In this document: piece by piece, positions 1 through 43,457 of the stretch
Layout of the letters: the number at the start of each line of letters is the position of its first letter
How positions within the stretch are numbered: the stretch's first letter is position 1
Origin: Escherichia phage JL1
Length of the DNA stretch: 43,457 bases
Reading direction: 5' to 3' (one strand)
Sequence record: JX865427
Notes under the pieces: generated by a model
Databases searched by the model: none
What the model was told of the DNA's origin: nothing
What the model saw: only the letters and a program-made list of their open reading frames with translations
Program-made: the position numbers and the translations under genes

Positions 1-7
1 GGTTTCC

Positions 8-1393
8 TTAGTAGAAGTCTACGGTTGGAACAACGGCGATCGGACGAATCACAGGGAACAAGTGCGCAATAGGGTAGCCTGCCGCGTCATTCATGTGGTC
101 CACACCGGCAGTTTTATCCGGTTCGCCTTTCTTCAGGTCGTACACCTGCTGTTCCAGGCATTTCGCTAGTGTAGGGCATTTATCCAGGTTGACAAAATAC
201 TGGCGCACGCCCTTCGAGTTGCACATCATCGTATTCATCGCGATAAGTCTGTCTTTCACAGGTGGGTTAACGCTGTCATACTCCACCTCGAAGCCCGCGT
301 CTTCCAGTTGTGCGATATCGGACGACGACGCGTTGACCGTCTTGCGGGATTTGCCGCTGCTATCCGGGTAAACGACAACACGACCGGCAGCACAATGATC
401 GGGGTAGCGCTCCTCGATCGCCTCAATCATAGCCGGGGTATCAAACAGGTCCACGAATTCATCCACCGCGTGAATCTCGTCGCGGAACTCCCTGTTCTCG
501 GTGACTCGCTGCCGTCTGACGTACACGACCGCCGCCATTTTCGTGACGTTAAAGTCCATACCGATAATCAGCGTGTCTTCCGGCTGCACTTCTTCGGTGC
601 TGGCGTTCTCCTCGCGGTTGAACATCTTGTACACCGCGCCCGACGTAAGGTTAACAAACAGGCCGTTCAGGTACGCATCGATCAGGTTAGTCGGGTACTG
701 ACTGCGCAGCGTGTCGATAAAGTCTGCCGGTAAATGGTGGTTGTCCGTGGTCTTCGCCCGGATCAGGCGCTTCTGGCTACCCTTCTCCACCTCGAAAATT
801 TGATACATCGCCCGGTAGCCTTCCGGCGTGGACACGATGACAAACTGGCGGACGAAGCCCGCGCGCAGACGACCGAGCAATTTGTGGTATGCCGCCATTG
901 CGACGTCTTGTTTCGTGGTGTCGAACTCGTCGGCAACAATCCACGCGGCGTTGACCCCGATCAGGCGGGTATAGTTCTCCATTGATTCACAGATAACGCG
1001 AGTCCATTTGCCTTTCACCAGCACGTTATAGATCTTGTCCTGCTTATTGAACTTCCACCGGAATCCGGCCTCGTCGAATGCCTTCTCCAGTTCCGGATAC
1101 ATGATTTTAACCAGGAGTGGAATAGTCGGTTCGGTCACGATGCCGTCATAACCAGGGTTAAGTGTCAGAAGCTGGATGACCTTACGCGCAGCTACCCACG
1201 ACTTGCCACCACCGAAGCCGGAACACAGGCCGAGGATTTTAGTCTTCGTGTCGCGCAGTAGTTCAACCTGGTGCGGCAAGCAATCAGGCTGGTAAATGCG
1301 GACGGCCTGCGCAACGCGTGTGGGGCGTGGCGGTCGGTTGCGCTTTGCGATCGCGCGTTCCAGTGCGCGGTGTTCTGCCGCATAGTTACGCAT
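8..1393 (-). CDS. terminase large subunit
   Basis: 461 aa; Walker A-like GFGGGKS near N-terminus; ATPase plus nuclease-length architecture; start overlaps upstream small-subunit stop (ATGA). Confidence 0.9.
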   Translation of the reverse strand: MRNYAAEHRALERAIAKRNRPPRPTRVAQAVRIYQPDCLPHQVELLRDTKTKILGLCSGFGGGKSWVAARKVIQLLTLNPGYDGIVTEPTIPLLVKIMYPELEKAFDEAGFRWKFNKQDKIYNVLVKGKWTRVICESMENYTRLIGVNAAWIVADEFDTTKQDVAMAAYHKLLGRLRAGFVRQFVIVSTPEGYRAMYQIFEVEKGSQKRLIRAKTTDNHHLPADFIDTLRSQYPTNLIDAYLNGLFVNLTSGAVYKMFNREENASTEEVQPEDTLIIGMDFNVTKMAAVVYVRRQRVTENREFRDEIHAVDEFVDLFDTPAMIEAIEERYPDHCAAGRVVVYPDSSGKSRKTVNASSSDIAQLEDAGFEVEYDSVNPPVKDRLIAMNTMMCNSKGVRQYFVNLDKCPTLAKCLEQQVYDLKKGEPDKTAGVDHMNDAAGYPIAHLFPVIRPIAVVPTVDFY

Positions 1394-1965
1394 TATTCAC
1401 CCTGGCCTTTGCCGGAAGGTTCGACAACTACGTCGCCGTTATCATCTTCGTCGTCGTCCAGCGGTACATCGTCGCGGACGCCGTGGTTTGCTTTAAGCAG
1501 GAATGTAGCGAAGCCCGCCGCGATGGTCACGCCGCCAGCTTCCATCAGGAAAGTTTTCTGCAACTCCATAGCATCCGCCATCGCCTCGGCGAACTCCTCA
1601 TGTGCTCGCGCCCAGCGATACAGGCAAGCTACGCCCACACCGATTTCCGCGGCAAATCGACCGAAGGTTGGCATTTTGTTGCGGGGGATTACTTGCGCAG
1701 CGCCTTTAGCGGAGTAGTTCACCTGCCAGGCGTCGGCGTCGGCAAAATAGCGGCGAAGCTGGTCGCAGTAAACGGATCGGTAGTCGGTCGGGCGTCCGCA
1801 TTTGCCGCCTTTACGGCGCTTTCCGTACTCGATTTCAGGTCCGAGATTGGTGTGCTCAGTTTGCTCGCCTGGTTTACGGCGCGGGGTTACTGCTACTCGT
1901 CCGTCCAGTTTGGCGCGTCGGCCCTTAACTTTGATTTCTGCCATGATATAAGCCCTTTTGTTCAT
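1393..1965 (-). CDS. terminase small subunit (start uncertain: 1965 or 1944)
   Basis: Immediately upstream of and translationally coupled to terL; HTH-like segment GRFAAEIGVGVACLYRWARAHEEF; the ORF-track start at 2043 is a TTG with an implausible N-terminus. Confidence 0.7.
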   Translation of the reverse strand: MNKRAYIMAEIKVKGRRAKLDGRVAVTPRRKPGEQTEHTNLGPEIEYGKRRKGGKCGRPTDYRSVYCDQLRRYFADADAWQVNYSAKGAAQVIPRNKMPTFGRFAAEIGVGVACLYRWARAHEEFAEAMADAMELQKTFLMEAGGVTIAAGFATFLLKANHGVRDDVPLDDDEDDNGDVVVEPSGKGQGE

Positions 1966-2074
1966 ATGCGCCGACCATCGGCAACATAGGAGACGGCCCT
2001 GCCATCTAACGGGGATTATAACAGGCACAAAAAAGCCCACCAAATCGGCAGGCTGGGAGGATTACTAGTTGCCG

Positions 2075-3217
2075 TTACTTCAACATTTCCGGGCTAATGG
2101 TTAAGCGCGCTACTTCTCCGTAGTTGGCGCTATAGGTGATGACGTTTGCGCTGCGGCCGGACATCCAACCGCCGCGACTGGCGTAGGCGTCTTTCGCTGC
2201 GAGCGTCCTGTGCTGTTCAACAATCATGTTGCGAGACTCGACAATCTTCTGGTGGTGCAAATGACCTACGTGCGCGTAGCTGTATTCGCTCGCCCCGAAC
2301 GCCTGTCGGAATTTAGCGATCATAACCTGCTCGATAACATCGAATCGCGCTTTGTGCCCGTGGTGGAAGAATAGCGTGGTCTTTCCGTGTTGCACCATTT
2401 TGTAGACATCCGGGGACGTGTCCACATCGACGCGCGGCTCGTTCTCATACAGGGTATTGAACATCTCAGCGAGCCAAATCATACCCGATTCGTCATGATT
2501 ACCCTGGACGATTAGCAATTTGACTTTGTGGTGTTTTTGCAGCGCCAGGTCTACCACGTTGCGCACCATGCGAATCATGTAGCGGACAAGTTTCTGGTAT
2601 CGGGTGTCGGCGTCAAGTACGTGACCGCTTGCCGGTGTGACGGCATCAAGGCTATCAAAGTGCGCCATATCCCCGAGGATATTGATCACGGCAGTGCCTG
2701 CGTCTGGTGCGCGGGCGAAGGCTTCGACAAACCAGCGGTAGAACAGGTCTTCGGCGATCGCCATATCCCAGTCTTCGCCAGTCTCCTCGCCCCAGGCCAA
2801 CATCCCCAGGTGGAAGTCTGACACGGTGTACAGGTTGAGCAAGTCGAGCGCCTGGATCGGTACTGGCTGGGCTTTTACGGGCGCTGCCGGTGTGATTTCG
2901 CTGTTCATACCCTCGACAACAGCGCGCATGGCTTCGAGTTGGCGCTCTTTGTCCTGCTCAGTGATGACCCACGACATGACCTCTTCGCCATTGCCGCGCA
3001 CCAGGGCCGATACGCGCTTAACCCCAAAGCCATCGGCAACGCGCTTGCGGATTACGGCATCATTACCGTGACCAATCCCCTTTTTCGACAGGCGGGCTTT
3101 GCGCATGTAGACATTTCGAAGTGCAATGCCGTACTTCTTCGCAATCTCCTTAACCGTAGTCCCTGCCTGAATTTCTGCGATCAATTGCTCATCGGTAATT
3201 TTAGTTTGCGGGTGCAT
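2075..3217 (-). CDS. HTH domain fused to calcineurin-like metallophosphoesterase
   Basis: N-terminal HTH (TVKEIAKKYGIALRNVYMRKARL); phosphoesterase motifs DFHLG, GDMAHFD, GNHDE, HHGH, GHLHH; RBS AGGA upstream of ATG at 3217. Confidence 0.75.
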   Translation of the reverse strand: MHPQTKITDEQLIAEIQAGTTVKEIAKKYGIALRNVYMRKARLSKKGIGHGNDAVIRKRVADGFGVKRVSALVRGNGEEVMSWVITEQDKERQLEAMRAVVEGMNSEITPAAPVKAQPVPIQALDLLNLYTVSDFHLGMLAWGEETGEDWDMAIAEDLFYRWFVEAFARAPDAGTAVINILGDMAHFDSLDAVTPASGHVLDADTRYQKLVRYMIRMVRNVVDLALQKHHKVKLLIVQGNHDESGMIWLAEMFNTLYENEPRVDVDTSPDVYKMVQHGKTTLFFHHGHKARFDVIEQVMIAKFRQAFGASEYSYAHVGHLHHQKIVESRNMIVEQHRTLAAKDAYASRGGWMSGRSANVITYSANYGEVARLTISPEMLK

Positions 3218-3388
3218 ATTTAATTAATTCCTGATTAGTGGACCGGGGACAATATACCACGGTCCGTATGGCGGCGGGCTATATCAATTCGCAAATAACC
3301 ATGCCGATAAACGCCGCGGTGGTCCAGATCGCTAATACCCAAATATCTTTACGTGCCATCTTGATTACTCCTCTCGTTGATTGGTTGC

Positions 3389-3418
3389 AGTATGGCCTCT
3401 ATGTTGGTTGCGAGTCAA
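3389..3418 (-). promoter_or_regulatory. sigma70-like promoter candidate (TTGACT-18-CATACT) for the phosphoesterase/terminase operon
   Basis: Read on minus strand directly downstream of the terminator at 3427-3448; contains two GCAACCAA motif copies. Confidence 0.4.
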
Positions 3419-3426
3419 GCAATAAA

Positions 3427-3448
3427 AAGCCCGGAATTAACCGGGCTT
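3427..3448 (-). terminator. rho-independent terminator ending the lysis cassette
   Basis: Stem aagcccgg / ccgggctt with 6-nt loop, followed on the minus strand by TTTTTATT. Confidence 0.65.
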
Positions 3449-3464
3449 AATTGTTTACGCTGCG

Positions 3465-3621
3465 GGGCCGGATTCCTCCTGCGGTGGTGGGCTTGGCAGC
3501 TTCGCATCAAAGACCCCCGCGTGGCTGATAGTGTCCGCGATGATAGCGCGTGCGCCCGGATCTTCGGTTTTAGCCAGTGCGGCAAGCGCGTCCGCATTAT
3601 GATCAAGAATACTTTTTAACA
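3465..3621 (-). CDS. small hypothetical protein (52 aa)
   Basis: ORF below the track's 60-aa cutoff found by manual translation (MLKSILDHNADALAALAKTEDPGARAII...); GAGGTGA RBS 7 nt upstream of ATG; ends just before the terminator. Confidence 0.3.
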
Positions 3622-3638
3622 TACTGTGTCACCTCATA

Positions 3639-4130
3639 TTATGCTGCGTTACGACCGATTCGCTCGGCAACGTCCCACTGCTTTCCATCAAACAACGCCT
3701 GTCTGCCGATTGCGCGGCGTACCAGACCCTTAAGCACTTCACCACCTTGCTTGCGGAACTGCGGCAGAGTAGCACGGACCTTCGCCCAGTCGCCAAGTCG
3801 CACCGCATCATCGAAATCATTCGCGACGTCATCCGGTACGATCGGACCAGGGCCAGCGTTGATTACCAGGTCCACCAGCGCATCGAATTGCGCCTGGTTA
3901 ATGCTCGGATGTGCGTATTTGTTCACCCAGTCCTCAGCATACGCCACATCGCGCTTGAGCAGTTCCAGCGCTTCTTCGCGGGTAATGCTTCGAGGCGGAT
4001 TAGTGCCGGTATGACCATAACCCCAGGTGTACAGGCCGCGGGCCTGCTCTTTCTTGGTCGCGAAATACGGCACCGGGCTGAAAGCCTCCCATGCTGCCGT
4101 AAATCGTAGACCGTTGTCACTGAATCGCAT
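3639..4130 (-). CDS. endolysin, lysozyme family (GH24-like)
   Basis: 163 aa; lysozyme-like segment GLYTWGYGHTG with typical flanking residues; adjacent to two small membrane-protein genes. Confidence 0.8.
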   Translation of the reverse strand: MRFSDNGLRFTAAWEAFSPVPYFATKKEQARGLYTWGYGHTGTNPPRSITREEALELLKRDVAYAEDWVNKYAHPSINQAQFDALVDLVINAGPGPIVPDDVANDFDDAVRLGDWAKVRATLPQFRKQGGEVLKGLVRRAIGRQALFDGKQWDVAERIGRNAA

Positions 4131-4362
4131 GTTTTACCCCATTCAAAACAGCATTACGCAGTGTGCGCAATGCAAACAGCCAGATTAACGCGGTCCAGGT
4201 GGTATCCGATACGTCTCCTGTTTGCAACAGTCCGATAATACAGATCATTGCCGTTAGCAGATACAGCACCCGACCGAAAATGCCATCCTGGACGGACGGC
4301 GCATACACGTTAAACAGGGACGAAGCCCCGATGATAACAAACAACAGGACGGAGATAATCAT
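4117..4362 (-). CDS. holin/antiholin-like small membrane protein
   Basis: 81 aa with 2-3 hydrophobic helices; overlaps endolysin start and upstream holin stop. Confidence 0.6.
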   Translation of the reverse strand: MIISVLLFVIIGASSLFNVYAPSVQDGIFGRVLYLLTAMICIIGLLQTGDVSDTTWTALIWLFALRTLRNAVLNGVKHAIQ

Positions 4363-4649
4363 TTTGCACCCCCCGGAAGTCGGAACGACGCAATAGTCTC
4401 CCTGATCCGGTCGGCGATTGGCATCCAGAAGATCGCGGTTACGAAGCCCAAACCGGCGACAGTGCGCTCACCCGACAAACCAGCCCACTCAGCGATAGCC
4501 GGTGCGCCAAATATGGCACACAGGAAGCCAACTACGACATACAAAACGAAGTTTAGCGGCCCTTTCGTAGCCTCACCATGAATGCGTGCGCCTACGAAGC
4601 CACCCGCCAGACATGCCAGGGCGAATAGCCACTCGTTTAGCTTATCCAT
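4359..4649 (-). CDS. holin-like membrane protein
   Basis: 96 aa with three hydrophobic segments and a charged C-terminus; first gene of the lysis cassette. Confidence 0.65.
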   Translation of the reverse strand: MDKLNEWLFALACLAGGFVGARIHGEATKGPLNFVLYVVVGFLCAIFGAPAIAEWAGLSGERTVAGLGFVTAIFWMPIADRIRETIASFRLPGGAK

Positions 4650-4650
4650 A

Positions 4651-4690
4651 AAAAAAGTCCCAGTAAGTTTTAGCTCACTGGGACTATATC
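4651..4690 (-). terminator. rho-independent terminator abutting the holin start codon
   Basis: Minus strand: agtcccagtgagctaaaacttactgggact followed by TTTTTTT, then ATG of holin with no intervening Shine-Dalgarno. Confidence 0.6.
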
Positions 4691-4702
4691 ACGCTTGCAT
4701 AA

Positions 4703-4990
4703 TTAATCGAAAACGGACCACTTGCCGACGCCTTTCCACTCCCACCCGGATGATCGGACGGCTTCGAATGTTCGACCGCCTATCATATCCCGATACCACA
4801 GCCACCACATGCGCAACCTGGTCGGGTGCTCCGTGATTCCACGGCGCTTGTAGATCTCGAACGTCATGCGGGTAATGCTGGCGGCTTCCACGGCGGGCCA
4901 TACGACGAACATCAGGAGGCACAACAGCACCACAGTAAGCAGGCACAGTCCCCAGATCAAACCAAACCAATAAATCACATCATGAATCAT
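4703..4990 (-). CDS. hypothetical membrane protein
   Basis: Strongly hydrophobic N-terminal half (WFGLIWGLCLLTVVLLCLLMFVVW); start set at internal ATG (MIHDV). Confidence 0.45.
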   Translation of the reverse strand: MIHDVIYWFGLIWGLCLLTVVLLCLLMFVVWPAVEAASITRMTFEIYKRRGITEHPTRLRMWWLWYRDMIGGRTFEAVRSSGWEWKGVGKWSVFD

Positions 4991-5209
4991 AATCTGCCCC
5001 ATAGGTATTTAACCAGACTAATAACCGACGCCAACAGCACCAGGGCCGCCAGGCCACCCCCACATACTACCGCGAAGACGTATAGCATCTAATTGCCCCT
5101 TCCGGTTTGCCAATATGGCGCGCCCATGCACGCGCCACGAAGTAATTGCGAAATACCCGACCGCCTATCTCAAAGCGGTTGTGCTGAAGCATATCACGGA
5201 TCGTCGCAC

Positions 5210-5479
5210 TCATTTCAGAATCACCGAGCGCGGGTCGATGGCTTTCATGCTGCCGTCTCGTTCTACCCGGATGAATCCAACGCCGTATTCCTGCGCATGG
5301 CGCTGTGCGTTCGTCACAGCATCAAAGCGATTGACGATTTGGCGTACTGCGTTGCCCATCTTTGCTTGCACCTGGTGGGAGTCGTAGGTTGCATAGGCGG
5401 GCTGCGACTTGCGGAACTCCACTCGCTCATGCGGCTGGCGGTCACGAAGGCAGTATTTGCGGCGGAATAGTAATTTCAT
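5210..5479 (-). CDS. hypothetical protein
   Basis: 89-aa ORF in a co-oriented, tightly packed early gene string. Confidence 0.45.
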   Translation of the reverse strand: MKLLFRRKYCLRDRQPHERVEFRKSQPAYATYDSHQVQAKMGNAVRQIVNRFDAVTNAQRHAQEYGVGFIRVERDGSMKAIDPRSVILK

Positions 5480-5619
5480 TGTTCTGCCTCCTCAATCTCA
5501 TCGGCAGTTTTCGTGTCGCCATCGCACACCGTAGCGATGCCGTCCATCTCATAATCTGCTATGCAGGCATCAACAGAAATAAACTTCTGCGAGAATCCCG
5601 CCATTAGTGCTGGTGTCAT
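5476..5619 (-). CDS. small hypothetical protein (47 aa)
   Basis: Manual translation MTPALMAGFSQKFISVDACIADYEMDGIATVCDGDTKTADEIEEAEQ; GGAG RBS; stop overlaps the next start (ATGA). Confidence 0.3.
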   Translation of the reverse strand: MTPALMAGFSQKFISVDACIADYEMDGIATVCDGDTKTADEIEEAEQ

Positions 5620-5885
5620 TTGCTCAGTCTCCAGTGTTTGCCTACCCGCTCAACGGCGGGCTTCCGGCGTAATGTAATACGTATGCCGATTGGTTGCAAG
5701 GATGTTTTTATGGCAAGTCCATGCTCCCTGGCGAACTGGTGCAGGTAGCGGGTCTGCGTTAATGGCTTCACATCGTCGCGATAGCTCCAGAACACAGAAT
5801 CTCCCTCAACCGCATTCTGCGCCCATATTCGAATGCAATGCAGCGGAATATGCCATGAAAGCTGTTTAGCTAGTCTGCGGCCCAT
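5616..5885 (-). CDS. hypothetical protein
   Basis: 89-aa ORF; AAGGGA RBS upstream of ATG at 5885. Confidence 0.45.
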   Translation of the reverse strand: MGRRLAKQLSWHIPLHCIRIWAQNAVEGDSVFWSYRDDVKPLTQTRYLHQFAREHGLAIKTSLQPIGIRITLRRKPAVERVGKHWRLSK

Positions 5886-5894
5886 TTTGGTCCC

Positions 5895-6221
5895 TTATTT
5901 CGCAAGCTGGGCGAATAGCTCACGCTGGGCTTTAATCCGGGCAACGTTTGTCACTGCCGTCTCGCCGATTCCGAAGCGATACGCCAGGCGTTCACGGGCA
6001 AATGCAAGCGCGTAGTCCTGGATAGCGTTCGCCAACGGCTGGATCTCCGCCATCGTGTCGAAGCTGCGCTCAAGCATACAGGAGATGGCCTGCTGCGTGA
6101 CGCGAACAACGGACCACGCTGCCGCTAGTCTTTCGACCGCTTCCGCTCCTTCACCGGCGAACTCCGCCGCTTCTTGTGCCGCCGCCATAGCCATTGCGTA
6201 ATTCCAGATAATTGCTTTCAT
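5895..6221 (-). CDS. hypothetical protein (Ala-rich)
   Basis: 108-aa ORF; start overlaps upstream stop (ATGA coupling). Confidence 0.5.
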   Translation of the reverse strand: MKAIIWNYAMAMAAAQEAAEFAGEGAEAVERLAAAWSVVRVTQQAISCMLERSFDTMAEIQPLANAIQDYALAFARERLAYRFGIGETAVTNVARIKAQRELFAQLAK

Positions 6222-6397
6222 AGTTCCGTAACCCTCTCAACCAGTTTATGCCCTAAACGATAGCTGTCGCCCCAAAGTAGCAGGCCCATAAATTCATCGA
6301 TGCTAAACGCTCGCCTGCACACAGTGCGAAGCTCCCCGTTGTGGACTACCGTATCGCCGATCTTGATTTCGTGCTTATCAACCATTTCGGTTTTCAT
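6218..6397 (-). CDS. hypothetical protein (59 aa)
   Basis: Start moved to internal ATG (MKTEMVDK) preceded by AGGAGGG RBS and a near-consensus promoter. Confidence 0.5.
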   Translation of the reverse strand: MKTEMVDKHEIKIGDTVVHNGELRTVCRRAFSIDEFMGLLLWGDSYRLGHKLVERVTEL

Positions 6398-6424
6398 GTT
6401 CCGCCCTCCTGTTGGTGTGCAACC

Positions 6425-6453
6425 AATATAGCAGGGTGCCGGGGTGGATGCAA
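6425..6453 (-). promoter_or_regulatory. sigma70-like promoter TTGCAT-17-TATATT
   Basis: Read on minus strand; -35 embedded in ATTGGTTGCAT, second ATTGGTTGCA copy immediately after -10; ~20 nt upstream of RBS/ATG at 6397. Confidence 0.55.
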
Positions 6454-6612
6454 CCAATATTAATCACGCGCATGAAAAAGTTGATCGCTATCTGCTGTGA
6501 CTGCAAATTGCATTTTTCGCCCCACGTTCTGCATCTTGCATTGGTTGCCTAGTTCAGCGACGACCGCAATCCGCAACATGCTGCCGTATATTTTGCAATC
6601 CCGGATTTTATG

Positions 6613-6783
6613 CAGTCTCAGACGAGGGGGGTGACAGACCCCCCGTCTAGTCTGAAAGACTGGGAGTTGTCCCGCCTGTCCCGCTCCCCGCCAGGCCGCG
6701 TAATCCGGGGCGGGACAGGGGTGCTGTCCCGCCTTGTCCCGCCCCTGGTTTGTCCCGCTTTTTGTCCCGCTTACTTTATGCAG
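6613..6783. repeat. structured iteron element, copy A (52-bp hairpin module + 7 TGTCCCGC octamers)
   Basis: 52 nt identical to 33957-34008; contains G6/C6 hairpin, agtct-gaa-agact hairpin, octamers in both orientations including palindrome GGGACAG-N5-CTGTCCC. Confidence 0.8.
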
Positions 6784-6876
6784 TTTTATTGCATAACTAT
6801 GCATTATATTCACACTACACGGCAACCAATGCGACCAGCTAAAAGCACACAAAATGGCAACCAATGCGCGCAAAAT

Positions 6877-9141
6877 TTAATCTTTCAGGTCATCATCTGT
6901 CGCAGAAAGCGTGATGGGGATATCCGATTTGATGACTAAATTCGACGACCCATATATGGCCCCGGTGTGCGGATCTGTATAGAAACCAATCACGCCGCGC
7001 TCGACCATATCGTCGATTGCCTTCGTCGAAGTGCCACCCTTAGCGAGTCCCGCCTGGCGGACAATTGCCGATTTACTGAAACCAGTATGGTCCGGGTTAT
7101 CTTCCATCAGTTTTTCCAGGGCCGCATAGAGCACTTTCTCTTTTTCGTTGCGCGGACCGGCGGCGTTTTCCTCCTTAACCGCTGCTTTGCCCGCGGCCTT
7201 CGCCTGTTCTATAGCGAACGGAGCCAGGGCGACCGGAACGAGGTATAAAGTCTCGTCGCGTGGCGTGGACGCAATTGGTTTGACGTCCCAACCGGCAACA
7301 ACGTCTCCGAAGTCCGGCCCGGTGCTGGTGGACTGGTGCGCCTCGAACGCTTCTGACTTGCGGAGATCCACCTTCACCTTGCACTTGAGCAAGACGAAGC
7401 CACGCGGCGCTTGCTTGATGCCGTTACGTGATTTTTCGTGATACAGGTTAAGTTGTCCCGGCTGGTTGTCGTCCGGTTGTTCCAGGAAGAACGCAGAATC
7501 AACAGCACCATGCAGCGCACCGGATCCGCGTGGGGTTCTGCTGCCGTTTGCACCTTTCGCGGGGTGGTGGATGACGCCCGCACTGCCACCTGTATTTTCC
7601 GCAATGGCTTTCAGCGCTTTGACCACTTCACCCATATCGCTGGCGTTGTTCTCGTCGAACGGTTTAGCCTCGGCGGACCGCAGCGCAACAGTCTGGTTGA
7701 GTGAGTCGAACGCCACCAGGCCAACTGGTTCGCCGTTAGCGGTGCGGTTGATGAAGCTGATAACTTCGCGCAAGCCGGATTTGCTGGTGATATCCCAGCC
7801 GCGTGATTGCAGATCGATAATGTGCAGCTTGTCCAGGTCGTGCTCGTATTTAATCTGCAATGCTTCTTTACGCTGATTTGAGGCTTCGCCACCTTCCGCA
7901 TCGAAATAGAAGCAATGCGACTGGACTACCTTCGCACCACCAAACGGAATACCAGCGGCAACCGCACCCATCTGCCCCAGCACATAGAAGGACTTGCCGA
8001 TGTTCGACTCGCCCGCCATATACCAGGTCGATTTAAAGTTAATCAGACCTTCGATGATCGGGTCGTGTTTACTGAATAGTGCGACCGGCTCGTTATCCAG
8101 ATCCGCATCGGTGCACACGCCGTATTCTTCGCCGTCACCAACCGCATCAACAATATGCTCGTATAAGGATTCGACTTCCTCGTCGTCCAGCCCCGGCAGG
8201 ATGGCGGCGATTTGCTTACGGGACATATTGTGTGGCTCGACGTTCAGGTGGTCCGGGATACCTATAAGACGTAGCGCCAGGTGCTGGTGTCTATTCAGTT
8301 CCGAGCAACACTCGTTGCCGGTGTGCATACACTTGAAACGGATCTCGCCATCCTTGACCATGATAGCCGTTGACCCTTCGCCGCTGTGCAGATGTTCGTT
8401 CGGGCACGGCACTTCATAACCGCGACCGGACGACAGCGGTTCGAATCCTGCCTGGAAGCACCAGTCCAGAATACCGTCCGCCACTGCGTCGTCGCCCTGG
8501 GTAAGCTCGCGGCGTACTTCCTCCTTCTCCACCCCCAGCTTGTCCGCCAGGCGCAGCAGACGACGCACACTGGCGCGCTTGCCGTGGTGGCACTTAATGA
8601 CAGACTGCTGGTGTGGTAGGTACATAAGACGGTTTGTGTCTTTCGTGCAGTCGTCGAAGTCCACATCCGACAGACCAAGTTGGTGTAATAGAGCATACTG
8701 GACACGGCCCAGGTCTTCCGCCGGGACAGGCTTATCAGTGAGCACCAGGAAACGGGCGCAACGCGTTCCGCCCTTCAGCGGGTGGCGGTCGCCGGTAGTG
8801 GTGTGGAATACGTGCTCCAGCCCCGCGTCGATGAAAGCCTTACGGCAGCGGCGTAAAGTGCGGGTGTCGGTGCGGTCAATATCGAAGAACAGGATCGAGC
8901 GGTCCACCGCACTGGTCTTACGACGCAATCCGTCACTGGTATACGCCACGATGCCGTCGGCCTTACGCTTGCGGCGCGCATACTCGGCTTTATCTTCTGT
9001 CTTGTTGATATGCACCGAGGAGATTTCTTTCGCATCTTTGATAAATTCGAAAAATTCATCGGTGGTCATCTGGAAGTTTTCCGCCCTGGCTTTTTCGCCT
9101 TTTTTAGCGGGTCGTGTTACAGCGAATTTAATTAAGCTCAT
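6877..9141 (-). CDS. DNA primase / RecA-family replicative helicase fusion
   Basis: 754 aa; Walker A GESNIGKS in central ATPase domain, N-terminal primase-like region, C-terminal putative DNA-binding region. Confidence 0.8.
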   Translation of the reverse strand: MSLIKFAVTRPAKKGEKARAENFQMTTDEFFEFIKDAKEISSVHINKTEDKAEYARRKRKADGIVAYTSDGLRRKTSAVDRSILFFDIDRTDTRTLRRCRKAFIDAGLEHVFHTTTGDRHPLKGGTRCARFLVLTDKPVPAEDLGRVQYALLHQLGLSDVDFDDCTKDTNRLMYLPHQQSVIKCHHGKRASVRRLLRLADKLGVEKEEVRRELTQGDDAVADGILDWCFQAGFEPLSSGRGYEVPCPNEHLHSGEGSTAIMVKDGEIRFKCMHTGNECCSELNRHQHLALRLIGIPDHLNVEPHNMSRKQIAAILPGLDDEEVESLYEHIVDAVGDGEEYGVCTDADLDNEPVALFSKHDPIIEGLINFKSTWYMAGESNIGKSFYVLGQMGAVAAGIPFGGAKVVQSHCFYFDAEGGEASNQRKEALQIKYEHDLDKLHIIDLQSRGWDITSKSGLREVISFINRTANGEPVGLVAFDSLNQTVALRSAEAKPFDENNASDMGEVVKALKAIAENTGGSAGVIHHPAKGANGSRTPRGSGALHGAVDSAFFLEQPDDNQPGQLNLYHEKSRNGIKQAPRGFVLLKCKVKVDLRKSEAFEAHQSTSTGPDFGDVVAGWDVKPIASTPRDETLYLVPVALAPFAIEQAKAAGKAAVKEENAAGPRNEKEKVLYAALEKLMEDNPDHTGFSKSAIVRQAGLAKGGTSTKAIDDMVERGVIGFYTDPHTGAIYGSSNLVIKSDIPITLSATDDDLKD

Positions 9142-9151
9142 TGCCGTGGCC

Positions 9152-9481
9152 TTACTTAGAAGTTTTATTATTGCGTACCCAGGAGCGCACTGTGCTCTGA
9201 TTAATCCCAGTCAACTCGGCAATCATCGCCCAGGATTTGCCCTCGGCGCGCAAACGGATAACCTGTTTTTTATATTCTTCCATTTCTTCATTGTGCTTCT
9301 GCAGCTTGCTCGCCGCTGTACCGTTGAGCAATTCCAGCCTGGCGCGTAATTCTTTTTCTACACTGCGCAGGCGCTCGACCTCAAATAGCACCGCCCCAAC
9401 GGCATCGGTATAAGCCCACGACCGGCTTGTTTCACTGCTAACAGTCTTCGTTAACATTTCGATTGCGTCGTTTATATTCAT
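9152..9481 (-). CDS. HTH transcriptional regulator
   Basis: 109 aa; C-terminal HTH (SWAMIAELTGINQSTVRSWV); first gene transcribed leftward from the divergent control region. Confidence 0.6.
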   Translation of the reverse strand: MNINDAIEMLTKTVSSETSRSWAYTDAVGAVLFEVERLRSVEKELRARLELLNGTAASKLQKHNEEMEEYKKQVIRLRAEGKSWAMIAELTGINQSTVRSWVRNNKTSK

Positions 9482-9505
9482 TGCTCTGCCCTCAGTTGGT
9501 TAATG

Positions 9506-9541
9506 ACCAACGAAACTACACCTAAAACCGCAAGGTGTCAA
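9506..9541 (-). promoter_or_regulatory. promoter TTGACA-17-TAGTTT with near-palindromic operator gttggttaatgaccaac (9495-9511)
   Basis: Read on minus strand upstream of the HTH regulator; 8-1-8 inverted repeat with one mismatch overlaps -10/TSS. Confidence 0.45.
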
Positions 9542-9553
9542 ATCCTTTGGATA

Positions 9554-9581
9554 TTGAAACGGGTGCGCACGCGTGTAATAA
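9554..9581 (+). promoter_or_regulatory. candidate promoter TTGAAA-16-TAATAA
   Basis: Plus-strand hexamers ~30 nt upstream of an ORF-free stretch ending in an intrinsic terminator. Confidence 0.35.
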
Positions 9582-9612
9582 TAATTCCCGTCTCATTGTC
9601 TCTTATTGGTTA

Positions 9613-9649
9613 GCGCCGTCGCATTTTGCCTCGGCGCTTTTTTTTTTTG
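9613..9649 (+). terminator. rho-independent terminator (stem gcgccg/cggcgc + T11)
   Basis: Hairpin followed by eleven T residues on the plus strand; no plus-strand CDS upstream. Confidence 0.55.
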
Positions 9650-9658
9650 AAATTAGTT

Positions 9659-9687
9659 GTTGACTCCCTTCTGCAACCAATCTAATA
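9659..9687 (+). promoter_or_regulatory. strong sigma70-like promoter TTGACT-17-TAATAT for the rightward operon
   Basis: Near-consensus hexamers with T-rich upstream tract; TGCAACCAAT motif fills the spacer. Confidence 0.6.
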
Positions 9688-9884
9688 TTCACTCCGTCGA
9701 CAGGATGCAGGACGCAAACTGGAGAGGGGCAACGCAGGGGCCGGATCGAAGTGTCAGGATTCCCAACCGTGATTATATAACCAGGTCCACTACCCGAAAG
9801 GGAGAACGCGTAACCTGGCTCTATGTTAAGGCCACCGACGAAGTTTACTGCCGACACCTAAACTTAACCAATCGGAGATATACC

Positions 9885-10427
9885 ATGTTTGAGCAAATCG
9901 TAAACCTGATCACTCGCGGCGTAGTAGCACTGGAAACCATCGCTAAACATTATGAAACTGTGGGCGCTGCCGTAGACCCAAAAGCAAACGGCACTGCTAA
10001 GAAAGGCAAGGCCAAGCCGGATACTGAAGTCGAAGACGACGATCAGGACGAAGTCGAAGATACGCCTAAAACGAAAAAAGGCGCGGCAAAAGAAACCAAG
10101 TCTAAAGGAAAGGCCAAAAAACAAGTCGAAGAGGATGACGACGAGGATGATGAAGCCGAAGACGAAAAACCGGCGAAGGGTAAAAAAGCACCAGCGAAAG
10201 GCAAAGGTAAGAAAGATGCCGATCCGCTGGCAGAGATGCGCGACGAGATCAAACAGTATGCCGCTATTATTGCAGGCGGCGATGATGATGATGCGAACGA
10301 CGAATTCGACGACCTGCTGGAATCGTTCGAGATCAAATCAATCGCTAAACTGGAAGACGACGACGTCGAAGACTTCCACACCGAGCTAAAAGAAATCGTC
10401 GAAACTTATTTCGAACTGGAAGACTAA
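9885..10427 (+). CDS. highly charged acidic protein (hypothetical; first rightward gene)
   Basis: 180 aa, long D/E runs interleaved with K-rich segments; GGAG RBS 7 nt upstream of ATG at 9885; alternative in-frame ATG at 9704 lacks RBS. Confidence 0.6.
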   Translation: MFEQIVNLITRGVVALETIAKHYETVGAAVDPKANGTAKKGKAKPDTEVEDDDQDEVEDTPKTKKGAAKETKSKGKAKKQVEEDDDEDDEAEDEKPAKGKKAPAKGKGKKDADPLAEMRDEIKQYAAIIAGGDDDDANDEFDDLLESFEIKSIAKLEDDDVEDFHTELKEIVETYFELED

Positions 10428-10433
10428 TATTAT

Positions 10434-10462
10434 CCGGCCCGCTAATCTGCGGGCCTCTTTTT
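10434..10462 (+). terminator. rho-independent terminator
   Basis: Stem ccggcccgc / gcgggcc followed by TCTTTTT. Confidence 0.6.
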
Positions 10463-10475
10463 AGAGGACGAGACA

Positions 10476-10727
10476 ATGGCACGCTTCACGCTAATCGAGG
10501 CGGTGGATTCCCGCGACCAGCGCCCGTACTATTGGTTATTCGAACGCATCGGCAGCTTTCAATCGCGCGTTGCTGTAATTGATAAACGCCGCAACACCCC
10601 CGCGCAAATTAAGCGCACCACCTTTACTAATCCCGACTTTTATATTTGGGCGGATTCCAATCTGGAGTATGTTCGTTTCGCAGTTGCATCCGAAGCAAAA
10701 ACAATTGACCGCTGGGAGACAAAATAA
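10476..10727 (+). CDS. hypothetical protein
   Basis: 83-aa ORF with GAGGA RBS. Confidence 0.5.
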   Translation: MARFTLIEAVDSRDQRPYYWLFERIGSFQSRVAVIDKRRNTPAQIKRTTFTNPDFYIWADSNLEYVRFAVASEAKTIDRWETK

Positions 10728-10916
10728 ATGGCTATATTCTTTGTTTTATTTCGTTGCCGTATTACCGGCGATGAGCAACCGGAAATCGTTATGAATCAGA
10801 ACTGGAATTGCTGCTGGACTCAAGCCAGAGGACTGGCGGCTACCATGAACGAAGCCGCGAAGCGGGCTGGGGTTAAACATGAATATTACATTGCTCAGTT
10901 TTCAAGGGTGGAATAA
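10728..10916 (+). CDS. hypothetical protein
   Basis: 62-aa ORF; ATG directly after upstream stop, GGGAGA RBS; stop overlaps the next start. Confidence 0.4.
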   Translation: MAIFFVLFRCRITGDEQPEIVMNQNWNCCWTQARGLAATMNEAAKRAGVKHEYYIAQFSRVE

Positions 10917-12346
10917 TGGCGATTAAACCAAAACGTAAAACGCAATCCGGTAGCAATACGGAACACTCATTACTTGGTCCATCCGGTGCTAAAAAATGGA
11001 TGGGTTGCCCTGCCGCCCTGGTGGTGGAAAAAGATATCCCGAACGAATCCGGGCAAGCCGCGATTAACGGTACGAGTATGCACACCGTATCTGAGGTGGT
11101 GCTAAACCGCATTATCGCCGGTGAGAAGCTGATAACCGCGAAGACGTATAAAGGGTGCTACGTCGAGAACGAAGGCAAGGGGCCAGTAAAGGCACACCCT
11201 AAAGCCCCGAAAGGCGGCGTACTGGTCAACGACGACATGGTGAAACAGTGCAACGCGTACATCGACCACTGGCGACCGCTCCTCGAAGTGGCGGAGTTTG
11301 TCCAGCTTGAGATGCGCGCCGATCTGACCCGCGTCCTTCACTCGGGCTTCGAGATCGACGGCAACAGGGTTAAGACGTTCGGTACTGCCGATATGGTCAT
11401 GGTCATGAAAAAGACCGACGGCACGTACATGCTGATTGTTGGCGACCTGAAGACCGGGCGGCATAAGGTCGAGGCGAAAGAAAACAAACAGCTTATGTTG
11501 TACGCGCTCGGCCTGCTGCGCAAGCTGCAAACCATGTACGACATTACGACCGTGCGCCTGGTCATCTTCCAGCCGTATTGCGGCGGGGCGTCAGAGTGGG
11601 ATATTTCTGTAGAAGCACTGGAGATATTCGCGAAGTTTGCATCCAAGCGCGCTATCGCCGCACTGGAAGCGTACGCCCGAGGCAAAAAGGGACTCACCCG
11701 CGCCGACTTCCGACCGAGCGTTGATGCGTGCCAGTGGTGCAGATTTGCGGATCAGTGTAGCGCCAGGGCGAAGGCCGCAATCGATACGATGACACCACCA
11801 ACGGCAACCGACGAAGACCTGGGCGACGACGTGAGTATCGCTACAGAGGAGGAATGCGCCAACCATGACCGCAATATGGCCCGCGAAGCCCGGAAGGCGG
11901 CACGACGTGCGAAGCGTGGTACGAAGGAATCCACACCAGGCGCTATGAGCGCTGCGGAACTGCGCAAGGCTTATGAAGGCCTGGACGCAATGCGCCAGCA
12001 CATCAAGGCTATCGAGTCCGCGGTATTCAAGGCGGTCATGGCGGGCGATGGCGAATCGCTGGGCCTCAAGATGGTTGCCGGTAAGGAAGGGATCCGTAAG
12101 TGGGCGGACGAGAGCGAAGTGATTGAAATCTTCACGAAGGCCCGGATCAAGCGCGATGTGATGTACAAAGAAACATTGCTCAGCCCGACAGATGCCGAGA
12201 AGGTACTGAAGGACGAAAAACCGAAAGTGTGGGCGAAGCTGTGTGCTAAAATCACACGCGCACCCGCTAAACCGGTGTTAGCACCTATCGACGACCCGCG
12301 CCCCGCGTGGTCGGAGGCCACTGACGAGGACTTAAGCAATGAATAA
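10916..12346 (+). CDS. Cas4/RecB-like PD-(D/E)xK nuclease (DUF2800-type)
   Basis: 476 aa; N-terminal Cys (WMGCPA), nuclease motif IVGDLKTGRHK, C-terminal Cys cluster CQWCRFADQC. Confidence 0.7.
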   Translation: MAIKPKRKTQSGSNTEHSLLGPSGAKKWMGCPAALVVEKDIPNESGQAAINGTSMHTVSEVVLNRIIAGEKLITAKTYKGCYVENEGKGPVKAHPKAPKGGVLVNDDMVKQCNAYIDHWRPLLEVAEFVQLEMRADLTRVLHSGFEIDGNRVKTFGTADMVMVMKKTDGTYMLIVGDLKTGRHKVEAKENKQLMLYALGLLRKLQTMYDITTVRLVIFQPYCGGASEWDISVEALEIFAKFASKRAIAALEAYARGKKGLTRADFRPSVDACQWCRFADQCSARAKAAIDTMTPPTATDEDLGDDVSIATEEECANHDRNMAREARKAARRAKRGTKESTPGAMSAAELRKAYEGLDAMRQHIKAIESAVFKAVMAGDGESLGLKMVAGKEGIRKWADESEVIEIFTKARIKRDVMYKETLLSPTDAEKVLKDEKPKVWAKLCAKITRAPAKPVLAPIDDPRPAWSEATDEDLSNE

Positions 12347-12581
12347 AGTATTTGCGATCTTATTGATGTTTTTGCTCGGCGCGCTGGGCTTTATCCTGCA
12401 TTGCGTGCACGGCGTGTTAATGGTGGCGTGGATGATTCGTCATCCGACCCGCTGGCTGGATGACGGTTATAGTGACGCTGCCGTCGACTGGGTGGCGAAG
12501 AACATCGACCGACCGCCGTTAAGCTGGATCGAGAACGCCACTAACTACGTGACCCGAAATCTTTTTAACGAAAATGCTTGA
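12339..12581 (+). CDS. small membrane protein (hypothetical)
   Basis: 80 aa with two hydrophobic helices. Confidence 0.45.
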   Translation: MNKVFAILLMFLLGALGFILHCVHGVLMVAWMIRHPTRWLDDGYSDAAVDWVAKNIDRPPLSWIENATNYVTRNLFNENA

Positions 12582-12606
12582 CCGCTTAGGTGCAACCAAG
12601 TAGATT
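12578..12606 (+). promoter_or_regulatory. promoter TTGACC-17-TAGATT
   Basis: TGCAACCAAG motif in the spacer abutting the -10; precedes the DUF2815 gene. Confidence 0.5.
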
Positions 12607-12671
12607 AACAACCAAGCCGAACGGGGTGGCTCACAATAACCCCGATACATGTGAAAATGAGGAATTGGAAA

Positions 12672-13400
12672 ATGGCTAAAGTCAACCTGAAAAATGTGCG
12701 CGTATGTTTCCTTAAAATTTGGGAACGCGATACCCCTAAACAGGATGGTCAAAAACCGGCATACCGTGCAGTGATTCTTCTGGATAAAGAAGATCCGCAG
12801 GTGGACAAAGTGGAAGCGGCAGCGCGCGCAGTGCTCACCGACAAGCTGAAATCCGAGAAGAATGCTGATAAGTGGATGGACCGCCACTACGCCCTGGATT
12901 CTAAGGAATGCGCAGTTCGCGACGGTGACGAGCGCGACGAAGTAACCGAAGAATTCGAAGGCATGTTGTACATCAATGCCAAATCGTTCAAACAGCCGAT
13001 CATTCAAACGTCACTCGGCGAGAAGCAGACGGAACAAGGTCTGACCGTAGAAGGCGACGAGATCGAAGGCCAGGAGATCTACTCCGGTTGTTATTGCAAC
13101 GTGTCACTCGATATCTGGGCGTGGAACAATACCAACGGCAAGGGACTCGGTGCTGGTCTTTTGGGTCTGCGCTTCCGCGATGATGGTGAATCCTTCGGCG
13201 GTGGCGGTTCTTCTTGCTCCGACGAAGACCTGGACAACGATGACGAAGATGAAAGCCCGCGCAAGTCCAAAAAGTCAAAACGTCGTGATGACGATGACGA
13301 AGACGACAAGCCGCGCAAGTCCAAAAAGTCCAAGCGCCGCGATGACGAAGATGAGGACGACGACGAAGACGAAGCGCCACGTAAACGTCGCCGCCGTTAA
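12672..13400 (+). CDS. DUF2815-type putative ssDNA-binding protein
   Basis: N-terminus MAKVNLKNVRVCF; lies between the DUF2800 nuclease and Pol A; C-terminal tandem charged repeats; GAGGA RBS. Confidence 0.65.
   Translation: MAKVNLKNVRVCFLKIWERDTPKQDGQKPAYRAVILLDKEDPQVDKVEAAARAVLTDKLKSEKNADKWMDRHYALDSKECAVRDGDERDEVTEEFEGMLYINAKSFKQPIIQTSLGEKQTEQGLTVEGDEIEGQEIYSGCYCNVSLDIWAWNNTNGKGLGAGLLGLRFRDDGESFGGGGSSCSDEDLDNDDEDESPRKSKKSKRRDDDDEDDKPRKSKKSKRRDDEDEDDDEDEAPRKRRRR
13253..13350 (+). repeat. tandem ~54-bp coding repeat (PRKSKKSKRRDD-acidic) in the DUF2815 C-terminus
   Basis: Two near-identical units ccgcgcaagtccaaaaagtc...gatgacga. Confidence 0.7.
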
Positions 13401-13418
13401 GGGCAAAGCCCACTATTC

Positions 13419-13443
13419 AAGCCCGCTTAATGCGGGCTTTTTA
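13419..13443 (+). terminator. rho-independent terminator
   Basis: Stem gcccgc / gcgggc with loop ttaat followed by TTTTT. Confidence 0.6.
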
Positions 13444-13458
13444 ATAGGACAATGAAAA

Positions 13459-13629
13459 ATGCGTATTAAAGCCAGCGAAGTAAAAGTCGGAATGCAAGTA
13501 TGGTCCAAAATGCTGGGCGAATATTTCACAGTTGCCGAGATTCGCAACAACGGCGAGGAGATTACCCTTTCCGACGGCATCTTCTCCGTGATCGGCAGTG
13601 CTGACGCCGTGGTGAGGATTAAGCAATGA
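13459..13629 (+). CDS. small hypothetical protein (56 aa)
   Basis: Manual translation MRIKASEVKVGMQVWSKMLGEYFTVAEIRNNGEE...; stop overlaps the Pol A start (ATGA). Confidence 0.35.
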   Translation: MRIKASEVKVGMQVWSKMLGEYFTVAEIRNNGEEITLSDGIFSVIGSADAVVRIKQ

Positions 13630-15917
13630 AAGACTTCGAACGCCTGTTTCTCGATACCGAGACATTTAGCGGGGTAGACCTGAAGAAAGTTGGCGCATAC
13701 GCCTACGCAGAGCACCCAACCACCGAGATTATGATTTGCACCTACGCCATCGACGAGGGCCGCGTGCAGACATGGGATTGCACCGAGTCCCCCACAATGC
13801 CGCGTGAACTGCGCAAGGCGCTCCGCCGGGTATCTCGCAAGAAAGCAAAAATCGTGATGGCTAACGGCCTCCTGTTTGACCGCCTGGTTATTCGCGAGAA
13901 GTGGGGCATTGACCTGCCGGTAGGCCAGATCGAAGACACCATGATTATGGCCTTCCGACACGCGCTGCCGGGGAGTCTCGACATGCAATGCCAGGTGCTG
14001 GGCGTTGACGCAGAACACGCGAAGGATAAGGCTGGCAAGGCGCTGATCAAACGCTTCTGTAAGCCAACCCCTAAGACCTACAAAATCCGCCGCTACACCC
14101 GCGAGACTCACCCTGAAGAATGGGCTAAATTCCTGCGCTATGCCGCGCTGGATATCATCGCGATGAGGGAAGTCTATTGGCGCATACCGGACTGGGGTAA
14201 TACGCCGAAGGAAGACGAAATCCTGCTTATTGACCAGTTGATTAACGACCGCGGCTTCTATGTGGACGTTGACCTGGCACGCGCTGCGATCAAAGCGGTA
14301 CAGGCGCATAAGGAAGAATTAAAGGAAGAAGCCTGGGAGCGCTTCGGCGGTAAGCTAACCGGCAATGACTTCCTGCCCGCGCTGCGCGACCTCGCGCCTG
14401 CGTTCACAATCCACAACGCGCAGAAATCCACGCTTAACGACCTGCTGGAAGATCCAGACTTCCCGGACGAAGGCAAAGCGCTTATCGAGATGCGCCTCGG
14501 TGCGTCATCCACGGCGTCGACTAAGTACAATCCGCTCGTTAATGGCCTATCCGCCGATGGTCGCCGCCGTGGGTGTCTTCAGTATGGCGGCGCAAAGCGC
14601 ACGCTACGCTGGGCCGGTAAAGGCTTCCAGCCGCAAAACCTGGCACGCGGCGAATATAGCGACGACCACGAAGGGAAGATTAAACGCCGTGAAGGCGAGA
14701 GCGACGTCGCTTTTTGGGTGCGGTCGCACATGCTCACCAACGGCATCAACTCCCTGTTACGTGGGACAGCGCACTGGGCGTATGACATATCGAAGCTAAC
14801 GGCCTCGACTGTCCGCGGGTGCATTATTCCGGCGAAGGGTAAGAAGTTTGTCGTAGCGGACTACTCCAACGTGGAAGGGCGTGGACTTGCCTGGATCGCT
14901 GGCGAGAAAACCGCGCTAATGGTGTTTAGGGCCGGTCGCGATATCTATTGTGAAACTGCCGGTAAGATGTTCGGCCTTGACCCAGAATACATTAAAGCCA
15001 ACCGCAAAGACTTACGCCAGATCGGTAAGGCGTGCGAATTGGGCCTGGGCTATGGTGGTGGCGTGGCGGCGTTCTTGCAGTTCGCTAAAAACCTGGGCCT
15101 CGACCTTTACGCGATGGCGGACGTCATGAAGGGCACATTTCCCGATCACATTTGGGCCGCGGCGAAACGGGGTTATGAGTACGCCCGCATTAACGAGGCG
15201 AAGCGCCCGCCGAAGCCTGGCAAGAAGGACGAGCGCCCAACTTACATACTGCCGAAAAACGTATGGCTTACATGTGATGCGATTAAACGTATGTGGCGCG
15301 AGGCTCACCCGAAGACGGTAGCATTTTGGGCCGAACTGGAAGACGCGGTGTTGTGCGCGATCCGCAATCCGGGCAAAGCGTACTGGGCTGGCGCGAACGT
15401 TCGCCCGGATGGTAAGAAAGCGCTCAAGATAGTCCGCACGAAGGCGAAGCATGACCCAACCTTCGACGAGGAGCGCGACGACCCGAACGCCGCGGGGTGG
15501 TGGTTGAAAATTGAGTTGCCGTCGGGGCGTATTATGAGTTACCCAGGCATTGCGCTGTCAGTGACGACCGAGATCGACGAAGATACCGGCAAGAAGCGCA
15601 CCAGCACCCGCATTAAATATCAGGGTGAGAATCAGACGACGCGCCAGTGGGGATTCCAGTACACCTACGGCGGCAAACTGACGGAAAACATCGTGCAGGC
15701 GCTGTGCCGCGATATCCTCGCATGGTCCATGCCGGGCGTTGAAGCTGCGGGGTATGAGATCGTACTGTCCGTACACGATGAACTGATAACCGAAGTGCCG
15801 GATACCGACGACTACACAACCGAGGAGTTGTGCGCGCTGATGTGCGACCTGCCTGTTTGGGCGAAAGGCTTCCCGCTTGCCGCGGAAGGCGACATCATGT
15901 ACAGGTACAGAAAATGA
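13626..15917 (+). CDS. DNA polymerase, family A, with 3'-5' exonuclease domain
   Basis: 763 aa; exo motif LFLDTETFS; polymerase motifs RQIGKACELGLGYGGG and VHDELITEV. Confidence 0.92.
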   Translation: MKDFERLFLDTETFSGVDLKKVGAYAYAEHPTTEIMICTYAIDEGRVQTWDCTESPTMPRELRKALRRVSRKKAKIVMANGLLFDRLVIREKWGIDLPVGQIEDTMIMAFRHALPGSLDMQCQVLGVDAEHAKDKAGKALIKRFCKPTPKTYKIRRYTRETHPEEWAKFLRYAALDIIAMREVYWRIPDWGNTPKEDEILLIDQLINDRGFYVDVDLARAAIKAVQAHKEELKEEAWERFGGKLTGNDFLPALRDLAPAFTIHNAQKSTLNDLLEDPDFPDEGKALIEMRLGASSTASTKYNPLVNGLSADGRRRGCLQYGGAKRTLRWAGKGFQPQNLARGEYSDDHEGKIKRREGESDVAFWVRSHMLTNGINSLLRGTAHWAYDISKLTASTVRGCIIPAKGKKFVVADYSNVEGRGLAWIAGEKTALMVFRAGRDIYCETAGKMFGLDPEYIKANRKDLRQIGKACELGLGYGGGVAAFLQFAKNLGLDLYAMADVMKGTFPDHIWAAAKRGYEYARINEAKRPPKPGKKDERPTYILPKNVWLTCDAIKRMWREAHPKTVAFWAELEDAVLCAIRNPGKAYWAGANVRPDGKKALKIVRTKAKHDPTFDEERDDPNAAGWWLKIELPSGRIMSYPGIALSVTTEIDEDTGKKRTSTRIKYQGENQTTRQWGFQYTYGGKLTENIVQALCRDILAWSMPGVEAAGYEIVLSVHDELITEVPDTDDYTTEELCALMCDLPVWAKGFPLAAEGDIMYRYRK

Positions 15918-16195
15918 TGACACCAGAAGGCAAGATTCAAAGTCACCTTATGAAGCTGGTGAAAGCCGTCGGCGGATTCTGCCGTAAAGTGGCATGGGAG
16001 GGGCGCGCAGGAGCGCCCGACCTGATAATCATAATCAACGGCAAGATAGTTTTCGTCGAAGTGAAGCGCCCCGGCGGCAAACCGAAGCCGCACCAGGTAC
16101 GAGAACATGAGCGAATGGCCCGCCGCGGTGCGGACGTTCGCGTCATCGACAACATAGACGACTGTGATTTATTGGTTGCTGAATTGGTCGCGTAG
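15914..16195 (+). CDS. VRR-NUC domain nuclease
   Basis: Motif GAPDLIIIINGKIVFVEVKRPGGKPKPHQ; overlaps the Pol A stop. Confidence 0.7.
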   Translation: MMTPEGKIQSHLMKLVKAVGGFCRKVAWEGRAGAPDLIIIINGKIVFVEVKRPGGKPKPHQVREHERMARRGADVRVIDNIDDCDLLVAELVA

Positions 16196-16235
16196 CAGTA
16201 TAGTGGGCCGGTTAGCCCTATCGAGGATTTTAGAA

Positions 16236-16409
16236 ATGGTTGAAGAAAAACGTTGTAGTAATTGCGGTTGTGTTAAACCGCTATCCCAGTTCCACAAATA
16301 CACCGGAAAGACGGCGCGTAGCCCAGACGGGTATCGGGCCGAGTGCAAATCGTGCCGAAATAAAAAAGAGCGTGAACGGCAGCGCCGCTACCGTGCCGCG
16401 CAAGCATAA
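16236..16409 (+). CDS. small zinc-ribbon protein (hypothetical)
   Basis: 57 aa with CxxC...CxxC and basic C-terminus; GAGGA RBS. Confidence 0.45.
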   Translation: MVEEKRCSNCGCVKPLSQFHKYTGKTARSPDGYRAECKSCRNKKERERQRRYRAAQA

Positions 16410-16411
16410 TT

Positions 16412-16437
16412 AATACGGCGGGCTTGTCCCGCCATTT
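16412..16437 (+). terminator. putative terminator/attenuator
   Basis: Stem ggcggg / cccgcc followed by ATTTTT. Confidence 0.4.
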
Positions 16438-16452
16438 TTGGGAGACATGACG

Positions 16453-16671
16453 ATGAAAGAACACTACCGACTAACCACACTGGGCGAATGCAAACCAGGC
16501 GATCGAGTATGGTTTATCGCGGGCATGAATAACCCGCTGCCGTTAACGGTGTGCTGGCAAAAATTTAAGAGCTTCCGGGCGACCGGCGTGCACATCGGAC
16601 ACGCCACCAACTACGACGCCACAAAAAGGAACTGGAACAGTGAGACAGAAGTCTGGAAAAAGGCGGAATAA
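16453..16671 (+). CDS. hypothetical protein
   Basis: GGAG RBS 8 nt upstream of ATG at 16453 (alternative ATG at 16447). Confidence 0.45.
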   Translation: MKEHYRLTTLGECKPGDRVWFIAGMNNPLPLTVCWQKFKSFRATGVHIGHATNYDATKRNWNSETEVWKKAE

Positions 16672-16675
16672 AGAT

Positions 16676-18100
16676 ATGGCACGATTCCGACGCCGCGAAT
16701 ATCAGAAGTTGATAACCGCGTTCATCCTCAAGCATAAGCGATGCAATATATGGGCGACAATGGGGTCGGGTAAAACTGGCGCGACCATGTGGGCGCTGAA
16801 TAAAATGTTCCAGACCGGCATCCTGTCCCACCAGGAGGACCGCGTACTGGTGCTGGCCCCTCTACGCGTTGCATCCGGCACATGGCCCCCGGAACAGGAA
16901 AAATGGCGCTTCCCCGCCTTGCTGGTAGTAGATGGCACTGGGTCGGAGAAGGACCGCATCGCTGCGCTTGAGAGCGACGCTAACGTGGTTTGTATTAACT
17001 ATGATGTAGTTGAGTGGCTCGTCGAGTATTGCGGCGACGAGTGGCCCTTTACGGTCGTGGTTGCCGATGAATCGACTAAGCTGAAAGGCTATCGAAGCAA
17101 GCAGGGAAGTAAGCGCGCCCGTGCGCTGGCAGCGATCGCACATAAGCACGTCAAGCGCTGGATTAACCTGACCGGCACACCCGCGCCAAACGGGCTGAAA
17201 GACCTATGGGGCCAGACGTGGTTTGTCGACGGGGGCGAACGCCTCGGCAGTAGTTATAAGGCATTCACGGATCGCTGGTTTATTAGCAAGCCTGTTAAGC
17301 CTGGCAGCTTCACTATGCAGCACGCCCCGCTTAAGAACTCCGAGAAAGAAATCCAACAACGCCTGTCCGACGTGTCGCTAACAGTTGACGCGGCTGAATA
17401 CTTCGGGTGTGACAAGCCAATCTACACGCCGGTTGTAGTGGACCTGCCGAAGAAAGCCCGCAAGATTTATGACCAGTTCGAAGCGGAGCTATTTGCGGAA
17501 CTGGAAAGCGGAACAGTGGAGGCGGCTAACGCTGCGTCGAAGACTATTAAGTGCCTTCAGCTTGCTTCCGGGGCAGTGTATAAAGTCGACGAAGACGGCG
17601 AGCGCACCGACGAATGGGTGAAAATCCACGACGCTAAACTGGACGCGCTGGAAAGTATCGTGGAGGAGTTGAACGGCGCACCGTTGCTCGTCGCATACCA
17701 ATATAAGCATGATCTGGCGCGTCTCAAGAAGAAATTCCCGCACGGAGTAGCGATGGGTAAGGGTACGCAAGGAAATAAGGATATGGAAGCGTGGAACAGG
17801 GGTGAGATCCCCATCATGTTCGCACACCCGGCATCGGCGGGTCACGGCCTTAACTTGCAGGATGGCGGACACCACCTTGCTATTTTTTCAGACACCTGGA
17901 ACTATGAGCACTTTGCGCAGATCGTGGAGCGTATCGGGCCAGTTCGCCAGATGCAAGCCGGACACCCTCGTCCAGTATTCGTCTACATTATCCAGGCGCG
18001 CGGCACGCTGGATGAACTGGTCGCCGAGCGTCGTGACAGTAAGCGAGACATTCAGGACGATTTAATGGAATACATGAAAGCTAAAAAGGCGCGCAAATGA
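16676..18100 (+). CDS. SNF2-family helicase
   Basis: Walker A MGSGKTGA, motif II VVADEST, SNF2 signature LTGTPAPNGLKDLW; start set at internal ATG (MARFRRR). Confidence 0.85.
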   Translation: MARFRRREYQKLITAFILKHKRCNIWATMGSGKTGATMWALNKMFQTGILSHQEDRVLVLAPLRVASGTWPPEQEKWRFPALLVVDGTGSEKDRIAALESDANVVCINYDVVEWLVEYCGDEWPFTVVVADESTKLKGYRSKQGSKRARALAAIAHKHVKRWINLTGTPAPNGLKDLWGQTWFVDGGERLGSSYKAFTDRWFISKPVKPGSFTMQHAPLKNSEKEIQQRLSDVSLTVDAAEYFGCDKPIYTPVVVDLPKKARKIYDQFEAELFAELESGTVEAANAASKTIKCLQLASGAVYKVDEDGERTDEWVKIHDAKLDALESIVEELNGAPLLVAYQYKHDLARLKKKFPHGVAMGKGTQGNKDMEAWNRGEIPIMFAHPASAGHGLNLQDGGHHLAIFSDTWNYEHFAQIVERIGPVRQMQAGHPRPVFVYIIQARGTLDELVAERRDSKRDIQDDLMEYMKAKKARK

Positions 18101-18792
18101 TTATCTGGTCATTATTTGACGGCAGCGGCTTGATGATTGAACGTGCTGCCGAGATGGGGCATAAGTGTTATTGCTTCAACTACTCCGAAGCCGATCACGG
18201 GTCGTACCTGGACTACCGGATTTATGGGCGCGGTATCCGATATCGTAATGAGTTTATCGATCTGGACTTCGTGGACCGCGCGATGAATGGTGATTTCGGC
18301 ACGCCGGATATCATTTATGCATTCCCGCCGTGTACGGATCTGGCGGTGAGTGGCGCGCCCGCTTTCCCGCGCAAACGCGCCCGCGACCCTGCCTTCCAGC
18401 TTAAGGCGGTGCGCACCGCGAAGATTGCAGCTTACCTGGGTGATTTCTTTGAAGTGCCGTATATGATTGAGAATCCGCGCAGCGTGCTCTCCACTCAATG
18501 GCGTAAGCCGGACCACTCGTTTGACCCGTGGGAGTATGGCGGATATCTGCCGGAGGGTGACGTACACCCGCTCTTCCCGGAATACATCAACGCCCGCGAT
18601 TCATATCCGAAGCTGACCTGCTTATGGACCGGCAACGGCTTCCGTATGCCAGAGAAAAAGCCGGTATTCGTTGAAAAAGGGTACTCGAAGCAGTATAGTC
18701 GCCTCGGAGGCAAATCTGCCCGCACCAAATTAATCAGGTCGCTCACCCCGCGCGGCTTCGCGATAGCGGTTAACGAGGAAAATTTAAAATGA
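18097..18792 (+). CDS. compact DNA (cytosine-5) methyltransferase-like protein
   Basis: 231 aa; motif I LFDGSG, motif IV FPPCTDLAVSG (Pro-Cys), motif VI ENP; very short region where a target-recognition domain would sit. Confidence 0.6.
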   Translation: MIIWSLFDGSGLMIERAAEMGHKCYCFNYSEADHGSYLDYRIYGRGIRYRNEFIDLDFVDRAMNGDFGTPDIIYAFPPCTDLAVSGAPAFPRKRARDPAFQLKAVRTAKIAAYLGDFFEVPYMIENPRSVLSTQWRKPDHSFDPWEYGGYLPEGDVHPLFPEYINARDSYPKLTCLWTGNGFRMPEKKPVFVEKGYSKQYSRLGGKSARTKLIRSLTPRGFAIAVNEENLK

Positions 18793-19112
18793 ATACTGCA
18801 TTCGACGCCATCGACTTTTCAGTGGCAATGACCAATCAGCTTTTTTCCTACGACAGCAAAACAGGCGTTATCCGCCTAAAGTCCACCGGCTGCAAGATTG
18901 GCAACCTCAATACTGCCGATGGCGGTACTCGTATCGAATGCAACGGCAAGACGCTGTCTGGCGCACGTGTGGCGTGGATTATTGAGACTGGCAATACAAT
19001 CCCCCCAGGCTTTGCCGTTGTGTGCCGTCAGCGTACGCCGGGCCATTACGGCAACCGGATCAGCAATCTTTATTTGGTAGACGTAGCGCGCGACCCAAAT
19101 TTTTATTCGTAA
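18789..19112 (+). CDS. HNH_3-like putative endonuclease/DNA-binding protein
   Basis: FSYDSKTGVIRLK, ARVAWIIETGNTIPPGF and GHYGNRISNLYLV resemble phage HNH_3/NUMOD-type proteins; catalytic residues uncertain. Confidence 0.45.
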   Translation: MNTAFDAIDFSVAMTNQLFSYDSKTGVIRLKSTGCKIGNLNTADGGTRIECNGKTLSGARVAWIIETGNTIPPGFAVVCRQRTPGHYGNRISNLYLVDVARDPNFYS

Positions 19113-19117
19113 ATTGG

Positions 19118-19146
19118 TTGCATAACCGTATTGGTTGCATTATATT
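19118..19146 (+). promoter_or_regulatory. promoter TTGCAT-17-TATATT with tandem ATTGGTTGCAT motifs
   Basis: Two direct copies of ATTGGTTGCAT, one forming the -35 and one abutting the -10. Confidence 0.55.
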
Positions 19147-19193
19147 GAGGGTGTCCAGTTTGGACGCCCTTTTTAATACCCGGAGACAACACG

Positions 19194-19529
19194 ATGAAAA
19201 TTTTACAAGAAGAGAAAAATTACTGGGCCGCACAATGCCTCGAAGCCCGCGAGCAGGCCGAACGAGCTAACGCGTTGGCGGACACCAACCAGGCGCTATA
19301 TGAAGGAGAGAAGAAAGTGCGCCAGGAGCTAGAGGAGCGCTTCGAACTGCTGTTCGAATTGATGGGGATTATGCAGCGCACCGGATACACCACCAGCGTT
19401 GCACTAAACCGCATCACTGCCGACGGGCTGCGTGAGCATTGCAAACGGGCCGAGGAGTACGTGCGTCCGAAGGGCCGCCAGTCTAAGATTGCCCTGTACG
19501 CGATAGACCCAGATCATGCAGAAGAGTGA
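19194..19529 (+). CDS. hypothetical protein (coiled-coil-like)
   Basis: 111-aa charged helical sequence. Confidence 0.5.
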   Translation: MKILQEEKNYWAAQCLEAREQAERANALADTNQALYEGEKKVRQELEERFELLFELMGIMQRTGYTTSVALNRITADGLREHCKRAEEYVRPKGRQSKIALYAIDPDHAEE

Positions 19530-20001
19530 GCAAAAAGATAGCTGGCGCACGCCGCCAGCTTTATTCAAACCGCTTCGTCGGAAGTACCGATTCCGTTACG
19601 ACATGGCGGCGAGCGACGCCAACCATCTGCTACCTCGTTACTTCACGGCAGAGCACAGCGCGCTTGAGGTGGACTGGTCAGAGTTGAAAGGGTGGAAGTG
19701 GTGCAACCCGCCGTATTCCGATCCGCTGCCGTGGGTCGAGTGCGCAGCGCATGGACGTCGGACCGTCATGCTACTAAATCAGGACACGTCGACAAAGTGG
19801 GCACGGTTGGCCCGGAAGACTGCAAACCTGATAATTCTTCTGGACTGGCGTATCAGATTTATACACGCTGTAACCGGTGAAGTCGGGCCGAGCAATAACA
19901 AGTGCCAGCAATTGATAATCTTTGACGAAGCGCCACCCACCGGCAGCGCACAAATTGAAATAATGAGCGAGGGAGAACTACGTGAATATCTTAATCGTTG
20001 A
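19516..20001 (+). CDS. phage-type DNA N6-adenine methyltransferase (Dam-like)
   Basis: N-terminal WRTPPALF and catalytic NPPY motif (WKWCNPPYSD). Confidence 0.85.
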   Translation: MQKSEQKDSWRTPPALFKPLRRKYRFRYDMAASDANHLLPRYFTAEHSALEVDWSELKGWKWCNPPYSDPLPWVECAAHGRRTVMLLNQDTSTKWARLARKTANLIILLDWRIRFIHAVTGEVGPSNNKCQQLIIFDEAPPTGSAQIEIMSEGELREYLNR

Positions 20002-20206
20002 TCGCGACCCTGCGGTCGTAGACCAAATGCAAAAAGACTACTGCATAGACCCGCGACGCAATCGTGTGGTGCGCGCGTCTCGTCCCGAATACATCTTGGG
20101 CCTTGACCTCACCGGTTGGCTTGTCATGACTCAGCGTTGCCATTTCGTGTGCAACTCCTTTACCGCGCGAAGCGCCCGTTACACCCTTATTGAGAGCTTA
20201 AAATGA
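19982..20206 (+). CDS. hypothetical protein (non-ATG start)
   Basis: 74-aa ORF with apparent GTG start, no clear RBS. Confidence 0.3.
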   Translation: MNILIVDRDPAVVDQMQKDYCIDPRRNRVVRASRPEYILGLDLTGWLVMTQRCHFVCNSFTARSARYTLIESLK

Positions 20207-20673
20207 AATTACTGATTTGTGATCTGGATGGCGTTATTAATGGATCAAGCGATGCGCGCGCCGACCTGGTGCCGGGGATAAAAACGAAATCCACCTTTTG
20301 GGCGAAGTGGCACAAAGCGCACGTCCGCGAAGACCTGAACATGGATATGCTGCCGCTACTGCGCATGTATAAAGAGCAAGGCTTCGAGATCGCGTATCTG
20401 ACAAACCGGCAGCGCGAATGCTGGGACACCACCGCCGAGCAATTGGAGGTCTTCCCGGTCGGCCGGTTGTTTATGCGCCACATGCTGGACGACACCCCGC
20501 CGCCAGAGTTTAAGGCGTGCGCCGTGTTCAAAATGGTCTGCTACGCGGACGTGTCTGAACTGGTCATCATTGAAGATTGCGAGAAGAACATCGCGGCAAT
20601 TCGTCGGGCGTGTGGTGATTTGGTCCCGAAAATTTACGCAATAAACGTTGCAAAATTCACTTGCAACCAATAG
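20203..20673 (+). CDS. HAD-superfamily phosphatase-like protein
   Basis: Motif I DLDGV at N-terminus; downstream LTNR and acidic motifs. Confidence 0.6.
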   Translation: MKLLICDLDGVINGSSDARADLVPGIKTKSTFWAKWHKAHVREDLNMDMLPLLRMYKEQGFEIAYLTNRQRECWDTTAEQLEVFPVGRLFMRHMLDDTPPPEFKACAVFKMVCYADVSELVIIEDCEKNIAAIRRACGDLVPKIYAINVAKFTCNQ

Positions 20674-20690
20674 GTTGGTTGCACTATAGT
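20661..20690 (+). promoter_or_regulatory. promoter TTGCAA-18-TATAGT over an inverted TGCAACCAA repeat
   Basis: Palindrome tgcaaccaa-tagg-ttggttgca spans -35 and spacer. Confidence 0.5.
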
Positions 20691-20735
20691 AAACGTGTCG
20701 GGGGCAATACAGCCCCCACTAAAAAGGGTAATACT

Positions 20736-21290
20736 GTGAAAGCATACGAATACTGCAAAAACGCCGCCACCACTATGGAACAGCGCGGGAAAGAAAACGG
20801 CTATGACAACGCGAAAGAAGAACGCAGCGCTAAACAAATCGCTGCCGTGTTTAACGCGCTTACCGGGCGAGACCTGTCCGAGCAAGAAGCCTGGACCTTC
20901 CTGATCTGCCTGAAGCTGGTGCGCCAGCACCGTAAGCACCAGGAAGATAATATCGTGGACCTGGTAGCGTATGCCGCCCTGCTGGGAGAGTCTTACATGA
21001 CCGTTCATGATGAGATTCAGATCGATACAACGGCGGCACAATTCGACAGCCTCAAAGGCCTGTCCATGCGTCTCGACGGTGAGATTAATGCGTATAACAG
21101 CGCAATTCGCGTTGCAGAAGATACGGTGGCCTCGTTTGGCAAGACGGTGAAGGCCCACGATTTTGGGGTTGTAGCGCAAGACGTCCAGCCTATGGTAGTG
21201 CTCACGGGCGAAGACGGATCGAAAATCTGCATGACGCAGGAAGATTTCCGTAACATGGAAAAAACACTTGTGACTGGCGCACTTAAATAA
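20736..21290 (+). CDS. hypothetical protein
   Basis: GTG at 20736 has an AAGGG RBS; the ORF-track ATG at 20661 lies inside the promoter. Confidence 0.5.
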   Translation: MKAYEYCKNAATTMEQRGKENGYDNAKEERSAKQIAAVFNALTGRDLSEQEAWTFLICLKLVRQHRKHQEDNIVDLVAYAALLGESYMTVHDEIQIDTTAAQFDSLKGLSMRLDGEINAYNSAIRVAEDTVASFGKTVKAHDFGVVAQDVQPMVVLTGEDGSKICMTQEDFRNMEKTLVTGALK

Positions 21291-21331
21291 TTTAATCGCG
21301 GGCTTCGGCCCGCATCAATGAGGGATTCACA

Positions 21332-21907
21332 ATGTACGGCGAATATGAAATAACCGGTAAACAATTCCACCTGGCGGCAATGATAGCAAGCATCGAGTTT
21401 GAACAGTGGCGCTTAAAGTCTGACGCGTGCAAACAAAGCCGCCTGGTCGGTGTGCTTGGTGAGATGTTTGCAGGCATGTACCTCGAAGGGCAGGCGGGCG
21501 GGCGTAGCTGTATCCCGCAAGGTTTGCTAATGCGTACCGGCCTGTTTAGCGCTAACACAATCGACCGCGGCGATATTATCATGGTCGGCAAGCGCAAGGT
21601 AAAATCCGGCCCCGACTTCCGAGAACATATGATTGATGCCGTCTGGACCTACGAGGTTAAGGCAACCAGCAGCATCCGTCGCGGACTGGTCGAGGCACGT
21701 TGCGCTCGCGAATACCTTACCCGTCGCGTTGCCGGTGTTATCCTGGTGGGCGTATCGTTCGGGCAACATAGCGCGCATGGCGTGATTGAAGATATTGCGG
21801 AGCCATACGTGATAGTGAACGACTGGCCCCTGGTGGAAGTGGATGGTAAGGAATACTACGAAAGCCCGCTGGTTCGGCGCAAAATGGACTGGGAGAACTC
21901 AAACTAA
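21332..21907 (+). CDS. hypothetical protein
   Basis: 191-aa ORF, last gene of the plus-strand arm, followed by the convergent terminator. Confidence 0.5.
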   Translation: MYGEYEITGKQFHLAAMIASIEFEQWRLKSDACKQSRLVGVLGEMFAGMYLEGQAGGRSCIPQGLLMRTGLFSANTIDRGDIIMVGKRKVKSGPDFREHMIDAVWTYEVKATSSIRRGLVEARCAREYLTRRVAGVILVGVSFGQHSAHGVIEDIAEPYVIVNDWPLVEVDGKEYYESPLVRRKMDWENSN

Positions 21908-21931
21908 AAAAAAAAGGGGCCGCACGGCCCC
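21906..21931. terminator. bidirectional terminator between the convergent plus-arm and tail fiber genes
   Basis: A10 + stem ggggccg / cggcccc; reads as hairpin + T10 on the minus strand. Confidence 0.7.
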
Positions 21932-21937
21932 TTCTCC

Positions 21938-23734
21938 TTATTTACCTTCCAGCTTCTCCACTTTATGCAACAGGTGGACGAAGGCGGCACACAGGTCCAT
22001 CAACAGCACGTTACTGTCCAGAGACAGCACATCGTCGGTATACCCGATCTCCTTGCGGTCGACTACAACCTCGTTCCCTTCCTCGTCAACCCCCTTGACG
22101 TCCTCATAAATGGCGTAACCCGGCAGCAAATGCACGTATTCCGGGTCAATCCTTGCCAGGTCCTGCGCGATAAGGCCGTATCGCTGTACGTCAGACTCCT
22201 TATACTTGAACATCGCCGGAAGCCATTGTCGAACTCGGTTGTAACTTTCCTCGCCGTCCGTGTATTTGATTTCTTTTTTAAGGTCGCGGTCTGATAGCGG
22301 CGCTTTCTGGAACTCGTTAACCGACGGGTTGCCGCTGTTACCACTAATAAGCCTGCCGTCCGGTAGGAATCGGAATAGCGCCTCAGTAAAGCCGTCCTTC
22401 CACACATGGACGCGGTAGTCTGATAAGTGGGCATCCCCGGCCCTTACCAGGCCCGCGCGCGTCCAATCCGTGTACCACTTATGCATCGTCTGCCCAACCC
22501 AGCTATCAATCCCGAAAGACGCATTGGATATAATCAAACCGTTACGCTCGACATCATTGAAGACTAGCGATTCACCACCGTTCAGGCGCAACGTGCCAAG
22601 TTTTACTTTATTGTTATCGCCCAACCCGAAATTAGAGCGCGCCTTCGCTGCCGTTGTTGCCGCAGTGCCGCCTTTTTCGATCGGAACGGTGTTTTCAGTG
22701 GCAACAGACCCAAGACCAAGATTAGAGCGCGCCTTCGCTGCCGTTGTTGCCGCAGTGCCGCCTTTTTCGATCGGAACGGTGTTTTCCGTGGCAACAGACC
22801 CAAGACCAAGATTAGAGCGCGCAGCGGCTACCGTCGTCGCGGCGGTTCCCCCTTTCTTGATCGGAACGGTGTTTTCAGTGGCAACAGACCCAAGACCAAG
22901 ATTAGAGCGTGCCGCCGATTTATCAGTTAGCCCCGCCAGGTTGCCGGTTTTGGTTAGCAGATTATCGGCGTTTACGCTTTGTGCCCATTCTTTGGCCTGA
23001 TCGCGAAATCCCTGCGCGGCAGCGCTGGCGGCCTGCGCGTCAGTCTTCGCCGTATTAGCTTTGTCACGAATAACGCCGGTTTCAGTCTTAATCTGGTTCG
23101 TCTGCGTCTTGATGGCCTGCGTATCCGCCTTAATCTTGTCCGTCTGCGTCTTGATGGTATTGGTGGCGTCGTGGACCGCCTGCGTGTCGCTGAGGATTGC
23201 CAGGCTCTGCACCTTGTATCCTTCGGCCTCATTGCGAAATCCTTCGGCCTCATTGCGAAATCCTTGCGCTGCTGCTTCAGACGCGGCGGCTTGTTGTTGC
23301 AGGTTGCGCATCTCAACTGGGTCAACTTCCTTCAGCAATTGCGACAGATAGCCCCATGACATACCCTGCATAACTTGCCCGTTCGGCAGCGTTACCGCGA
23401 TTTCTTCCTCGTCTCCGAAGATTGCGCGCCAGTTGTTTTCGTCCGCGAGCATCAAGCGCAACGCTTTCTGCGCCTGTACTGTTACGCCCATCGTTGCCAG
23501 CGACATGGTATCGCGCTTAACGCCATCCCACGCGAGGCCCGTTGCCGTGGGGCCGTCGAACGGCAGCACAAGCGTAAGCGCGGTGTCGCTTTCTACGGAC
23601 GAGATCGCAACAGTGTAAGGAACTTGCCCCACTACCAGCGATAAGAAGTCGCCTGCTTTAAACGCGGTAAACGTCGTGCCTACCCCGACAACCGCCTTGC
23701 TGTTATTCTTTACGGATAGTGTACCCGCTGCCAT
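21938..23734 (-). CDS. side tail fiber with C-terminal intramolecular chaperone (peptidase S74-like) domain
   Basis: 598 aa; three 30-aa repeats ...GGTAATTAAKARSNLGLGSVATENTVPIEK; C-terminal SDRDLKKEI... region typical of self-cleaving fiber chaperone domains. Confidence 0.8.
   Translation of the reverse strand: MAAGTLSVKNNSKAVVGVGTTFTAFKAGDFLSLVVGQVPYTVAISSVESDTALTLVLPFDGPTATGLAWDGVKRDTMSLATMGVTVQAQKALRLMLADENNWRAIFGDEEEIAVTLPNGQVMQGMSWGYLSQLLKEVDPVEMRNLQQQAAASEAAAQGFRNEAEGFRNEAEGYKVQSLAILSDTQAVHDATNTIKTQTDKIKADTQAIKTQTNQIKTETGVIRDKANTAKTDAQAASAAAQGFRDQAKEWAQSVNADNLLTKTGNLAGLTDKSAARSNLGLGSVATENTVPIKKGGTAATTVAAARSNLGLGSVATENTVPIEKGGTAATTAAKARSNLGLGSVATENTVPIEKGGTAATTAAKARSNFGLGDNNKVKLGTLRLNGGESLVFNDVERNGLIISNASFGIDSWVGQTMHKWYTDWTRAGLVRAGDAHLSDYRVHVWKDGFTEALFRFLPDGRLISGNSGNPSVNEFQKAPLSDRDLKKEIKYTDGEESYNRVRQWLPAMFKYKESDVQRYGLIAQDLARIDPEYVHLLPGYAIYEDVKGVDEEGNEVVVDRKEIGYTDDVLSLDSNVLLMDLCAAFVHLLHKVEKLEGK
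22621..22910. repeat. three tandem 90-bp repeats inside the tail fiber gene
   Basis: Units 22631-22720 and 22721-22810 differ at ~1 nt; third unit diverged centrally. Confidence 0.8.
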
Positions 23735-23755
23735 AGCTGAATCCTCTTAAATTGG

Positions 23756-23790
23756 TTGCAATCTTGGTCGAGCGGTGCAATACTAAAACT
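23756..23790 (+). promoter_or_regulatory. promoter candidate (TTGCAA-17-AATACT) for the lipoprotein cassette
   Basis: ATTGGTTGCAA motif forms the -35; weak -10. Confidence 0.35.
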
Positions 23791-23814
23791 CAACCAAATA
23801 TAGGGGATGATACC

Positions 23815-24036
23815 ATGAAAACATTAATTGTGATTTGTGCGGTTCTTCTGTCCGGCTGTGCGGTAGAACGTAACAACGGCGATTGCATTACGGTCGCTTA
23901 CGGTAGCTGCATGTTGCGCTACGTTGACGGGCAAAAAGCCCCTGCCGGGGATGTTGACATGCGCTTCGCTGGCCTGTCCGCGGATAGTGACGGCAACTTC
24001 TCTGGTACGGTATCAGTTAAATCTCGGGAGTGGTAA
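23815..24036 (+). CDS. small lipoprotein
   Basis: Signal peptide MKTLIVICAVLLSGC with lipobox LSGC; AGGGGA RBS. Confidence 0.65.
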   Translation: MKTLIVICAVLLSGCAVERNNGDCITVAYGSCMLRYVDGQKAPAGDVDMRFAGLSADSDGNFSGTVSVKSREW

Positions 24037-24038
24037 TT

Positions 24039-25004
24039 ATGGGCGCTGGAATACTTATAGACTACAACGACGGAAGGCCGGTGATGGAGATAACCGCCGG
24101 ACTTCGCGCTCCGTCATACTGCACTACGTTTGATCAGCGCTGCCAGTCCGATAAGACGCTGACCATTAATACTCCGCTAACCCCAGGGTCGGATCTTGTC
24201 GTTGCGCTCACGCGTCCGGTAGAAGTGATTGAGGTCTTCGACCAAACGCTGGTGCTCCCGGACCCATTCTACGTTACGTCTGTACAACGTAACGGGGATA
24301 ACGGCATTATTCTACGAGGTGCGGACGCGTATAACGCATACAGTGGTCTTCCGCAATGGGCTGGGATAATTATGGAAGTGCTGCCGGTTGGGTCGCGCAA
24401 TGCGGGCTTACTGGTGGCGAACTCTACTGACTTCACCGCGATATCGAACGTATCCCGGCTAATGACCTGCCGATACGCGCAGCGCGTGCGTGTAAACGGC
24501 AGTATGCCGCTGCCGGTGGGTGGCATCCCGTTCGCGCGCTGGGATGACGGCAACGTGTCGGTAGGATTCGACGGCGGTAGTATTATCGTCCGCAACGCGT
24601 CCTATGGTGGTATTGACGATGTGGCGGCTTCGGTGGATATGGACCTGGTGATCTTCAACAATACGCCGCCAGCACCGGGGACCGGCATTACCATGACTAA
24701 CAACCAGGGCCAGGTCACGTTCTCCACTGTGAATAAGCCGTTTGTCCTCAATTCCGTAATTAATATCAGCACTGGTGGTCAGAATATTGGCAACAGCCTC
24801 GTACAGCTCTCATATACCGGCGCGCTCATTAAGAACAACAGCGGATATAACCACGTGCGAATGAACGGGATACGCATGGCGGGCAACGTGGTTAGCGCGG
24901 CACGAAATCGCGTGATCGGTAACTACTCACGGCAGCAATTCCAGATGCCTAATCGTAATGTAACCGTACCCACACCGTTACTAGTCATCCCTAACATGTA
25001 TTAG
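24039..25004 (+). CDS. hypothetical beta-rich protein
   Basis: 322 aa, G/N/T/V/S-rich without signal peptide; GGGAG RBS; co-oriented with the lipoprotein, opposite to flanking tail genes. Confidence 0.5.
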   Translation: MGAGILIDYNDGRPVMEITAGLRAPSYCTTFDQRCQSDKTLTINTPLTPGSDLVVALTRPVEVIEVFDQTLVLPDPFYVTSVQRNGDNGIILRGADAYNAYSGLPQWAGIIMEVLPVGSRNAGLLVANSTDFTAISNVSRLMTCRYAQRVRVNGSMPLPVGGIPFARWDDGNVSVGFDGGSIIVRNASYGGIDDVAASVDMDLVIFNNTPPAPGTGITMTNNQGQVTFSTVNKPFVLNSVINISTGGQNIGNSLVQLSYTGALIKNNSGYNHVRMNGIRMAGNVVSAARNRVIGNYSRQQFQMPNRNVTVPTPLLVIPNMY

Positions 25005-25027
25005 AAAGGGGCCAGATGGCCCCTTCG
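25005..25027. terminator. bidirectional hairpin terminator between convergent genes
   Basis: Stem ggggcc / ggcccc with 4-nt loop; T-rich flank on the minus strand. Confidence 0.55.
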
Positions 25028-25030
25028 CAT

Positions 25031-28000
25031 TTACCACGTCCCCACTTTCACCCTACCACCGCCAGGTAATGGCACGTTGACGCCAGTTGCGTCGATCGTA
25101 ACGGACCCGCCGGAGAATCCGAAATTACCCGTAGTCGCGAACAAGTTGCCTCGGACCGTTACGTTGTTGAACTCCGCCCCGCCATCCTTCGCGATACGCC
25201 AGCCGCTGCGACCAGGATTCCAGTTATTGGATTGCAGCGTGTCCGTGATCTGTGCGAAGTTGATGGACGCATTCTTGATGCGTGCGGTGTCAATGTACAC
25301 CTGTCCGCCGTCAACAATAAACGCGGACGAAAGCGACCCATTCGACGGGTGCATGATGTAGAACTGGTCCGCCTTGAACGCGATGCGTGATTTAACCGCG
25401 CCACCTTCCGCAACGACGGAAAGCTGCATACCGGCGTCGTAGTAAGCCCCGTTATACGTCACGCCCGCCTTAAGGCTATATGTGGCGCTGCCACCAGCAT
25501 GGTTAAACGTAGACGTCATCTTCTGCTCGATAGCGGCGGACTGCTGCCCGAACTGTGCCGCCACCTGGGTCTTGTACTCCGCCAGCGCGCCCGCTACGTC
25601 GGCAGTCGCCGTTTGTACCTGCTGGATGGCGGCTTCCTGTTCCCCGAACTTAGCGGCAACAGTTTGCTGATACTTGGCGAATGCTTGTTCGTGCGTGCTT
25701 TGCGCGGTCTGCAACGTGTGGATTGACGCCTCCGCATCATCAAGTCGTGTGCCGATCAACGTTTCCAGTTGCGCGACTGCCTTGTGGGCGTCTGCCGCCA
25801 CGTTATACGCCACCTTGATTTCCGCATAAATCCCTTTGTACTTGGCGCGGGCGTTGAATAACTGCTGGGCATCTGTGAGCATTGACTCGTAAATGCCTTG
25901 CGGGATCGTGTTAATAGCTTCCTGGAAGTGTTTACCATCCTCAGAAGTCAAGAACTCGTCATCAAGCCCCTTCATGTACTCGTCAACTTTGTCACTCACC
26001 TGGCCTTCGAACGGGGCGGACCAGTCCGACAGGTTGCCGATTTTATCCGCTACACGGGCGCGCAACTGCTGGTATATGCCGAACTCCAGCGACGTTTGCG
26101 CGTACTCCGCGCCAGGATAGGGGACGTTTGTTAAGAATTTCCATTCCGTTTCACCCGTCTTGCGCACTTCAAGCTCGGTGTATGATATATCAGTCGCAGC
26201 GTTGTTGTGGTTCCACTTCCATAGAATCTGGTGCAGACCCGAAATCGCGTTGGTGATGATTGGGGCGTTAAGCCCACCGAGGCGACCTTCCACCGGCGTG
26301 ATCGCGGAAGACACCCACGGGGACGAGATTTCGCCCATACCAATTGCGCGGACGCGTGCCTGATAGTTACCGGAGAACACGTTAGGGATGTGCGCCCCAT
26401 TCGACGCCGTGCGCGGGATATTCACCCAGTCGTTACCCCACTGGATCTCCATATTCTGCAGGCTAGTACGCCTCCACTGGATTTCATACACCACGGCATC
26501 TTTCACCGGCGGGAAAACAATATCCACGTTGGTGATTAGCTGGCCTTGCGATGAGATCTGCGACGGGGTGATGGTAACGGATTCCGGCCCCTTCATTACA
26601 CCGTCTGGCACTTGCGTAAAGATGCCTGGGTCTAGTCGTGCGCCATTATCAACGGCATCATACTTGCTATCGTTGTATTCAATCCCGCGCACCGAGAAAG
26701 TGCTGGTAGAGTCGTCATATTCCAGATCGGTGATGCGGAATTTCTGCAACTGGATATCATCGCCGTCAACGCAAAACGGTTGGTCTGGAATCGGGTCGGC
26801 ATCCAGTGCGGTTTTTAGCGTGACCTTGTTGCCGTTGACGCTGGCGATCTCGCGAGTCTCCACATTTCCGCTATCGGTGCGCACCAGGAACTTATCACCA
26901 GGGCGGAATGTGATTTCGCTGTCCGTGTTCAGCACGGTACGCGTTCCTGGGTCCGACAACAGGCGACCGCCGCGAGTCTCGAATCCGCCAGAAATGTTTG
27001 TATCCGCGATCGCGACTACGCTACCAGGAATAAAGAATAACCCTTCCATGCCCACCTTAAAACTAACTTGCTGGTCAAGCTGGTTGGATATTAGCGCCCA
27101 ATGCCCGCGGCGTTGCGCTTCGGATTCGCGCGTACAGCCGATCGCCGTAATATCAAGACGGTTAATCTTATGGCGGCGTACCAGTTCAACACGTTGGCCC
27201 GTTGCGATGGCGTCATCGTAGTGGTTTTTCGGATTGCCGTATGCTACCGCGAATGTGGAATAGCGAGTTTTCTGGCTGCCAGATGCGTAGTCGAATCGCC
27301 CATCAATAACAGATGCGTTGGTGATAGTGTGCGACACTGCTGCGACCGGTTGGTCACTGACGATATTCAACATCTGGTTGCCCCACCAGGTCATTCCGGC
27401 GAAGATGGCGGCCAAATCCTTAAGCACGGTCCAGGCATCCGTCTGTGACTGAATGTACATATCATTCTTAAAGCGGATTTCTCGACCACCGTTGCCGTCG
27501 CTGACCAACTGATCGCAGCGCTGCGCGATCTGGTAGAGCGCGTACCGGTTTAACATTTGCGGTTTGATACGCCGACCGAGGCCGAAGCGCTCAGTAATAC
27601 AAATATCGTACCAGTGCCACGCAGGGTTATCCGTCCATGCGCGTTTAAACGTGCCGTCCCAGTCCCCGGAATAAGTATGATTAATCGGGTCGTAGTTGTT
27701 CGGTATTAGAACTTTGCGGCCTTTGCACTTGATGGACACGCGCGGGATGTTCTGGAACGCTTTGGCGTCGAACTCCACAAACAACAGCGCGGTTAGCGGG
27801 TAACGCAGGCGGGCGTCGATAATCTCAGTGATGGACTGCACCTGGATATCATTAACCACTTTCGCCGATGTGGAGTCTGCCGTTATGCGGTGCACCTCCA
27901 CGCGCCAGCCGGTGTTAACGTTCGGCGGTAGCTCGATGCGGTGATCGCGCTCGTATAGCGACATTGTTTTACCAACGGCAGCGAAGGTAAACTCACGCGG

Positions 28001-28477
28001 GTCGGCGTTATCCGTATACACAACGATCTTATAGTCGATGCGCCCACCCACCAGGTCGCCATTATCTTCGTTTGTGTACAGGGCCGGAATGCCGATGCGA
28101 ATGCGCACGGCGTCCAGACTGGTATCGTTAATCTGGCGTACCCACGGCGTGCCGTTTTCCAGTTTTACGCCAACAGATTGCTCACTTTCCACCGCTGAAA
28201 ATCCGTGGATCACATCCTGGTGCTGTGTGCCGGGGCGGAACTCCACACGCGCGCCTGGGAAGTTTTCAGACAGGTCTGCATTCTGGATCGGTGTTCCGTC
28301 CAGATATACGCGCCGCCGTAATTCGTTAGGGTCTGGAATACCTTCGAACTCACCTTCTCCCAGCGCAAGCAAGATGCGGATTTTAGCCAGCGAATGCAGG
28401 CTATCGGGCGTCTCCTGTGGGGTGTGCTGTTTGCCGCCGCCGCCTTTATGCCCTGTGACGTCGTAGATAATCGTCAT
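25031..28477 (-). CDS. tail tip / host specificity protein (lambda J-like)
   Basis: 1148 aa; N-terminus with GGGGK...PDSLHSLAKIRILLALGEGEFEG, characteristic of J-family central tail fibers. Confidence 0.88.
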   Translation of the reverse strand: MTIIYDVTGHKGGGGKQHTPQETPDSLHSLAKIRILLALGEGEFEGIPDPNELRRRVYLDGTPIQNADLSENFPGARVEFRPGTQHQDVIHGFSAVESEQSVGVKLENGTPWVRQINDTSLDAVRIRIGIPALYTNEDNGDLVGGRIDYKIVVYTDNADPREFTFAAVGKTMSLYERDHRIELPPNVNTGWRVEVHRITADSTSAKVVNDIQVQSITEIIDARLRYPLTALLFVEFDAKAFQNIPRVSIKCKGRKVLIPNNYDPINHTYSGDWDGTFKRAWTDNPAWHWYDICITERFGLGRRIKPQMLNRYALYQIAQRCDQLVSDGNGGREIRFKNDMYIQSQTDAWTVLKDLAAIFAGMTWWGNQMLNIVSDQPVAAVSHTITNASVIDGRFDYASGSQKTRYSTFAVAYGNPKNHYDDAIATGQRVELVRRHKINRLDITAIGCTRESEAQRRGHWALISNQLDQQVSFKVGMEGLFFIPGSVVAIADTNISGGFETRGGRLLSDPGTRTVLNTDSEITFRPGDKFLVRTDSGNVETREIASVNGNKVTLKTALDADPIPDQPFCVDGDDIQLQKFRITDLEYDDSTSTFSVRGIEYNDSKYDAVDNGARLDPGIFTQVPDGVMKGPESVTITPSQISSQGQLITNVDIVFPPVKDAVVYEIQWRRTSLQNMEIQWGNDWVNIPRTASNGAHIPNVFSGNYQARVRAIGMGEISSPWVSSAITPVEGRLGGLNAPIITNAISGLHQILWKWNHNNAATDISYTELEVRKTGETEWKFLTNVPYPGAEYAQTSLEFGIYQQLRARVADKIGNLSDWSAPFEGQVSDKVDEYMKGLDDEFLTSEDGKHFQEAINTIPQGIYESMLTDAQQLFNARAKYKGIYAEIKVAYNVAADAHKAVAQLETLIGTRLDDAEASIHTLQTAQSTHEQAFAKYQQTVAAKFGEQEAAIQQVQTATADVAGALAEYKTQVAAQFGQQSAAIEQKMTSTFNHAGGSATYSLKAGVTYNGAYYDAGMQLSVVAEGGAVKSRIAFKADQFYIMHPSNGSLSSAFIVDGGQVYIDTARIKNASINFAQITDTLQSNNWNPGRSGWRIAKDGGAEFNNVTVRGNLFATTGNFGFSGGSVTIDATGVNVPLPGGGRVKVGTW

Positions 28478-29091
28478 TCGTTCAAGTCCTCGGTTACGAT
28501 TCCGGCTGAAATAATAGCGCCGCCGATCTCACGCTCTCCCCATAATACACCAAGTGCCGTGCCTTGCGCGGTAGTGTTTACGGGGCCGCCGAACGCATAC
28601 GACGCCTTGTTATCCACGTCCTGCCTTGTCTGCAATCCTTTCGGTTGTGGCGACAGCAATTGCATAACGCCACCCAGCGCCATCGACATCCCGAACGAAA
28701 AGGTCGCCGTTCCGATAGCGGCAGCGGTTGAAGCCGAAGCCCCGAAAGCGGCAGTAGCAAGTCCGCCCGTATAGAACGACGCCACTACGATCGCTACACC
28801 CGCCAGCAATTGTCCCAACCCTCTTTTTGCGCCAGTCATAACCGGCGCGATGGTAACGACGCGGTTGCCGTGGAACTCGCCTAGCTCATCATAGCCGGTC
28901 ATTGTGTGGTCGCCTTTGCGCACCTTGAACATCATGTTGTCCAGGTGGGCGGACATTAAAAAGTCTTGTAACCCTGGCAACTTCACACACAAGCCGGTGA
29001 TTCCTTCGCCCGGTGTGAAGCAGTCCAGCTTATGCACTTTGCCGAATCGACGCCCTAAGACGCCGTACAATTTAAACGTGGTCATTGCCAT
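28474..29091 (-). CDS. tail assembly protein (lambda I-like)
   Basis: 205 aa with Gly/Ala-rich hydrophobic C-terminal half; between K-like and J-like genes. Confidence 0.75.
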   Translation of the reverse strand: MAMTTFKLYGVLGRRFGKVHKLDCFTPGEGITGLCVKLPGLQDFLMSAHLDNMMFKVRKGDHTMTGYDELGEFHGNRVVTIAPVMTGAKRGLGQLLAGVAIVVASFYTGGLATAAFGASASTAAAIGTATFSFGMSMALGGVMQLLSPQPKGLQTRQDVDNKASYAFGGPVNTTAQGTALGVLWGEREIGGAIISAGIVTEDLNE

Positions 29092-29822
29092 TCTGTGATA
29101 TTCCCCGGTAGGTCTTTATGACGTACCCATTTAACCACATTGTCGCGGAAAAATCCTGCCCGGAAGGGGACTACGCTCGACAGACTGCCGTAGATATGGT
29201 GTAGTAGTTGGTTGCCCGGAAGGAATATCCCTGCGTGGTTTGGCACTGGTGCGCTAATCTGCATGATGACCATTGCCCCCGGCGTATTCTCCTCACACTC
29301 CCTGAAGCCCGCGCCGTACCAATTATCCATATACAGGTTTTCGCCTGTCTCCCACCAGTTATACGGCACGCGGAAGTCTGGCAGGTTTACTCCCTGCTTT
29401 TTGTGCCAGTCCATGACGAGGCCGTAACAATCCGTAATTCCGAGAACAAATCGGCGGCCTACCAGCGGCGGGTCTTCAGGGTCGATCTCGATAAAGTCGC
29501 CATATTCGTTAGTGATGGTCCAGACTACGCCGCTGCTGTTGCATCCGTTAACGTCGCCCAGCGAGGGGGTAAGCTCTCGCTGGCCTGGATGCGAGTGGAC
29601 TACGCGCACGACGTCGCCCATATCCTCGGCATCCATCCAGGCCATATCGCTAATCGTGAATGCGTCTTTACGTGAACGCACGCCGGTAGGGTCTTCGAAT
29701 ACGTTCATGCACGGGACAAATACTTGTTTGCGGCCCACCATGACGACCAGCCCACAGGCTTCTTCCGGCAGACATGCCGCAACGTGCGCGGCGATATCGC
29801 TTTTAACCTTTTTCGTTAACAT
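29082..29822 (-). CDS. tail assembly protein (lambda K-like; JAB/MPN + NlpC/P60)
   Basis: HSHPG metal-binding motif followed by S..D; C-terminal Cys/His region. Confidence 0.8.
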   Translation of the reverse strand: MLTKKVKSDIAAHVAACLPEEACGLVVMVGRKQVFVPCMNVFEDPTGVRSRKDAFTISDMAWMDAEDMGDVVRVVHSHPGQRELTPSLGDVNGCNSSGVVWTITNEYGDFIEIDPEDPPLVGRRFVLGITDCYGLVMDWHKKQGVNLPDFRVPYNWWETGENLYMDNWYGAGFRECEENTPGAMVIMQISAPVPNHAGIFLPGNQLLHHIYGSLSSVVPFRAGFFRDNVVKWVRHKDLPGNITEWQ

Positions 29823-29824
29823 GG

Positions 29825-30613
29825 TTACCCCTTAATCAATTTGGACCCAGGAAAACCACCGAAGTCCAGCACCGCAGCTTTCGGGTCGGCAAGCCCCTGG
29901 CCAAAACGAAGATAACAGTCAGACAAACAGCCGCCACATCGGTCCATATTCATCGCTATGACTTCGTTCCCTCGTTCGTCGTAATACTTGATGCCAGGCT
30001 TCGCAAGGTTCCATGTGCACCCGTCACCGCTGGCGTACTTCCCGTTGAGCGCCCATTCGCACATATTCATGATTTGGCGACGGGGAACGACCTGCCCTTC
30101 CATATCCGCAGGTGAGGATAGTGCGAAGGTGATTTGCTTGCCAGGATTGCGCCCGACCTGCGAGTCGATGTAATACTCCTGAACTCGTTTCTGCGTCGGG
30201 TCTGGATCTGTCCCGTTGTCCAGGAACTTCGCGAACGTGTCGATTATTTCAACCTTTGCGCCCAGTAGCTGGTCGTGATTCAGCGACAGCCGGGTTATTA
30301 TGCCGCCAATATCGACGATTGTTAGTTGCGGTTCCGCTGCCGTTGACGTGGAGAAGTTGAGGCCGGACAAATCAAAGGGCCAAAATTCGAACTCCTGCCC
30401 GCCGAAGAAGATGGATTTAGGCTTCAGCTTGTCCTCGTCACCCCCAGCGGCAGCAATATCCTCGGCAGTGTGTGGGATAAAGCAGTAATGAAAATAGTGG
30501 TGGCCCGCGCCGATCGCACCGTCTCCTGGTTCCACGTCCTGCGCGTCAATGTGAATCAGGCGAACGCGGCCCGATGGGTCAAAGCGCGTCGCCTCACGAT
30601 ATAATTTATTCAT
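29825..30613 (-). CDS. minor tail protein (lambda L-like)
   Basis: 262 aa; C-terminal cysteine cluster CGGCLSDC; gene order. Confidence 0.8.
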   Translation of the reverse strand: MNKLYREATRFDPSGRVRLIHIDAQDVEPGDGAIGAGHHYFHYCFIPHTAEDIAAAGGDEDKLKPKSIFFGGQEFEFWPFDLSGLNFSTSTAAEPQLTIVDIGGIITRLSLNHDQLLGAKVEIIDTFAKFLDNGTDPDPTQKRVQEYYIDSQVGRNPGKQITFALSSPADMEGQVVPRRQIMNMCEWALNGKYASGDGCTWNLAKPGIKYYDERGNEVIAMNMDRCGGCLSDCYLRFGQGLADPKAAVLDFGGFPGSKLIKG

Positions 30614-31209
30614 CTTACAAACCCGATAGCAGTCTTAAGGGTGGCGGATACCGTTGCCGTGTAGTGTCCGTTGTCAGTGTACGACAAGCTCGAGCGCTCG
30701 ACCACGAATAAACCTGTTTCGCCATCCGGCGCGGTGACGATGAACGGTTTTACGAAGTGCCCGCGAAGGAAGTTGTAAACCAGTTTAGGGTTGCACCACT
30801 TGTCGGTAGTCAGTCCTATGAATTGCACGGGGAACTGTTTCGTTTCGGCGTTCGGGCCGTCCGCAATGTTCTGTCCGTAACCGTTACCGAATTGCAATTC
30901 CTCGGACCGGAAAGCCAACTGCACGTCTCCGCCGCCTTGCAATTGCATGTGCCAGTAATAGGGCCATTCGTTTGATCGCGGGTCGTGTGCTTCGATTAGC
31001 TCATATACCGCACCGGATTTCGTTGGACCGGCCCAGTTATCCACCAGAGTGATGACGGTGTTAGAGTTGAATGCCGCAATTTTTCCGGTGTAGTCGTTGC
31101 CGTCGATGCGGGCGAATACGCGTACCTTCCCGACCTCGCTCAAGAACGCCGTTCCCGCGCCCGTGACGGTCTTACTTCCGTTCGTTAGTGTGATTGTACC
31201 TTGTGCCAT
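30610..31209 (-). CDS. minor tail protein in the M position, with a fiber-like N-terminal motif
   Basis: Follows tape measure; N-terminus MAQGTITLTNGSKTVTGAGTAF parallels the tail fiber N-terminus. Confidence 0.55.
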   Translation of the reverse strand: MAQGTITLTNGSKTVTGAGTAFLSEVGKVRVFARIDGNDYTGKIAAFNSNTVITLVDNWAGPTKSGAVYELIEAHDPRSNEWPYYWHMQLQGGGDVQLAFRSEELQFGNGYGQNIADGPNAETKQFPVQFIGLTTDKWCNPKLVYNFLRGHFVKPFIVTAPDGETGLFVVERSSLSYTDNGHYTATVSATLKTAIGFVR

Positions 31210-31245
31210 AGAAAATCCCCCACGATGGATGTGGGGGCCATTTTA

Positions 31246-33888
31246 TCATCGTTTGTAAAGTACACCACCCGGTTTCGTCGCCTTCACGATCTCGGCCTTC
31301 ACCGCCTCGGTGATTTGCTTGCCGAACGCCTGCGCGGTACGTGGGTCCGGCCCGCCAACACTGGTATCCGTCTTACCGGTCCCCGTGTAAACGTTAGTCG
31401 TCACGACCATACCACCGCCTGCGCCAGACGCGGCAACGCCCAGTTTCCCGTCCGGCCCGCGCTTCAGTGGCATGATGGCCTCGGGTCCAGCCTCACCCAT
31501 CAACCCAGCGCCCTTAGCGAACGCCTGGACGCCATAACTGAAAAAGGTAGGCTGGCTTACCACTTTCCCCGAATAGGCCGCGAGATTGCCTCCTGCGTAC
31601 GCTCCGCCGTCCGCATTCTTAGTAAGGCCAGAGAAGATAGCGCCGAACAATCCGTTTTTGCCGCCGTCACCACCGAAAGCGCTAACGATGGACTTGAACG
31701 CCTGCGAGGTAGCCAGCTTGATTAATTCGCTCAGGATGGACTTAACCATATCCTTTGCGTTCAGCTTGCCAGTCTCGAAAAACTCGTTCATCGTGTCCTG
31801 CATAGCGCTGAATGTGAATTTCGTGAGAGACGCCATCTGCGTATATCCGTTACCCATCTCATCCACGCTATCCTTAAGCCCGCGACTGAATCCATCCCAT
31901 AACGAGGCGTTAGCGCCGGTCTGTGCTTCCTGCACTTCTCGCAGCTTAGACACCGCCTTGTCAATATCGGTATCGTTAGCGCCTACACGCTTCAGGCGGT
32001 CGATTAGCTGCAATTCTTCGCGCAGGTTTGCCGCTTCGCGAGTGGAAAGCGCATAGCCCGCGGCGGTGGCTTTTAGTTCGGCGTTCTGGTTCTTAACGAA
32101 GGCATCGATCTGCGCGTGCGCCTTAACCTGCTTCTCTTTCGCGTCCAGCAATTTGGCTTCTTCGACGATCTGCTCGCGGACTTCCTTCACGCGCCCGAAC
32201 TCGACTAATTGCTGCTTTTCGGCTGCCGTTAGCGCTCTTTCTTTGCTTGCGGCGATTAACTGCTCATTGTCGGCGATCAGCTTGTTTAAGGCCGCTTGCG
32301 CGCGTTGCGTGCGTGTCTGCGTAGACGCGTTGGCTTCGATCTGCTTGCCGGATTCTCGAAGCTGGGCCAGTTCGCTCCGTGCGACTTCCAGCATTTTCAT
32401 ACCGGCATCCACGCGAACAGCCGCGGCCTTCTTCGGGGCCGGGTCTTTGTAACGCTCGTTTACCTGCTTAACCGCCTCGGCAAGCTCTTTCTCATCAATA
32501 ACGCCGCGCTTATTCAGCAAATTGAGGCGGGCGATCTCGTCGGCGCGCTTCTTCGCGTTAGTTGCGTACTCCTTTTCAAACGCGGCGCGGTCGCGGGCGG
32601 TGCGGTTGGCCTCCTCGTTCGCCTTTGCGGATTCATCTGCGGCGCGGGCGTTGTCTCGCTCCGCACGGTTACGCAGGGTGAGCGACGCCACTACCTTTTC
32701 CTGGGCGACCAGTTCGCTGTAAAGCATGTTAATACGTGCTTTCTGCGCTTCAGTCATTACCCCACCGGCAGCGTTTACCGCTTTCATCTCGGCATAGTAA
32801 GCCGTGGTCATGCGCTGGAGTGATTCGCGCGCTTTCATCTCGGACTCATTGGAGGACTGCGCGCGACCCACATCCAGGATAGCGTCCCACATTGATTTAG
32901 CTGCCGATGTGACGACGTTCATAGACCGCTCAAGCGTACCCATGTTCGCCTTGATCTCATTGGTCATGCTGGTGAACGACGCAGCGGCTGTTTTGTTAGC
33001 CAACGCAACTGCGTCTGTCTCACGACCCGCATCAACCAGCGACTGTACCTGCTGGATCTGCGCTTCGTTTACGACGTGATACTTATCCGCCAGTGCGCGC
33101 AAGCCGCCTACCGGGTCGGTTGACAGCTTCGCCACCGCCGCCACCACATCCTCGATCGGCTGGCTGGACACCTTCGCAAAGTCATTCACTACCTTAGCCA
33201 ATGCGCCAAAGTCACCACCCGCTTTCACACCCGCCGCCGCCAGCGCCTGGATTGTGTCACGCGTCTTGCGAAATGACCCGCCCATGCGCTCGGCGTTCTC
33301 GGACAGCACAAGGATCTGGTTAGCTGTCAGGCCTGAAATATTACCGGACAGCGCCAGCGTCTTATTAAGCGCCGCCACCTGGTTCTCTGCGCGGGTCGTA
33401 ATTGCCACCCCTACGCCGAGCGTTGCCGTTAATGCAGCGATGCCAATCCCTAACGGGCCGAGTGTGCCGACGACATAATGCAGCGTGTTTCCCAGTCCGC
33501 CAAACGCCCCAGTAAGCTGCGGTAGCTGCTGAAGCATAACGCGGTGCACCGGCATACCCATCTCAAGCGTAACCGCGATATCCTGTAACTGGAATGCGGC
33601 GTTCCGCGATGCGAATCCCAGGTTCTTGGTCGACATGCCTAATCGGCTGGCTAGTCGCTCCTGTTTCGTCATGCCGTCGGCGGCGCGCTGCGATTCAGTC
33701 GCTAACTTTTCCATTCCGCCCGCGGCGTCGCCAGTAACCTTTTTCGACTTGCCGAGGGTGTCGTTTAATTTTTTGACTTTCTGTTCTGTGTTCTCGGATT
33801 TCTGCGCAAATGTGTCCAGCACAGTATTCGCCGTTTTAATTTGCGCGACGTCCGCCTTGAGCGTGATGCCCGCTGCCTGATCTGCCAT
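31246..33888 (-). CDS. tail tape measure protein
   Basis: 880 aa, long alpha-helical A/K/E/Q-rich middle, Gly-rich hydrophobic segments; position. Confidence 0.9.
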   Translation of the reverse strand: MADQAAGITLKADVAQIKTANTVLDTFAQKSENTEQKVKKLNDTLGKSKKVTGDAAGGMEKLATESQRAADGMTKQERLASRLGMSTKNLGFASRNAAFQLQDIAVTLEMGMPVHRVMLQQLPQLTGAFGGLGNTLHYVVGTLGPLGIGIAALTATLGVGVAITTRAENQVAALNKTLALSGNISGLTANQILVLSENAERMGGSFRKTRDTIQALAAAGVKAGGDFGALAKVVNDFAKVSSQPIEDVVAAVAKLSTDPVGGLRALADKYHVVNEAQIQQVQSLVDAGRETDAVALANKTAAASFTSMTNEIKANMGTLERSMNVVTSAAKSMWDAILDVGRAQSSNESEMKARESLQRMTTAYYAEMKAVNAAGGVMTEAQKARINMLYSELVAQEKVVASLTLRNRAERDNARAADESAKANEEANRTARDRAAFEKEYATNAKKRADEIARLNLLNKRGVIDEKELAEAVKQVNERYKDPAPKKAAAVRVDAGMKMLEVARSELAQLRESGKQIEANASTQTRTQRAQAALNKLIADNEQLIAASKERALTAAEKQQLVEFGRVKEVREQIVEEAKLLDAKEKQVKAHAQIDAFVKNQNAELKATAAGYALSTREAANLREELQLIDRLKRVGANDTDIDKAVSKLREVQEAQTGANASLWDGFSRGLKDSVDEMGNGYTQMASLTKFTFSAMQDTMNEFFETGKLNAKDMVKSILSELIKLATSQAFKSIVSAFGGDGGKNGLFGAIFSGLTKNADGGAYAGGNLAAYSGKVVSQPTFFSYGVQAFAKGAGLMGEAGPEAIMPLKRGPDGKLGVAASGAGGGMVVTTNVYTGTGKTDTSVGGPDPRTAQAFGKQITEAVKAEIVKATKPGGVLYKR

Positions 33889-33949
33889 TATGCAGTCCCC
33901 CTTTTTATGCAGTTGCCGTCGGTCATTGTATCAGCGAATTTAAAACAAA

Positions 33950-34270
33950 CCTTATTCAGTCTCAGACGAGGGGGGTGACAGACCCCCCGTCTAGTCTGAA
34001 AGACTGGGCTTTGTCCCGCCTGTCCCGATCGGCTAAAACCCGCGGCAGCACTGGCGGGGACAGGGGTGCTGTCCCGCTTTGTCCCGCCCAATTCTGTCCC
34101 GCTTTTTGTCCCGTTTGTTTTATGCACGAAAATCGAATAGATATTCACATTTTGGGGGCGGGACAAAGCGGGACAGCACCCCTGTCCCGCTTTTAATTTA
34201 TGCAATGAAAGTGAGTATATATGCGGTTTAGTGGTGGCGGGACAAAACGGGACGTCCCGCCTGTCCCGCT
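33950..34270. repeat. structured iteron element, copy B (52-bp hairpin module + ~14 TGTCCCGC octamers)
   Basis: 52 nt identical to 6613-6664 plus homologous octamer array; extra inverted octamers; fills the ~385-bp gap between the GT stop and the tape measure start. Confidence 0.8.
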
Positions 34271-34273
34271 CCG

Positions 34274-34950
34274 TTATGCGTGGTTCTGCCGCGCCATTTC
34301 ATCCAGCGCAACTCGTTCCATTAGCTTGATATCTTTAAACGCACGTTGCGCGTTTTCGATGCCGTGCATCTTAAAAAGCCATTCCAGTACGCCGTAGTCG
34401 ATGCCGTATGCGCCGCCGAATCCGGTGCGCCATTGCGTGGAGCAATCCGTGAAGACGGCGACTACCTTCGCGTTGTCGGGCCATAGCGCAACTGGTGGGC
34501 AAACATCTTCAGGGGCCGCGCCCCATAAACTCGCGGCTAAATCTTCGGAGGGTGGCGGCGGGCCATAAAAGCGCCGCGCCGCCTCAATTAGTTTTTTTCA
34601 CGCAACCCCATCAATTCGAGGTAGTACGACGTATGGAACACGCCGAACGCGCGCGGGTAGTTGACCACCAGGCGGCGGACGTTCTCCGCGTTAAATTCGT
34701 CCGGCAGATTCCAGCCTTCTGCGACGTGCATGATGGCCTCGACCATAACATTAAAGCCGTCCGGGTCATTGTCGTCATATTCTGACAACTTGCGCTCAGT
34801 ATCCTGCATGGTCTGCGAAAACTCGTCGATCGGACGGTGGCGCACGGTAAACGTCATTTTGCCAGGTTCGTTTTCTCCGGGGCGCGGGATCTCAATCGGT
34901 AGCTTAAAGGTCGGCTTAGGGTCAAGTGTGAAGAGTGGTGATTTAGCCAT
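34274..34950 (-). CDS. tail assembly chaperone G-T fusion via programmed -1 frameshift
   Basis: A 105-codon stop-free -1-frame ORF with no start codon of its own begins at the slippery heptamer A AAA AAC (plus 34591-34598) at the G stop. Confidence 0.6.
34588..34950 (-). CDS. tail assembly chaperone (lambda G-like)
   Basis: 120 aa directly upstream of the tape measure region; ends GAA AAA AAC TAA; GGAGA RBS. Confidence 0.7.
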   Translation of the reverse strand: MAKSPLFTLDPKPTFKLPIEIPRPGENEPGKMTFTVRHRPIDEFSQTMQDTERKLSEYDDNDPDGFNVMVEAIMHVAEGWNLPDEFNAENVRRLVVNYPRAFGVFHTSYYLELMGLREKN

Positions 34951-34965
34951 TATGTAATTCTCCAA

Positions 34966-34989
34966 TAAAAAAGGGGCCGTACTGGCCCC
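34966..34989 (-). terminator. attenuator/terminator after the major tail protein gene
   Basis: Minus strand hairpin ggggcc-agtac-ggcccc followed by TTTTTT. Confidence 0.6.
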
Positions 34990-35019
34990 ATATTAACACC
35001 CGCTATTTAAGCGACCAAA

Positions 35020-35745
35020 TTACGACAGCGCCTCGACCAAGTCCTTACGGTAAATAACCATATCGGACTGCATAGTGAGGGTGGACTCCACCGTCTCCAC
35101 GTTGTTTACTTCAGCAGATGGAATCTTCTGGAAAGACACCTTAGCCGGGTAAATGCGGATCTCACCTTTGCCGCTTGCCGCTGCCGGGTTGGTGAACTTA
35201 ATCACAGTGGTTTTCTGTGTGTCGTCCAGGTCTTCCAGAATCGGGCGGATCGGGTCTTCTTCGTCGTGGGTGAAAGTGTAGGTCTGGACCAACGGGTTTT
35301 TCGTGGTGTTCAGACTGATCGCGGTATTCACCTGCAACGGCTGGAAGGTGGTGGTCTGCTGGTCGCCACCCGACACACCAACGTTAGTGATAAACGGGAA
35401 GTCGATAAAGCTCGACACCTTCACCACCTCACCCGGTGTGCCTACGCCGAAAGCACCGGTCGGGTATTTGGTTACGTCTTGAGTATCGAAGCGCGCCAGC
35501 GTCACGTCGTTAGCATCCACTTTACCCACGATGAACGCGCGGTTAAGCGCACGTACCCACGGGGTTTTAGTGAACATAACCACGTCTCCCACAGCAAGAC
35601 CATGCGACTCCGCGCAGGTGATAACGCAGCCTTGCGTAAGATCGGAGATTGACGCCGCGGCGTTGGTCGCTGCCGTAACTGCGATGCCTGCACCCAATAC
35701 GGACCCGATCTGCACGCTGGACCCGTTAGGAAGTTGATAACCCAT
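35020..35745 (-). CDS. major tail protein
   Basis: 241 aa; position upstream of the G/GT chaperone genes; AGGAG RBS; followed by terminator. Confidence 0.75.
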   Translation of the reverse strand: MGYQLPNGSSVQIGSVLGAGIAVTAATNAAASISDLTQGCVITCAESHGLAVGDVVMFTKTPWVRALNRAFIVGKVDANDVTLARFDTQDVTKYPTGAFGVGTPGEVVKVSSFIDFPFITNVGVSGGDQQTTTFQPLQVNTAISLNTTKNPLVQTYTFTHDEEDPIRPILEDLDDTQKTTVIKFTNPAAASGKGEIRIYPAKVSFQKIPSAEVNNVETVESTLTMQSDMVIYRKDLVEALS

Positions 35746-35806
35746 AATGAACGCTCCTGTTTAGATATACGGTTTAATGATACAGCACGCGCATAATTGC
35801 GCCAAA

Positions 35807-36229
35807 TCAGGCGCAACAGGTGTAGGGGACTGTAACCACGATGCGGGCGCGATCAACGTCCTCGACCACCGAACTGGTATAAGGCGAGTCCTGAAGCTGG
35901 AAGGCCGCTCCGGAAATCCTTACGGCCTGCCATTTATCCGACGTCGCGATGGCGTCCGCCAGTTCGCTCGCATACTGTGTACCAGTGCCCGCGGGAAACA
36001 CTACGGCAACCTGATATACGCCAGCATAGATCCGGCCCTTCTGCTGGAAGCCCACAAACTGGGTCGGGGCCGGTAGCAGGTACGGCTCCAGGTAGACACC
36101 GCTGCCGTTTGCGTGGTCGCCGCTCACGTTCTCCCAGTTAACCTGGATCGGGCGCTGGCTAGTGCTCAGGCTTACCGATAACTCTTCTACCACGCTGTTA
36201 AGCGCTTTGCGGATTGCGGTATTGCTCAT
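35807..36229 (-). CDS. tail terminator/completion protein (by position)
   Basis: 140 aa between neck and major tail genes. Confidence 0.45.
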   Translation of the reverse strand: MSNTAIRKALNSVVEELSVSLSTSQRPIQVNWENVSGDHANGSGVYLEPYLLPAPTQFVGFQQKGRIYAGVYQVAVVFPAGTGTQYASELADAIATSDKWQAVRISGAAFQLQDSPYTSSVVEDVDRARIVVTVPYTCCA

Positions 36230-36822
36230 TATTTCACCTTCGAATTGATTTCTGCCGCTACGACGCGAACAATCCCCGCGGGCGCTTGTTTACTCCAGCC
36301 ATACTCAAGTCGCTGCGCGTATGGCACGTTGTTAGTAAACCAGATCGACCCGTATTCACTCGAATCGTAATGCGCCAGCACTTCACGCCCCGCGGCTAAT
36401 GTTGCCGTTCCGGCCTTGTCAACGCGGTCAATAGCACCGACAGCCGGGCGATCAAATGTCACCTGCCAGTTCCCCCGGAAGCGCCCCCCGGTGTAGTTCT
36501 TCGCGGCCCAGCCGCGCTGGCGGAATGTCACATTGCCGTTTTTAGTCTTGAATGATACCAGCACACTGGCGTGCTTCTTCTGCCCGCGCTTCAGTTTGCC
36601 GCCATTCTTGCGGCGCTGTGCGGCGTTCACCTTGTTCGCGTGCTGGCGGGCCATTGCATAAGCCTTGTTAATCTTCCACCGGCGAGGGTCGCCCACCGGG
36701 GAGATCTCAATAAGGCGTCCGAGTATTTGCATCCCGTACGCCCGCACCGCCTTATCGTTGTTCTCCTTCGTCTTATCCACCCATGTAGCAATAGTGGCGG
36801 CGAATGAGTAGACTTCAGCCAC
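36229..36822 (-). CDS. neck/head-tail joining protein (by position)
   Basis: 197-aa ORF in the connector module. Confidence 0.45.
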   Translation of the reverse strand: MAEVYSFAATIATWVDKTKENNDKAVRAYGMQILGRLIEISPVGDPRRWKINKAYAMARQHANKVNAAQRRKNGGKLKRGQKKHASVLVSFKTKNGNVTFRQRGWAAKNYTGGRFRGNWQVTFDRPAVGAIDRVDKAGTATLAAGREVLAHYDSSEYGSIWFTNNVPYAQRLEYGWSKQAPAGIVRVVAAEINSKVK

Positions 36823-36823
36823 G

Positions 36824-37177
36824 TTAGCCCCTTAGCTGTAGTTGAAACAGCATGGTCTGGCCCGCCGGTTGCAGGGGGTTTGGATTGATAACCCGGTAGT
36901 CTGTATTGTTCAGGCTAACCAAATCCCCGACCTTTACCTGCTTGACGGCCTGACACAAAAACTTCACATCACCGGCAACGATACGCGTCCCGTCGATCTC
37001 GCTTGGCTTGTACTCCTCTCGAAGACCGATGACGTCGAACGACGTTGGCGGGATTATCACTTCGTCGCCGTCTACGCGGTCAACCGACCCCGGACGCGTC
37101 ACCGTAGCCGTCATGCCGAACTTTTTAATCAGCGGATTGACTTTCCGCTTTAACCCCGCGTAATTAAAGCCCGCCAT
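36824..37177 (-). CDS. head-tail adaptor/head closure protein (by position)
   Basis: GGAGG RBS 8 nt upstream of ATG at 37177. Confidence 0.45.
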   Translation of the reverse strand: MAGFNYAGLKRKVNPLIKKFGMTATVTRPGSVDRVDGDEVIIPPTSFDVIGLREEYKPSEIDGTRIVAGDVKFLCQAVKQVKVGDLVSLNNTDYRVINPNPLQPAGQTMLFQLQLRG

Positions 37178-37280
37178 TATCATCCTCCTGTACCGGTGGT
37201 TCCGGTTCTGGCGCTGGTTCCGGTTCTGGTTGGCGTTTAGTATTTGCGGCGATAATAGCCGCCAGTAATGCAGGATTCAT
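37164..37280 (-). CDS. small Pro/Glu-repeat protein (38 aa)
   Basis: Manual translation MNPALLAAIIAANTKRQPEPEPAPEPEPPVQEDDNGGL; overlaps both neighbours; encoded by an 18-bp tandem repeat. Confidence 0.3.
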   Translation of the reverse strand: MNPALLAAIIAANTKRQPEPEPAPEPEPPVQEDDNGGL

Positions 37281-37281
37281 A

Positions 37282-37782
37282 TTACCCCCGGAATACATCA
37301 AAATTACCCGCTGCGTTGCCGTCTGAGTCAATCCAGTGGCCCAGCAAGCCATCCCACCACGGGAACGAGACACCGCTACCAATCGTCGCAGGGTCATATT
37401 CCATCGTGATCGGGCCGACAGTTTCGCGGATAGTCTCCTTACCACTGCCAACAGGAGAAATATCGACCTCGTCCGCCACCAACATCGCCAACCTGTAAAC
37501 GGCTTGCTCGACGGCAATGGGGATTGATGCAAAATCTACGATCTGCCCTGCGGGCACTACTGCCACGACGTCAGTGAGCGTGTCGCGCACCGGCTTACCG
37601 TCCGATTGGTAATTGATGCGAGGCCATGCGTCGATGCCTGTCTGGTCTGCGGGTTCTCCGATCCAGTTGATGCCGTTAAGGAAGTCATTAACTACGGTAA
37701 GGTGTCGCGTTGCATCGCTCAGCGTGACTTCAACGCCTCGCGCCGCGGCATAATCGACAAATGTTTGCGGGTCGCCATACAT
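37282..37782 (-). CDS. head-tail connector protein (by position)
   Basis: Start moved to MYGDPQ with AGGAGTG RBS; the ORF-track start lies inside the terminator hairpin. Confidence 0.45.
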   Translation of the reverse strand: MYGDPQTFVDYAAARGVEVTLSDATRHLTVVNDFLNGINWIGEPADQTGIDAWPRINYQSDGKPVRDTLTDVVAVVPAGQIVDFASIPIAVEQAVYRLAMLVADEVDISPVGSGKETIRETVGPITMEYDPATIGSGVSFPWWDGLLGHWIDSDGNAAGNFDVFRG

Positions 37783-37796
37783 TGTATTCACTCCTA

Positions 37797-37821
37797 TAAA
37801 AAAGGCGGGCATAAGCCCGCC
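37797..37821 (-). terminator. attenuator/terminator after the major capsid gene
   Basis: Minus strand hairpin ggcgggc-ttat-gcccgcc followed by TTTTTT. Confidence 0.6.
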
Positions 37822-37840
37822 CCTTTGGGATGTGCGCCTG

Positions 37841-38941
37841 TTAGGACGCTGTGGTCGCAGTCAGCGTAACCAGTACGCCCGCCGTTTCCTTGATGTGACG
37901 GGTAGGCACTGCCTGTGCGGCCTGGGTCTTACGACGGACTTTAGTATCGCCATCACCCACCGCACCAACGTCCTGAACGGTTGCCGGTGCGTTGTCTACC
38001 TGGCCCTGATCCAGCTCCCAGTTGTCCTTAGTGGTGATATCGGACAGCGTGAACGAGCGTACCCCTTCGATCGGAGTACGAGCGGACGCCTTCAGACGAT
38101 AGCCTTTAACAGCCACGTTGAAGTCGAACTCGCCCTGCCACCAGCGCTCAATGTTCTCGTTACCGCCTTTTTCCTGCGCCAGCATATCAAGGCCGTTGGT
38201 GGTAACTGCAACCGCGCCAGGGACCAGACCCAGCATTTTACCCGCGCCCATTGCATCGGCAGCGGCATCGGAGATAATGAAACGGCGGCCCAGACCATCG
38301 CCCATTACCTGCAGATCGCCGATCGCGAATACCTGCTCGGCAGATGGAAGCGCCTGGTAAGCGATGAAGTTTGCCCAGGTAACGCCATCCATAAACCAGG
38401 ACTTAATCAAAGACGCCTGATCGCCGAACTTAGAAGCCGCCAGCGGGAAGTCTGCCAGGGTCGGGAATGTACGACCGCCAACGCCGTCAACGCGAGCCGG
38501 TTGGGTGTAGTTTGCCGCTGTGTTGCTTTCGATAGCCGCTTTACCCGCGCCGATACCAGCTTTCAGATAGTGCAGCATAATCGCTTGAGTTGCCTGTGCC
38601 GCAATCTCAGCCGCAACGCTGTTAACGTTGGTTTCGATTTTAGCCATCATGGCCTTCGTGATCGCAACCGGACCCACTTTCGCGGAAAGGTTAACCGAGT
38701 TGGTCAGCATACGCGCCAGCACTTTTGCGGTTGCCGGTGTACCGACAGGGGCATAGGCGTTACGGTCGGTAACGAGGTTGGCGATCAAGCCTACGGACAT
38801 TTTTTCTACAACGTCCTTAAGCACTTCACCCGTACCGAGAACAACAGCGCCGTTAGCGGCAGCGTTGAACACGTTCAGGTTATCGGGAATCATTTGCGTA
38901 ACCGCGGTGACGAGTTTACGCTGGAACACTGTTAAAGACAT
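37841..38941 (-). CDS. major capsid protein
   Basis: 366 aa; position after the scaffold gene; AAAGGA RBS; followed by strong terminator. Confidence 0.85.
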   Translation of the reverse strand: MSLTVFQRKLVTAVTQMIPDNLNVFNAAANGAVVLGTGEVLKDVVEKMSVGLIANLVTDRNAYAPVGTPATAKVLARMLTNSVNLSAKVGPVAITKAMMAKIETNVNSVAAEIAAQATQAIMLHYLKAGIGAGKAAIESNTAANYTQPARVDGVGGRTFPTLADFPLAASKFGDQASLIKSWFMDGVTWANFIAYQALPSAEQVFAIGDLQVMGDGLGRRFIISDAAADAMGAGKMLGLVPGAVAVTTNGLDMLAQEKGGNENIERWWQGEFDFNVAVKGYRLKASARTPIEGVRSFTLSDITTKDNWELDQGQVDNAPATVQDVGAVGDGDTKVRRKTQAAQAVPTRHIKETAGVLVTLTATTAS

Positions 38942-39009
38942 ATTAGAATCCTTTGAGTTGTGAGCATTCGCCCAGTGCCGTTAATGTTACCTTAGATTTA
39001 CGCGCTCGC

Positions 39010-39032
39010 AAAATCGCCCGCTTTCGCGGGCG
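39010..39032 (-). terminator. hairpin attenuator after the scaffold gene
   Basis: Stem cgcccgc / gcgggcg with tetraloop, weak U-tract. Confidence 0.4.
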
Positions 39033-39038
39033 GCCTGC

Positions 39039-39740
39039 TTACTCGTCGCCCATTTTAGCAATGATATCCCCGGCCTGTTTCGTCAAGTCAGTGATACCGA
39101 AGCTGTGTCCCATAGTGATTTTCGACTTCACATCTTCGACGACCTGCGTCGGTTTGCTCGGAGCACCACCGGCTGGCGTGCCAGCCAGGACGGATGCAAA
39201 ATCGGCGTTACTACGGAACTCTTTTTCTAGCTCTTCCATAGTCAGCGCGGAGGGTTTGCCGTCCTTCAGTACCCGCACCTTCAAGCTGCCGTCCTCGCCG
39301 TCTTCCAGCGTGAGGCGGTCCATAACGTGGCGTTGCATGATGCCGGCATTCTTACCGAACAGCTTCGAGGCCAAATCTTTGGCAGCGCTGCCGATGGTTA
39401 AGTCGTGGATCTGCTTGCGGTAGGCTTCGATTTTCCCCGATGTGTCCGCTTCATGTTTTGCGAACTTATCCTTCCAGGATTTATCAATCGCTTCGAGGTC
39501 GCCATTTTTGCGCGCGGCGGCTTCCTCTTTCTCTTTCGCAAGGCGCTCGGCTTCGGCGCGACGTTCGGCTTCTGCTTTCTTCTCGCTCACCAGCTTCGCG
39601 TTGTTGTCTTTCAGACCCTTGATCTCCGCCTGTACTTCTTCGGCGGTCATGAACGTGGATTTATACCCATCACCATCGGCAACAAATAAAGCCTTCATGC
39701 CTTCTGGCAACGCGTCATATTCTGCTTTAGTAAGTTTCAT
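39039..39740 (-). CDS. scaffolding protein
   Basis: Highly charged A/E/K-rich helical sequence immediately upstream of the capsid gene; start set at MKLTKAEY with AGGGGGA RBS. Confidence 0.7.
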   Translation of the reverse strand: MKLTKAEYDALPEGMKALFVADGDGYKSTFMTAEEVQAEIKGLKDNNAKLVSEKKAEAERRAEAERLAKEKEEAAARKNGDLEAIDKSWKDKFAKHEADTSGKIEAYRKQIHDLTIGSAAKDLASKLFGKNAGIMQRHVMDRLTLEDGEDGSLKVRVLKDGKPSALTMEELEKEFRSNADFASVLAGTPAGGAPSKPTQVVEDVKSKITMGHSFGITDLTKQAGDIIAKMGDE

Positions 39741-39880
39741 GCTATCCCCCTGGGATTGTGGCAAAGCGGGCCACCCGCTTGACTTCACGCCTTAATATTA
39801 TCAGTGATAAAAATAATCGCAAAATTCGCTTGCGCTGCTGGAATTGGTTGCACACCAACATAGATATGAAGGAAAACAAA

Positions 39881-40195
39881 ATGACTAACATGACCGTAGC
39901 AACTCCAGTAGACGCCGCAATGGCCCGTTTCAATAAAGCTACTGTAGCGAATACCTTTACCTTTCACGCAATGCGTAACGCGGAAGCGCTGAATCTGTGC
40001 CAGAGCATGAATGCTTCTGAAGCGGCAAAAGCGGCGATCAACTCCGCGACATTCGATAATCCGGCTTGCGGCCTGGTTCCGGCATCTTTCATAAACGCCC
40101 TGGTCGAAGCCTTTAACGATTTCATGTGCGTCGATGCCGTTGAAGCTGTATGTGCTCGCTTAACCTCAACCAGCGGCAACATCAAATTTAACTAA
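39881..40195 (+). CDS. hypothetical protein (opposite-strand insert)
   Basis: AAGGA RBS 7 nt upstream of ATG; ATTGGTTGCA motif in the upstream intergenic region. Confidence 0.5.
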   Translation: MTNMTVATPVDAAMARFNKATVANTFTFHAMRNAEALNLCQSMNASEAAKAAINSATFDNPACGLVPASFINALVEAFNDFMCVDAVEAVCARLTSTSGNIKFN

Positions 40196-40234
40196 ACCAA
40201 TCGGGGCGAAAGCCCCAATAATGAGGACACAAAA

Positions 40235-40459
40235 ATGAGACTGACGAAAGATATTAAACATCAGATCCTGGCTAACATCCTGCGCGACCACGAAATCGCA
40301 ACCGAAGCCAAACAAATCATGATGGACTCACGCGATCTGGCGTACGCAATCACGCTGGACTGTATGCCGGACGGCATTCGCACATTCGCCGCGCTAACGA
40401 AAAAGGGGCCATTACGGCCCCTTAATTATTTGCTGCAACTCCAGCACCTGCGCCCTTAG
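40235..40459 (+). CDS. hypothetical protein (opposite-strand insert; 3' end uncertain)
   Basis: GAGGA RBS 7 nt upstream of ATG; reading frame runs through the bidirectional terminator. Confidence 0.4.
   Translation: MRLTKDIKHQILANILRDHEIATEAKQIMMDSRDLAYAITLDCMPDGIRTFAALTKKGPLRPLNYLLQLQHLRP
40403..40419. terminator. bidirectional hairpin terminator
   Basis: ggggcc-atta-cggcccc with A-run upstream and T-rich tract downstream. Confidence 0.55.
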
Positions 40460-40651
40460 CTTCGCCCCGCATTCCATATTTTTAACATCAATCATCAAAT
40501 CTTCGTCGGGGTCCGCAGACGGGTTATCGAACTTGCACGGCGGTCGCAGTGCCGACTCCGTTAGCGGCATCAACGGCGCGTTGCTTGATCCGCACGCGCT
40601 CAGCATCAAAACTACAATCAGGGCGGTTAGGGCGCGTAACATATTTAACAA
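40412..40651 (-). CDS. o-spanin (Rz1-like outer-membrane lipoprotein)
   Basis: Signal peptide with lipobox LSAC, Pro-rich mature region; out of frame and partly embedded in the upstream gene. Confidence 0.6.
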   Translation of the reverse strand: MLNMLRALTALIVVLMLSACGSSNAPLMPLTESALRPPCKFDNPSADPDEDLMIDVKNMECGAKLRAQVLELQQIIKGP

Positions 40652-40853
40652 CCTCTTTCGTGATAGTCCGGTATTCTACGTCGCGGGCTTGTTCGGCCTG
40701 CACGGAGCGCTCAACAACTTTAGTTTGCTGCCGTTGGGCTTTGGCTTGCGCTTCTTGCGCCGCCTCCGCCACTACGCCAGCGCGATAGGAGTCGCCTAGC
40801 CAGAATCCTACCGCCAGACCGATAACCAGTCCAATCGCTGCATACTTAATCAC
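40524..40853 (-). CDS. i-spanin (Rz-like)
   Basis: N-terminal TM helix followed by A/Q/E-rich helical periplasmic domain; overlaps the lipoprotein ORF. Confidence 0.6.
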   Translation of the reverse strand: MIKYAAIGLVIGLAVGFWLGDSYRAGVVAEAAQEAQAKAQRQQTKVVERSVQAEQARDVEYRTITKEVVKYVTRPNRPDCSFDAERVRIKQRAVDAANGVGTATAVQVR

Positions 40854-41949
40854 GCCATAACCCCCGGTTTTTAAGCTGTGCGATAGTCATTAGTTCGCCG
40901 GAATCGGAGAACATCTTCGGCACTTTCACGCCGCGCATAATCTGGTCGGCGCGTTGCACTCCGTATAATTCTTCCAGGATATGGCGCGGCTGGCGCTGCA
41001 CCCATGAGAAGAAATCAGTCTGCGCGTCGACCTGCTCACTCAGCAACCTACCCGCGTCAGCCTTCAGTGCCGGACGCTTACCACTGGGCCAATCTTCCAT
41101 GCCTTTAACCTTCCACGTCTCCGTAGACCGGCAGCAATAATGCAACTTGCCCGGACCAGCGCCATATTGTGATCCAGCCACCACTTTCCCGCCGCGCTTT
41201 CCTTTGGTGTCGGGAGTAACATCAACCGGATAAAACAGGCGATCGCGTAGCTGGCACATGGGAGAAGTATGCGTGTCCAATGTAGATAACCATTGGCGAC
41301 CTTCGAGAATATCGTCATTTGCTTTTACCATTAGTTCGCGGGCGGTCGCCGCATAGTGGTTGACTGCGGACTTAACAACGCTTGAGAGAGCTTGCGCACT
41401 ACGACCGCCGAGCGCGCGCCTCACGTCCGCTATAATTTCCAAAGTCGGCTTACCCTGGATGAATCCCGCGCGCACCTGATTGCCGATCTGCGTCCTGGTC
41501 CATTCTGAAAGTGAATCGGGCCATTGCATCATCGTATTACCCTGGAACGGGTTTTTAATCGCAGTCGCTGCGATCTGCGCACCTGTCACCACGCCCACCA
41601 CCTCGATCGCAGGTACGGCGACCACCGGCTGGATCGCTGCCGTTAATGTGTCGGTGAGATAATCAGCCTCCGTGTCGGCGAACTCCTGAAGGCTTTCAGC
41701 CAACGCCTTAAACTCGGTGCGCAATTCTGATTTAACGGTCTTGTCGATTTGCGTTAGCAGGGTGGAAAGTGCCCTGTTATTCATTGACGATTTGCCATCA
41801 AGCAACTCGGTCAGCTTTCCCAGTAATGTGGGCCGGAACTTCTCCCACATGGACAGCACCCTTCGCGCCTGGTCATTGCTAAGGCGCTGGGTGAAGATGT
41901 GACGGCGAATCATTCGATCCGCCATATATTGATTAATTGTCTTCGCCAT
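40846..41949 (-). CDS. head morphogenesis protein (Mu F / SPP1 gp7-like)
   Basis: 367 aa directly downstream of and overlapping the portal gene. Confidence 0.75.
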   Translation of the reverse strand: MAKTINQYMADRMIRRHIFTQRLSNDQARRVLSMWEKFRPTLLGKLTELLDGKSSMNNRALSTLLTQIDKTVKSELRTEFKALAESLQEFADTEADYLTDTLTAAIQPVVAVPAIEVVGVVTGAQIAATAIKNPFQGNTMMQWPDSLSEWTRTQIGNQVRAGFIQGKPTLEIIADVRRALGGRSAQALSSVVKSAVNHYAATARELMVKANDDILEGRQWLSTLDTHTSPMCQLRDRLFYPVDVTPDTKGKRGGKVVAGSQYGAGPGKLHYCCRSTETWKVKGMEDWPSGKRPALKADAGRLLSEQVDAQTDFFSWVQRQPRHILEELYGVQRADQIMRGVKVPKMFSDSGELMTIAQLKNRGLWRD

Positions 41950-43453
41950 TGTCCGCTACCTTGTCCTGGTCTTCTTCGGTAGATTCTACCGCATCCGGGG
42001 ACATTTGAGGCAATGGATTCTGATTTCGCAGTTCGTCTTCCACCTGCTCGACGGTTTGCGAGTCATCGATAACGCCCTGGGCCATCATCCACTTGATAAA
42101 GTCCGCCAGACGGACCGTACCGGTCTGCACACCCGCCATCATTGCGGTCATAAGCTGTGCATCCACCGTGATCTCGGTGTAGAACTTATTCAGCGTTACA
42201 CGTTGATCTGCGGTGTCCCCCGTGAACAGCTTGACGATTTGCAGCGCACGGTTGAAAGCCTTCTCAACGTTACCGGCAATAAGTGACAGGATACTGTTAT
42301 CAGTCTGCGCATCGTAGGCCGCTTCAGTTGCCGTCTTAGGTGCGGTCCCCTTCTCGACCAGGGCCGCGCCCAGTTTAGCCATTTGCAATTCGCGTCGCTC
42401 ACACAGCGCAACTGACAGGTTTCGCTCCTCCGCCTGAAGCAGTTTAGCGTCCATGTTCTGACCCAGGATGACGCCTTTAGTTGCCCCGAGCGCGATGCCG
42501 CCCTTCAGGTTTTTATCAGCCCATGATTGGGTCAAGCCGGTCGCAACTAGGGTAGGTTGACCTACGATGTGCGCAATCTCTGCGACGTCAGCTTCGGCGT
42601 TGTAGTGCTTAATGTTGATGGACGCGATATCCGCCAGCGGTGCGGCATCTGGTGTCGCATTGTTATCCACCGCGCCACACCAACAGAAAGGCAGTTGAGT
42701 AAGCGCATTACCGTCGGCATCCACCAGCGGCACAAGGTCGGTGCGGGTGAAGCCACGCGGCAAGTCCATTTGCACTTCGGACGTGTCCGCGTTGTAAAAC
42801 CAGCGGCGGGCGTGTGCCACACCGTTAATCATGCGAAGCTCAGTCCAGATCGTTACTTCGTGGTTTGCGAAGTCGTCCGGGTCTTCGGTGCTGATTTCAT
42901 CCGTCTCCTTCAGCACGATTAGCGTGTCGACGCCGTGTGTCTGCCGCCAGTTGATGATCTGTTCAGCCGTATACAGGCGGATAAGCGGGCGGTGTGCCGC
43001 CATTTCAGCGGCTGTCTGCGGCACTACGTTACCCAGTTCGTCAAAATGCGCCTGGCGGTCGTAGTCCACCATAAAGCCCGCGCGGCCCGATTGCAGCACT
43101 TCCGACATAGCGCCGCGCAGGAGTTGCGCCAGCGGCATCCCGCTGCCGTCTACGTCATCAATCAGGTCAGCCATTGCCCCGGAAATGTCCATACTCACCG
43201 GTTTGGCGAAGGCCACGCCTAACAGTGCATTCAGTGTGCGGGCGGTGGCGTTCAGGAAGACAGCGCGTTGCTTATATGCCTTATAGCGTGCCCGTGATTT
43301 CGGGTCGGTGGTGTCGCCGCTGGCTGGGTGTGGCAGGTACAATGGTCCGCACGCCTTCACGGCTCGCTCCCCTGCTACGCAGTCACGGATCATTTTCCAC
43401 TCGGGCGCGATGCGCGCATAGAGCGGGTGCTGGTTGTCAACGTTAACGGTCAT
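41933..43453 (-). CDS. portal protein
   Basis: 506 aa with acidic C-terminal tail; precedes the head morphogenesis gene; its RBS lies across the window ends right after the terL stop. Confidence 0.85.
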   Translation of the reverse strand: MTVNVDNQHPLYARIAPEWKMIRDCVAGERAVKACGPLYLPHPASGDTTDPKSRARYKAYKQRAVFLNATARTLNALLGVAFAKPVSMDISGAMADLIDDVDGSGMPLAQLLRGAMSEVLQSGRAGFMVDYDRQAHFDELGNVVPQTAAEMAAHRPLIRLYTAEQIINWRQTHGVDTLIVLKETDEISTEDPDDFANHEVTIWTELRMINGVAHARRWFYNADTSEVQMDLPRGFTRTDLVPLVDADGNALTQLPFCWCGAVDNNATPDAAPLADIASINIKHYNAEADVAEIAHIVGQPTLVATGLTQSWADKNLKGGIALGATKGVILGQNMDAKLLQAEERNLSVALCERRELQMAKLGAALVEKGTAPKTATEAAYDAQTDNSILSLIAGNVEKAFNRALQIVKLFTGDTADQRVTLNKFYTEITVDAQLMTAMMAGVQTGTVRLADFIKWMMAQGVIDDSQTVEQVEDELRNQNPLPQMSPDAVESTEEDQDKVADNGEDN

Positions 43454-43457
43454 GGTC

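Follow-up and report, generated by a model that had tools for sequence, protein, structure and literature searches.

Gene identity, setting and domain architecture

The window analysed, a 43,457-nucleotide stretch of Escherichia phage JL1 (genus Dhillonvirus; record JX865427), carries at 21938-23734, on its minus strand, one uninterrupted open reading frame for a 598-aa protein that is 100% identical to the NCBI entry 'putative tail tip protein [Escherichia phage JL1]' (Table 1). JL1 is a phage that has been considered for the control of E. coli O157. The initial annotation had called the product a tail fibre, and this was supported by a profile search, in which PHROG 1980 ('tail fiber protein') matched residues 1-596 with E = 1e-131, by the annotation of orthologues as lateral tail fibres, including the BASEL orthologue ('lateral tail fiber protein'), and by the location of the gene downstream of gpJ. 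Comparison of gene order revealed that gpJ is followed by genes for a DUF6453 protein and a lipoprotein and then by the fibre gene, and that this position is common to JL1, SSL-2009a, bov22_1, L007 and L008. The upstream gpJ-type central fibre has 1148 aa (PHROG 31; Pfam Phage_Tail_Tip); the fibre gene lies beyond gpJ and a small candidate receptor-binding/exclusion locus, and is convergent with the next gene block. Judged from the letters of the sequence, the hairpin at the end of the gene is a probable bidirectional terminator that separates it from the convergent gene at 21332..21907. The BASEL paper likewise describes the locus as a lateral tail fibre, and proposes that it binds O-antigen (PMC8594841).

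Table 1 Features of the fibre locus, in positions of the window.
Feature	Position	Strand	Details and basis
Lateral (side) tail fibre gene	21938..23734	-	598 aa; stop codon 21938-21940
G+C-rich hairpin, T or A runs on each side	21908..21939	.	Consensus match to terminators on either strand; sequence read directly
N-terminal virion-attachment region, residues 1-138	23321..23734	-	Conserved in all Dhillonvirus alleles
Alpha-helical heptad shaft, residues 139-253	22976..23320	-	AF2, periodicity, phmmer
Perfect 21-bp tandem repeat	23218..23265	-	Tandem Repeats Finder: period 21, 2.3 copies, 100% identity
30-aa repeat unit 1 (LGLGSVATENTVPIKKGGTAATTVAAARSN)	22811..22900	-	Nearest match: unit 1 in alleles with two copies (6/90 nt differ from that of L007)
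30-aa repeat unit 2	22721..22810	-	One synonymous base (window 22787) apart from unit 3
30-aa repeat unit 3, recent duplicate partner of unit 2	22631..22720	-	Sequence comparison
Distal beta-rich domain, residues 369-480	22295..22630	-	AF2, Foldseek
Intramolecular chaperone / Peptidase_S74 domain, residues 481-598	21941..22294	-	Pfam PF13884, invariant residues, fold
S481 codon	22292-22294	-	
K486 codon	22277-22279	-	

Dhillonvirus relatives were 91-93% identical across the first 25 kb of the window in megablast, and no phage record with more than 95% identity was listed in the 'phages' collection for either the fibre gene or these 25 kb. The first ~47% of the protein remained 82-88% identical even in homologues with unrelated distal halves; the BASEL paper describes the lateral fibre gene as conserved at its far 5' end only (PMC8594841). 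Residues 1-73 weakly matched PDB chain 23gd_B (E = 6e-4), deposited as 'distal tail protein gp20'. The JL1 gene is an ordinary, mosaic lateral tail fibre gene of an already known phage.

The AF2 monomer model of the fibre was poor overall (mean pLDDT 61.6), and pLDDT dropped under 50 in two stretches, residues 257-359 and 368-407, that together span most of the repeat region; a monomer prediction cannot fold an interdigitated trimer. The model was unusable for residues 257-407 (pLDDT mostly <50), and its helical shaft, distal strands and chaperone part are treated below.

Chaperone and distal domains

The C-terminal SDRDLKKEI motif had been read in the initial annotation as the hallmark of an intramolecular chaperone domain, and this reading held: the domain starts with that motif at residue 481, Pfam PF13884 matched residues 481-534 over profile positions 1-57 of 58 (E = 5.6e-9; 36.6 bits against a gathering score of 22), and both the putative catalytic residues and the fold pointed to the same family. 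S481 and K486 were invariant in 60 of 60 aligned homologues spanning several chaperone subtypes, with the same Ser...Lys(+5) spacing as Ser1264/Lys1269 of T5 pb1, in which a Ser1264Ala substitution shows Ser1264 to be required for cleavage and Lys1269 has been proposed as its activator (PMC4690869). At the position before the scissile serine JL1 has Leu480 and T5 pb1 has Thr; either Thr or Val stands there in the few homologues read that are more distant.

The chaperone part of the monomer model (pLDDT 65-89) matched several solved structures in Foldseek, namely the MyRF ICA domain 7dc3 (E = 4e-5; TM 0.53-0.56 normalised by target), T5 pb1 with its chaperone (4uw8_G; E = 1e-4) and 3gud_A (rmsd 4.8 A over 127 columns). 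As modelled, the JL1 domain would thus have the mixed alpha/beta fold of solved intramolecular chaperone domains, with the C-terminal helix of a trimeric coiled coil. Using phmmer, the C-terminus of the L-shaped tail fibre 8hqz_d was also matched (E = 4e-5). The alignment with 4uw8_G extended over 269 columns, about twice the length of those with isolated chaperone domains (127-133), so that in the model the similarity probably reaches upstream of the chaperone.

The region immediately upstream, residues 369-480, is presumably the receptor-binding domain. Beta strands were predicted over residues 411-476 (pLDDT 65-81), and this domain is the most variable and most mosaic part of the gene.

Coiled-coil shaft and tandem repeats

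The shaft was modelled as one continuous helix across residues 139-253 (pLDDT 85-92). Its hydrophobicity showed a Fourier peak of 0.80 at 3.5 residues, no other period tested exceeding 0.41; hydrophobic residues occupy heptad positions 2 and 6 in 82% and 53% of cases, respectively, and shaft length among homologues changed in steps of seven residues. Taken with the model, these features point to a coiled coil, probably trimeric. In a phmmer comparison, JL1 residues 142-274 aligned with residues 154-280 of T7 gp17 (E = 1e-3).

Within this shaft, the initial annotation had noted a perfect 21-bp duplication at 23220-23261. The codons of the GFRNEAE-GFRNEAE sequence, two adjacent heptads at residues 158-171, occupy 23222-23263, so the two descriptions refer to the same repeat with its register shifted by 2 nt, and the exact 27-nt run at offset 21 is far beyond chance. 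The perfect repeat is real, but it is not added length. A recent insertion of one heptad was rejected by the GFR-to-GFR motif distance, which is 12 heptads in JL1 as in most relatives, with the downstream GFRDQA motif at residue 242 in JL1 and most homologues. The nearest alleles have GFRNEAE-GFRHEAE (2 nt different) or EFRHEAE at this place; the differences amount to 2-3 nt, and the heptad total is unchanged. Since relatives share the 12 heptads and the closest alleles read GFRNEAE-GFRHEAE, heptad 2 of JL1 was, on these sequence comparisons, most likely homogenised, with the length of the shaft kept.

The larger repeat had been assigned to the shaft as well; more precisely, the array follows the helical coiled-coil part and precedes the distal domain. 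The three tandem 30-aa repeats themselves were recovered by Tandem Repeats Finder as a 90-bp period at 22631-22913 (3.1 copies, 91% matches), and the three units are in frame at an exact spacing of 30 aa. An exact run of 66 nt at offset 90 is again far beyond chance. The claim that one pair of copies differs by about one base in 90 was also correct, although in gene order this pair consists of the final two units, 2 and 3, and not of the first two, because the copies had been counted along the plus strand. The single synonymous difference between them falls at unit position 24 (window 22787 versus 22697). Unit 1 differs from unit 2 at 14 bases and from unit 3 at 13, all 13 within unit positions 43-78; the first 42 nt of units 2 and 3 are those of unit 1, save the single base peculiar to unit 2. 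In its 3' part, unit 3 is similar to the second unit of herni and of the two-copy alleles.

Comparison of copy number among 120 homologues revealed no unit in 76, one in 41, two in 2 and three in JL1 only, the three-unit allele being represented by one deposited genome (one member, one contig). In the two-copy alleles (closest: L007 and L008), the copies differ at 16 of 90 nt, compared with 1 of 90 between units 2 and 3 of JL1. Over nt 1-834, the JL1 gene is 96.5% identical to the two-copy allele L007. Because the copies in the two-copy alleles are diverged, these sequence comparisons support a recent gain of the third unit in JL1. The similarity partner of JL1 changed across the array, from L007-like upstream through SSL-2009a/SM_S22-like to herni-like downstream. 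The suggested recent expansion thus stands for the 90-bp array and falls for the 21-bp pair, and the view of the region as recombination-prone is borne out for the 90-bp array by this switching of partners.

An exhaustive phmmer search matched the 30-residue unit to 1934 protein clusters. Copies most often recur every 30 aa and number as many as 16, three being the commonest number among the best cluster representatives. The unit aligned with SU10 gp12 (7z47_D) and gp92 (9zd7) at E = 1e-11, and by its sequence the unit type is common in phage fibres. None of the Pfam and NCBIfam models scored above threshold for the repeat region, the N-terminal region or the distal domain; matches to Tn916-Xis, Rad50 and SMC fell below the cut-offs and reflect compositional or coiled-coil bias. 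No solved structure covering the unit was found, and its fold was not obtained from the SU10 structure 7z47, in which gp12 is built for the first 90 residues only. A literature search on the sequence motifs of the unit turned up no published description of the repeat: NLGLG was absent from every paper listed, and the matches to 'GGTGA' are probably nucleotide strings. A protein search by word index, its query limited to the repeat region, returned only 10 candidates and was uninformative. A unit that is widespread yet lacks a Pfam or NCBIfam match and, as far as found, a solved structure marks a small gap in curated resources.

Interpretation, alternatives and related fibres

We interpret the protein as a modular lateral tail fibre with an S74-type chaperone, whose repeats were made by ordinary recombination or slippage, and assign this reading a probability of about 0.85. 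The fibre, presumably a homotrimer, would be fixed to the tail tip by residues 1-138. Residues 139-253 would form the heptad coiled-coil shaft, related to that of T7 gp17, followed at residues ~275-368 by the three tandem 30-residue fibre repeats (GGTxATT...ARxNLGLGSVATENTVPI). The variable distal domain at residues 369-480 would most likely have a surface glycan (O-antigen or LPS) as its reversible primary receptor. If it works as in K1F endosialidase and T5 pb1, the Peptidase_S74-type intramolecular chaperone at residues 481-598 would bring about trimer formation and the folding of the distal domain, and would then cleave itself at Ser481, activated by Lys486, yielding a predicted mature fibre of ~50.5 kDa and a released fragment of ~13.7 kDa. 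The ancestor of the JL1 array was probably a two-unit allele, the second unit of which was homogenised in its 5' part to the first and then duplicated very recently to give units 2 and 3, one nucleotide apart. One unequal crossover in an ancestor with two units was rejected as the origin of the array, since it predicts the pattern A-(B5'A3')-B; the pattern in JL1 is A-(A5'B3')-(A5'B3'), so at least two events are needed.

A different identity for the protein, that of a central tail tip or terminal receptor-binding protein, is suggested by the GenBank/UniRef names of the JL1, SSL-2009a and mckay proteins and by the weak resemblance of the N-terminal 73 residues to the chain deposited as a distal tail protein. 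We regard it as very improbable, because the central fibre is encoded separately by the upstream gpJ-type gene, a candidate receptor-binding locus sits between the two genes, the BASEL orthologue carries the lateral fibre annotation, and the combination of coiled coil, repeats and S74 chaperone is a side-fibre architecture of the T5 pb1 or T7 gp17 type. Hardly more credible is the view that the S74-like domain does not cleave itself and remains attached after maturation, capping the fibre in a structural or receptor-binding role. The leucine in place of the T5 pb1 threonine at the -1 position is in its favour; against this, Ser481 and Lys486 are kept throughout the 60 homologues of several chaperone subtypes, the Pfam score exceeds the gathering threshold, and both fold and sequence match chaperone domains known to be cleaved.

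The third 90-bp unit, the perfect 21-bp pair or both could also be artefacts of assembly or sequencing, with two units in the real phage as in its nearest relatives. Three units occur in one sequence and one contig among 5.8 billion proteins, L007 and L008, the nearest alleles, carry two, and near-identity of the kind seen between units 2 and 3 is the situation in which assemblers miscount. Nevertheless, when tandem copies are nearly identical, an assembler will generally collapse them and not add to their number; units 2 and 3 are a base apart and unit 1 is clearly distinct, which anchors the units; the extra length equals precisely one unit, in frame and with the natural period of 30 aa; and copy number also varies between 0, 1 and 2 among independent assemblies. 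An artefact is therefore improbable. Somewhat less so, but still speculative, is the idea that unit copy number and the heptad-quantised shaft may act as a selectable length ruler, with the third unit of JL1 being adaptive, and that the array is also the preferred crossover point at which receptor-binding tips are exchanged between phage families (Dhillonvirus and Drexlerviridae). If so, the third unit would lengthen the side fibre and tune its reach to the glycan layer of the host surface, and would not be neutral slippage.

Under the preferred reading of a modular, mosaic side fibre, the annotation is corrected from 'tail tip protein' to lateral tail fibre with a self-cleaving-type chaperone, which is of modest practical value. 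If the protein is cleaved, mature virions would lack residues 481-598, a point of importance in proteomics, antibody work and fibre engineering; constructs for fibre expression must keep the chaperone. The 90-bp array is genuinely polymorphic in copy number (0 to 3 units) and also marks a recombination junction, and is relevant to comparisons of isolates.

Among the closest known systems are the other Dhillonvirus lateral fibres (SSL-2009a gp28, UAE_MI-01, bov22_1 and BASEL GeorgBuechner), which share the gene, its position and the N-terminal region with JL1. The nearest of these fibre genes have 83-87% nucleotide identity to that of JL1, and many alleles carry the same S74 chaperone, whereas the other fibres have 0, 1 or 2 repeat units in contrast to the three of JL1, and shaft heptads 2-4 and the distal domain are exchanged among alleles. 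The shaft of T7 gp17 (PDB 7boz and others) resembles that of JL1, with FRNEAETFRNQAEGFKNES aligned to GFRNEAEGFRNEAEGYKVQS and tandem FRNxAE heptads where the helical rod begins in both proteins; this similarity is weak (E = 1e-3) and falls within a compositionally biased coiled coil, and the N-terminal adaptor-binding domain and C-terminal tip of gp17 are unrelated to those of JL1. SU10 gp12 and gp92 (9zd7) contain 30-residue 'GGTGATT...ARxNLGLG' repeats like those of JL1.

For the distal half, T5 pb1 (PDB 4UW7/4UW8), the T5-like LtfA (8hqz_d) and the JL1 protein are siphophage side fibres in which a distal domain is followed by a C-terminal chaperone with the Ser...Lys(+5) arrangement, and T5 pb1 and the JL1 fibre have each been proposed as binders of an O-antigen-type primary receptor. 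T5 pb1 is considerably longer (1396 versus 598 aa) and has ~12% identity to JL1 in the structural alignment; the distal domain of JL1 is much smaller, and, unlike T5 pb1, JL1 has the T7-like coiled-coil shaft and the 30-aa repeats. In T5, the upstream folding-sensor residues Asp1239, Arg1250 and Thr1263 make cleavage depend on correct folding of the trimer. The chaperone of endosialidase K1F, the founding member of Peptidase_S74 (PF13884), belongs to the family whose profile matches JL1, and its Ser/Lys catalytic pair is kept; the mechanism is described in PMC4690869. Upstream of the chaperone the two proteins differ, with a small fibre tip in JL1 as opposed to a sialidase beta-propeller with a triple beta-helix stalk in K1F.

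The lateral fibre gene and its neighbours

The JL1 fibre gene is a single open reading frame whose product is 100% identical to the deposited 'putative tail tip protein [Escherichia phage JL1]'. The initial annotation of a tail fibre gene and its sequence features held with small corrections only, and its interpretation is supported. The protein is an ordinary lateral tail fibre of a familiar type whose sequence had already been deposited; the sole new detail is the third unit of an otherwise common repeat, a copy that is very recent and unique to JL1.

The window is the genome of JL1, an E. coli O157:H7 phage, published by Pan et al. 2013, as cited in PMC8967787; many Dhillonvirus phages are 91–93% identical to its first 25 kb. 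'Acinetobacter phage NJ01' (OQ221563.1, host given as A. baumannii) matched 94% of these 25 kb at 93.5% identity; given this match to an E. coli Dhillonvirus, its host label looks doubtful.

Features of the JL1 fibre gene and its neighbourhood
Feature	Window positions	Strand	Residues	Remarks
Fibre gene	21938–23734	-	1–598	598 codons
N-terminal region			1–138	Common to all Dhillonvirus alleles, including those with unrelated distal halves
Predicted heptad coiled-coil shaft			139–253	Single long helix in model, pLDDT 85–92
21-bp tandem repeat	23218–23265			2.3 copies, 100% identity (Tandem Repeats Finder)
90-bp tandem array	22631–22913			3.1 copies (Tandem Repeats Finder)
Three 30-residue units			~275–368
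u1	22811–22900	-
u2	22721–22810	-
u3	22631–22720	-
Distal domain, beta-rich			369–480	Predicted structure
S74 intramolecular chaperone			481–598
gpJ-type central fibre	25031–28477	-		1148 aa; upstream of fibre gene in its own orientation
DUF6453 protein	24030–25004	+		324 aa; phrog_1265 'membrane protein'; between gpJ and fibre gene
Phage_lipoprotein	23815–24036	+		73 aa; PF24052, lipobox LSGC; between gpJ and fibre gene
Hairpin	21908–21939			G+C-rich, A and T runs at flanks; after fibre stop codon, facing convergent gene

The order of gpJ, DUF6453 protein, lipoprotein and fibre was also present in the closest relatives; for the lipoprotein gene, ORF calling offers a longer TTG start at 23752. 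The DUF6453–lipoprotein pair occupies the position described in the BASEL paper as the 'bona fide RBP locus', where SSL-2009a carries another allele (outer membrane protein, membrane-associated protein, Cor). The presence of both gpJ and this separate candidate receptor-binding locus makes it unlikely that the fibre protein is a central 'tail tip'. The hairpin, a probable terminator, is common to the fibre gene and the convergent gene (21332–21907, plus strand, 191 aa), for which Pfam gave no match and phrog_10558 (unknown function) was the sole match.

A third unit in the 90-bp array

Comparison of the three units, numbered in gene order, revealed a single synonymous difference between u2 and u3 (window 22787 vs 22697), whereas u1 differs from u2 at 14 bases and from u3 at 13. 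All 13 of the latter lie within unit positions 43–78, so that positions 1–42 and the final 12 bases are common. The near-identical pair of the initial annotation is thus real, but its 'first two' copies are first only on the plus strand; in gene order they come last. The predicted recent expansion was borne out by comparison of copy number across the 120 best homologues: the unit is absent from 76, single in 41, present twice in two and present three times in JL1 alone. Two independent Logan assemblies supplied the two-unit alleles (568 aa), which in the 5' half are closer to JL1 than any other relative; one of them, L007, is 96.5% identical to JL1 over nt 1–834 overall and 97–99% identical in most 90-nt windows. 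Their own units differ at 16 of 90 bases, indicating an old two-unit state and a recent origin for the u2/u3 pair in JL1. An assembly artefact as the source of the third unit is unlikely, because u2 and u3 are distinguished by a single base, exactly one in-frame unit was added, and the number of units also varies in independent assemblies.

Both u2 and u3 are chimeras, with the sequence of u1 over bases 1–42 and a 3' part similar to unit 2 of the two-unit alleles and to the unit found in phage herni. One unequal crossover on its own cannot yield such units and was rejected as the origin of the array; judging from the sequences, a homogenisation and a duplication would be needed at minimum. The best-matching relative also switches at the array, from L007/L008-like upstream, through 94–97% identity to SSL-2009a and SM_S22 just downstream, to 84–91% identity to herni, a Drexlerviridae phage, farther downstream. 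This switch supports the earlier view of the region as recombination-prone.

The GGTxATT...ARxNLGLG unit (JL1 window 22631–22900) is extremely common across fibre-like proteins. Queried exhaustively with the repeat region, phmmer matched 1934 clusters (represented at 50% identity) at E <= 0.001, of which 435 reached E <= 1e-10. Among the best 149, the GGTxA-to-GGTxA distance was most often 30 residues and the commonest count was 3, with a maximum of 16; tandem arrays of the unit are thus routine in such proteins. Pfam and NCBIfam scans matched no model to the unit, and searches found neither a paper describing it nor a resolved structure covering it.

Shaft variation and probable exchange of the distal module

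Residues 139–253, with a sharp hydrophobic periodicity of 3.5 residues, are predicted to form a heptad coiled-coil shaft. The perfect 21-bp duplication reported within it was recovered at 100% identity and codes GFRNEAE-GFRNEAE (residues 158–171). A second GFR motif (GFRDQA) lies at residue 242 in JL1 and most homologues, so that 12 heptads separate the two motifs in each of these, and this constant distance led us to reject the pair as an added heptad. The closest alleles have GFRHEAE or EFRHEAE as their second heptad, 2–3 bases off the first (CAT GAA vs AAT GAG), and other alleles have GFKNDAN or GFKTETA in this slot; the simplest reading is that conversion gave the second heptad of JL1 the sequence of its first. 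Among the 120 homologues, shaft length (JL1 residues 158–242) differs mostly in 7-residue steps, with the second motif at 242, 235, 228, 221 or 200, twelve heptads being much the most frequent length. The phage mckay fibre (L005 501–1775; P0026) has just 424 aa and lacks the 30-aa unit as well as the entire coiled coil from the first GFRNEAE to the second GFR/GYR motif, a loss of the kind that recombination between those flanking motifs would cause.

The conserved N-terminal region agrees with the BASEL description of the far 5' end as the only conserved part of the lateral fibre gene, owing to fibre attachment to the virion (PMC8594841). Residues 1–73 (window 23516–23734) align end to end with residues 1–73 of PDB 23gd_B, 'Distal tail protein gp20' (E = 6e-4), which hints at a small N-terminal attachment domain in common. 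We found no curated family match for the distal domain. The distal half (window 22295–22990, gene nt ~745–1440; EWAQSVNADNLLTK... through the chaperone) is 84–98% identical in most 90-nt windows to Drexlerviridae fibres (herni, locus L006, and SH6; also homologues P0030, P0033, P0038 and P0042), yet the N-terminus of the herni and SH6 fibres is unrelated to that of JL1. This combination of sequence matches indicates that the distal module was exchanged between phage families.

The chaperone domain and comparison with known fibres

The assignment of a chaperone domain with SDRDLKKEI, which begins at residue 481, is supported by four independent lines: Pfam Peptidase_S74 (residues 481–534; 36.6 bits, gathering threshold 22); S481 and K486, among just 19 invariant columns in a 60-homologue alignment including several chaperone subtypes; the best PDB matches of the predicted structure, MyRF ICA (7dc3), T5 pb1 with chaperone (4uw8) and the chaperone structure 3gud; and sequence alignment of the C-terminal 115 residues to the C-terminus of the L-shaped tail fibre chain 8hqz_d (E = 4e-5). 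Three such domains would nucleate trimer folding of the distal domain, after which we infer self-cleavage before Ser481, with computed masses of 50.5 kDa for the mature fibre and 13.7 kDa for the released fragment. That the domain stays uncleaved is unlikely in view of the invariant Ser and Lys.

Among known systems, the JL1 shaft aligns weakly with that of T7 gp17, which reads FRNEAETFRNQAEGFKNES. SU10 gp12 and the PDB 'short tail fiber gp92' have tandem arrays of the JL1-type unit, the repeat-bearing part of the SU10 fibre lying outside the resolved region. The S481/K486 spacing is that of Ser1264/Lys1269 in T5 pb1, where Ser1264Ala blocks auto-proteolysis and Lys1269 is proposed as the serine activator (PMC4690869); the residue preceding the serine, however, is Leu in JL1 rather than Thr.

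Follow-up and report, generated by a model that had tools for sequence, protein, structure and literature searches.

What are two genes doing in the tail region of a siphovirus when they are read against the direction of every tail gene around them? In the DNA of Escherichia phage JL1 (sequence record JX865427; the window, in what follows, is the whole stretch of 43,457 nucleotides that was analysed), the open reading frames place two + strand genes within positions 23756-25004, while all surrounding tail genes lie on the - strand, including the tail assembly and tape-measure genes beyond the J-like gene. The region had been put forward in a preliminary description as a two-gene unit that runs counter to the tail operon, with a lipoprotein and a second, larger product, and this layout is borne out by the strands of both reading frames and of their neighbours. 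The features of the region, in order of position, are as follows.

21938-23734, - strand: lateral tail-fibre gene, 598 aa, with a C-terminal Peptidase_S74 chaperone domain (PF13884, phrog_1980); context, divergent from the cassette
23756-23784, + strand: candidate sigma-70 promoter (-35 TTGCAA at 23756-23761, 17-nt spacer, TG at 23776-23777, -10 AATACT at 23779-23784)
23803-23807, + strand: Shine-Dalgarno-like GGGGA, 7 nt before the lipoprotein ATG; relatives keep GGGGA
23815-24036, + strand: gene of a 73-aa outer-membrane lipoprotein, assigned to the Rtp45/SEOeko family by PF24052, the Rtp45 match and SEOeko identity
24039-25004, + strand: gene of a 321-aa receptor-binding protein (RBP), assigned to the DUF6453, RBPOeko/Rtp44 family by PF20051, PDB matches and Oekolampad gp25 identity
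25006-25025, both strands: GC-rich hairpin AAGGGGCC-AGAT-GGCCCCTT, 8-9 bp, between the convergent RBP and J-like stops
25031-28477, - strand: J-like central tail fibre / tip attachment protein gene, 1148 aa (PF24801, PF13550, PF09327); context, outside the cassette

Judged by homology, the cassette is very probably the terminal-receptor module of Dhillonvirus phages, in which an RBP that binds LptDE is paired with an exclusion lipoprotein. The module as such is already known, having been described since 2021 (PMC8594841) and explained structurally in 2025 (PMC12685063).

The two products and their families

The first gene encodes a protein of 73 aa with the N-terminus MKTLIVICAVLLSGC-AVERNNGDC..., in which a signal peptide and lipobox follow the pattern MKTLIVICAVLL-SG-C15-A16; the Ala at +2 fits sorting to the outer membrane, as far as the sequence pattern tells. 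The lipoprotein of 73 aa with a lipobox that had been predicted here is thus confirmed, both by the L-S-G-C motif ending at Cys15 and by the match to Pfam family PF24052 (Phage_lipoprotein; E=2.5e-20, 72.6 bits with a cut-off of 27, residues 3-73 on positions 8-80 of an 80-position profile). Because this match is above the cut-off, the small reading frame can be taken as a real gene. A longer frame initiated at TTG (23752-24036, 94 aa) was considered as the lipoprotein gene and rejected, as the orthologues begin at the ATG and in the longer product the signal peptide would be buried. Among NCBIfam models, only sub-threshold matches to the TraV signal peptide were found for this protein.

Its closest characterised relative is gp26 (SEOeko) of phage Oekolampad, which is likewise 73 aa long and differs at four positions (94.5% identity), and among Dhillonviruses the protein is nearly invariant. 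In the PDB it matches chain 9rps_D, which is Rtp45 (E=8.6e-8), with 21 of the 59 aligned positions identical by hand count; the proposed link to Rtp45 rests on this identity of about 36%. In the alignment the two lipoboxes coincide, and Cys24 and Cys32 of the window protein, which are invariant in nine Dhillonvirus orthologues, fall on the disulfide pair Cys30/Cys38 of Rtp45. In Rtp45 this disulfide adjoins the strand paired with beta6 of LptD (PMC12685063).

The second product falls into a family of RBPs. It matches Pfam PF20051 (DUF6453) at E=5.9e-120 (400.4 bits, cut-off 25), with residues 5-298 on positions 1-290 of the 291-position profile, and over residues 1-321 it matches the PDB entries 9rpt_C, 9rpw and 9rqi at E=7.7e-186; no NCBIfam family was matched. 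Compared with Oekolampad gp25 (RBPOeko), which is also 321 aa long, it is 86.9% identical over the full length, with 42 substitutions. The length given earlier, 322 aa, is off by one, since the frame from ATG 24039 to the stop at 25004 codes for 321 aa. The mechanical reading frame that starts at GTG 24030 (324 aa) was also set aside, as the orthologues and the PDB construct begin at the ATG with MGAGILIDY.

The composition attributed to this protein, rich in G, N, T and V, proved correct (V 10.6%, G 10.0%, N 9.3% and T 7.2%, together 37%), and E (1.2%) and K (0.9%) are scarce. It had also been said to carry no signal peptide, and its N-terminus, MGAGILIDYNDGRP, indeed bears no such features; the sequence is polar in composition and no hydrophobic segment was found in it. 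A single-sequence AlphaFold2 model of the RBP reached a mean pLDDT of 28, too low for the model to be used. The fold is nevertheless settled, because a structure with 87% identity has already been solved.

With respect to the Drexlerviridae-type phages OzMSK and SU57, the RBP is 41-43% identical to its counterparts (41.4% for OzMSK), and it is 34.2% identical to that of Bas14 TheodorHerzl, with 100% coverage for OzMSK and TheodorHerzl. It therefore has more than 30% identity to the RBPs of three phages whose dependence on LptD is experimental, namely Oekolampad, OzMSK and TheodorHerzl (for TheodorHerzl see PMC8594841). The allele itself is a common one, because sixteen phage records, e.g., Pandora71, WF5505 and BF9, carry RBPs that are at least 95% identical to it. 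A scan of IMG/VR gave only six loci, a number too small for selection to be analysed site by site. The same type of RBP is also present in Queuovirinae phages that have no adjacent lipoprotein, so the pairing of the two proteins is not obligatory.

When 11 RBPs of this type are compared, variable positions occur all along the sequence, with a modest rise beyond residue 240. The substitutions that separate the window protein from RBPOeko are somewhat denser in the C-terminal third and densest at about 237-309, where they flank Gln299. Gln299 itself is conserved in the window RBP. In RBPOeko this residue hydrogen-bonds Ser350 of LptD and is the sole RBP contact residue named in the main text of the structural study (PMC12685063). 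With 42 substitutions and Gln299 lying in the denser region, the fine specificity of the two RBPs could differ.

Locus order and expression signals

A megablast search with the locus returned 124 phage records, nearly all of them Escherichia siphoviruses of the genus Dhillonvirus, with top matches to Pandora71 (93.2%), BF9 (90.1%), EK99P-1 (90%) and the BASEL phage Bas84 (85%). By its sequence, then, the JL1 window belongs to a Dhillonvirus, a small siphovirus of the Oekolampad/SO-1 kind. In Oekolampad (Bas18) the order of genes is lateral fibre (-), gp26 of 73 aa (+), gp25 of 321 aa (+) and J-like gene (-), and both order and orientation of the cassette are the same in the window, Oekolampad, Pandora71 and SO-1. 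Oekolampad gp25 and gp26 are thus the orthologues of the two products (with PDB 9RPT, 9RPW and 9RQI available for RBPOeko), and the two phages further share the lengths of both proteins, the 2-nt junction between the genes, the intergenic promoter region and the terminal hairpin; they differ in the substitutions given above and in the distal part of the lateral fibre. This fibre is 49% identical between the two phages, conservation being confined to the N-terminal ~150 aa, a pattern that is expected of a fibre directed at the O-antigen, and the divergent fibre probably sets the O-antigen range. The J-like protein, in comparison, is 95.9% identical to its Oekolampad counterpart and is presumed to be the docking platform for the RBP.

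In the window, Oekolampad, Pandora71, SO-1, phiG7, SU57 and OzMSK alike, the RBP gene is the immediate neighbour of the gpJ homologue at the 3' end of the latter, which is the site of the hypervariable RBP locus. In the window its stop (25002-25004) and that of the J-like gene (25031-25033) are convergent. In the T1-like LptD phages SU57 and OzMSK, too, a unit of lipoprotein gene followed by RBP gene is convergent with the J-like gene.

Within the cassette, the lipoprotein stop TAA (24034-36) is followed after 2 nt by the ATG of the RBP gene at 24039, with a GGGAG motif upstream, and translation of the two genes is closely coupled. A single transcript that starts in the divergent intergenic region of 80 nt probably covers both. 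It had been claimed that the unit has its own promoter and its own terminator, and both claims hold in part. An element of promoter type begins exactly at 23756; it has 8/12 matches to the consensus plus an extended -10 (TGn), and since the consensus scan was run with a threshold of 9/12, it falls below that threshold and the scan is silent on it. The hexamers are invariant in the window, Oekolampad, Pandora71 and SO-1. This conservation says little, because the entire 80-nt region is 97% identical. We regard the element as a plausible promoter of the cassette, weak by consensus and with a function deduced from its sequence.

The GC-rich hairpin is likewise present, but the J-like gene, which is convergent, shares it, so that it is not the cassette's own. 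Folding gives -15.7 kcal/mol for the + strand and -17.3 kcal/mol for the - strand, with z of about -3.4 on both. Seven phages, which represent three lineages, have a hairpin at this position, with stem sequences that differ and pairing that is kept, and at the equivalent site the SU57 record has a bidirectional Rho-independent terminator as its annotation. The hairpin at 25006-25025 is a probable bidirectional terminator, on which the scan was silent because there is no good U-tract on the + strand. In all, the consensus scan for promoters and terminators gave only a promoter-like site on the - strand (23834-23807) and, within a gene, a terminator-like site of the frequency expected by chance.

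A proposed mechanism and its alternatives

Maffei et al. in 2021 proposed the locus downstream of gpJ as an RBP-plus-exclusion locus in Drexlerviridae, Dhillonvirus and Queuovirinae (PMC8594841), and the LptD specificity of Bas83-85 was later predicted from it (PMC11990801). RBPOeko bound to the LptDE LPS translocon was then solved by cryo-EM (PDB 9RPT; Dunbar et al. 2025, PMC12685063). In this complex the RBP inserts deep into the extracellular side of the open LptD barrel, with an interface of ~1,700 square angstroms; the LptD changes Y671N and D352Y abolish binding of RBPOeko, and loss of extracellular loop 4 (EL4) abolishes infection (PMC12685063). The same paper presents Rtp45 as the superinfection-exclusion lipoprotein of phage Rtp, solved with LptDEM (PDB 9RPS). 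It binds LptDE from the periplasm, in the space between LptE and LptM, and extends a hairpin up the lumen; EL4 is thereby shifted by as much as 20 angstroms, to a position that sterically prevents the RBP from binding (PMC12685063).

Transferred to JL1, where all function, including virion location, promoter use and timing, is what we infer, the mechanism would run as follows. Both genes would be expressed on one transcript, from the intergenic promoter to the hairpin shared with the J-like gene. The RBP would be made without a signal peptide and attached non-covalently to the J-like central fibre at its distal end; its place at the tip is suggested by the position of the locus and by AlphaFold-Multimer models of other Dhillonviruses. 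Binding of the RBP to LptDE would commit the phage to DNA injection. The lipoprotein, in turn, would be exported and lipidated at Cys15, and its Ala at +2 would direct it to the outer membrane, where it would sit in the inner leaflet. It may then occupy the periplasmic face and lumen of LptDE, where it would push extracellular loop 4 outward and block its movement; LptDE would thus most likely be blocked from inside infected cells. Virions that use the same receptor would consequently be unable to bind infected cells or debris, which amounts to superinfection exclusion, and progeny would be kept from being lost to debris by adsorption. The suggestion that the region combines an exclusion lipoprotein with a receptor-binding or host-range protein is therefore supported by homology, through RBPOeko, SEOeko and Rtp45.

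Could the same architecture serve another terminal receptor, such as FhuA, BtuB, LamB, YncD or another porin, with the lipoprotein blocking that protein instead? The genus as a whole uses FhuA, LptD, BtuB or LamB (literature including PMC8594841 and PMC11990801), and the 42 positions at which the RBP differs from RBPOeko leave room for a change. However, receptor type at this locus follows unrelated protein families: in an independent genetic screen of 255 phages, RBP families at the locus tracked receptor identity and were coherent above 30% identity (bioRxiv 10.64898/2026.04.02.716166). The window RBP is far above this level with respect to the protein whose LptDE complex is solved (87%), is 34-41% identical to further RBPs of experimentally LptD-dependent phages, and is accompanied by a lipoprotein of Rtp45 type, so that a switch of receptor seems to us a very slim prospect. 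Still less credible, to the point of being nearly negligible, is the idea that the 321-aa protein resides in a membrane of the host cell or is a moron, and is no component of the virion. It comes from labels in PHROG and RefSeq, namely that of phrog_1265 ('membrane protein; moron, auxiliary metabolic gene and host takeover') and the annotation 'membrane protein' that SO-1, Bas84 and further phages carry, but such a label is an inherited annotation and not a result. The polar, G/N/T/V-rich sequence lacking a signal peptide or hydrophobic segment speaks against it, as does the orthologue RBPOeko, which was obtained in soluble form on purification and attaches to LptDE from the extracellular side (PMC12685063).

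The role of the lipoprotein leaves somewhat more to discuss. It might not act primarily in exclusion and might instead manipulate LPS export or the envelope (e.g., in lysis or takeover), or it might be an assembly or chaperone factor of the RBP. Expression of SEOeko failed in the work of Dunbar et al. (PMC12685063), so exclusion of the Dhillonvirus type is something that we infer; translational coupling to the RBP gene would suit a helper of the RBP, and binding to LptDE, which is essential, could have physiological effects. Against this, Rtp45 shifts EL4 into a conformation that the RBP cannot bind, and a chaperone is hard to reconcile with compartments, as export and lipidation take the lipoprotein out of the cytoplasm, whereas the RBP lacks a signal peptide. 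The same type of RBP, moreover, works in Queuovirinae without a lipoprotein next to it. A primary role other than exclusion is accordingly rated as highly improbable, and we retain the reading of an LptDE-binding RBP with an exclusion lipoprotein.

Within the latter reading, a more far-reaching but unlikely version can be formulated, in which the RBP allele recognises LptD loop variants, or tolerates LptD resistance mutations, that are beyond the reach of Oekolampad. If true, the RBP allele would be a natural specificity variant for mapping or re-engineering LptD recognition. In a second, separate version, the lipoprotein may also modulate LPS export in infected cells, because LptDE is essential.

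Related systems and significance

Beyond Oekolampad, the nearest systems are those of Rtp (Drexlerviridae; Rtp44/Rtp45), OzMSK and SU57. They share with the window both Pfam families, a unit that converges on the J-like gene, and a bidirectional terminator, and their modules have LptD as receptor; in Rtp the disulfide cysteines are also the same. The differences lie in identity (about 41-43% for the RBPs of OzMSK and SU57, about 36-39% for the lipoproteins), in the phage family and in the upstream neighbours.

The pair pb5 (Oad) and Llp of T5 follows the same logic, in which the tip of the central fibre carries its RBP as a separate protein and a small, periplasm-facing lipoprotein encoded nearby inactivates the receptor from inside. 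Cor of T1, phi80 and N15 is similarly a small phage lipoprotein that excludes at the level of the receptor. Llp and Cor act on FhuA, whereas the receptor proposed here is LptDE. Llp structures are present in the PDB, and the PDB search returned no Llp chain for the lipoprotein (E up to 10) and no pb5 chain for the RBP (E up to 1). The match of the lipoprotein to the Cor PHROG (E=6.6e-4) covers residues 1-30 only, i.e., the signal peptide and lipobox, and Pfam gave PF24052 alone, so membership in Llp or Cor was rejected. The likeness to Llp and Cor that had been pointed out at the start stands as one between functional analogues; it does not extend to kinship in sequence, as the module is of the Rtp44/Rtp45 (LptD) families. 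The mechanisms differ as well, since Llp works by long-range allostery via a TonB-dependent transporter and Rtp45 by steric displacement of EL4 (PMC12685063).

The observation is real but ordinary, because the module has already been characterised in Dhillonvirus coliphages. The locus adds one more allele and not new biology, the structures of near-identical proteins having already made the case. What it does provide is a confident in-silico assignment of the receptor of the JL1 central fibre, namely LptD; as LptD is essential and a target both for drugs and for phage steering, the module matters to the field.

Strand layout around the lateral tail-fibre gene

Beyond the lateral tail-fibre gene, the genes are encoded on the plus strand, so that they share the orientation of the cassette of lipoprotein and receptor-binding protein (RBP) and run opposite to the tail operon; since plus-strand units lie on either side of it, the tail-fibre gene is an isolated minus-strand island.

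19516-21907, plus strand: Dam-like methyltransferase (NPPY motif), putative phosphatase and hypothetical proteins, named from their Oekolampad counterparts
21938-23734, minus strand: lateral tail-fibre gene, with repeats at 22631-22913 and 23218-23265

A consensus scan returned a sigma-70-like site at 23807-23834 on the minus strand (ATCACA-16-TATCAT with TG, 9/12 matches), which shares bases with the beginning of the lipoprotein gene and faces the tail-fibre gene, the chance expectation for the region accommodating one such site. It could serve as the cassette promoter's divergent partner, from which transcription of the tail fibre resumes past the hairpin that follows the J-like gene.

The larger of the two fibre repeats is a tandem array of 90 bp x 3.1, giving three units of about 30 aa (...ARSNLGLGSVATENTVPIEKGGTAATT...), while the other is 21 bp x 2.3 and encodes EAEGFRN. 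The fibre is 49% identical overall to that of Oekolampad, with conservation confined to the first ~150 aa, and its C-terminal end is a Peptidase_S74 intramolecular chaperone domain (Pfam). Elsewhere in the window, a tandem repeat of 54 bp x 2.3 (86% matches) is found at 13237-13361, where ORFs 12651-13400 (plus) and 13000-13413 (minus) are listed.

LptD-type RBPs in other phages and doubtful host labels

Among Queuovirinae-type genomes, the Seuratvirus phiG7 (locus L004) has an RBP of the LptD type, as in the window, with 77% identity, and a 60.7-kb IMG/VR contig (locus L011) has one with 62% identity to that of the window. Directly upstream of the RBP gene there is no lipoprotein ORF in either (L004:2377-2500; L011:1277-1500); in phiG7, the gap between the RBP gene and the divergent gene annotated next to it is only 124 nt (2377-2500), and no lipoprotein was detected by tblastn within 2.5 kb. 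In these genomes, the exclusion gene is either absent or located elsewhere.

OQ221563.1 (database matches H12/H34), named "Acinetobacter phage NJ01" with A. baumannii as its stated host, is 88.5% nucleotide-identical to the window locus, and its RBP is 90.7% identical. Its host label looks doubtful, because the phage carries an E. coli-type LptD module. A similar question arises for "Campylobacter phage A120", whose RBP shows 60% identity.

Both cassette families in podoviruses

Outside the window, families PF20051 and PF24052 are both present in Gordonclarkvirinae/Kuravirus podoviruses, in which the genes are unlinked.

L013:3647-4666: podovirus locus, phage ManiMatter Bas94
L014:1468-1749: podovirus locus, phage phiEco32

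By Pfam profile, a 339-aa "membrane protein" matches PF20051 DUF6453 (E = 4e-26), its gene having the tail-fibre genes on one side and the transglycosylase/ejection genes on the other, and a 93-aa lipoprotein from the early region matches PF24052 (E = 2.4e-36). In a full-text literature search for LptD and Kuravirus, the only paper listed was that on BASEL-2, in which LptD is mentioned three times, each time in connection with Dhillonvirus. These findings suggest that the podoviruses, which are O-antigen-dependent, could use LptD as a terminal receptor that has gone unrecognised.

Follow-up and report, generated by a model that had tools for sequence, protein, structure and literature searches.

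Two of the closest described systems are known for short repeats at their origins. In P4, an octamer iteron (TGTTCACC) is said to have been found by Flensburg and Calendar (1987) and Ziegelin et al. (1993) to be clustered at ori and at crr, several kilobases apart. The IncQ origin, in work attributed to Scherzinger and Honda (1991), reportedly combines iterons, adjacent GC-rich and AT-rich segments, and ssi hairpins at which the plasmid primase starts. The alpha protein of P4 is a single polypeptide comprising primase, helicase and a C-terminal winged-helix origin-binding domain, and in pRN1 (ORF904) and phage BIP-1 the origin is found just 3′ of a gene that encodes primase, helicase and winged helix, and a long stem-loop is needed (PMC4234260). 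In the pri-rep-ori systems of PICI/SaPI, the origin adjoins the rep gene and two sets of short iterons flank an AT-rich melting region (PMC6092414).

The 43,457-nt sequence analyzed here, hereafter the window (JX865427, Escherichia phage JL1), is a near-complete genome of a Dhillonvirus, a coliphage of the HK578/SSL-2009a type. It contains two copies of a repeat-rich non-coding element, copy A after the helicase-primase gene and copy B within the tail operon. Copy B is probably (at a rough probability of 0.58) a paralogue of the iteron-type replication-origin element of the phage and would be a second origin or else a partner of copy A in the manner of crr.

The GenBank record of Sodalis phage SO-1 (NC_013600, 2009) lists repeat regions A (11214-11597) and B (40178-40657) with the note 'direct, inverted and palindromic repeat sequences; sequence similarity with region B; possible ...'. 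No paper discussing the element was found in the literature on Dhillonvirus and HK578 intergenic regions, origin, promoter and repeats, no description of a Dhillonvirus replication origin was found in the literature searched, and a search for the octamer itself returned only primer sequences. An 'intergenic' report for Ksap1 concerns a different locus, between methyltransferase and phosphatase genes. The array has been known as a repeat region since the SO-1 record, and it is best read as a duplicated iteron-type origin.

Location and anatomy of the two copies

The gene order of the window is that of the annotated genomes of Oekolampad, SO-1 and HK578. On the minus strand, in the long direction of transcription, a gene for a 109-aa HTH protein is followed by the helicase-primase gene, copy A, small genes, holins, endolysin, terS and terL and then, across the window ends, by the portal and head genes and the major tail gene (35020..35745). 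Beyond a canonical terminator, G/T comes next, followed by copy B, the tape-measure gene and the distal tail genes. The gap that holds copy B is non-coding and extends over 385 bp (33889-34273), from the stop codon of T (34274-34276) to the ATG of the tape-measure gene (33888-33886). The initial annotation had placed an element at 33950-34270, within a gap of approximately 385 bp between G/T and the tape measure, and had described it as a 52-nt module identical to 6613-6664 accompanied by some 14 repeat copies, several of them in inverted pairs; its coordinates, gene context and description all proved accurate. The module is the longest exact match between the two loci (6613-6664 = 33957-34008), and the gap contains 13 copies of the core GTCCCG/CGGGAC, nine in one orientation and four in the other, and one degenerate copy, with inverted pairs among them. 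ORFs annotated in the gap in some records are not genes: single-nucleotide indels between orthologues break any reading frame, as in CGGGACagCGGGAC versus CGGGACaggCGGGAC and in changes of G-run length.

The 13 cores, which span 34013-34268, compare with approximately 0.09 expected by chance, and only 10 cores are found in the approximately 42.9 kb of the window that lie outside copy B and the seven cores of copy A; the Poisson probability of such clustering is 4e-24 (copy B) and 9e-14 (copy A). In a genome-wide scan, CGGGACA/TGTCCCG was the most locally clustered 7-mer of the window. The coordinates of the features are collected in Table 1; the anatomy was derived by comparison of 17 copy-A and 17 copy-B variants.

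Table 1. Features of the two copies of the element and of adjoining genes in the window.
Feature	Coordinates	Strand	Remarks
Copy A: module 6613-6664, seven cores 6669-6769, AT-rich box 6771-6815	6613..6815	-	Starts 62 nt after the helicase-primase stop
Helicase-primase gene, 754 aa	6877..9141	-	Candidate iteron binder
Predicted winged-helix coding region, residues ~666-739	6925..7146	-	Putative recognition helix TSTKAIDDMVERG
Tape-measure protein gene	31246..33888	-	ATG 68 nt downstream of the module
TGATACAAT, extended -10 promoter-like	33925..33933	-	Sequence inspection; missed by the -35/-10 scan
52-nt module, long imperfect hairpin, apical G5-6/C5-6 stem	33957..34008	-	Identical to 6613-6664
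Sub-array B4: two direct cores	34011..34027	-	Adjoins the module on its upstream side
GC-rich spacer (GCCAGTGCTGCCGCGGGTTTTAGCCGAT on the minus strand)	34028..34054	.	Almost invariant among copy-B orthologues
Sub-array B3: four direct CGGGACA cores and one degenerate inverted core	34055..34113	-	Homologous to 6708-6770
AT-rich segment 2, 26% GC	34114..34152	.	Between inverted-repeat arms; homologous to the copy A AT-rich box (GTGAATA...TGCATAAA)
Sub-array B2, three cores	34153..34190	.	Right arm of the perfect 33-nt inverted repeat with B3
AT-rich segment 1, 29% GC, TGCATAA(A) motifs	34191..34235	.	Between B1 and B2
Sub-array B1: palindromic set CGGGACaggCGGGAC/GTCCCGttttGTCCCG, four cores	34236..34270	-	HK578 equivalent annotated as rho-independent terminator
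T part of the G/T tail-assembly chaperone (DUF1799 in HK578)	34274..34591	-	Translation; HK578 annotation; stop is the upstream edge of the gap

In transcription order, copy A begins after the helicase-primase stop with two ATTGGTTGCC boxes and an AT-rich box (GTGAATA..GAATAGTTATGCA..TGCATAAA), continues with four direct CGGGACA repeats and one inverted repeat, arranged as a hairpin or as the abutting palindrome CGGGACGTCCCG, and ends with a GC-rich spacer, two CGGGACA repeats and the module. Copy B runs from the stop codon of T through B1, AT-rich segment 1, the inverted pair of B2 and AT-rich segment 2 to the unit shared with copy A (B3, spacer, B4 and module), which is followed by TGATACAAT and the ribosome-binding site of the tape-measure gene. 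The two copies can be aligned from the AT-rich box through the module (84% identity over 107 nt and 75% over 53 nt), and relative to copy A, copy B has two extra sub-arrays. Within B3, the degenerate inverted core takes part in a hairpin, GGGGACAG-GGGTG-CTGTCCC. A perfect 33-nt inverted repeat (34057-34089 with 34156-34188) brackets 66 nt that include AT-rich segment 2; the GC content of the two AT-rich segments compares with 55% for the window. The promoter-like TGATACAAT is invariant in 17 of the 17 Dhillonvirus copy-B variants examined and absent from the sister lineage described below.

Conservation and age of the duplication

The gap region is matched by 157 phage records with identities of 78-99.8%. 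All of the approximately 157 sequenced Dhillonvirus records contain both copies, and a search with the helicase-primase returned about 155 records at ≥80% identity; the element is therefore universal in the genus. Each of 16 complete genomes examined has exactly two copies, a count with which 12 IMG/VR contigs containing two exact-pattern matches agree. In a sister lineage, with 68% identity in the helicase-primase and 73% in the major tail protein, copy B is likewise found between the T and tape-measure genes, where its 11 cores are accompanied by the GAATAGTTATGCA box and a variant of the module, and where a reverse-oriented extra gene (moron) has been inserted alongside.

For the module together with two iterons, orthologues are 0.92-0.94 identical, and the identity of A to B is 0.90 within a genome versus 0.887 between genomes (permutation p = 0.008). 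For the upstream unit outside the module, the identity of A to B is 0.66, as against 0.84-0.87 among orthologues. These identities indicate that the duplication is old and that both copies have been held by selection, perhaps with occasional exchange of sequence between A and B. Judged by sequence comparison, copy B is an old, strictly conserved and constrained duplicate of the copy A array, and copy A, just 3′ of the helicase-primase gene, is the ancestral element: more distant relatives have an equivalent array in that place and lack the tail-operon copy.

Arrays beside replication genes of other viruses

Relatives with helicase-primases that are only 43-48% identical have an array immediately 3′ of the helicase-primase gene, composed of lineage-specific repeats. 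Salmonella phage vB_STM-ZS (Guernseyvirinae), whose helicase-primase is 43% identical, has a homologous element directly 3′ of that gene: a GAATAGTTATGCA box, direct repeats and one inverted repeat, then a spacer, further repeats and, last, a long hairpin whose apex consists of a G-run and a C-run. The repeat in this phage is GGGGAGA, and 7 of the 11 copies in the genome lie within 150 bp. Two metagenomic relatives (L046 and L047, 46-48% identity) have arrays of GGGGATC and TCGCAA, respectively, in the helicase-primase 3′ gap. All three arrays are accompanied by AT-rich stretches, and those of vB_STM-ZS and L047 by a terminal long hairpin. The lineage with 68%-identical helicase-primase has kept the CGGGACA repeat. 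The presence of an array in this gap in distant relatives therefore links it to the 3′ terminus of the helicase-primase gene; the repeat sequence changes from lineage to lineage in the manner of cognate initiator sites. No comparable array was seen in the 3′ flanks of Kagunavirus helicase-primase genes, and no locally clustered 7-mer of K1ind2 reached the threshold used when the whole genome was scanned.

The tail-operon copy has a narrower distribution. In vB_STM-ZS there is no second cluster and the tape-measure gene abuts the chaperone genes, and in L163, a more distant relative, no tail-operon copy is found and T abuts the tape-measure gene. That these two relatives manage without such a copy counts against an origin function of copy B.

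The CGGGACA repeat itself is found in arrays of unrelated viral contigs. A DNA-pattern search of IMG/VR with a 4-nt spacer returned 85 stretches, among which two-copy matches are estimated to be at about the level of chance; 30 of 78 new loci have 5-18 cores within 400 nt. In several contigs (L128, L133, L138, L139, L140/L067, L116 and L089), the array begins right at, or a short way past, the stop codon of a gene for an AAA_25 helicase fused to Prim-Pol, to PriCT_2, to Toprim and a zinc ribbon, or to no recognisable primase. In four others (L065, L079, L090 and L114), the array is inside a gene that matches the PHROGs 'replication initiation O-like' and 'DnaD-like helicase loader', and in L132 it is upstream of a DUF5906 (P4-alpha-like) gene. 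Since the arrays adjoin AAA_25 genes or sit inside O-like genes, their recurrent partner is, as far as gene neighbourhoods indicate, a replication initiator or helicase. No common HTH family was found among the genes upstream of the array-associated helicases. In L123, L134 and L136, no replication gene is found beside the array, the identified neighbours being an integrase or terminase genes; L136 ends near its array. The matches in two large contigs (L028, 149 kb, and L039, 275 kb) are chance matches to the 18-nt pattern.

Candidate iteron-binding protein

The helicase-primase, whose PHROG (3228) is named 'replicative helicase-primase', has a conserved Cys/His-rich N-terminal region, an AAA_25 RepA-like helicase domain (residues 357-531) and a predicted C-terminal winged helix. 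The last of these is predicted as helix, helix, helix and wing, with pLDDT of 78-88, and the top Foldseek matches of the C-terminal segment in the PDB are all MarR-family or other winged-helix proteins (E from 5e-3, probability 0.9-1.0). The structural prediction makes this domain the most likely binder of the CGGGACA repeats. In lineages with CGGGACA, the putative recognition helix has the sequence STKAI or NTTAI; where the repeats differ, it is RYKIL, RRPAI or YGKTL. This correlation is in keeping with the proposed mechanism but is confounded with phylogeny.

When the Dhillonvirus domain was compared by hhalign with the C-termini of other helicases of CGGGACA arrays and with the wHTH of O-like proteins, no significant similarity was obtained (probability ≤10%). 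Homology therefore does not point to the binder. One and the same 7-mer recurs beside very dissimilar proteins. Sequence searches of the PDB with the helicase-primase gave a weak match to RepA of RSF1010 (E = 0.12-0.47) and a spurious one to BurrH; no match to the P4 alpha origin-binding domain was obtained in either single-sequence or profile searches.

The 52-nt module

Folded as RNA, the module with its flanks has a free energy of -34 kcal/mol (z = -3.4). Among genomes its stems are invariant and its loop is hypervariable, with at least 10 different sequences, and the same module variants are common to the A and B loci. No compensatory pairs were counted among 15 variants in an automatic alignment, a result that is uninformative on structure because the stems never vary. 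In the copy-B module of the sister lineage, manual alignment reveals A-to-G in the 5′ arm and T-to-C in the 3′ arm, a combination that would keep the pair. No T-run or U-tract is adjacent to the module. A search of the whole window against Rfam 15 at the gathering threshold matched no family, and at E≤1 the gap gave sub-threshold matches to generic miRNA-hairpin models only. By analogy, the module could be an ssi-like signal.

Proposed function and alternative explanations

Repeat anatomy, conservation, the link to the initiator gene and the winged-helix prediction are observations; binding, melting, priming and interplay of the two copies are drawn by analogy with P4 alpha ori/crr, PICI pri-rep-ori, pRN1 and RSF1010. 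In the proposed mechanism, the CGGGACA repeats would be binding sites for the phage replication initiator, which would bind cooperatively to the iteron sets flanking the segments of 26-29% GC and cause the DNA to melt. The AAA_25 helicase would then be loaded, and the primase domain would prime for the PolA-type polymerase of the phage. The 52-nt hairpin might be a single-strand priming or loading signal comparable to the ssi hairpins of RSF1010 or the stem-loop of pRN1. Copy A would be the ancestral origin. Copy B, derived from it by an old duplication into the junction of T and the tape-measure gene, would be an additional origin or, like crr, a partner in cis that the initiator pairs with copy A.

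Copy B has a repeat cluster far above chance and has the fullest layout of iteron sets around AT-rich DNA, as is characteristic of iteron origins, but it does not adjoin a cognate initiator gene, being 27 kb from the helicase-primase gene that copy A adjoins. In common with P4 are the fused architecture (Cys/His-rich region, AAA_25 and predicted winged helix) and the clustering of the iteron at two sites; homology to P4 alpha (SF3 helicase, alpha OBD) is lacking. GC skew tracks gene orientation and transcription and is uninformative on origins. The initial annotation offered three readings, of which a bipartite origin with a crr-like partner is the best supported, by the link to the helicase-primase, the arrays at initiator genes and the predicted winged helix. 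A broader proposal is possible, though the odds are against it: that CGGGACA-type arrays constitute a widespread class of origin, coupled to AAA_25 helicase-primases and elsewhere embedded in O-like genes, of which Dhillonviruses would have a two-site form with the tail-operon copy as a working second origin or a crr-like partner bridged to copy A by the helicase-primase. No description of such a class was found in the papers searched.

The strongest rival, itself unlikely, is that the elements mark transcription boundaries. The gap would then be a cassette of terminator, operator and promoter by which the tape-measure and distal tail genes are expressed at a lower level, or at a different time, than the major tail and G/T genes. 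Copy A would have the equivalent role at the early/late boundary, and the repeats would be operators at which a phage regulator acts as a roadblock or an anti-terminator. Both copies are indeed located between transcription units in the sense orientation and have terminator-like hairpins and promoter- or operator-like boxes, which speaks against an origin. B1 (CGGGACGTCCCGTTTT) is a weak candidate for a rho-independent terminator and is annotated as one in HK578, and a terminator scan flagged a hairpin at 34165-34193 (plus strand, antisense), its only other hit being the canonical terminator at 34989-34973 after the major tail gene. The genus-wide invariance of TGATACAAT upstream of the tape-measure gene and the conservation of the GAATAGTTATGCA box of the AT-rich segment as far as vB_STM-ZS also favor regulation. 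The GAATAGT-type box resembles the GTGAATAGT boxes of Kagunavirus, which lie on either side of a strong promoter (TTGACA-17-TATAGT) next to the gene of a DicA-like repressor, and the 109-aa HTH protein (9152..9481) encoded just upstream of the helicase-primase gene would be a candidate regulator. However, a boundary function does not explain why arrays follow AAA_25 genes or are inside O-like genes in unrelated contigs that share no upstream regulator; the phage promoters already have a different recurrent box (ATTGGTTGC); a sigma-70 consensus scan found no promoter in either element; and the module has no U-tract, whereas canonical terminators of this phage consist of GGGGCC...GGCCCC followed by a T-run. 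The landing pad for a regulator suggested in the initial annotation is less well supported than the bipartite origin but has the terminator-like hairpins, the conserved operator-like box and the promoter-like TGATACAAT in its favor. Origin and boundary functions may well coexist, for example in a transcription-activated origin.

Three further explanations are less probable still. A module of the late mRNA, with or without the G-rich repeats, might be a processing or stabilizing site, a put-like antiterminator or an R-loop primer RNA, as suggested by its strong fold, its invariant stems around a loop of many sequences, the pair that would be kept in the sister lineage, and the same orientation of both copies relative to transcription with GGG runs on the sense strand; this is improbable, given that no Rfam family and no compensatory pairs were found and that the repeats occur in both orientations, as DNA palindromes, and elsewhere inside protein-coding initiator genes, an arrangement that suggests recognition at the DNA level. 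It is very improbable that the arrays are packaging signals (pac) bound by the terminase small subunit, comparable to the hexamer arrays of P1 pac. Short repeats do flank a central segment, and some sequences (several public records, one IMG contig) start or stop within the elements, but these ends fall where the hairpins have their apexes, as assembly breaks would; Dhillonvirus genomes assemble into circles and are predicted by PhageTerm to be packaged by headful (PMC9022532); and the two arrays, 27 kb apart, are far from terS, with equivalents that track helicase or initiator genes and not terminase genes. Least credible of all is the view that the tail site contains a neutral relic or a small mobile element without a function there. 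More distant relatives do lack copy B, and A and B share module variants and are slightly more alike within genomes than between them. On the other side, copy B is at one junction throughout the approximately 157 records and also in the lineage with 73%-identical major tail protein, its sub-array layout and spacer are conserved, and complete genomes have exactly two copies, at fixed loci. No copy of the element was found in 5,426 E. coli genomes or 72,556 plasmids, and no terminal inverted repeats, target-site duplications or transposase were seen at the element. Because the duplication is old and constrained and E. coli genomes and plasmids have no copy, both the mobile intergenic element and the recent neutral duplication for which the initial annotation had allowed are rejected.

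Implications

Dhillonviruses are common coliphages, represented in the BASEL collection, among therapy candidates and in studies of defence systems. If copy B is an origin, replication would be initiated inside a late operon, and the element might at the same time control whether transcription enters the tape-measure and distal tail genes. If the arrays are origins or initiator sites, an origin-like element occurs naturally in a tail operon, where one could study how replication and transcription clash or are coupled. On that condition the winged helix at the C-terminus of the helicase-primase would be the probable origin-recognition domain, and the arrays would offer a handle for engineering, as non-coding DNA that should be kept and as a fragment that might amplify a plasmid upon infection. 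A 7-mer array beside an AAA_25 gene or inside an O-like gene would provide a simple rule for predicting origins of uncultivated phages.

Comparison with known systems

The element resembles each of the described systems in part. It shares with P4 the fused architecture of the putative initiator and a short iteron at two separate sites, but the helicase is of the AAA_25/RepA-like RecA fold instead of SF3, searches found no similarity in sequence to P4 alpha or to its OBD structure, and the sites are 27 kb apart (17 kb the other way round the circle), one of them inside a tail operon. The pri-rep-ori of PICI/SaPI is matched by copy A in position and by copy B in its two sets around an AT-rich segment, with the differences that the Dhillonvirus is a virulent phage and not a satellite, that its second copy is away from the rep gene, and that a 52-nt hairpin is conserved. 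With RSF1010/IncQ it has in common a hexameric helicase of the RepA type (AAA_25), to which similarity is weak at the E values given above; IncQ plasmids use three proteins (RepA, RepB′ and RepC), 20-bp iterons and two ssi hairpins on opposite strands, whereas here there are one fused protein, iterons of 7-8 bp and one hairpin per element. As in pRN1, an element with a long hairpin is found just 3′ of a gene for such a protein; pRN1 differs in having no iterons, and a prim-pol with an SF3 helicase. The lambda ori, in gene O, is similar in its iterons, AT-rich region and palindrome, and has counterparts in the four contigs with arrays inside O-like genes, but its iterons are of 19 bp and it is a single origin inside the initiator gene.

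A recurrent promoter-associated box

Apart from its iterons, the window contains a second recurrent motif, ATTGGTTGC(A/C), of which there are 15 exact copies; with one mismatch allowed it is matched 26 times, versus approximately 12 matches expected by chance at the same setting. A frequent form, ATTGGTTGCAT-N17-TATATT(GGTTGCA), overlaps with the -35 and -10 elements of sigma-70-like promoters. The counterpart of the box is GTTGGCTGC in the more distantly related Salmonella phage vB_STM-ZS (GGGGAGA repeats), and GTTGGCAGC and GTTGGCCGC in the IMG/VR loci L046 (GGGGATC repeats) and L047 (TCGCAA repeats), respectively. These changes occur together with changes in the family (HTH_23 or HTH_3) of a small HTH protein whose gene lies upstream of that for the helicase-primase, and the box is probably the operator of this regulator.

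Among the other repeats of the window, canonical terminators of the form (A-run)GGGGCC-loop-GGCCCC(T-run) make up one family; a member of it stands between the major tail gene, which it follows directly, and G/T. Inside the lateral tail fibre gene (598 aa), a 90-nt period is present three times in tandem, and these copies have 85-96% identity over a reference copy of 108 nt.

The T/tape-measure junction and record ends

In a sister-lineage contig (IMGVR_UViG_3300045988_050407, locus L159), T is separated from copy B, the array that precedes the tape-measure gene, by the insertion of an extra gene (moron) in reverse orientation, with its own promoter region containing a ATTGGTTGC box. Therefore, the T/tape-measure junction tolerates insertions, with copy B remaining next to the tape-measure start.

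Record ends at or near the elements occur in the public records MZ234029 (CHD5UKE2), OX460974 (Kente) and NC_073077 (Maverick) and in IMG contig 3300045988_009799. Several deposited genomes have their start or end within copy B, where it matches hairpin apexes, and others end beside copy A, the array 3′ of the helicase-primase gene. Rather than physical ends, these probably reflect assembly breaks at palindromes or a start convention that the records share. OQ221563 (Acinetobacter phage NJ01) and MG065648 (Campylobacter phage A144) have 93-97% identity to the coliphage of the window across the elements; their host labels are non-enterobacterial and, judged by sequence, appear doubtful.

Locations of motifs, repeats and record ends (window coordinates unless a locus is named)
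Feature	Location	Strand	Context
ACGGCAGC (window form ACGGCAGCATG)	~6563-6571	minus	copy A side
GACGGCAAC	~33912-33920		copy B
GAATAGTTATGCA (window form GCATAGTTATGCA)	6790-6802	minus	AT-rich part of copy A
GAATAGTTATGCA or related boxes	L040 ~4330-4350; L043 2975-3030		outside window
ATTGGTTGC(A/C)	3380, 5689, 6419, 6450, 6540, 6822, 6857, 9673, 16171, 19113, 19130, 20663, 23751, 39843		
Terminators	19532, 21907, 24999, 34964-34988, 40397-40430		
90-nt tandem repeats	22626-22913		
Lateral tail fibre gene	21938..23734	minus	
Moron	L159 3990-4343	reverse	
Record ends (window equivalents)	33984, 34063, 33962		inside copy B
Other record ends	~6499		adjoining copy A
Dense CGGGACA arrays	L128, L133, L138, L139, L140, L067, L116, L089, L065, L079, L090, L114, L132		IMG/VR contigs

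Arrays and conserved boxes in other phages

CGGGACA arrays with 5-18 cores per 400 nt are also present in IMG/VR viral contigs unrelated to Dhillonvirus, where they are found in three settings: immediately 3′ of genes for AAA_25 helicases or helicase-primases, within initiator genes of the O-like/DnaD-like type, or upstream of a DUF5906 gene. Many of them have a terminal palindrome of two direct and two inverted cores, the inner stem of which varies from contig to contig, yet stays palindromic.

Two boxes accompany the arrays of the window. The ACGGCAGC motif is found 40-60 nt downstream of the copy-A hairpin in all of the lineages compared (window, L040, L046, L047), even where the iterons are different, and the equivalent position of copy B carries GACGGCAAC. 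Nearly all Dhillonvirus variants of copy A keep the GAATAGTTATGCA box, as do vB_STM-ZS and copy B of the sister lineage. In Kagunavirus, a promoter of the form TTGACA-17-TATAGT next to a DicA-like repressor gene has related GTGAATAGT boxes on either side.

Follow-up and report, generated by a model that had tools for sequence, protein, structure and literature searches.

Two overlapping reading frames in the tail region of Escherichia phage JL1 (JX865427), termed G and T, very probably constitute an ordinary -1 frameshift pair of the G/GT type, in which a G protein of 120 residues and a minor GT fusion of 225 residues would be produced from one and the same start codon. The order of the genes, the relation between the two frames, the slippery heptamer at the end of G and the conservation of the arrangement all fit a conserved G/GT tail-assembly-chaperone frameshift, and on this sequence evidence the proposal of a programmed -1 shift, put forward in an earlier note on the same DNA, appears to be well supported. 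The mechanism as such is known, being that of the lambda G/GT system, and is already annotated in T1-like relatives; the case of JL1 and the other Dhillonviruses is unannotated. From the same evidence we infer the occurrence and rate of slippage, the parts played by a downstream hairpin and by the adjacent stop codon, and the functions of the proteins. Throughout, the window is the whole stretch of DNA that was analysed, 43,457 nt in length, in which the genes of the chaperone locus all lie on the minus strand.

JL1 is a Dhillonvirus, that is, one of the HK578/SSL-2009a-like coliphages, and is 97.8% identical to SSL-2009a across the chaperone region. The best nucleotide match to this region, at 99.3% identity and with six matching places, is PQ843332.1 (Escherichia phage P-GXEC-L2P5, 88,607 bp), which at about twice the size of a Dhillonvirus genome is possibly a concatenated or mixed assembly. 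Pfam and PHROG assignments place G and then T after the major tail gene and ahead of the gene for the tape measure protein when the minus strand is read 5' to 3' (Table 1). Also upstream are a tail completion or Neck1 gene (PHROG 169) and a gene for the tail terminator; the downstream tape measure gene is of the lambda type. The records of phages Stevie and AKS96 carry annotated terminators at the position equivalent to the GC hairpin and T-run that separate the major tail gene from G in JL1; the hairpin in JL1 suggests that transcription beyond the major tail gene, into the G–T pair and the tape measure gene, is attenuated.

Table 1. Features of the chaperone locus of phage JL1, with positions counted in the window.
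Feature	Position	Strand	Basis
Major tail (tube) protein gene, directly upstream of G	35020..35745	-	Pfam Phage_tail_3, E=1.6e-32; PHROG 584
Terminator-like GC hairpin and T-run, between major tail gene and G	34973..34989	-	Sequence
Putative Shine-Dalgarno element GGAG, 9 nt 5' of the G start codon	34960..34963	-	Sequence reading
Gene G, tail assembly (tape measure) chaperone, 120 aa, C-terminus ...GLREKN then TAA	34588..34950	-	Translation; Phage_TAC_4; PHROG 569
-1-frame TGA directly 5' of the heptamer, bounding the shift window at 10 nt	34598..34600	-	-1-frame translation
Slippery heptamer A AAA AAC, X XXY YYZ in the G frame	34591..34597	-	Sequence; conserved in relatives
G stop TAA, directly 3' of the heptamer, overlapping T-frame codons CTA and ATT	34588..34590	-	Sequence, translation
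T extension with DUF1799 domain, 107 open codons, 105 after slip	34274..34597	-	PF08809; PHROG 680; PHROG 17368; codon variation
Predicted hairpin, putatively stimulatory, outer stem GGCGGCG...CGCCGCC, 7 nt 3' of the heptamer	34554..34583	-	MFE -22.1 kcal/mol
Tape measure protein gene, 385-nt gap after T	31246..33888	-	Pfam TMP_2, E=3.7e-42, and Tape_meas_lam_C; PHROG 24

The G protein, identical to phage JL1 gp48 and placed in a UniRef cluster with the names 'Tail assembly chaperone' and 'Tape measure chaperone', matches Pfam Phage_TAC_4 (PF08748) along its entire length (residues 1–120 against profile positions 1–124 of 124; E=1.4e-23, 83.9 bits, gathering cut-off 21.1). Its reading frame opens with ATG at 34950–34948 and closes with the codons CGT GAA AAA AAC TAA, such that the heptamer is in the correct phase for re-pairing and abuts the stop codon exactly as the earlier note had described. 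In the -1 frame, 107 codons are open between the TGA just ahead of the heptamer and a TAA at 34276–34274 (KKLIEAARR..., KKLIEAARRFYGPPPP...ARQNHA), and after a tandem slip 105 of them would be read, beginning CTA ATT GAG... (LIEAARR...); the 105-codon extent claimed for this frame therefore holds for the codons read after the slip. The G and T frames are both open only over the 10 nt from 34597 to 34588, in other words over the heptamer and the G stop and nothing else. Necessarily, therefore, any shift between them must happen on the heptamer. The +1 frame at the locus is closed. The predicted fusion is described by join(34950..34591, 34591..34274), with the junction ...GLREKN|LIEAARR....

The T extension has the properties of a coding sequence. 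Residues 25–101 of the -1 ORF cover the whole of Pfam DUF1799 (PF08809; profile positions 1–80 of 80, E=3.5e-21, 75.7 bits, cut-off 26), and the ORF matches PHROG 680 in addition. Moreover, PHROG 17368 is a single profile of 213 positions of which G matches the first half and T the second, and since this profile spans both, fused proteins of such a type are already present in phage databases. A comparison of 21 Dhillonvirus sequences, 20 of them distinct, finds the heptamer and the TAA invariant in every one, and across the same genomes the T frame has no stop codons, as against 86 and 120 in the other two frames. Variation within the T frame falls mainly at codon position 3 (67 of 94 variable sites), and among the variable codons 48 differ only synonymously whereas 23 differ in the residue encoded; the corresponding figures when the region is read in the other two frames are 5 against 68 and 2 against 71. 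These figures carry the signature that would be expected of a coding frame under purifying selection, and the signature extends over the 75 codons ahead of the first potential start.

A first alternative is that the heptamer is a coincidence and the -1 frame beside it either a relic in decay or an ORF open by chance. At the local base composition, an open run of 105 codons would arise by chance in a given non-coding frame with a probability of ~0.014, about 1.4%, and is thus not impossible in itself. Against this reading, the ORF has the DUF1799 match (E=3.5e-21), the substitutions are strongly biased to third positions, and the frame is intact in all 21 of the genomes sampled, with T-region DNA found in 151 phage records, nearly all of them Dhillonvirus, and homologues of T found by tblastn in 1156. 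The chance or remnant reading is refuted by these conservation data, and its probability is negligible.

A second alternative is that T is translated alone, either by internal initiation or by termination and reinitiation after G, such that no fusion is made. The existing records might be taken to favour it, insofar as those of the Dhillonviruses annotate T only as 'hypothetical protein' fragments of 31 to 76 aa or leave the region blank. Yet, as had been claimed for this ORF from the outset, it has no start codon of its own near its beginning: ATG, GTG and TTG are all absent from the first 75 of its 107 codons, the first Met being codon 76, and no start-codon ORF of at least 40 aa was found in the T frame. 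A protein begun at codon 76 would lack most of a domain that starts at residue 25, as well as residues 1–75 that are themselves under purifying selection, and perfect conservation of the heptamer would be left with no explanation. The T-frame codon that follows the G stop is ATT in JL1 and ATC, AAA, AGG or GAG in relatives, none of which is a start codon. Reinitiation directly after the G stop was rejected on the same ground, there being no T-frame start, and the nearby TTG at 34587–34585 lies in the G frame, where it opens only 16 codons (TTG to ATT) ahead of a TAG. Independent translation of T is therefore very unlikely, and a frameshift onto the T frame from within G is the reading that we carry forward.

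Beyond the genus, conservation was followed in two sets of relatives. The first consists of 17 lineages chosen by tblastn similarity to T alone; these are Dhillonvirus, Eiauvirus, seven genera of Drexlerviridae and two unclassified T1-like phages (PsgS01F and Smiley), together with phages of Variovorax, Ralstonia, Rhodobacter, Synechococcus, Stenotrophomonas and Acinetobacter. In 15 of the 17, the junction is either A AAA AAC or G GGA AAC with a stop directly after it. AKS96 and Smiley, the remaining two, carry instead a tetramer that lies one codon ahead of the stop, A_AAG GTC TAA and A_AAA GTT TAA, with the codons GCA AAG GTC TAA and GCA AAA GTT TAA, respectively. By their sequences, these two T1-like chaperone lineages would represent a natural switch from a heptamer-type to a tetramer-type -1 site at a homologous position. 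Conservation of the -1 ORF in relatives, which had been named in the earlier note as a check on the frameshift, is found within the genus, and 15 of the 17 lineages of this wider sample share the whole arrangement.

The second set comes from a scan of IMG/VR with patterns from an alignment of four T sequences, which in combination with the relatives gives 56 distinct junction contexts with T identities down to ~30%. G GGA AAC is present in 35 of these and A AAA AAC in 21, with no other heptamer among them, and the G stop adjoins the heptamer in 53. In the remaining three, the IMG/VR contigs L058, L103 and L107, the stop comes three, one and three codons later, respectively, because the T-frame Leu codon there is CTC; these contigs would serve as natural controls for what the stop codon does. 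It should be borne in mind that one of the two scan patterns ([KG]KL...) spans the junction, such that the K/G-K-L residues are partly pre-selected and their codons are not. As the pattern overlaps the junction peptide, reliance is placed on codon choice and on the separate tblastn-sampled set. In this regard, X is always matched by the wobble base of the preceding gene-G codon, a G before GGA AAC and an A before AAA AAC. GGG is used at the junction in 35 of 35 cases, compared with 18% of Gly codons elsewhere in the same genes, and AAA every time, compared with 32–44% of Lys codons elsewhere in them. Similarly, the T-frame Leu codon is CTA or CTG, either of which creates the G stop, in 53 of the 56 junctions as against 46% elsewhere in the same genes. 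Such a choice of codons is exactly what selection for tRNA re-pairing would be predicted to leave. The apparent family-wide conservation of a weak heptamer with a stop adjacent to it is the one mildly new point to come out of the comparison.

The spread of the G GGA AAC form also bears on the remaining alternative, which is that the shift occurs in transcription and not in translation. RNA polymerase slippage on the A7 tract would add an A to give an A8 mRNA, normal translation of which would yield a G-T protein with the junction ...REKKLIEAARR. JL1 does have an uninterrupted run of seven A residues (34598–34592), and there are bacterial examples of productive polymerase slippage on runs of A or T (PMC5009743). 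The documented bacterial cases, however, involve runs of about nine (Atkins review, PMC5009743), and the C that follows the run and the phasing of the run relative to the G frame, both of which are invariant, are irrelevant to a polymerase. Of the 56 related junctions, 35 are G GGA AAC, in which no homopolymer exceeds three residues and X XXY YYZ is kept. Since this variant retains the re-pairing pattern in the absence of a long homopolymer, the conserved requirement is a ribosomal one. Polymerase slippage is for these reasons improbable as the explanation of the locus, if somewhat less so than separate translation of T, and it is possible as a minor contributor in Dhillonvirus; ribosomal frameshifting is ranked first. 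The two routes are predicted to differ in the residue at the junction, with Asn expected from the ribosomal route and Lys from the transcriptional one.

Turning to features that may stimulate slippage, a GC-rich hairpin is predicted a short distance 3' of the heptamer (Table 1), with a stability that gives z=-2.2 against dinucleotide shuffles. A stable structure at a 7-nt spacing falls within the 5–9 nt range of the dnaX-type signal and may well be stimulatory. The hairpin is more stable than ~95% of synonymous recodings of the same peptide (4th to 6th percentile), a modest excess over the structure that the encoded peptide would impose in any case. Across the 21 Dhillonvirus genomes the outer stem does not vary, and the substitutions affect the bulge, the loop, positions immediately flanking the stem and one inner pair; as a consequence of this invariance, there is no covariation to count within the genus. 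Third-position variation is nonetheless low over T codons 4–14 (34586–34556), which comprise the spacer and the hairpin, where it affects 2 of 11 codons, the remainder of T having 65 of 90 (Fisher P=8e-4, a P value to be taken as rough given that the lineages are not phylogenetically independent). Phages eiAU and Stevie have similar hairpins at the same spacing. A universal downstream structure was considered and rejected, in that only 24 of 63 lineages (~38%) have one that beats 90% of their own synonymous recodings; downstream structure is therefore frequent in the family, and not universal.

Other candidate elements are less prominent. A Shine-Dalgarno-like GGGG at 34609–34606 lies 8 nt 5' of the heptamer, the dnaX-type signal having such an element at ~10 nt, but its last base varies in the genus (GGG, GGA, GGC), and the element is absent in eiAU; as an upstream stimulator it is a doubtful candidate, not being clearly conserved among relatives. 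A scan of positions 33800–35100 against Rfam found no known frameshift element, and returned only sub-threshold, miRNA-like hairpin noise in the gap between T and the tape measure gene. The adjacent stop codon could act as a pause that favours slippage, a role that would fit the old 'shifty stop' idea as it is cited in PMC5009743 and PMC4066793. Equally, its position could reflect selection for a minimal overlap of the frames or for a particular G C-terminus. A broader proposal is that the signal of the Phage_TAC_4/DUF1799 family is a fixed module, consisting of a weak heptamer (A AAA AAC or G GGA AAC) and an immediate stop, in which slow termination would provide a general pause, as a backward 'shifty stop', with hairpins as lineage-specific additions. 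The span of this reading would be from enterobacterial phages to those of Ralstonia, Rhodobacter and Synechococcus; we offer it tentatively, and consider it rather doubtful as it stands.

The picture that emerges for JL1 is one in which most ribosomes that begin at the shared start codon would make G and terminate at the TAA. A minority would slip by -1 on A AAA AAC, with tRNA-Lys moving from AAA to AAA and tRNA-Asn from AAC to AAA, or else, by an alternative route to the same product, peptidyl-tRNA-Asn would slip alone with the stop codon in the A site. The shifted ribosomes would then read CTA ATT GAG... and the rest of the 105 further codons, giving a GT protein in which Phage_TAC_4 is followed by DUF1799. 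Two features would probably tune the rate. The heptamer is intrinsically weak in E. coli, A AAA AAC being a poor shifter there in the study by Sharma et al. in which all heptamers were measured (PMC4066793), and the GC hairpin, possibly with help from the adjacent stop, would raise slippage to the few-percent level that tail assembly requires. Such a combination of a weak site with moderate stimulators fits a need for a small and fixed fraction of GT. In lambda the ratio of G to GT is 30:1 (PMC5009743), and, in the same review, G is said to bind the tape measure protein and the T domain the major tail protein. By analogy, G and the G part of GT in JL1 would coat the tape measure protein while the T part recruits major tail protein, and neither G nor GT, both of which would be required for tails to assemble, would be expected to stay in the virion.

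The 385 nt between T and the tape measure gene merit separate description. This length of non-coding DNA is unusual, as T and the tape measure gene adjoin each other both in lambda and among the T1-like relatives. Within the whole JL1 window there are 17 copies of the octamer GCGGGACA against 1.8 expected, clustered only here (33889–34273) and at 6610–6800. Both places contain a module of ~155 nt, 82% identical between the two copies, made up of four to six GCGGGACA repeats and then a hairpin (CCCAGTCTTTCAGACTAGACGGGGGG...CCCCCCTCGTCTGAGACTG) that spans 52 nt and has an energy of -28 kcal/mol. Of the two copies, one is just upstream of the tape measure gene and the other downstream of the gene for a 754-aa AAA_25 protein. 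Among Dhillonviruses the stem of the module hairpin is conserved and its loop varies, and TGCATAAA motifs come ahead of the repeat arrays. In appearance the module resembles an array of regulator-binding sites or a promoter region, and it has no matching Rfam family over the 33800–35100 scanned. The gap also holds a perfect 33-nt inverted repeat built from the same GGGACA units (34057–34089 and 34156–34188), the arms of which flank an AT-rich spacer of 66 nt. A TTG-started ORF of 105 codons on the minus strand (33888–34205) covers this repeat-rich DNA, has no Pfam or PHROG match and is probably spurious; in some relatives small 'hypothetical proteins' are annotated in the same gap.

With regard to annotation, none of 60 records sampled from the 151 that match, and none of six records inspected in detail, annotates a GT fusion, and a literature search found no paper that describes a G/GT frameshift in Dhillonvirus. 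The exact 225-aa GT, in either version of its junction, is absent from a collection of 15 billion proteins, and GT has no match among solved structures or in NCBIfam. Labels in current use are apt to mislead: PHROG 569 and PHROG 680 label both G and T as 'tail length tape measure protein', a label that has spread into RefSeq product names, and in OM262540 the T region is labelled 'major tail protein'. The joined coding sequence proposed here would correct the annotation of a structural gene in phages that are widely isolated for therapy and for studies of defence systems. Knowledge of tail assembly is unchanged by the finding, which will be unsurprising to phage biologists. What the family does supply is dozens of natural variants, with two heptamers, two tetramers, stops that are adjacent or one to three codons away, and hairpins present or absent, which would lend themselves to tests of the way in which stop codons and weak heptamers keep bacterial frameshifting at a low rate.

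Among known systems, lambda G/G-T is the model for the mechanism. It was described by Levin, Hendrix and Casjens in 1993 and by Xu, Hendrix and Duda in 2004, 2013 and 2014, as cited in PMC5009743. The two systems have in common a pair of overlapping ORFs between the major tail and tape measure genes, a -1 shift on an X XXY YYZ sequence near the end of G, a T region with no start codon of its own and the expectation of little GT beside abundant G. They differ in that the lambda heptamer, G GGA AAG, is a strong one in bacteria and lies five sense codons before the stop, whereas that of JL1 is weak and has the stop adjacent to it, and in that lambda T overlaps or abuts the tape measure gene H, whereas JL1 has 385 nt of repeat-rich non-coding DNA at this point. 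Nor is there a likeness of protein sequence: hhalign finds no similarity to lambda gpG or gpT, with probabilities of 0.15% for an alignment of 19 G sequences and 0.5% for an alignment of nine T sequences, each against the single lambda protein. The description of this tail arrangement as lambda-like, made when the ORFs were first noticed, is thus apt for the mechanism and does not extend to the sequences of the proteins.

Two bacterial systems offer parallels to the signal itself. IS1 insA-insB' has the identical heptamer A AAA AAC, shifts by -1 at a low level in E. coli and makes functional use of the scarcity of the fusion; it differs in its unrelated proteins and in its role, which is transposase dosage. 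It is, moreover, a proven case for which no stimulator has been established (Sharma et al., PMC4066793). E. coli dnaX, with A AAA AAG, an upstream Shine-Dalgarno sequence and a hairpin, resembles JL1 in combining an A-rich heptamer with a downstream GC hairpin at short spacing. In dnaX, however, Z is G, whereas the C of JL1 is classed as being of low efficiency in E. coli (PMC4066793); the upstream Shine-Dalgarno sequence of dnaX has as its nearest equivalent in JL1 an element that is not clearly conserved; and the shifted ribosome terminates early in dnaX, whereas the shift in JL1 would extend the protein.

The true members of the family are the 'tape measure chaperones' of the T1-like phages (Drexlerviridae), such as Citrobacter phage Stevie and Klebsiella phage Smiley, which have the same two Pfam domains and in whose records the frameshift for this domain pair is deposited as a joined CDS. 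These phages belong to a different family and genus from JL1, and their T extensions are 35% (Stevie) and 28% (Smiley) identical to its own. The Stevie junction is A AAA AAC TAA, as in JL1, followed by its hairpin at the same spacing, and the annotation in its record reads 'contains TLS TfmB domain'. In the T1-like relatives T is followed directly by the tape measure gene, where JL1 has its 385-nt gap, and some Drexlerviridae (AKS96 and Smiley) have the tetramer in place of the heptamer. A 'conserved translational frameshift' was reported in the Stevie paper (PMC4319613), and the authors of the study of Rogue1, another T1-like phage, noted that the lambda heptamer was absent and merely suggested that a fusion is made (PMC3496638). 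AKS96 is a relative of Rogue1, and the A_AAG tetramer at its junction explains their remark.

Follow-up and report, generated by a model that had tools for sequence, protein, structure and literature searches.

The plus-strand unit between the scaffold and spanin genes

The stretch of DNA analysed here (43,457 nucleotides, hereafter the window) comes from a Dhillonvirus of the SSL-2009a/HK578-like type; its closest relatives are Dhillonviruses. A first-pass annotation had read the interval 39881–40459 as two small accessory or anti-defence genes, each with a good ribosome-binding site (RBS), inserted in opposite orientation between the scaffold and spanin genes. Two plus-strand ORFs are indeed found there, with lengths of 104 aa (ORF1, 39881–40195) and 74 aa (ORF2, 40235–40459), and AAGGA/GAGGA boxes lie 7 nt upstream of the ATG in both. 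Their placement between the minus-strand scaffold and o-/i-spanin genes was confirmed, as were the GNRA-tetraloop hairpin between the ORFs, the bidirectional terminator at their end and the motif upstream, which is enriched in the window. The SSL-2009a counterparts of the two spanin genes carry an Rz-like spanin annotation. The locus contains the following features.

39039–39740, minus strand: head scaffolding gene, the left neighbour (phrog_206, E = 5.5e-51), which aligns with SSL-2009a gp09
39741–39880, no strand: intergenic control region from which the scaffold gene and the plus-strand unit diverge (45% GC; kept in relatives)
39830–39852, plus strand: putative promoter remnant, with a -35-like TTGCGC (39830–39835) and the single remaining ATTGGTTGCA copy (39843–39852)
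39881–40195, plus strand: ORF1, intact accessory gene of the SSL-2009a gp08 family (phrog_24635, E = 4.5e-68, profile matched end to end)
40203–40216, plus strand: GGGGC-GAAA-GCCCC tetraloop hairpin at the 3′ end of the ORF1 cassette (-11.5 kcal/mol, z = -3.1)
40235–40396, plus strand: native 5′ part of nmad5, codons 1–54 of 254 (PF18757; 98% DNA identity to the 5′ end of SSL-2009a gp07)
40389–40396, plus strand: deletion junction, at the lone remaining copy of the 8-bp direct repeat CCGCGCTA (602 bp missing)
40397–40459, plus strand: out-of-frame tail of 20 codons and a stop, from comparison of the translation with full-length Nmad5
40403–40423, both strands: bidirectional intrinsic terminator hairpin GGGGCC/GGCCCC, terminator-like on both strands in the scan
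40412–40853, minus strand: o-spanin gene (40412–40651; phrog_5672, E = 2.6e-26) overlapping the i-spanin gene (40524–40853; phrog_2536, E = 4.5e-37), the right neighbours

Because IMG/VR scans with ORF1 yielded just 5 loci, our comparisons were drawn from GenBank phage records. A presence/absence comparison across related phages identified five different gene combinations in this slot among Dhillonviruses: nmad5 alone (Bas18 Oekolampad and SM_S22), ORF1 with nmad5 (SSL-2009a), a clamp-like gene with nmad5 (EP23), all three genes (ORF1, nmad5 and clamp-like, in CHD5UKE2) and ORF1 with the clamp-like gene (L005). ORF1 is polymorphic, being present in 59 Dhillonvirus records compared to 146 for full-length nmad5. 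The proposal of a moron-like accessory slot, on the opposite strand and independently bracketed within the head module, is supported since the slot is mosaic, with ORF1, nmad5 and the clamp-like gene in various combinations. The term “inserted” suits ORF1, an optional cassette, but not nmad5, which is nearly universal in the genus, with 146 records matched at full length.

Morons of lambdoid and HK97-like phages are autonomous promoter-gene-terminator units located between conserved genes. The window unit resembles them in lying on the opposite strand of a conserved late block, with a promoter-like element and a terminator on either side, in the polymorphism of the slot between close relatives, and in a GC content of ORF1 that is atypical for the genome. 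The depositors of CHD5UKE2 labelled the neighbouring clamp-like gene a “possible moron”. In contrast to morons, the unit is not expressed from a prophage because Dhillonviruses are virulent, one of its genes is near-universal in the genus, and its promoter in the window looks damaged. With respect to autonomy, the terminator is present in the window, and relatives have a promoter-like TTGCAA-17-TATATT of which the window lacks the -10 box.

The ORF1 nucleotide sequence is 100% identical to the SSL-2009a copy, and a dN/dS of 0.03–0.12 argues for a genuine gene under purifying selection. About 40% of Dhillonviruses carry it, with scattered occurrences in unrelated phages (70 phage records altogether). 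The family is small, with just 10 clusters in 5.8 billion proteins, and an exhaustive HMMER search with ORF1 returned 4 representatives in 1.84 billion proteins, one of which is a spurious repeat protein. The base composition is modestly shifted (GC 49.8% and GC3 53%, compared to a genome GC of 54.8% and a GC3 of 62–63% in the neighbouring head genes). ORF1 behaves as an optional cassette placed between the nmad5 promoter/5′ UTR and the nmad5 RBS. This cassette comprises its own RBS, the 104-aa protein, predicted to be mostly helical and soluble, and the 3′ tetraloop hairpin, and it has been swapped horizontally between unrelated phages. The SSL-2009a gp08 family (phrog_24635), to which ORF1 belongs, had no match in Pfam, NCBIfam, PADLOC or the PDB, and its profile matched nothing among PDB sequences at E ≤ 10. 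An AlphaFold2 model of ORF1, built from a 10-sequence alignment, had a pLDDT of 49.7, too low for a fold search.

ORF2 and the nmad5 gene

ORF2 consists of 54 native Nmad5 codons followed by 20 frameshifted codons. Its alignment to SSL-2009a breaks at CCGCGCTA, where codon 54 is joined to codon 252, and the frame is shifted as 602 mod 3 equals 2. The tail reads through the terminator hairpin, antisense to the 3′ end of the o-spanin gene, with its stop codon beyond the T-tract. PF18757 matches ORF2 with 54.5 bits (E = 2.1e-14), compared to a Pfam gathering threshold of 27 bits; the match covers profile positions 1–56 of 206, compared to 1–206 in SSL-2009a gp07. We regard ORF2, from this comparison, as a fragment of Nmad5 by descent and not as a functional member of the family. 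The C-terminal motifs that are invariant in Nmad5 (T213, K216, L217, W221-P222-E223, T245-L246-N247, C250-G251 and P253; 14-sequence alignment A3) are all absent from the window ORF2, as they lie in the deleted or frameshifted part. The earlier description of two small genes thus holds for ORF1, which is intact, and fails for ORF2, a deletion remnant of a 254-aa gene. The nmad5 gene is dead in this phage: a microhomology-mediated deletion of 602 bp between CCGCGCTA repeats removed codons 55–251, a span that includes the strongly conserved C-terminal domain and K216, and shifted the frame.

The nmad5 gene of Dhillonviruses has already been published, as PhiSMA8 CDS7 and PhiSMS22 CDS6 (Yamashita et al., Commun Biol 2025, PMC11846954), which correspond to SSL-2009a gp07. 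In that work, nmad5 adjoins capsid genes, a K216E substitution allows escape from the Tmn defence system, an nmad5 deletion mutant is viable and still Tmn-sensitive, and the gene could not be cloned, apparently due to toxicity (PMC11846954). The window remnant shares the scaffold–spanin locus, strand, promoter region and terminator of the published gene, but is without codons 55–251, is shifted in frame and has lost the K216 domain. It is also a natural truncation, whereas the published study worked with a point mutant and a clean deletion made by engineering. The suggestion of two inserted anti-defence genes is not supported by these comparisons. ORF2 is a stump, and the published anti-Tmn gene of the genus is a different one, ORF35, located elsewhere in the genome; nmad5 is the site of Tmn-escape substitutions and not a Tmn inhibitor (PMC11846954). 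Neither protein matches a named anti-defence family in Pfam, NCBIfam, PADLOC or PHROGs. A paper on Zorya, Druantia and ARMADA (mBio 2026) mentions Dhillonvirus and contains nothing on the nmad5 locus. The interval 39881–40459 is, then, the nmad5 accessory slot already known in Dhillonvirus coliphages, and the locus is largely ordinary because ORF1 is an intact mobile gene and ORF2 only the stump of a described one.

Intact nmad5 is under purifying selection, with a dN/dS of 0.12 overall and 0.03 for residues 201–254. Nmad5 (nucleotide modification associated domain 5, PF18757) is found in thymidine-hypermodification cassettes of M6-like Pseudomonas phages (PMC9476957). HK542/Stx lambdoid phages carry it too, in their PL operon, and full-length relatives match the profile end to end. 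Unlike in the M6-like cassettes, nmad5 of Dhillonviruses is solitary: its flanks contain scaffold, capsid and spanin genes and no nucleotide-modification genes, with no aGPT-Pplase, kinase, radical-SAM or PLP-enzyme gene among them. An AlphaFold2 model of full-length Nmad5 (31 sequences) had a pLDDT of 61 and was confident only in the N- and C-terminal helices. A Foldseek search of the PDB with this model gave no match with E < 2, the family profile matched nothing among PDB sequences at E ≤ 10, and PADLOC and NCBIfam searches returned nothing meaningful. Because no modification neighbours, catalytic fold or solved homologue were found, “DNA modification enzyme” is a name for Dhillonvirus Nmad5, and the activity it implies should be treated as unproven.

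Putative promoter region, repeated motif and hairpins

The motif at 39843–39851, ATTGGTTGC, has 14 exact copies in the window, compared to about 0.3 expected (2 × 43457/4^9). With one mismatch allowed there are 26 copies, compared to 12.3 ± 3.6 and matched by 0 of 100 shuffles. This is not a chance motif. SSL-2009a contains 21 copies of TTGGTTGC compared to 1.4 expected, which are mostly intergenic and upstream of early or accessory genes, with none upstream of a structural gene. Searching the literature for the TTGGTTGCA motif turned up unrelated primer sequences and nothing else.

Alignment of the window with SSL-2009a contains a 14-bp gap at which relatives have TTGGTTGCGCTATA, comprising a second motif copy and a conserved TATATT -10 box. 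The ten other loci that contain the promoter region have two motif copies (7/10) or a single one (3/10). The SM_S22 sequence TTGCAA-17-TATATT scores as promoter-like, with 2 such sites in the region compared to 1.8 expected by chance, and no promoter-like site was found in a scan of the window promoter region. In intact relatives, the slot would form a short plus-strand transcription unit within the minus-strand head/lysis gene block. A sigma-70-type promoter (TTGCxx, a 17–18 nt spacer and TATATT), overlapped by two copies of the putative genus-wide early-promoter motif TTGGTTGCA, would drive this unit, and the bidirectional terminator shared with the spanin genes would end it. In the window, slippage between tandem TTGGTTGC repeats produced a further deletion, of 14 bp, which removed the putative -10 box, so that the whole unit is probably poorly transcribed. 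We infer the identity of the promoter, solely from consensus and conservation, and also its inactivation. The 14-bp deletion may not abolish expression, because Over9000 retains an intact ORF1 and nmad5 despite the same kind of deletion. The TTGGTTGCA motif ties the unit to the early/accessory promoters of the genus; it suggests early expression and provides a testable lead on timing.

The GAAA hairpin is missing from phages without ORF1, and the ORF1 homologues in AAM37 and ZQ1 have different GC-rich tetraloop hairpins at the equivalent place. Since the stem is invariant within Dhillonvirus, no covariation support could be obtained within the genus. On the plus strand the hairpin is followed by AATAATGAGG, and it is not a canonical terminator because there is no T-tract; the only terminator call was a weak one on the minus strand. 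The hairpin at 40403–40423 is preceded by an A-run and followed by a T-rich tail (-19.2 and -20.7 kcal/mol, z = -3.4 and -3.7). It serves the unit on the plus strand as well as the spanin genes on the minus strand, holds the last codons and stop of the o-spanin gene, and is kept in all relatives examined. An Rfam search of 39500–40800 gave only a sub-threshold chance match.

Recurrent loss of nmad5 and its interpretation

At least five further independent nmad5 deletion alleles were identified in other phages, as follows.

Teewinot: 644 bp deleted, 35 codons kept
SM_S24: 238 bp deleted
L013: about 266 bp deleted
L015: 125 bp deleted
L012: 855 bp deleted, giving an in-frame ORF1–nmad5 fusion that keeps only the C-terminal 43 residues

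The L013, L015 and SM_S24 alleles keep 155–170 nmad5 codons. Four of the junctions (window, L012, L015 and Teewinot) have 7–9 bp of microhomology. The right end of the deletion lies in codons 246–252, just 5′ of the terminator, in four of the six alleles (including the window), and the K216-containing C-terminal domain is removed in five of the six.

The explanation that we consider very probably correct as a whole is an accessory slot with an intact ORF1 cassette, an nmad5 gene killed by deletion and a damaged promoter. The loss of nmad5 may be tolerated, or even favoured, through the dispensability and toxicity of the gene. As a point against this explanation, the remnant keeps a good RBS and the two confidently predicted N-terminal helices of Nmad5, and its 74-aa product may have residual activity. 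It is possible, though on balance unlikely, that the loss is adaptive, with nmad5 and sometimes its promoter repeatedly deleted since Nmad5 is sensed by, or sensitises to, host immunity (Tmn or another system); the window would then represent a natural escape-by-loss variant and not an outcome of neutral or cost-driven decay. The six independent alleles, with the domain carrying K216 lost from five of them, and the Tmn-escape substitutions at that same residue (PMC11846954) are consistent with this idea, as are nmad5 deletions in 2 of 3 independent single-copy promoter lineages and the isolation of a related record, PQ843332.1, on a Shiga-toxin-producing E. coli host. However, the engineered nmad5 deletion gave no Tmn escape (PMC11846954), truncation is rare in GenBank phage records, at about 3 of roughly 149 loci, and intact copies are under purifying selection. 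Toxicity or cost in laboratory propagation would account for the losses equally well, and there are too few cases for an association to be assessed statistically. More doubtful still is a wider proposal, in which nmad5 is a liability gene, sensed by or sensitising to immunity and repeatedly discarded, its loss in two lineages going together with removal of the -10 box by slippage, and the mobile ORF1 acts as a new factor for counter-defence or host takeover within a TTGGTTGCA-marked early regulon.

It is very improbable that each of the two ORFs is a true small gene with an accessory or anti-defence role, with ORF2 encoding a functional 74-aa protein such as a neo-functionalised N-terminal fragment of Nmad5. 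Both ORFs do have a good RBS, the retained residues 1–54 fall within the confidently modelled helical N-terminus (pLDDT 73–89), and the allele is found in two non-identical phage sequences. Nevertheless, its last 20 residues arise from frameshifted read-through over the terminator to a stop past the T-tract, the exact product was not found in a collection of 15 billion proteins, no common Nmad5 fragment is kept among the nmad5-deleted phages, and the -10 box is lost.

We give similarly little credence to ORF1 as a dedicated partner of Nmad5 (an antitoxin-like protein or modulator of a toxic one) that was orphaned by the loss of nmad5. The position of ORF1 directly upstream of nmad5 within one unit and the failed cloning of nmad5, apparently through toxicity (PMC11846954), would fit such a role. 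Yet about 60% of Dhillonviruses have nmad5 without ORF1, no Nmad5 is encoded next to the ORF1 homologues of Pantoea phage AAM37 and Ackermannviridae, and L005 pairs ORF1 with the clamp-like gene instead of nmad5. A functional ORF1–Nmad5 pair was also rejected in hhalign comparisons with the proteins neighbouring the AAM37 and Ackermannviridae homologues (probability < 1%).

That an intact SSL-2009a-type locus is really present, and that errors of assembly or sequencing created the 602-bp and 14-bp deletions, is scarcely credible. Short direct repeats, where mis-assembly can happen, do flank both deletions, and the junction recurs in one other record only, PQ843332.1, whose own assembly is faulty and contains 77-nt duplicated joins. 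But this independent, non-identical assembly is identical at the junction (141/141) while diverging from the window by 0.2–8% elsewhere, and its junction is located within a duplicated join and not at one. Repeats of 8 bp are also much too short to make an assembly collapse, and five more independent isolates or metagenomes have deletions of an analogous kind. The 602-bp deletion is, on these comparisons, real.

The preferred reading, of an intact ORF1 beside a deletion-killed nmad5, carries a lesson for annotation: what looks like a small gene at a moron position, good RBS included, can be all that is left of a larger one, and in the case of ORF2 comparison with relatives settles this identity at once. 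Dhillonviruses are in use as chassis for phage therapy, and nmad5 has been published as a determinant of sensitivity to the Tmn defence system. The catalogue of natural nmad5-null phages, the window phage included, provides ready material on the role of Nmad5 and on its conservation versus its repeated loss.

Gene setting of the slot

The locus is a known accessory slot that has been sequenced many times, experiments on its main gene, nmad5, have been published, and it holds no categorically new content. Positions 39700-40700 matched 158 phage records by megablast, nearly all Escherichia or Shigella Dhillonvirus, with SSL-2009a as the top match (97.4% identity); over its first 20 kb the window is 92-94% identical to Dhillonvirus. 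The first-pass annotation had placed two small plus-strand genes between scaffold and spanin genes. PHROG profiles bear out this context, with all neighbours on the minus strand, and the ORFs, ribosome-binding sites (RBSs), hairpin, terminator and upstream motif that it described are all present.

Features of the locus
37841-38941, minus: major head protein (phrog_247)
39039-39740, minus: scaffold (phrog_206, E 5.5e-51)
39881-40195, plus: ORF1, 104 aa, AAGGA or GAGGA box 7 nt 5' of ATG
40203-40216, plus: GGGGC-GAAA-GCCCC tetraloop hairpin (-11.5 kcal/mol, z = -3.1)
40235-40459, plus: ORF2, 74 aa, AAGGA or GAGGA box 7 nt 5' of ATG
40403-40423, both strands: terminator hairpin between an A-run and a T-rich tail, terminator-like both ways in the scan
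40412-40651, minus: o-spanin (phrog_5672, E 2.6e-26)
40524-40853, minus: i-spanin (phrog_2536, E 4.5e-37)
40846-41949, minus: head morphogenesis (phrog_241)

Folding gives the 40403-40423 hairpin a very high stability (-19 to -21 kcal/mol), and the last codons and stop codon of the o-spanin gene lie inside it.

Truncation of nmad5

Both plus-strand ORFs exist with good RBSs, as had been claimed, but ORF2 is a stump of nmad5. The 1001-bp query aligns over ~1616 bp, in two pieces, in every close relative (megablast), and pairwise alignment shows the window to be without 602 bp relative to SSL-2009a. An 8-bp repeat, CCGCGCTA, stands at both deletion ends in SSL-2009a and as a single copy in the window (40389-40396). 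The 254-aa SSL-2009a gp07 matches PF18757 (Nmad5) end to end (6.7e-62), while ORF2 covers only profile positions 1-56. The deletion fuses codon 54 out of frame to codon 252, and the last 20 codons of ORF2 (TKKGPLRPLNYLLQLQHLRP) are terminator read-through, antisense to o-spanin. As the stop codon (40457-59) lies 3' of the terminator T-tract, transcripts that end at the terminator would be non-stop messages. A search of 15 billion proteins found no exact match to the 74-aa product, and nmad5 in the window is a pseudogene.

The deletion junction is shared by just one of 50,697 phage records, PQ843332.1 (P-GXEC-L2P5; 141/141 identity). This record has the same junction yet diverges from the window outside it, which shows the deletion to be inherited in a lineage and no assembly accident. 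Further truncated alleles were uncovered using full-length Nmad5 as query and their DNA was mapped, giving six independent deletions.

Independent nmad5 deletions (bp deleted; codons joined; microhomology; outcome)
Window and P-GXEC-L2P5: 602 bp; 54 to 252; 8 bp; frameshift
Teewinot: 644 bp; 35 to 247; 9 bp; frameshift
SM_S24: 238 bp; 170 to 249; 1 bp; frameshift
Comparison loci L013/L014: ~266 bp; 156 to 246; none; frameshift
Comparison locus L015: 125 bp; 155 to 194; 7 bp; frameshift
Comparison locus L012: 855 bp; ORF1 codon ~47 to nmad5 codon 212; 7 bp; in-frame fusion

The right ends of four of the six fall within the last eight nmad5 codons, so that removal is maximal and the terminator and o-spanin end are spared. 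Few of the alleles in GenBank phage records are truncated (~3 of ~149 loci).

The L012 allele (1299-1562 of a Logan contig, ERR14075358) is a natural in-frame fusion of ORF1 codons 1-47 to the last 43 nmad5 codons, accompanied by the same 14-bp promoter deletion as in the window, on another sequence background. PQ843332.1 (comparison locus 64072-70212), deposited as an 88.6-kb "complete genome", resembles a concatenation of two different Dhillonvirus genomes; 77 nt are doubled at every segment join, as in untrimmed k=77 assembly-graph overlaps, and these doublings break up the genes. Of its two nmad5 copies, one is full-length (17344-18105) and the other has the window's 602-bp deletion.

ORF1 and other contents of the slot

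ORF1 matches phrog_24635 end to end and belongs to a tiny family, with 10 clusters at 90% identity (5.8 billion proteins) and four representatives at 50% identity (1.84 billion proteins). The motifs TPVD, DNPACGLVP and FMCVD are invariant, H29, C63, C83 and C91 are conserved, and dN/dS between Dhillonvirus copies is 0.03-0.12. Structure prediction gave no usable model (pLDDT 49.7). By tblastn, ORF1 occurs in 70 phage records; its carriers outside Dhillonvirus are Pantoea phage AAM37 (Dibbivirus, early region) and ~150-kb Ackermannviridae, and its neighbours in other phages bear no relation to Nmad5. The presence/absence comparison suggested for relatives gave ORF1 in 59 Dhillonvirus records versus full-length nmad5 in 146 records. 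In the ORF1-free Bas18 Oekolampad and SM_S22 the sequence reads ...TATATTGGTTGCACACCAACAACGAGGACACAAAAATG(nmad5), whereas ORF1-bearing phages have ~375 bp extra between CACCAACA and the nmad5 RBS, consisting of the ORF1 RBS, ORF1 and the GAAA hairpin. The GC content of ORF1 is 49.8% versus 54.8% for the genome. ORF1 is thus a real, optional and mobile cassette, intact in the window.

On the plus strand no T-tract follows the GAAA hairpin (40203-40216). The ORF1 homologues of AAM37 and ZQ1 each carry a different GC-rich tetraloop hairpin at the same distance past the stop, so the hairpin belongs to the cassette and is not an operon terminator. In ZQ1 (vB_EcoM-ZQ1, Ackermannviridae, 149 kb; locus 4014-5207), the homologue adjoins a DNA polymerase exonuclease-domain gene, and a PLP-dependent enzyme gene (PALP 7.7e-08, under the Pfam cut-off) lies ~1.2 kb away.

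A third slot gene, present here in ~16 records and mislabelled "RusA-like", encodes a 172-aa clamp-like protein (phrog_3007) with weak DnaN central-domain similarity.

Positions of the clamp-like gene
EP23, 1507-2019: 5' of nmad5
CHD5UKE2, 2007-2522: 3' of nmad5, with the depositors' remark "possible moron"
Metagenomic genome L005, 2849-3367: replaces nmad5
Kagunavirus fPoEco01, 1501-2022: opposite strand, head module

It is a third interchangeable cassette of the slot; its occurrence before, after or instead of nmad5, with the Kagunavirus parallel, supports the moron-like position proposed in the first-pass annotation.

The putative promoter motif and the Nmad5 family

Relatives carry TTGC(A/G)(A/C/T), a 17-18 nt spacer holding a first TTGGTTGC copy, TATATT, and a second copy directly after; the SM_S22 version passes a consensus scan (9/12 positions). 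The window is without 14 bp (TTGGTTGCGCTATA) of this arrangement, leaving a single motif copy and no -10 box, and the scan detected no promoter-like site in the window region. The promoter of the plus-strand unit is probably impaired in the window. Similar deletions on other backgrounds, in L012 (nmad5 deleted) and Over9000 (ORF1 and nmad5 both intact), show that repeat slippage recurs, with an uncertain effect on expression.

Exact ATTGGTTGC occurs 14 times in the window versus ~0.3 expected, once at 39843. The TTGGTTGC(A) octamer, usually paired and mostly intergenic, lies at 3381/3404, 6426/6457, 6829/6864, 9680, 16172, 19114/19131, 20670/20675, 23752 and 39844. The full SSL-2009a genome has 21 exact TTGGTTGC copies versus 1.4 expected, most of them intergenic and 20-80 nt 5' of an early or accessory gene on the same strand (cor, gp30, gp36, a Lar-like gene, gp52, gp54/55 and gp08-nmad5); no structural gene has a copy in front of it. 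Often the TTGCAn part is 16-17 nt 5' of a TATAnT box. TTGGTTGC, for which a literature search found nothing, is read as an extended -35 element or else as a regulator's operator, and we infer that the plus-strand unit is an early-regulon member inside a late gene block. At 3404-3450, 19131-19175 and 20675-20720, a GC-rich hairpin follows such motif/-10-like elements within ~10-30 nt, that at ~19150-19175 bearing a T-run; these are a hint that the early region may produce very short transcripts or have attenuator-like leaders.

Yamashita et al. (2025, PMC11846954) reported that Dhillonvirus nmad5 adjoins capsid genes; that nmad5 K216E (K296E in PhiSMS22 numbering) escapes the Tmn defence system, reversion restoring sensitivity; that complete deletion leaves the phage viable and still Tmn-sensitive; that cloning was unsuccessful, apparently because of toxicity; and that the anti-Tmn gene is ORF35, at another genome site. 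The two numberings are explained by the SM_S22 annotation (locus 1506-2510, CDS0006; 334 aa), whose over-extended start overlaps the opposite-strand scaffold gene; the true length is 254 aa. K216 is invariant in our 14-sequence alignment, and intact nmad5 is under purifying selection (dN/dS 0.12 overall, 0.03 for residues 201-254).

Structure-model and PDB sequence/structure searches found neither a fold nor a solved homologue for Nmad5. The sole source of its enzyme label is gene neighbourhood in M6-like phages; its Dhillonvirus flanks are head and lysis genes, with no modification genes. HK542 gp33 (locus 2195-2818; 207 aa, PF18757 at 3e-72) is a full-length homologue, and in HK542 and Stx1/Stx2-converting phages the gene lies in the PL early operon between N and cIII. 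Since this lambdoid homologue is distant from any nucleotide-modification genes, it speaks against a fixed tie between the family and hypermodification cassettes.

The slot is decaying in this phage, with nmad5 a pseudogene, the promoter probably impaired and the ORF1 cassette intact. A modest residual interest lies in the repeated loss of nmad5 in nature, the mobile ORF1 family and the putative early-promoter motif.

Follow-up and report, generated by a model that had tools for sequence, protein, structure and literature searches.

Introduction

In phage P2 the spanin genes lysB and lysC lie within the lysis cassette, beside holin and endolysin. The spanins gp18.5/18.7 of phage T7 are unlinked to holin and endolysin, and Rz of phage lambda is a protein of 153 aa. 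The gene pair described here, from Escherichia phage JL1, can be set beside each of these systems. It shares with lambda Rz/Rz1 the presumed mechanism and topology, an o-spanin in the +1 frame and periplasmic cysteines for homodimer disulfides; in both genomes, moreover, the lysis genes precede the terminase genes and share their strand. It differs from Rz/Rz1 in that the genes are overlapped and not embedded, and the pair is shorter (109 aa), less Pro-rich and not contiguous with the endolysin gene. The likeness to P2 LysB/LysC concerns the arrangement, with an o-spanin gene that begins within the i-spanin gene in a different frame and runs on past the i-spanin stop, and also the combination of a type II membrane protein with an outer-membrane lipoprotein (Kongari et al. 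2018; PMC6139136). We detected, however, no sequence similarity to the P2 proteins, and the JL1 pair follows its endolysin gene only after 6.2 kb, once the terminase, portal and head-morphogenesis genes have been passed. A precedent for spanin genes which are unlinked to holin and endolysin is T4 PseT.3/PseT.2 (PMC6139136), yet the T4 genes are of the separated and not of the overlapped type and their sequence families are unrelated to the JL1 pair.

The closest described system is the 'Jersey' family (Jersey, SETP3, K1G, HK578, JL1, EP23, SSL-2009a and SO-1; PMC6139136), which corresponds to PHROG 2536 together with 5672/1267. Kongari et al. (2018) placed EP23, HK578, JL1, SSL-2009a and SO-1 in these overlapped i-/o-spanin families, and the JL1 i-spanin of their Table S1 is identical to the product of the gene at 40524-40853 on the minus strand of our sequence (PMC6139136). 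With this family the protein lengths (109/76 aa), the 119-bp overlap, the +1 frame, the SD string and the genomic position all agree and we see no substantive difference.

We analyzed a sequence of 43,457 nt from phage JL1 (record JX865427), the whole of which we call the window. Our conclusion is that the pair is very probably the two-component spanin of Dhillonvirus, with a 'Jersey'-type sequence, overlapped architecture and a place in the head module.

The two genes and their overlap

The locus comprises the following features.

40846-41949, minus strand: head-morphogenesis gene (SPP1 gp7/Mu F-like; phrog_241, E = 1e-112)
40861-40865, minus strand: SD-like GGGGG, 7 nt upstream of the i-spanin GTG, read from the sequence
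40524-40853, minus strand: i-spanin gene, 109 aa, GTG start
40652-40657, minus strand: SD-like AAGAGG, 9 nt upstream of the o-spanin ATG at 40642, read from the sequence
40412-40642, minus strand: o-spanin gene, 76 aa, ATG start, lipobox LSA/C with Cys17
40524-40642, minus strand: dual-coding overlap of 119 nt, o-spanin in the +1 frame of the i-spanin
40403-40423, both strands: bidirectional hairpin resembling an intrinsic terminator, GC-rich stem of 8-9 pairs, T-run on each strand

The i-spanin reading frame was confirmed at these coordinates. Its N-terminus, YAAIGLVIGLAVGFWLG, is hydrophobic with a Kyte-Doolittle mean of 1.9 over the 19 residues 1-19, which bears out the proposal of an N-terminal transmembrane protein. 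The transmembrane domain is placed at about residues 4-20 and a type II inner-membrane protein is predicted. The periplasmic part is charged (26 of 85 residues), rich in Ala, Gln and Glu, and carries a single cysteine (C80) as well as the conserved motif YRTI..VVKYV..PNR..C.FD. A single-sequence AF2 model of low confidence (pLDDT 58.6), which we used for secondary structure alone, has helices at residues 5-72 and 84-97 which are separated by a conserved PNRPDC linker. For the identical JL1 protein Jpred gave 51% helix and the Pepcoil table no coiled coil; for the SSL-2009a protein the table has one coiled coil, at residues 29-56 (Kongari et al. 2018; PMC6139136). The coiled coil that had been proposed is thus borderline, with a negative prediction for the JL1 protein itself, a positive one for SSL-2009a and model helices of low confidence. 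The i-spanin agrees with the class of two-component spanins, as defined by Summer 2007 and Kongari 2018, in being small, in having one N-terminal transmembrane domain and in the mainly helical, charged periplasmic domain. The GGGGG element upstream of the gene sits within the 3' end of the head-morphogenesis gene; Table S1 of Kongari et al. gives the upstream string as agcttaaaaaccGGGGGttatggc, which is the same in JL1, HK578 and EP23 (PMC6139136).

The product of the second gene starts with the signal peptide MLRALTALIVVLMLSA/CGSS, a canonical lipoprotein signal with Gly at position +2, and therefore the o-spanin is predicted to be without an inner-membrane retention signal. NCBIfam yielded only weak matches to lipoprotein signal peptides for this protein. 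The mature protein has 60 aa, among them cysteines at mature positions 20 and 42. With seven prolines (11.7%) it is only moderately Pro-rich, so that of the Pro-rich lipoprotein which had been proposed the lipoprotein part stands and the Pro-rich part has to be toned down. As expected for an o-spanin, it is a small predicted outer-membrane lipoprotein with a lipobox cysteine and without Asp at +2. As start codon we prefer the ATG at 40642 to the TTG at 40651 chosen by the ORF lister, because the TTG directly abuts AAGAGG without any spacing and the ATG follows 9 nt after it; the TTG is an unlikely start. The 231 bp given by RefSeq for the counterpart SSL-2009a gp06 agree with the 76-aa protein from the ATG start.

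The o-spanin gene continues for 112 nt beyond the stop of the i-spanin gene. The architecture is therefore overlapped as in P2 and not embedded as in lambda, and the overlapped i-spanin/o-spanin arrangement suggested by the first-pass annotation is confirmed. The entries for HK578 and EP23 in Table S4 of Kongari et al. likewise have an overlap of 119 bp and the +1 frame (PMC6139136).

Both reading frames are conserved

We calculated pN/pS from summed Nei-Gojobori counts of six pairs among four Dhillonvirus genomes, which diverge by at most 14% in the 442-nt region. Where only the i-spanin is encoded, pN/pS is 0.10 in its own frame and 0.97 and 1.46 in the other two. In the part belonging to the o-spanin alone (111 nt), the value is again 0.10 in its own frame and rises to 3.4 and 6.3 in the others. 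Within the overlap we obtained 0.35 for the i-spanin frame, 0.60 for the o-spanin frame and 5.2 for the third frame. The pattern is alike with the more divergent LM40P1 (79% nucleotide identity). Judged by these substitution counts, each gene is under purifying selection in its own frame.

More distant relatives were considered too. An overlapping lipoprotein reading frame of 81-87 aa is kept in K1G, SS3e, Tsm2 and pIS4-A at 40-50% protein identity, and the o-spanins of these four phages retain the lipobox cysteine, both further cysteines and the motif DEDL..DV.N.EC. The i-spanin cysteine C80, like the mature o-spanin cysteines C20 and C42, is also kept in all four. VVKYV..PNR..C.FD is found in the i-spanins of K1G and pIS4-A and in a homologous reading frame of Klebsiella phage Kp4886-1. 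With tblastn the o-spanin matched 645 phage records, in 584 of which at least 80% of the query was covered; the i-spanin had matches in 658 phage records.

It might be argued that only the 109-aa gene is real and that the lipoprotein frame is open by chance and untranslated, as several GenBank depositors indeed left it without annotation. We regard this as extremely improbable. Outside the overlap the contrast between its own frame and the other two effectively refutes a chance frame, the lipobox cysteine, the two further cysteines and the DEDL..DV.N.EC motif persist at 40-50% identity, and the SD-like AAGAGG stands at 9 nt from the ATG. By its pattern of conservation, the overlapping lipoprotein reading frame is a real gene.

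Family membership and earlier annotation

The i-spanin matches phrog_2536 (E = 4.5e-37) and the o-spanin matches phrog_5672 (E = 2.6e-26) and phrog_1267 (E = 3.8e-12), all of which are described as 'Rz-like spanin'. In Pfam neither protein matches any family at E ≤ 0.1, including the lambda families PF03245/PF06085, and an NCBIfam scan of both proteins gave no significant family. We also considered membership in the lambda Rz/Rz1 sequence families and rejected it, as there is no Pfam or NCBIfam match and PHROGs alone recognizes both proteins. By these profile comparisons, the predicted pair belongs to a spanin family other than that of lambda Rz/Rz1. Because there is no sequence similarity to lambda Rz/Rz1, the proposed spanin function is based on architecture and context.

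Several annotations agree with this assignment. RefSeq uses the label 'Rz-like spanin' for gp05 and gp06 of SSL-2009a and for gp37 and gp38 of YD-2008.s, and in the BASEL phage Bas15 (PaulFeyerabend) the counterpart genes are annotated as i-spanin and o-spanin. The paper on vB_EcoS_P78 lists holins 31/32, endolysin 33 and spanin 40. For the Jerseyvirus SeF1 spanins gp9/10 and holins/endolysin gp63-65 were reported, and the PHROG numbers of its spanins and holins equal those of JL1 (PMC9409062). Our search of the literature for spanins in a head module, or for experimental work on the 'Jersey' spanin family, returned mentions at the level of annotation only.

The spanin pair is thus already known; it is a catalogued and conserved feature of Dhillonvirus and matters little beyond correct annotation. 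In Dhillonvirus and Jersey-like phages it is the head module that contains the spanin genes, and there the overlapped o-spanin often escapes automatic annotation. Depositors have often missed it as well: SS3e, Tsm2 and many Dhillonvirus records list one gene only or a 'hypothetical protein'.

Position of the spanin genes in the circular genome

Megablast with positions 39000-43457 retrieved 157 phage records, almost all of them Escherichia phages of the genus Dhillonvirus. The top match of this 4.5-kb region was SSL-2009a (98.0% identity, 100% query coverage). When we joined the last 3000 nt of the window to its first 5000 nt, the joined sequence gave a single HSP of 5000 nt (97.4%) with continuous SSL-2009a sequence, and the 51 nt spanning the junction of end and start are identical to SSL-2009a. 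The window starts inside the gap after the TerL gene and ends 4 nt past the portal start. Because its end and start are collinear with continuous SSL-2009a sequence, the 43,457-bp sequence is a complete Dhillonvirus genome which is circularly permuted and opened between the TerL and the portal gene.

Upstream of the head-morphogenesis gene, across this junction, we find in the order of transcription:

4685-4656, minus strand: terminator-like hairpin upstream of the first holin
4359-4649, minus strand: holin, from the PHROG/Pfam search of lysis genes
4117-4362, minus strand: holin, from the same search
3639-4130, minus strand: endolysin, soluble and of the lysozyme type
3448-3427, minus strand: terminator-like hairpin between endolysin and exonuclease
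3217-2075, minus strand: DNA-repair exonuclease
2054-2034, minus strand: hairpin between exonuclease and TerS
about 1965-1393, minus strand: TerS
1393-8, minus strand: TerL
43453-41933, minus strand: portal

The holin, holin and endolysin matches are to phrog_2359, phrog_2508, phrog_7 and PF00959, and a holin-endolysin cassette at 3639-4649 on the minus strand, consisting of two holins and an endolysin, is thereby confirmed. From the endolysin stop to the i-spanin start we count 3,638 + 2,604 = 6,242 nt on the same strand across the circular junction. The 36 kb that the first-pass annotation had put between the spanins and this cassette are an artefact of linearization, namely the long way round the circle. 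Distances taken from a linearized circular phage genome can mislead. The spanins, downstream of the endolysin by the shorter distance, still lack the linkage to holin and endolysin which is usual and not obligatory. By the annotated coordinates, the corresponding gap is 6,651 nt in SSL-2009a and 7,605 nt in K1G. Whoever engineers lysis-deficient or lysis-tuned Dhillonvirus therapeutics has to handle the outer-membrane step separately, as it is encoded 6 kb away.

The pair had also been placed between the head-morphogenesis and the scaffold genes. This is correct for the nearest neighbors on the minus strand; before the scaffold gene is reached, however, two plus-strand genes and a terminator intervene. 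In the Dhillonvirus arrangement these genes, in JL1 at about 39866-40195 and at 40235-40459, lie between the o-spanin and the scaffold gene, and converge with the o-spanin gene on the shared terminator. The order portal, head-morphogenesis, spanins and scaffold is conserved in 149 of the 157 Dhillonvirus records and recurs in the Guernseyvirinae K1G, SS3e and Tsm2; in these three the scaffold gene is the immediate next gene, in the same orientation. In K1G and SeF1 (PMC9409062) the holins and the endolysin are homologous and their relative position is unchanged. In Salmonella phage SS3e (Jerseyvirus) we noticed in addition an opposite-strand 'amidase' at 3120-3659, between the portal and head-morphogenesis genes, so that a further enzyme of lysis type is encoded within the head module.

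A different arrangement is seen in Aeromonas phage pIS4-A (Roufvirus). Here a member of phrog_2536 (E = 6.2e-36), which has its own overlapping lipoprotein frame, is third in an endolysin-holin-spanin cassette. This is independent support for a lysis role of the family. The holin of this phage belongs to a different family (phrog_13249). The cassette, at 6185-7216, comes after the head-morphogenesis gene and three opposite-strand genes, and thus roughly in the spanin slot of Dhillonvirus and Guernseyvirinae.

We also looked for other spanins in JL1. Beside the endolysin we sought an alternative spanin or u-spanin and found none; the gap of 422 nt is taken up by a soluble 55-aa reading frame (phrog_11068) and the terminator. 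Scanning the circular genome for lipoboxes in all six frames, we obtained hits at four loci, two of which are credible genes, the o-spanin and a gene at 23815-24036 on the plus strand; no other spanin candidate emerged genome-wide, the only extra being this lipoprotein gene at 23815 adjacent to the tail fibre gene.

Since the pair is not adjacent to holin and endolysin, one may ask whether it is instead an accessory system of the envelope without a role in lysis, for example in superinfection exclusion or receptor masking, made up of a Cor- or Llp-like lipoprotein and a membrane protein. Such is the role of many small phage lipoproteins, Cor and Llp among them, and at 23815-24036 the genome does encode a further small lipoprotein, which is of the exclusion type. 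Exclusion lipoproteins are, however, normally single genes beside receptor-binding genes, just as the 23815 gene is, whereas hallmarks of spanins are the obligatory overlap, in different frames, of a lipoprotein gene with the gene for a type II membrane protein and the conserved cysteines of both proteins. Further, the pIS4-A homologue is placed directly after endolysin and holin, and JL1 would be left without a spanin candidate, although a phage of a Gram-negative host is expected to have one. An accessory role thus appears improbable to us and we prefer the two-component spanin.

The segment between endolysin and exonuclease itself varies. At 3279-3617 it has about 340 nt in JL1 versus about 750 nt in SSL-2009a (42889-43638 of that record), and the two do not align. 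SSL-2009a orf64 ('structural protein with Ig domain') and two small reading frames are replaced in JL1 by the phrog_11068 frame at 3455-3622 and the bidirectional terminator at 3427-3448.

Expression of the spanin genes

The stop of the head-morphogenesis gene overlaps the i-spanin GTG by 8 nt (GTGATTAA). This overlap of the i-spanin start with the preceding stop suggests that the i-spanin is translationally coupled to the head-morphogenesis gene. At the other end the TAA stop of the o-spanin lies within the loop of the hairpin at 40403-40423, for which an RNA fold of -25 kcal/mol (z = -2.6) was computed. Joined in this way to the preceding gene and closed off by a terminator, the spanin genes are probably the final cistrons of a transcription unit for packaging, portal and head morphogenesis. 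Their expression would most likely be late and coincide with that of the packaging and early head proteins. A scan for sigma-70 promoters in 38900-43457 yielded 0 sites versus 3.3 expected, and we accordingly assign a promoter neither to the unit with the spanins nor to that of scaffold and capsid.

The apparent coupling, as well as the placement between head-morphogenesis and scaffold genes which is conserved in two groups of phages, could also be read as pointing to a role in head assembly or in DNA packaging at the membrane. Head assembly, however, takes place in the cytoplasm, and both products are predicted to be exported or anchored in the membrane and to lie mostly in the periplasm. In pIS4-A, moreover, the homologue travels with endolysin and holin. 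A role of this kind is in our view very improbable, and we keep to a spanin that is encoded in the head module.

Between the endolysin and the terminase genes there are terminator-like hairpins at 3448-3427 and 2054-2034, and for this reason the spanins and the holins/endolysin are possibly on different transcripts. The spanin unit may thus be distinct from the holin-endolysin transcript, barring read-through or antitermination. A strong terminator-like hairpin was also observed directly before the first holin ATG, where a stem of 12 pairs is followed by TTTTTTT at 4656-4685 on the minus strand. In lambdoid late operons a terminator likewise precedes the lysis genes, and the JL1 hairpin might be the point at which antitermination or read-through controls access to them.

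Another point concerns the genes beyond the pair. The scaffold gene on the minus strand and the phrog_24635 gene on the plus strand (about 39866-40195) diverge from an intergenic region of about 125 nt at 39741-39865. The scaffold and capsid genes must be transcribed from this region, because the o-spanin terminator and the two opposite-strand genes separate them from the head genes upstream. We detected no sigma-70-like promoter in 39741-39865.

Proposed function and evolution

The reading as a spanin pair, put forward by the first-pass annotation, is upheld by the PHROG families, the conservation of both frames, the earlier annotation and the homologue inside the pIS4-A lysis cassette. We suggest, by analogy to lambda Rz/Rz1, that the following steps take place. 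The i-spanin would be anchored in the inner membrane by its N-terminal helix, and the o-spanin would be lipidated at Cys17 and sorted to the outer membrane. Late in infection the periplasmic domains of both proteins could bind to each other, and the disulfide-linked complexes would thread through the peptidoglycan mesh. As for lambda, the murein mesh would hold the spanin complexes in check until the wall is degraded. The two holins would then release the endolysin, the wall would be degraded, and the freed complexes could fuse inner and outer membranes and so complete lysis.

The arrangement of the spanin genes is no peculiarity of the JL1 genome and is probably ancestral to Dhillonvirus and Guernseyvirinae. 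A more speculative scenario is that the slot after the head-morphogenesis gene is the ancestral home of the whole lysis cassette in this siphovirus lineage, with pIS4-A still keeping endolysin, holin and spanin there. In Dhillonvirus and Guernseyvirinae a cassette of two holins and an endolysin would later have been acquired, or moved, to a place ahead of the terminase genes, and the spanins would have stayed where they were, coupled in translation to the head-morphogenesis gene and shut off by a terminator of their own. We consider this possible and rather doubtful. If true, the locus would be a fossil of lysis-cassette turnover, and the dosage of the spanins would be tied to the packaging/head operon rather than to the holin.

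The second lipoprotein gene and a truncated neighbor

The lipoprotein encoded at 23815-24036 on the plus strand has 73 aa, starts with MKTLIVICAVLLSG/C and matches phrog_4281. It has a weak Cor-like similarity which is limited to the signal peptide. The gene is flanked by a tail fibre gene (21938-23734, minus strand) and by a moron encoding a phrog_1265 'membrane protein' (24030-25004). The product looks like a superinfection-exclusion or receptor-blocking lipoprotein and not like a spanin.

The gene convergent with the o-spanin, at 40235-40459 on the plus strand, is a truncated gene of the Nmad5 family (PF18757, E = 2e-14). SSL-2009a and all other top relatives have a product of 254 aa, JL1 one of 74 aa. 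The 3' three-quarters of the gene have been lost through a deletion of about 600 bp, whose junction is at about 40389-40396; the two alignment blocks that flank it overlap by 8 nt. The deletion ends shortly before the shared terminator, and the tail of the gene, now frameshifted, crosses the hairpin and runs into the o-spanin gene in antisense.
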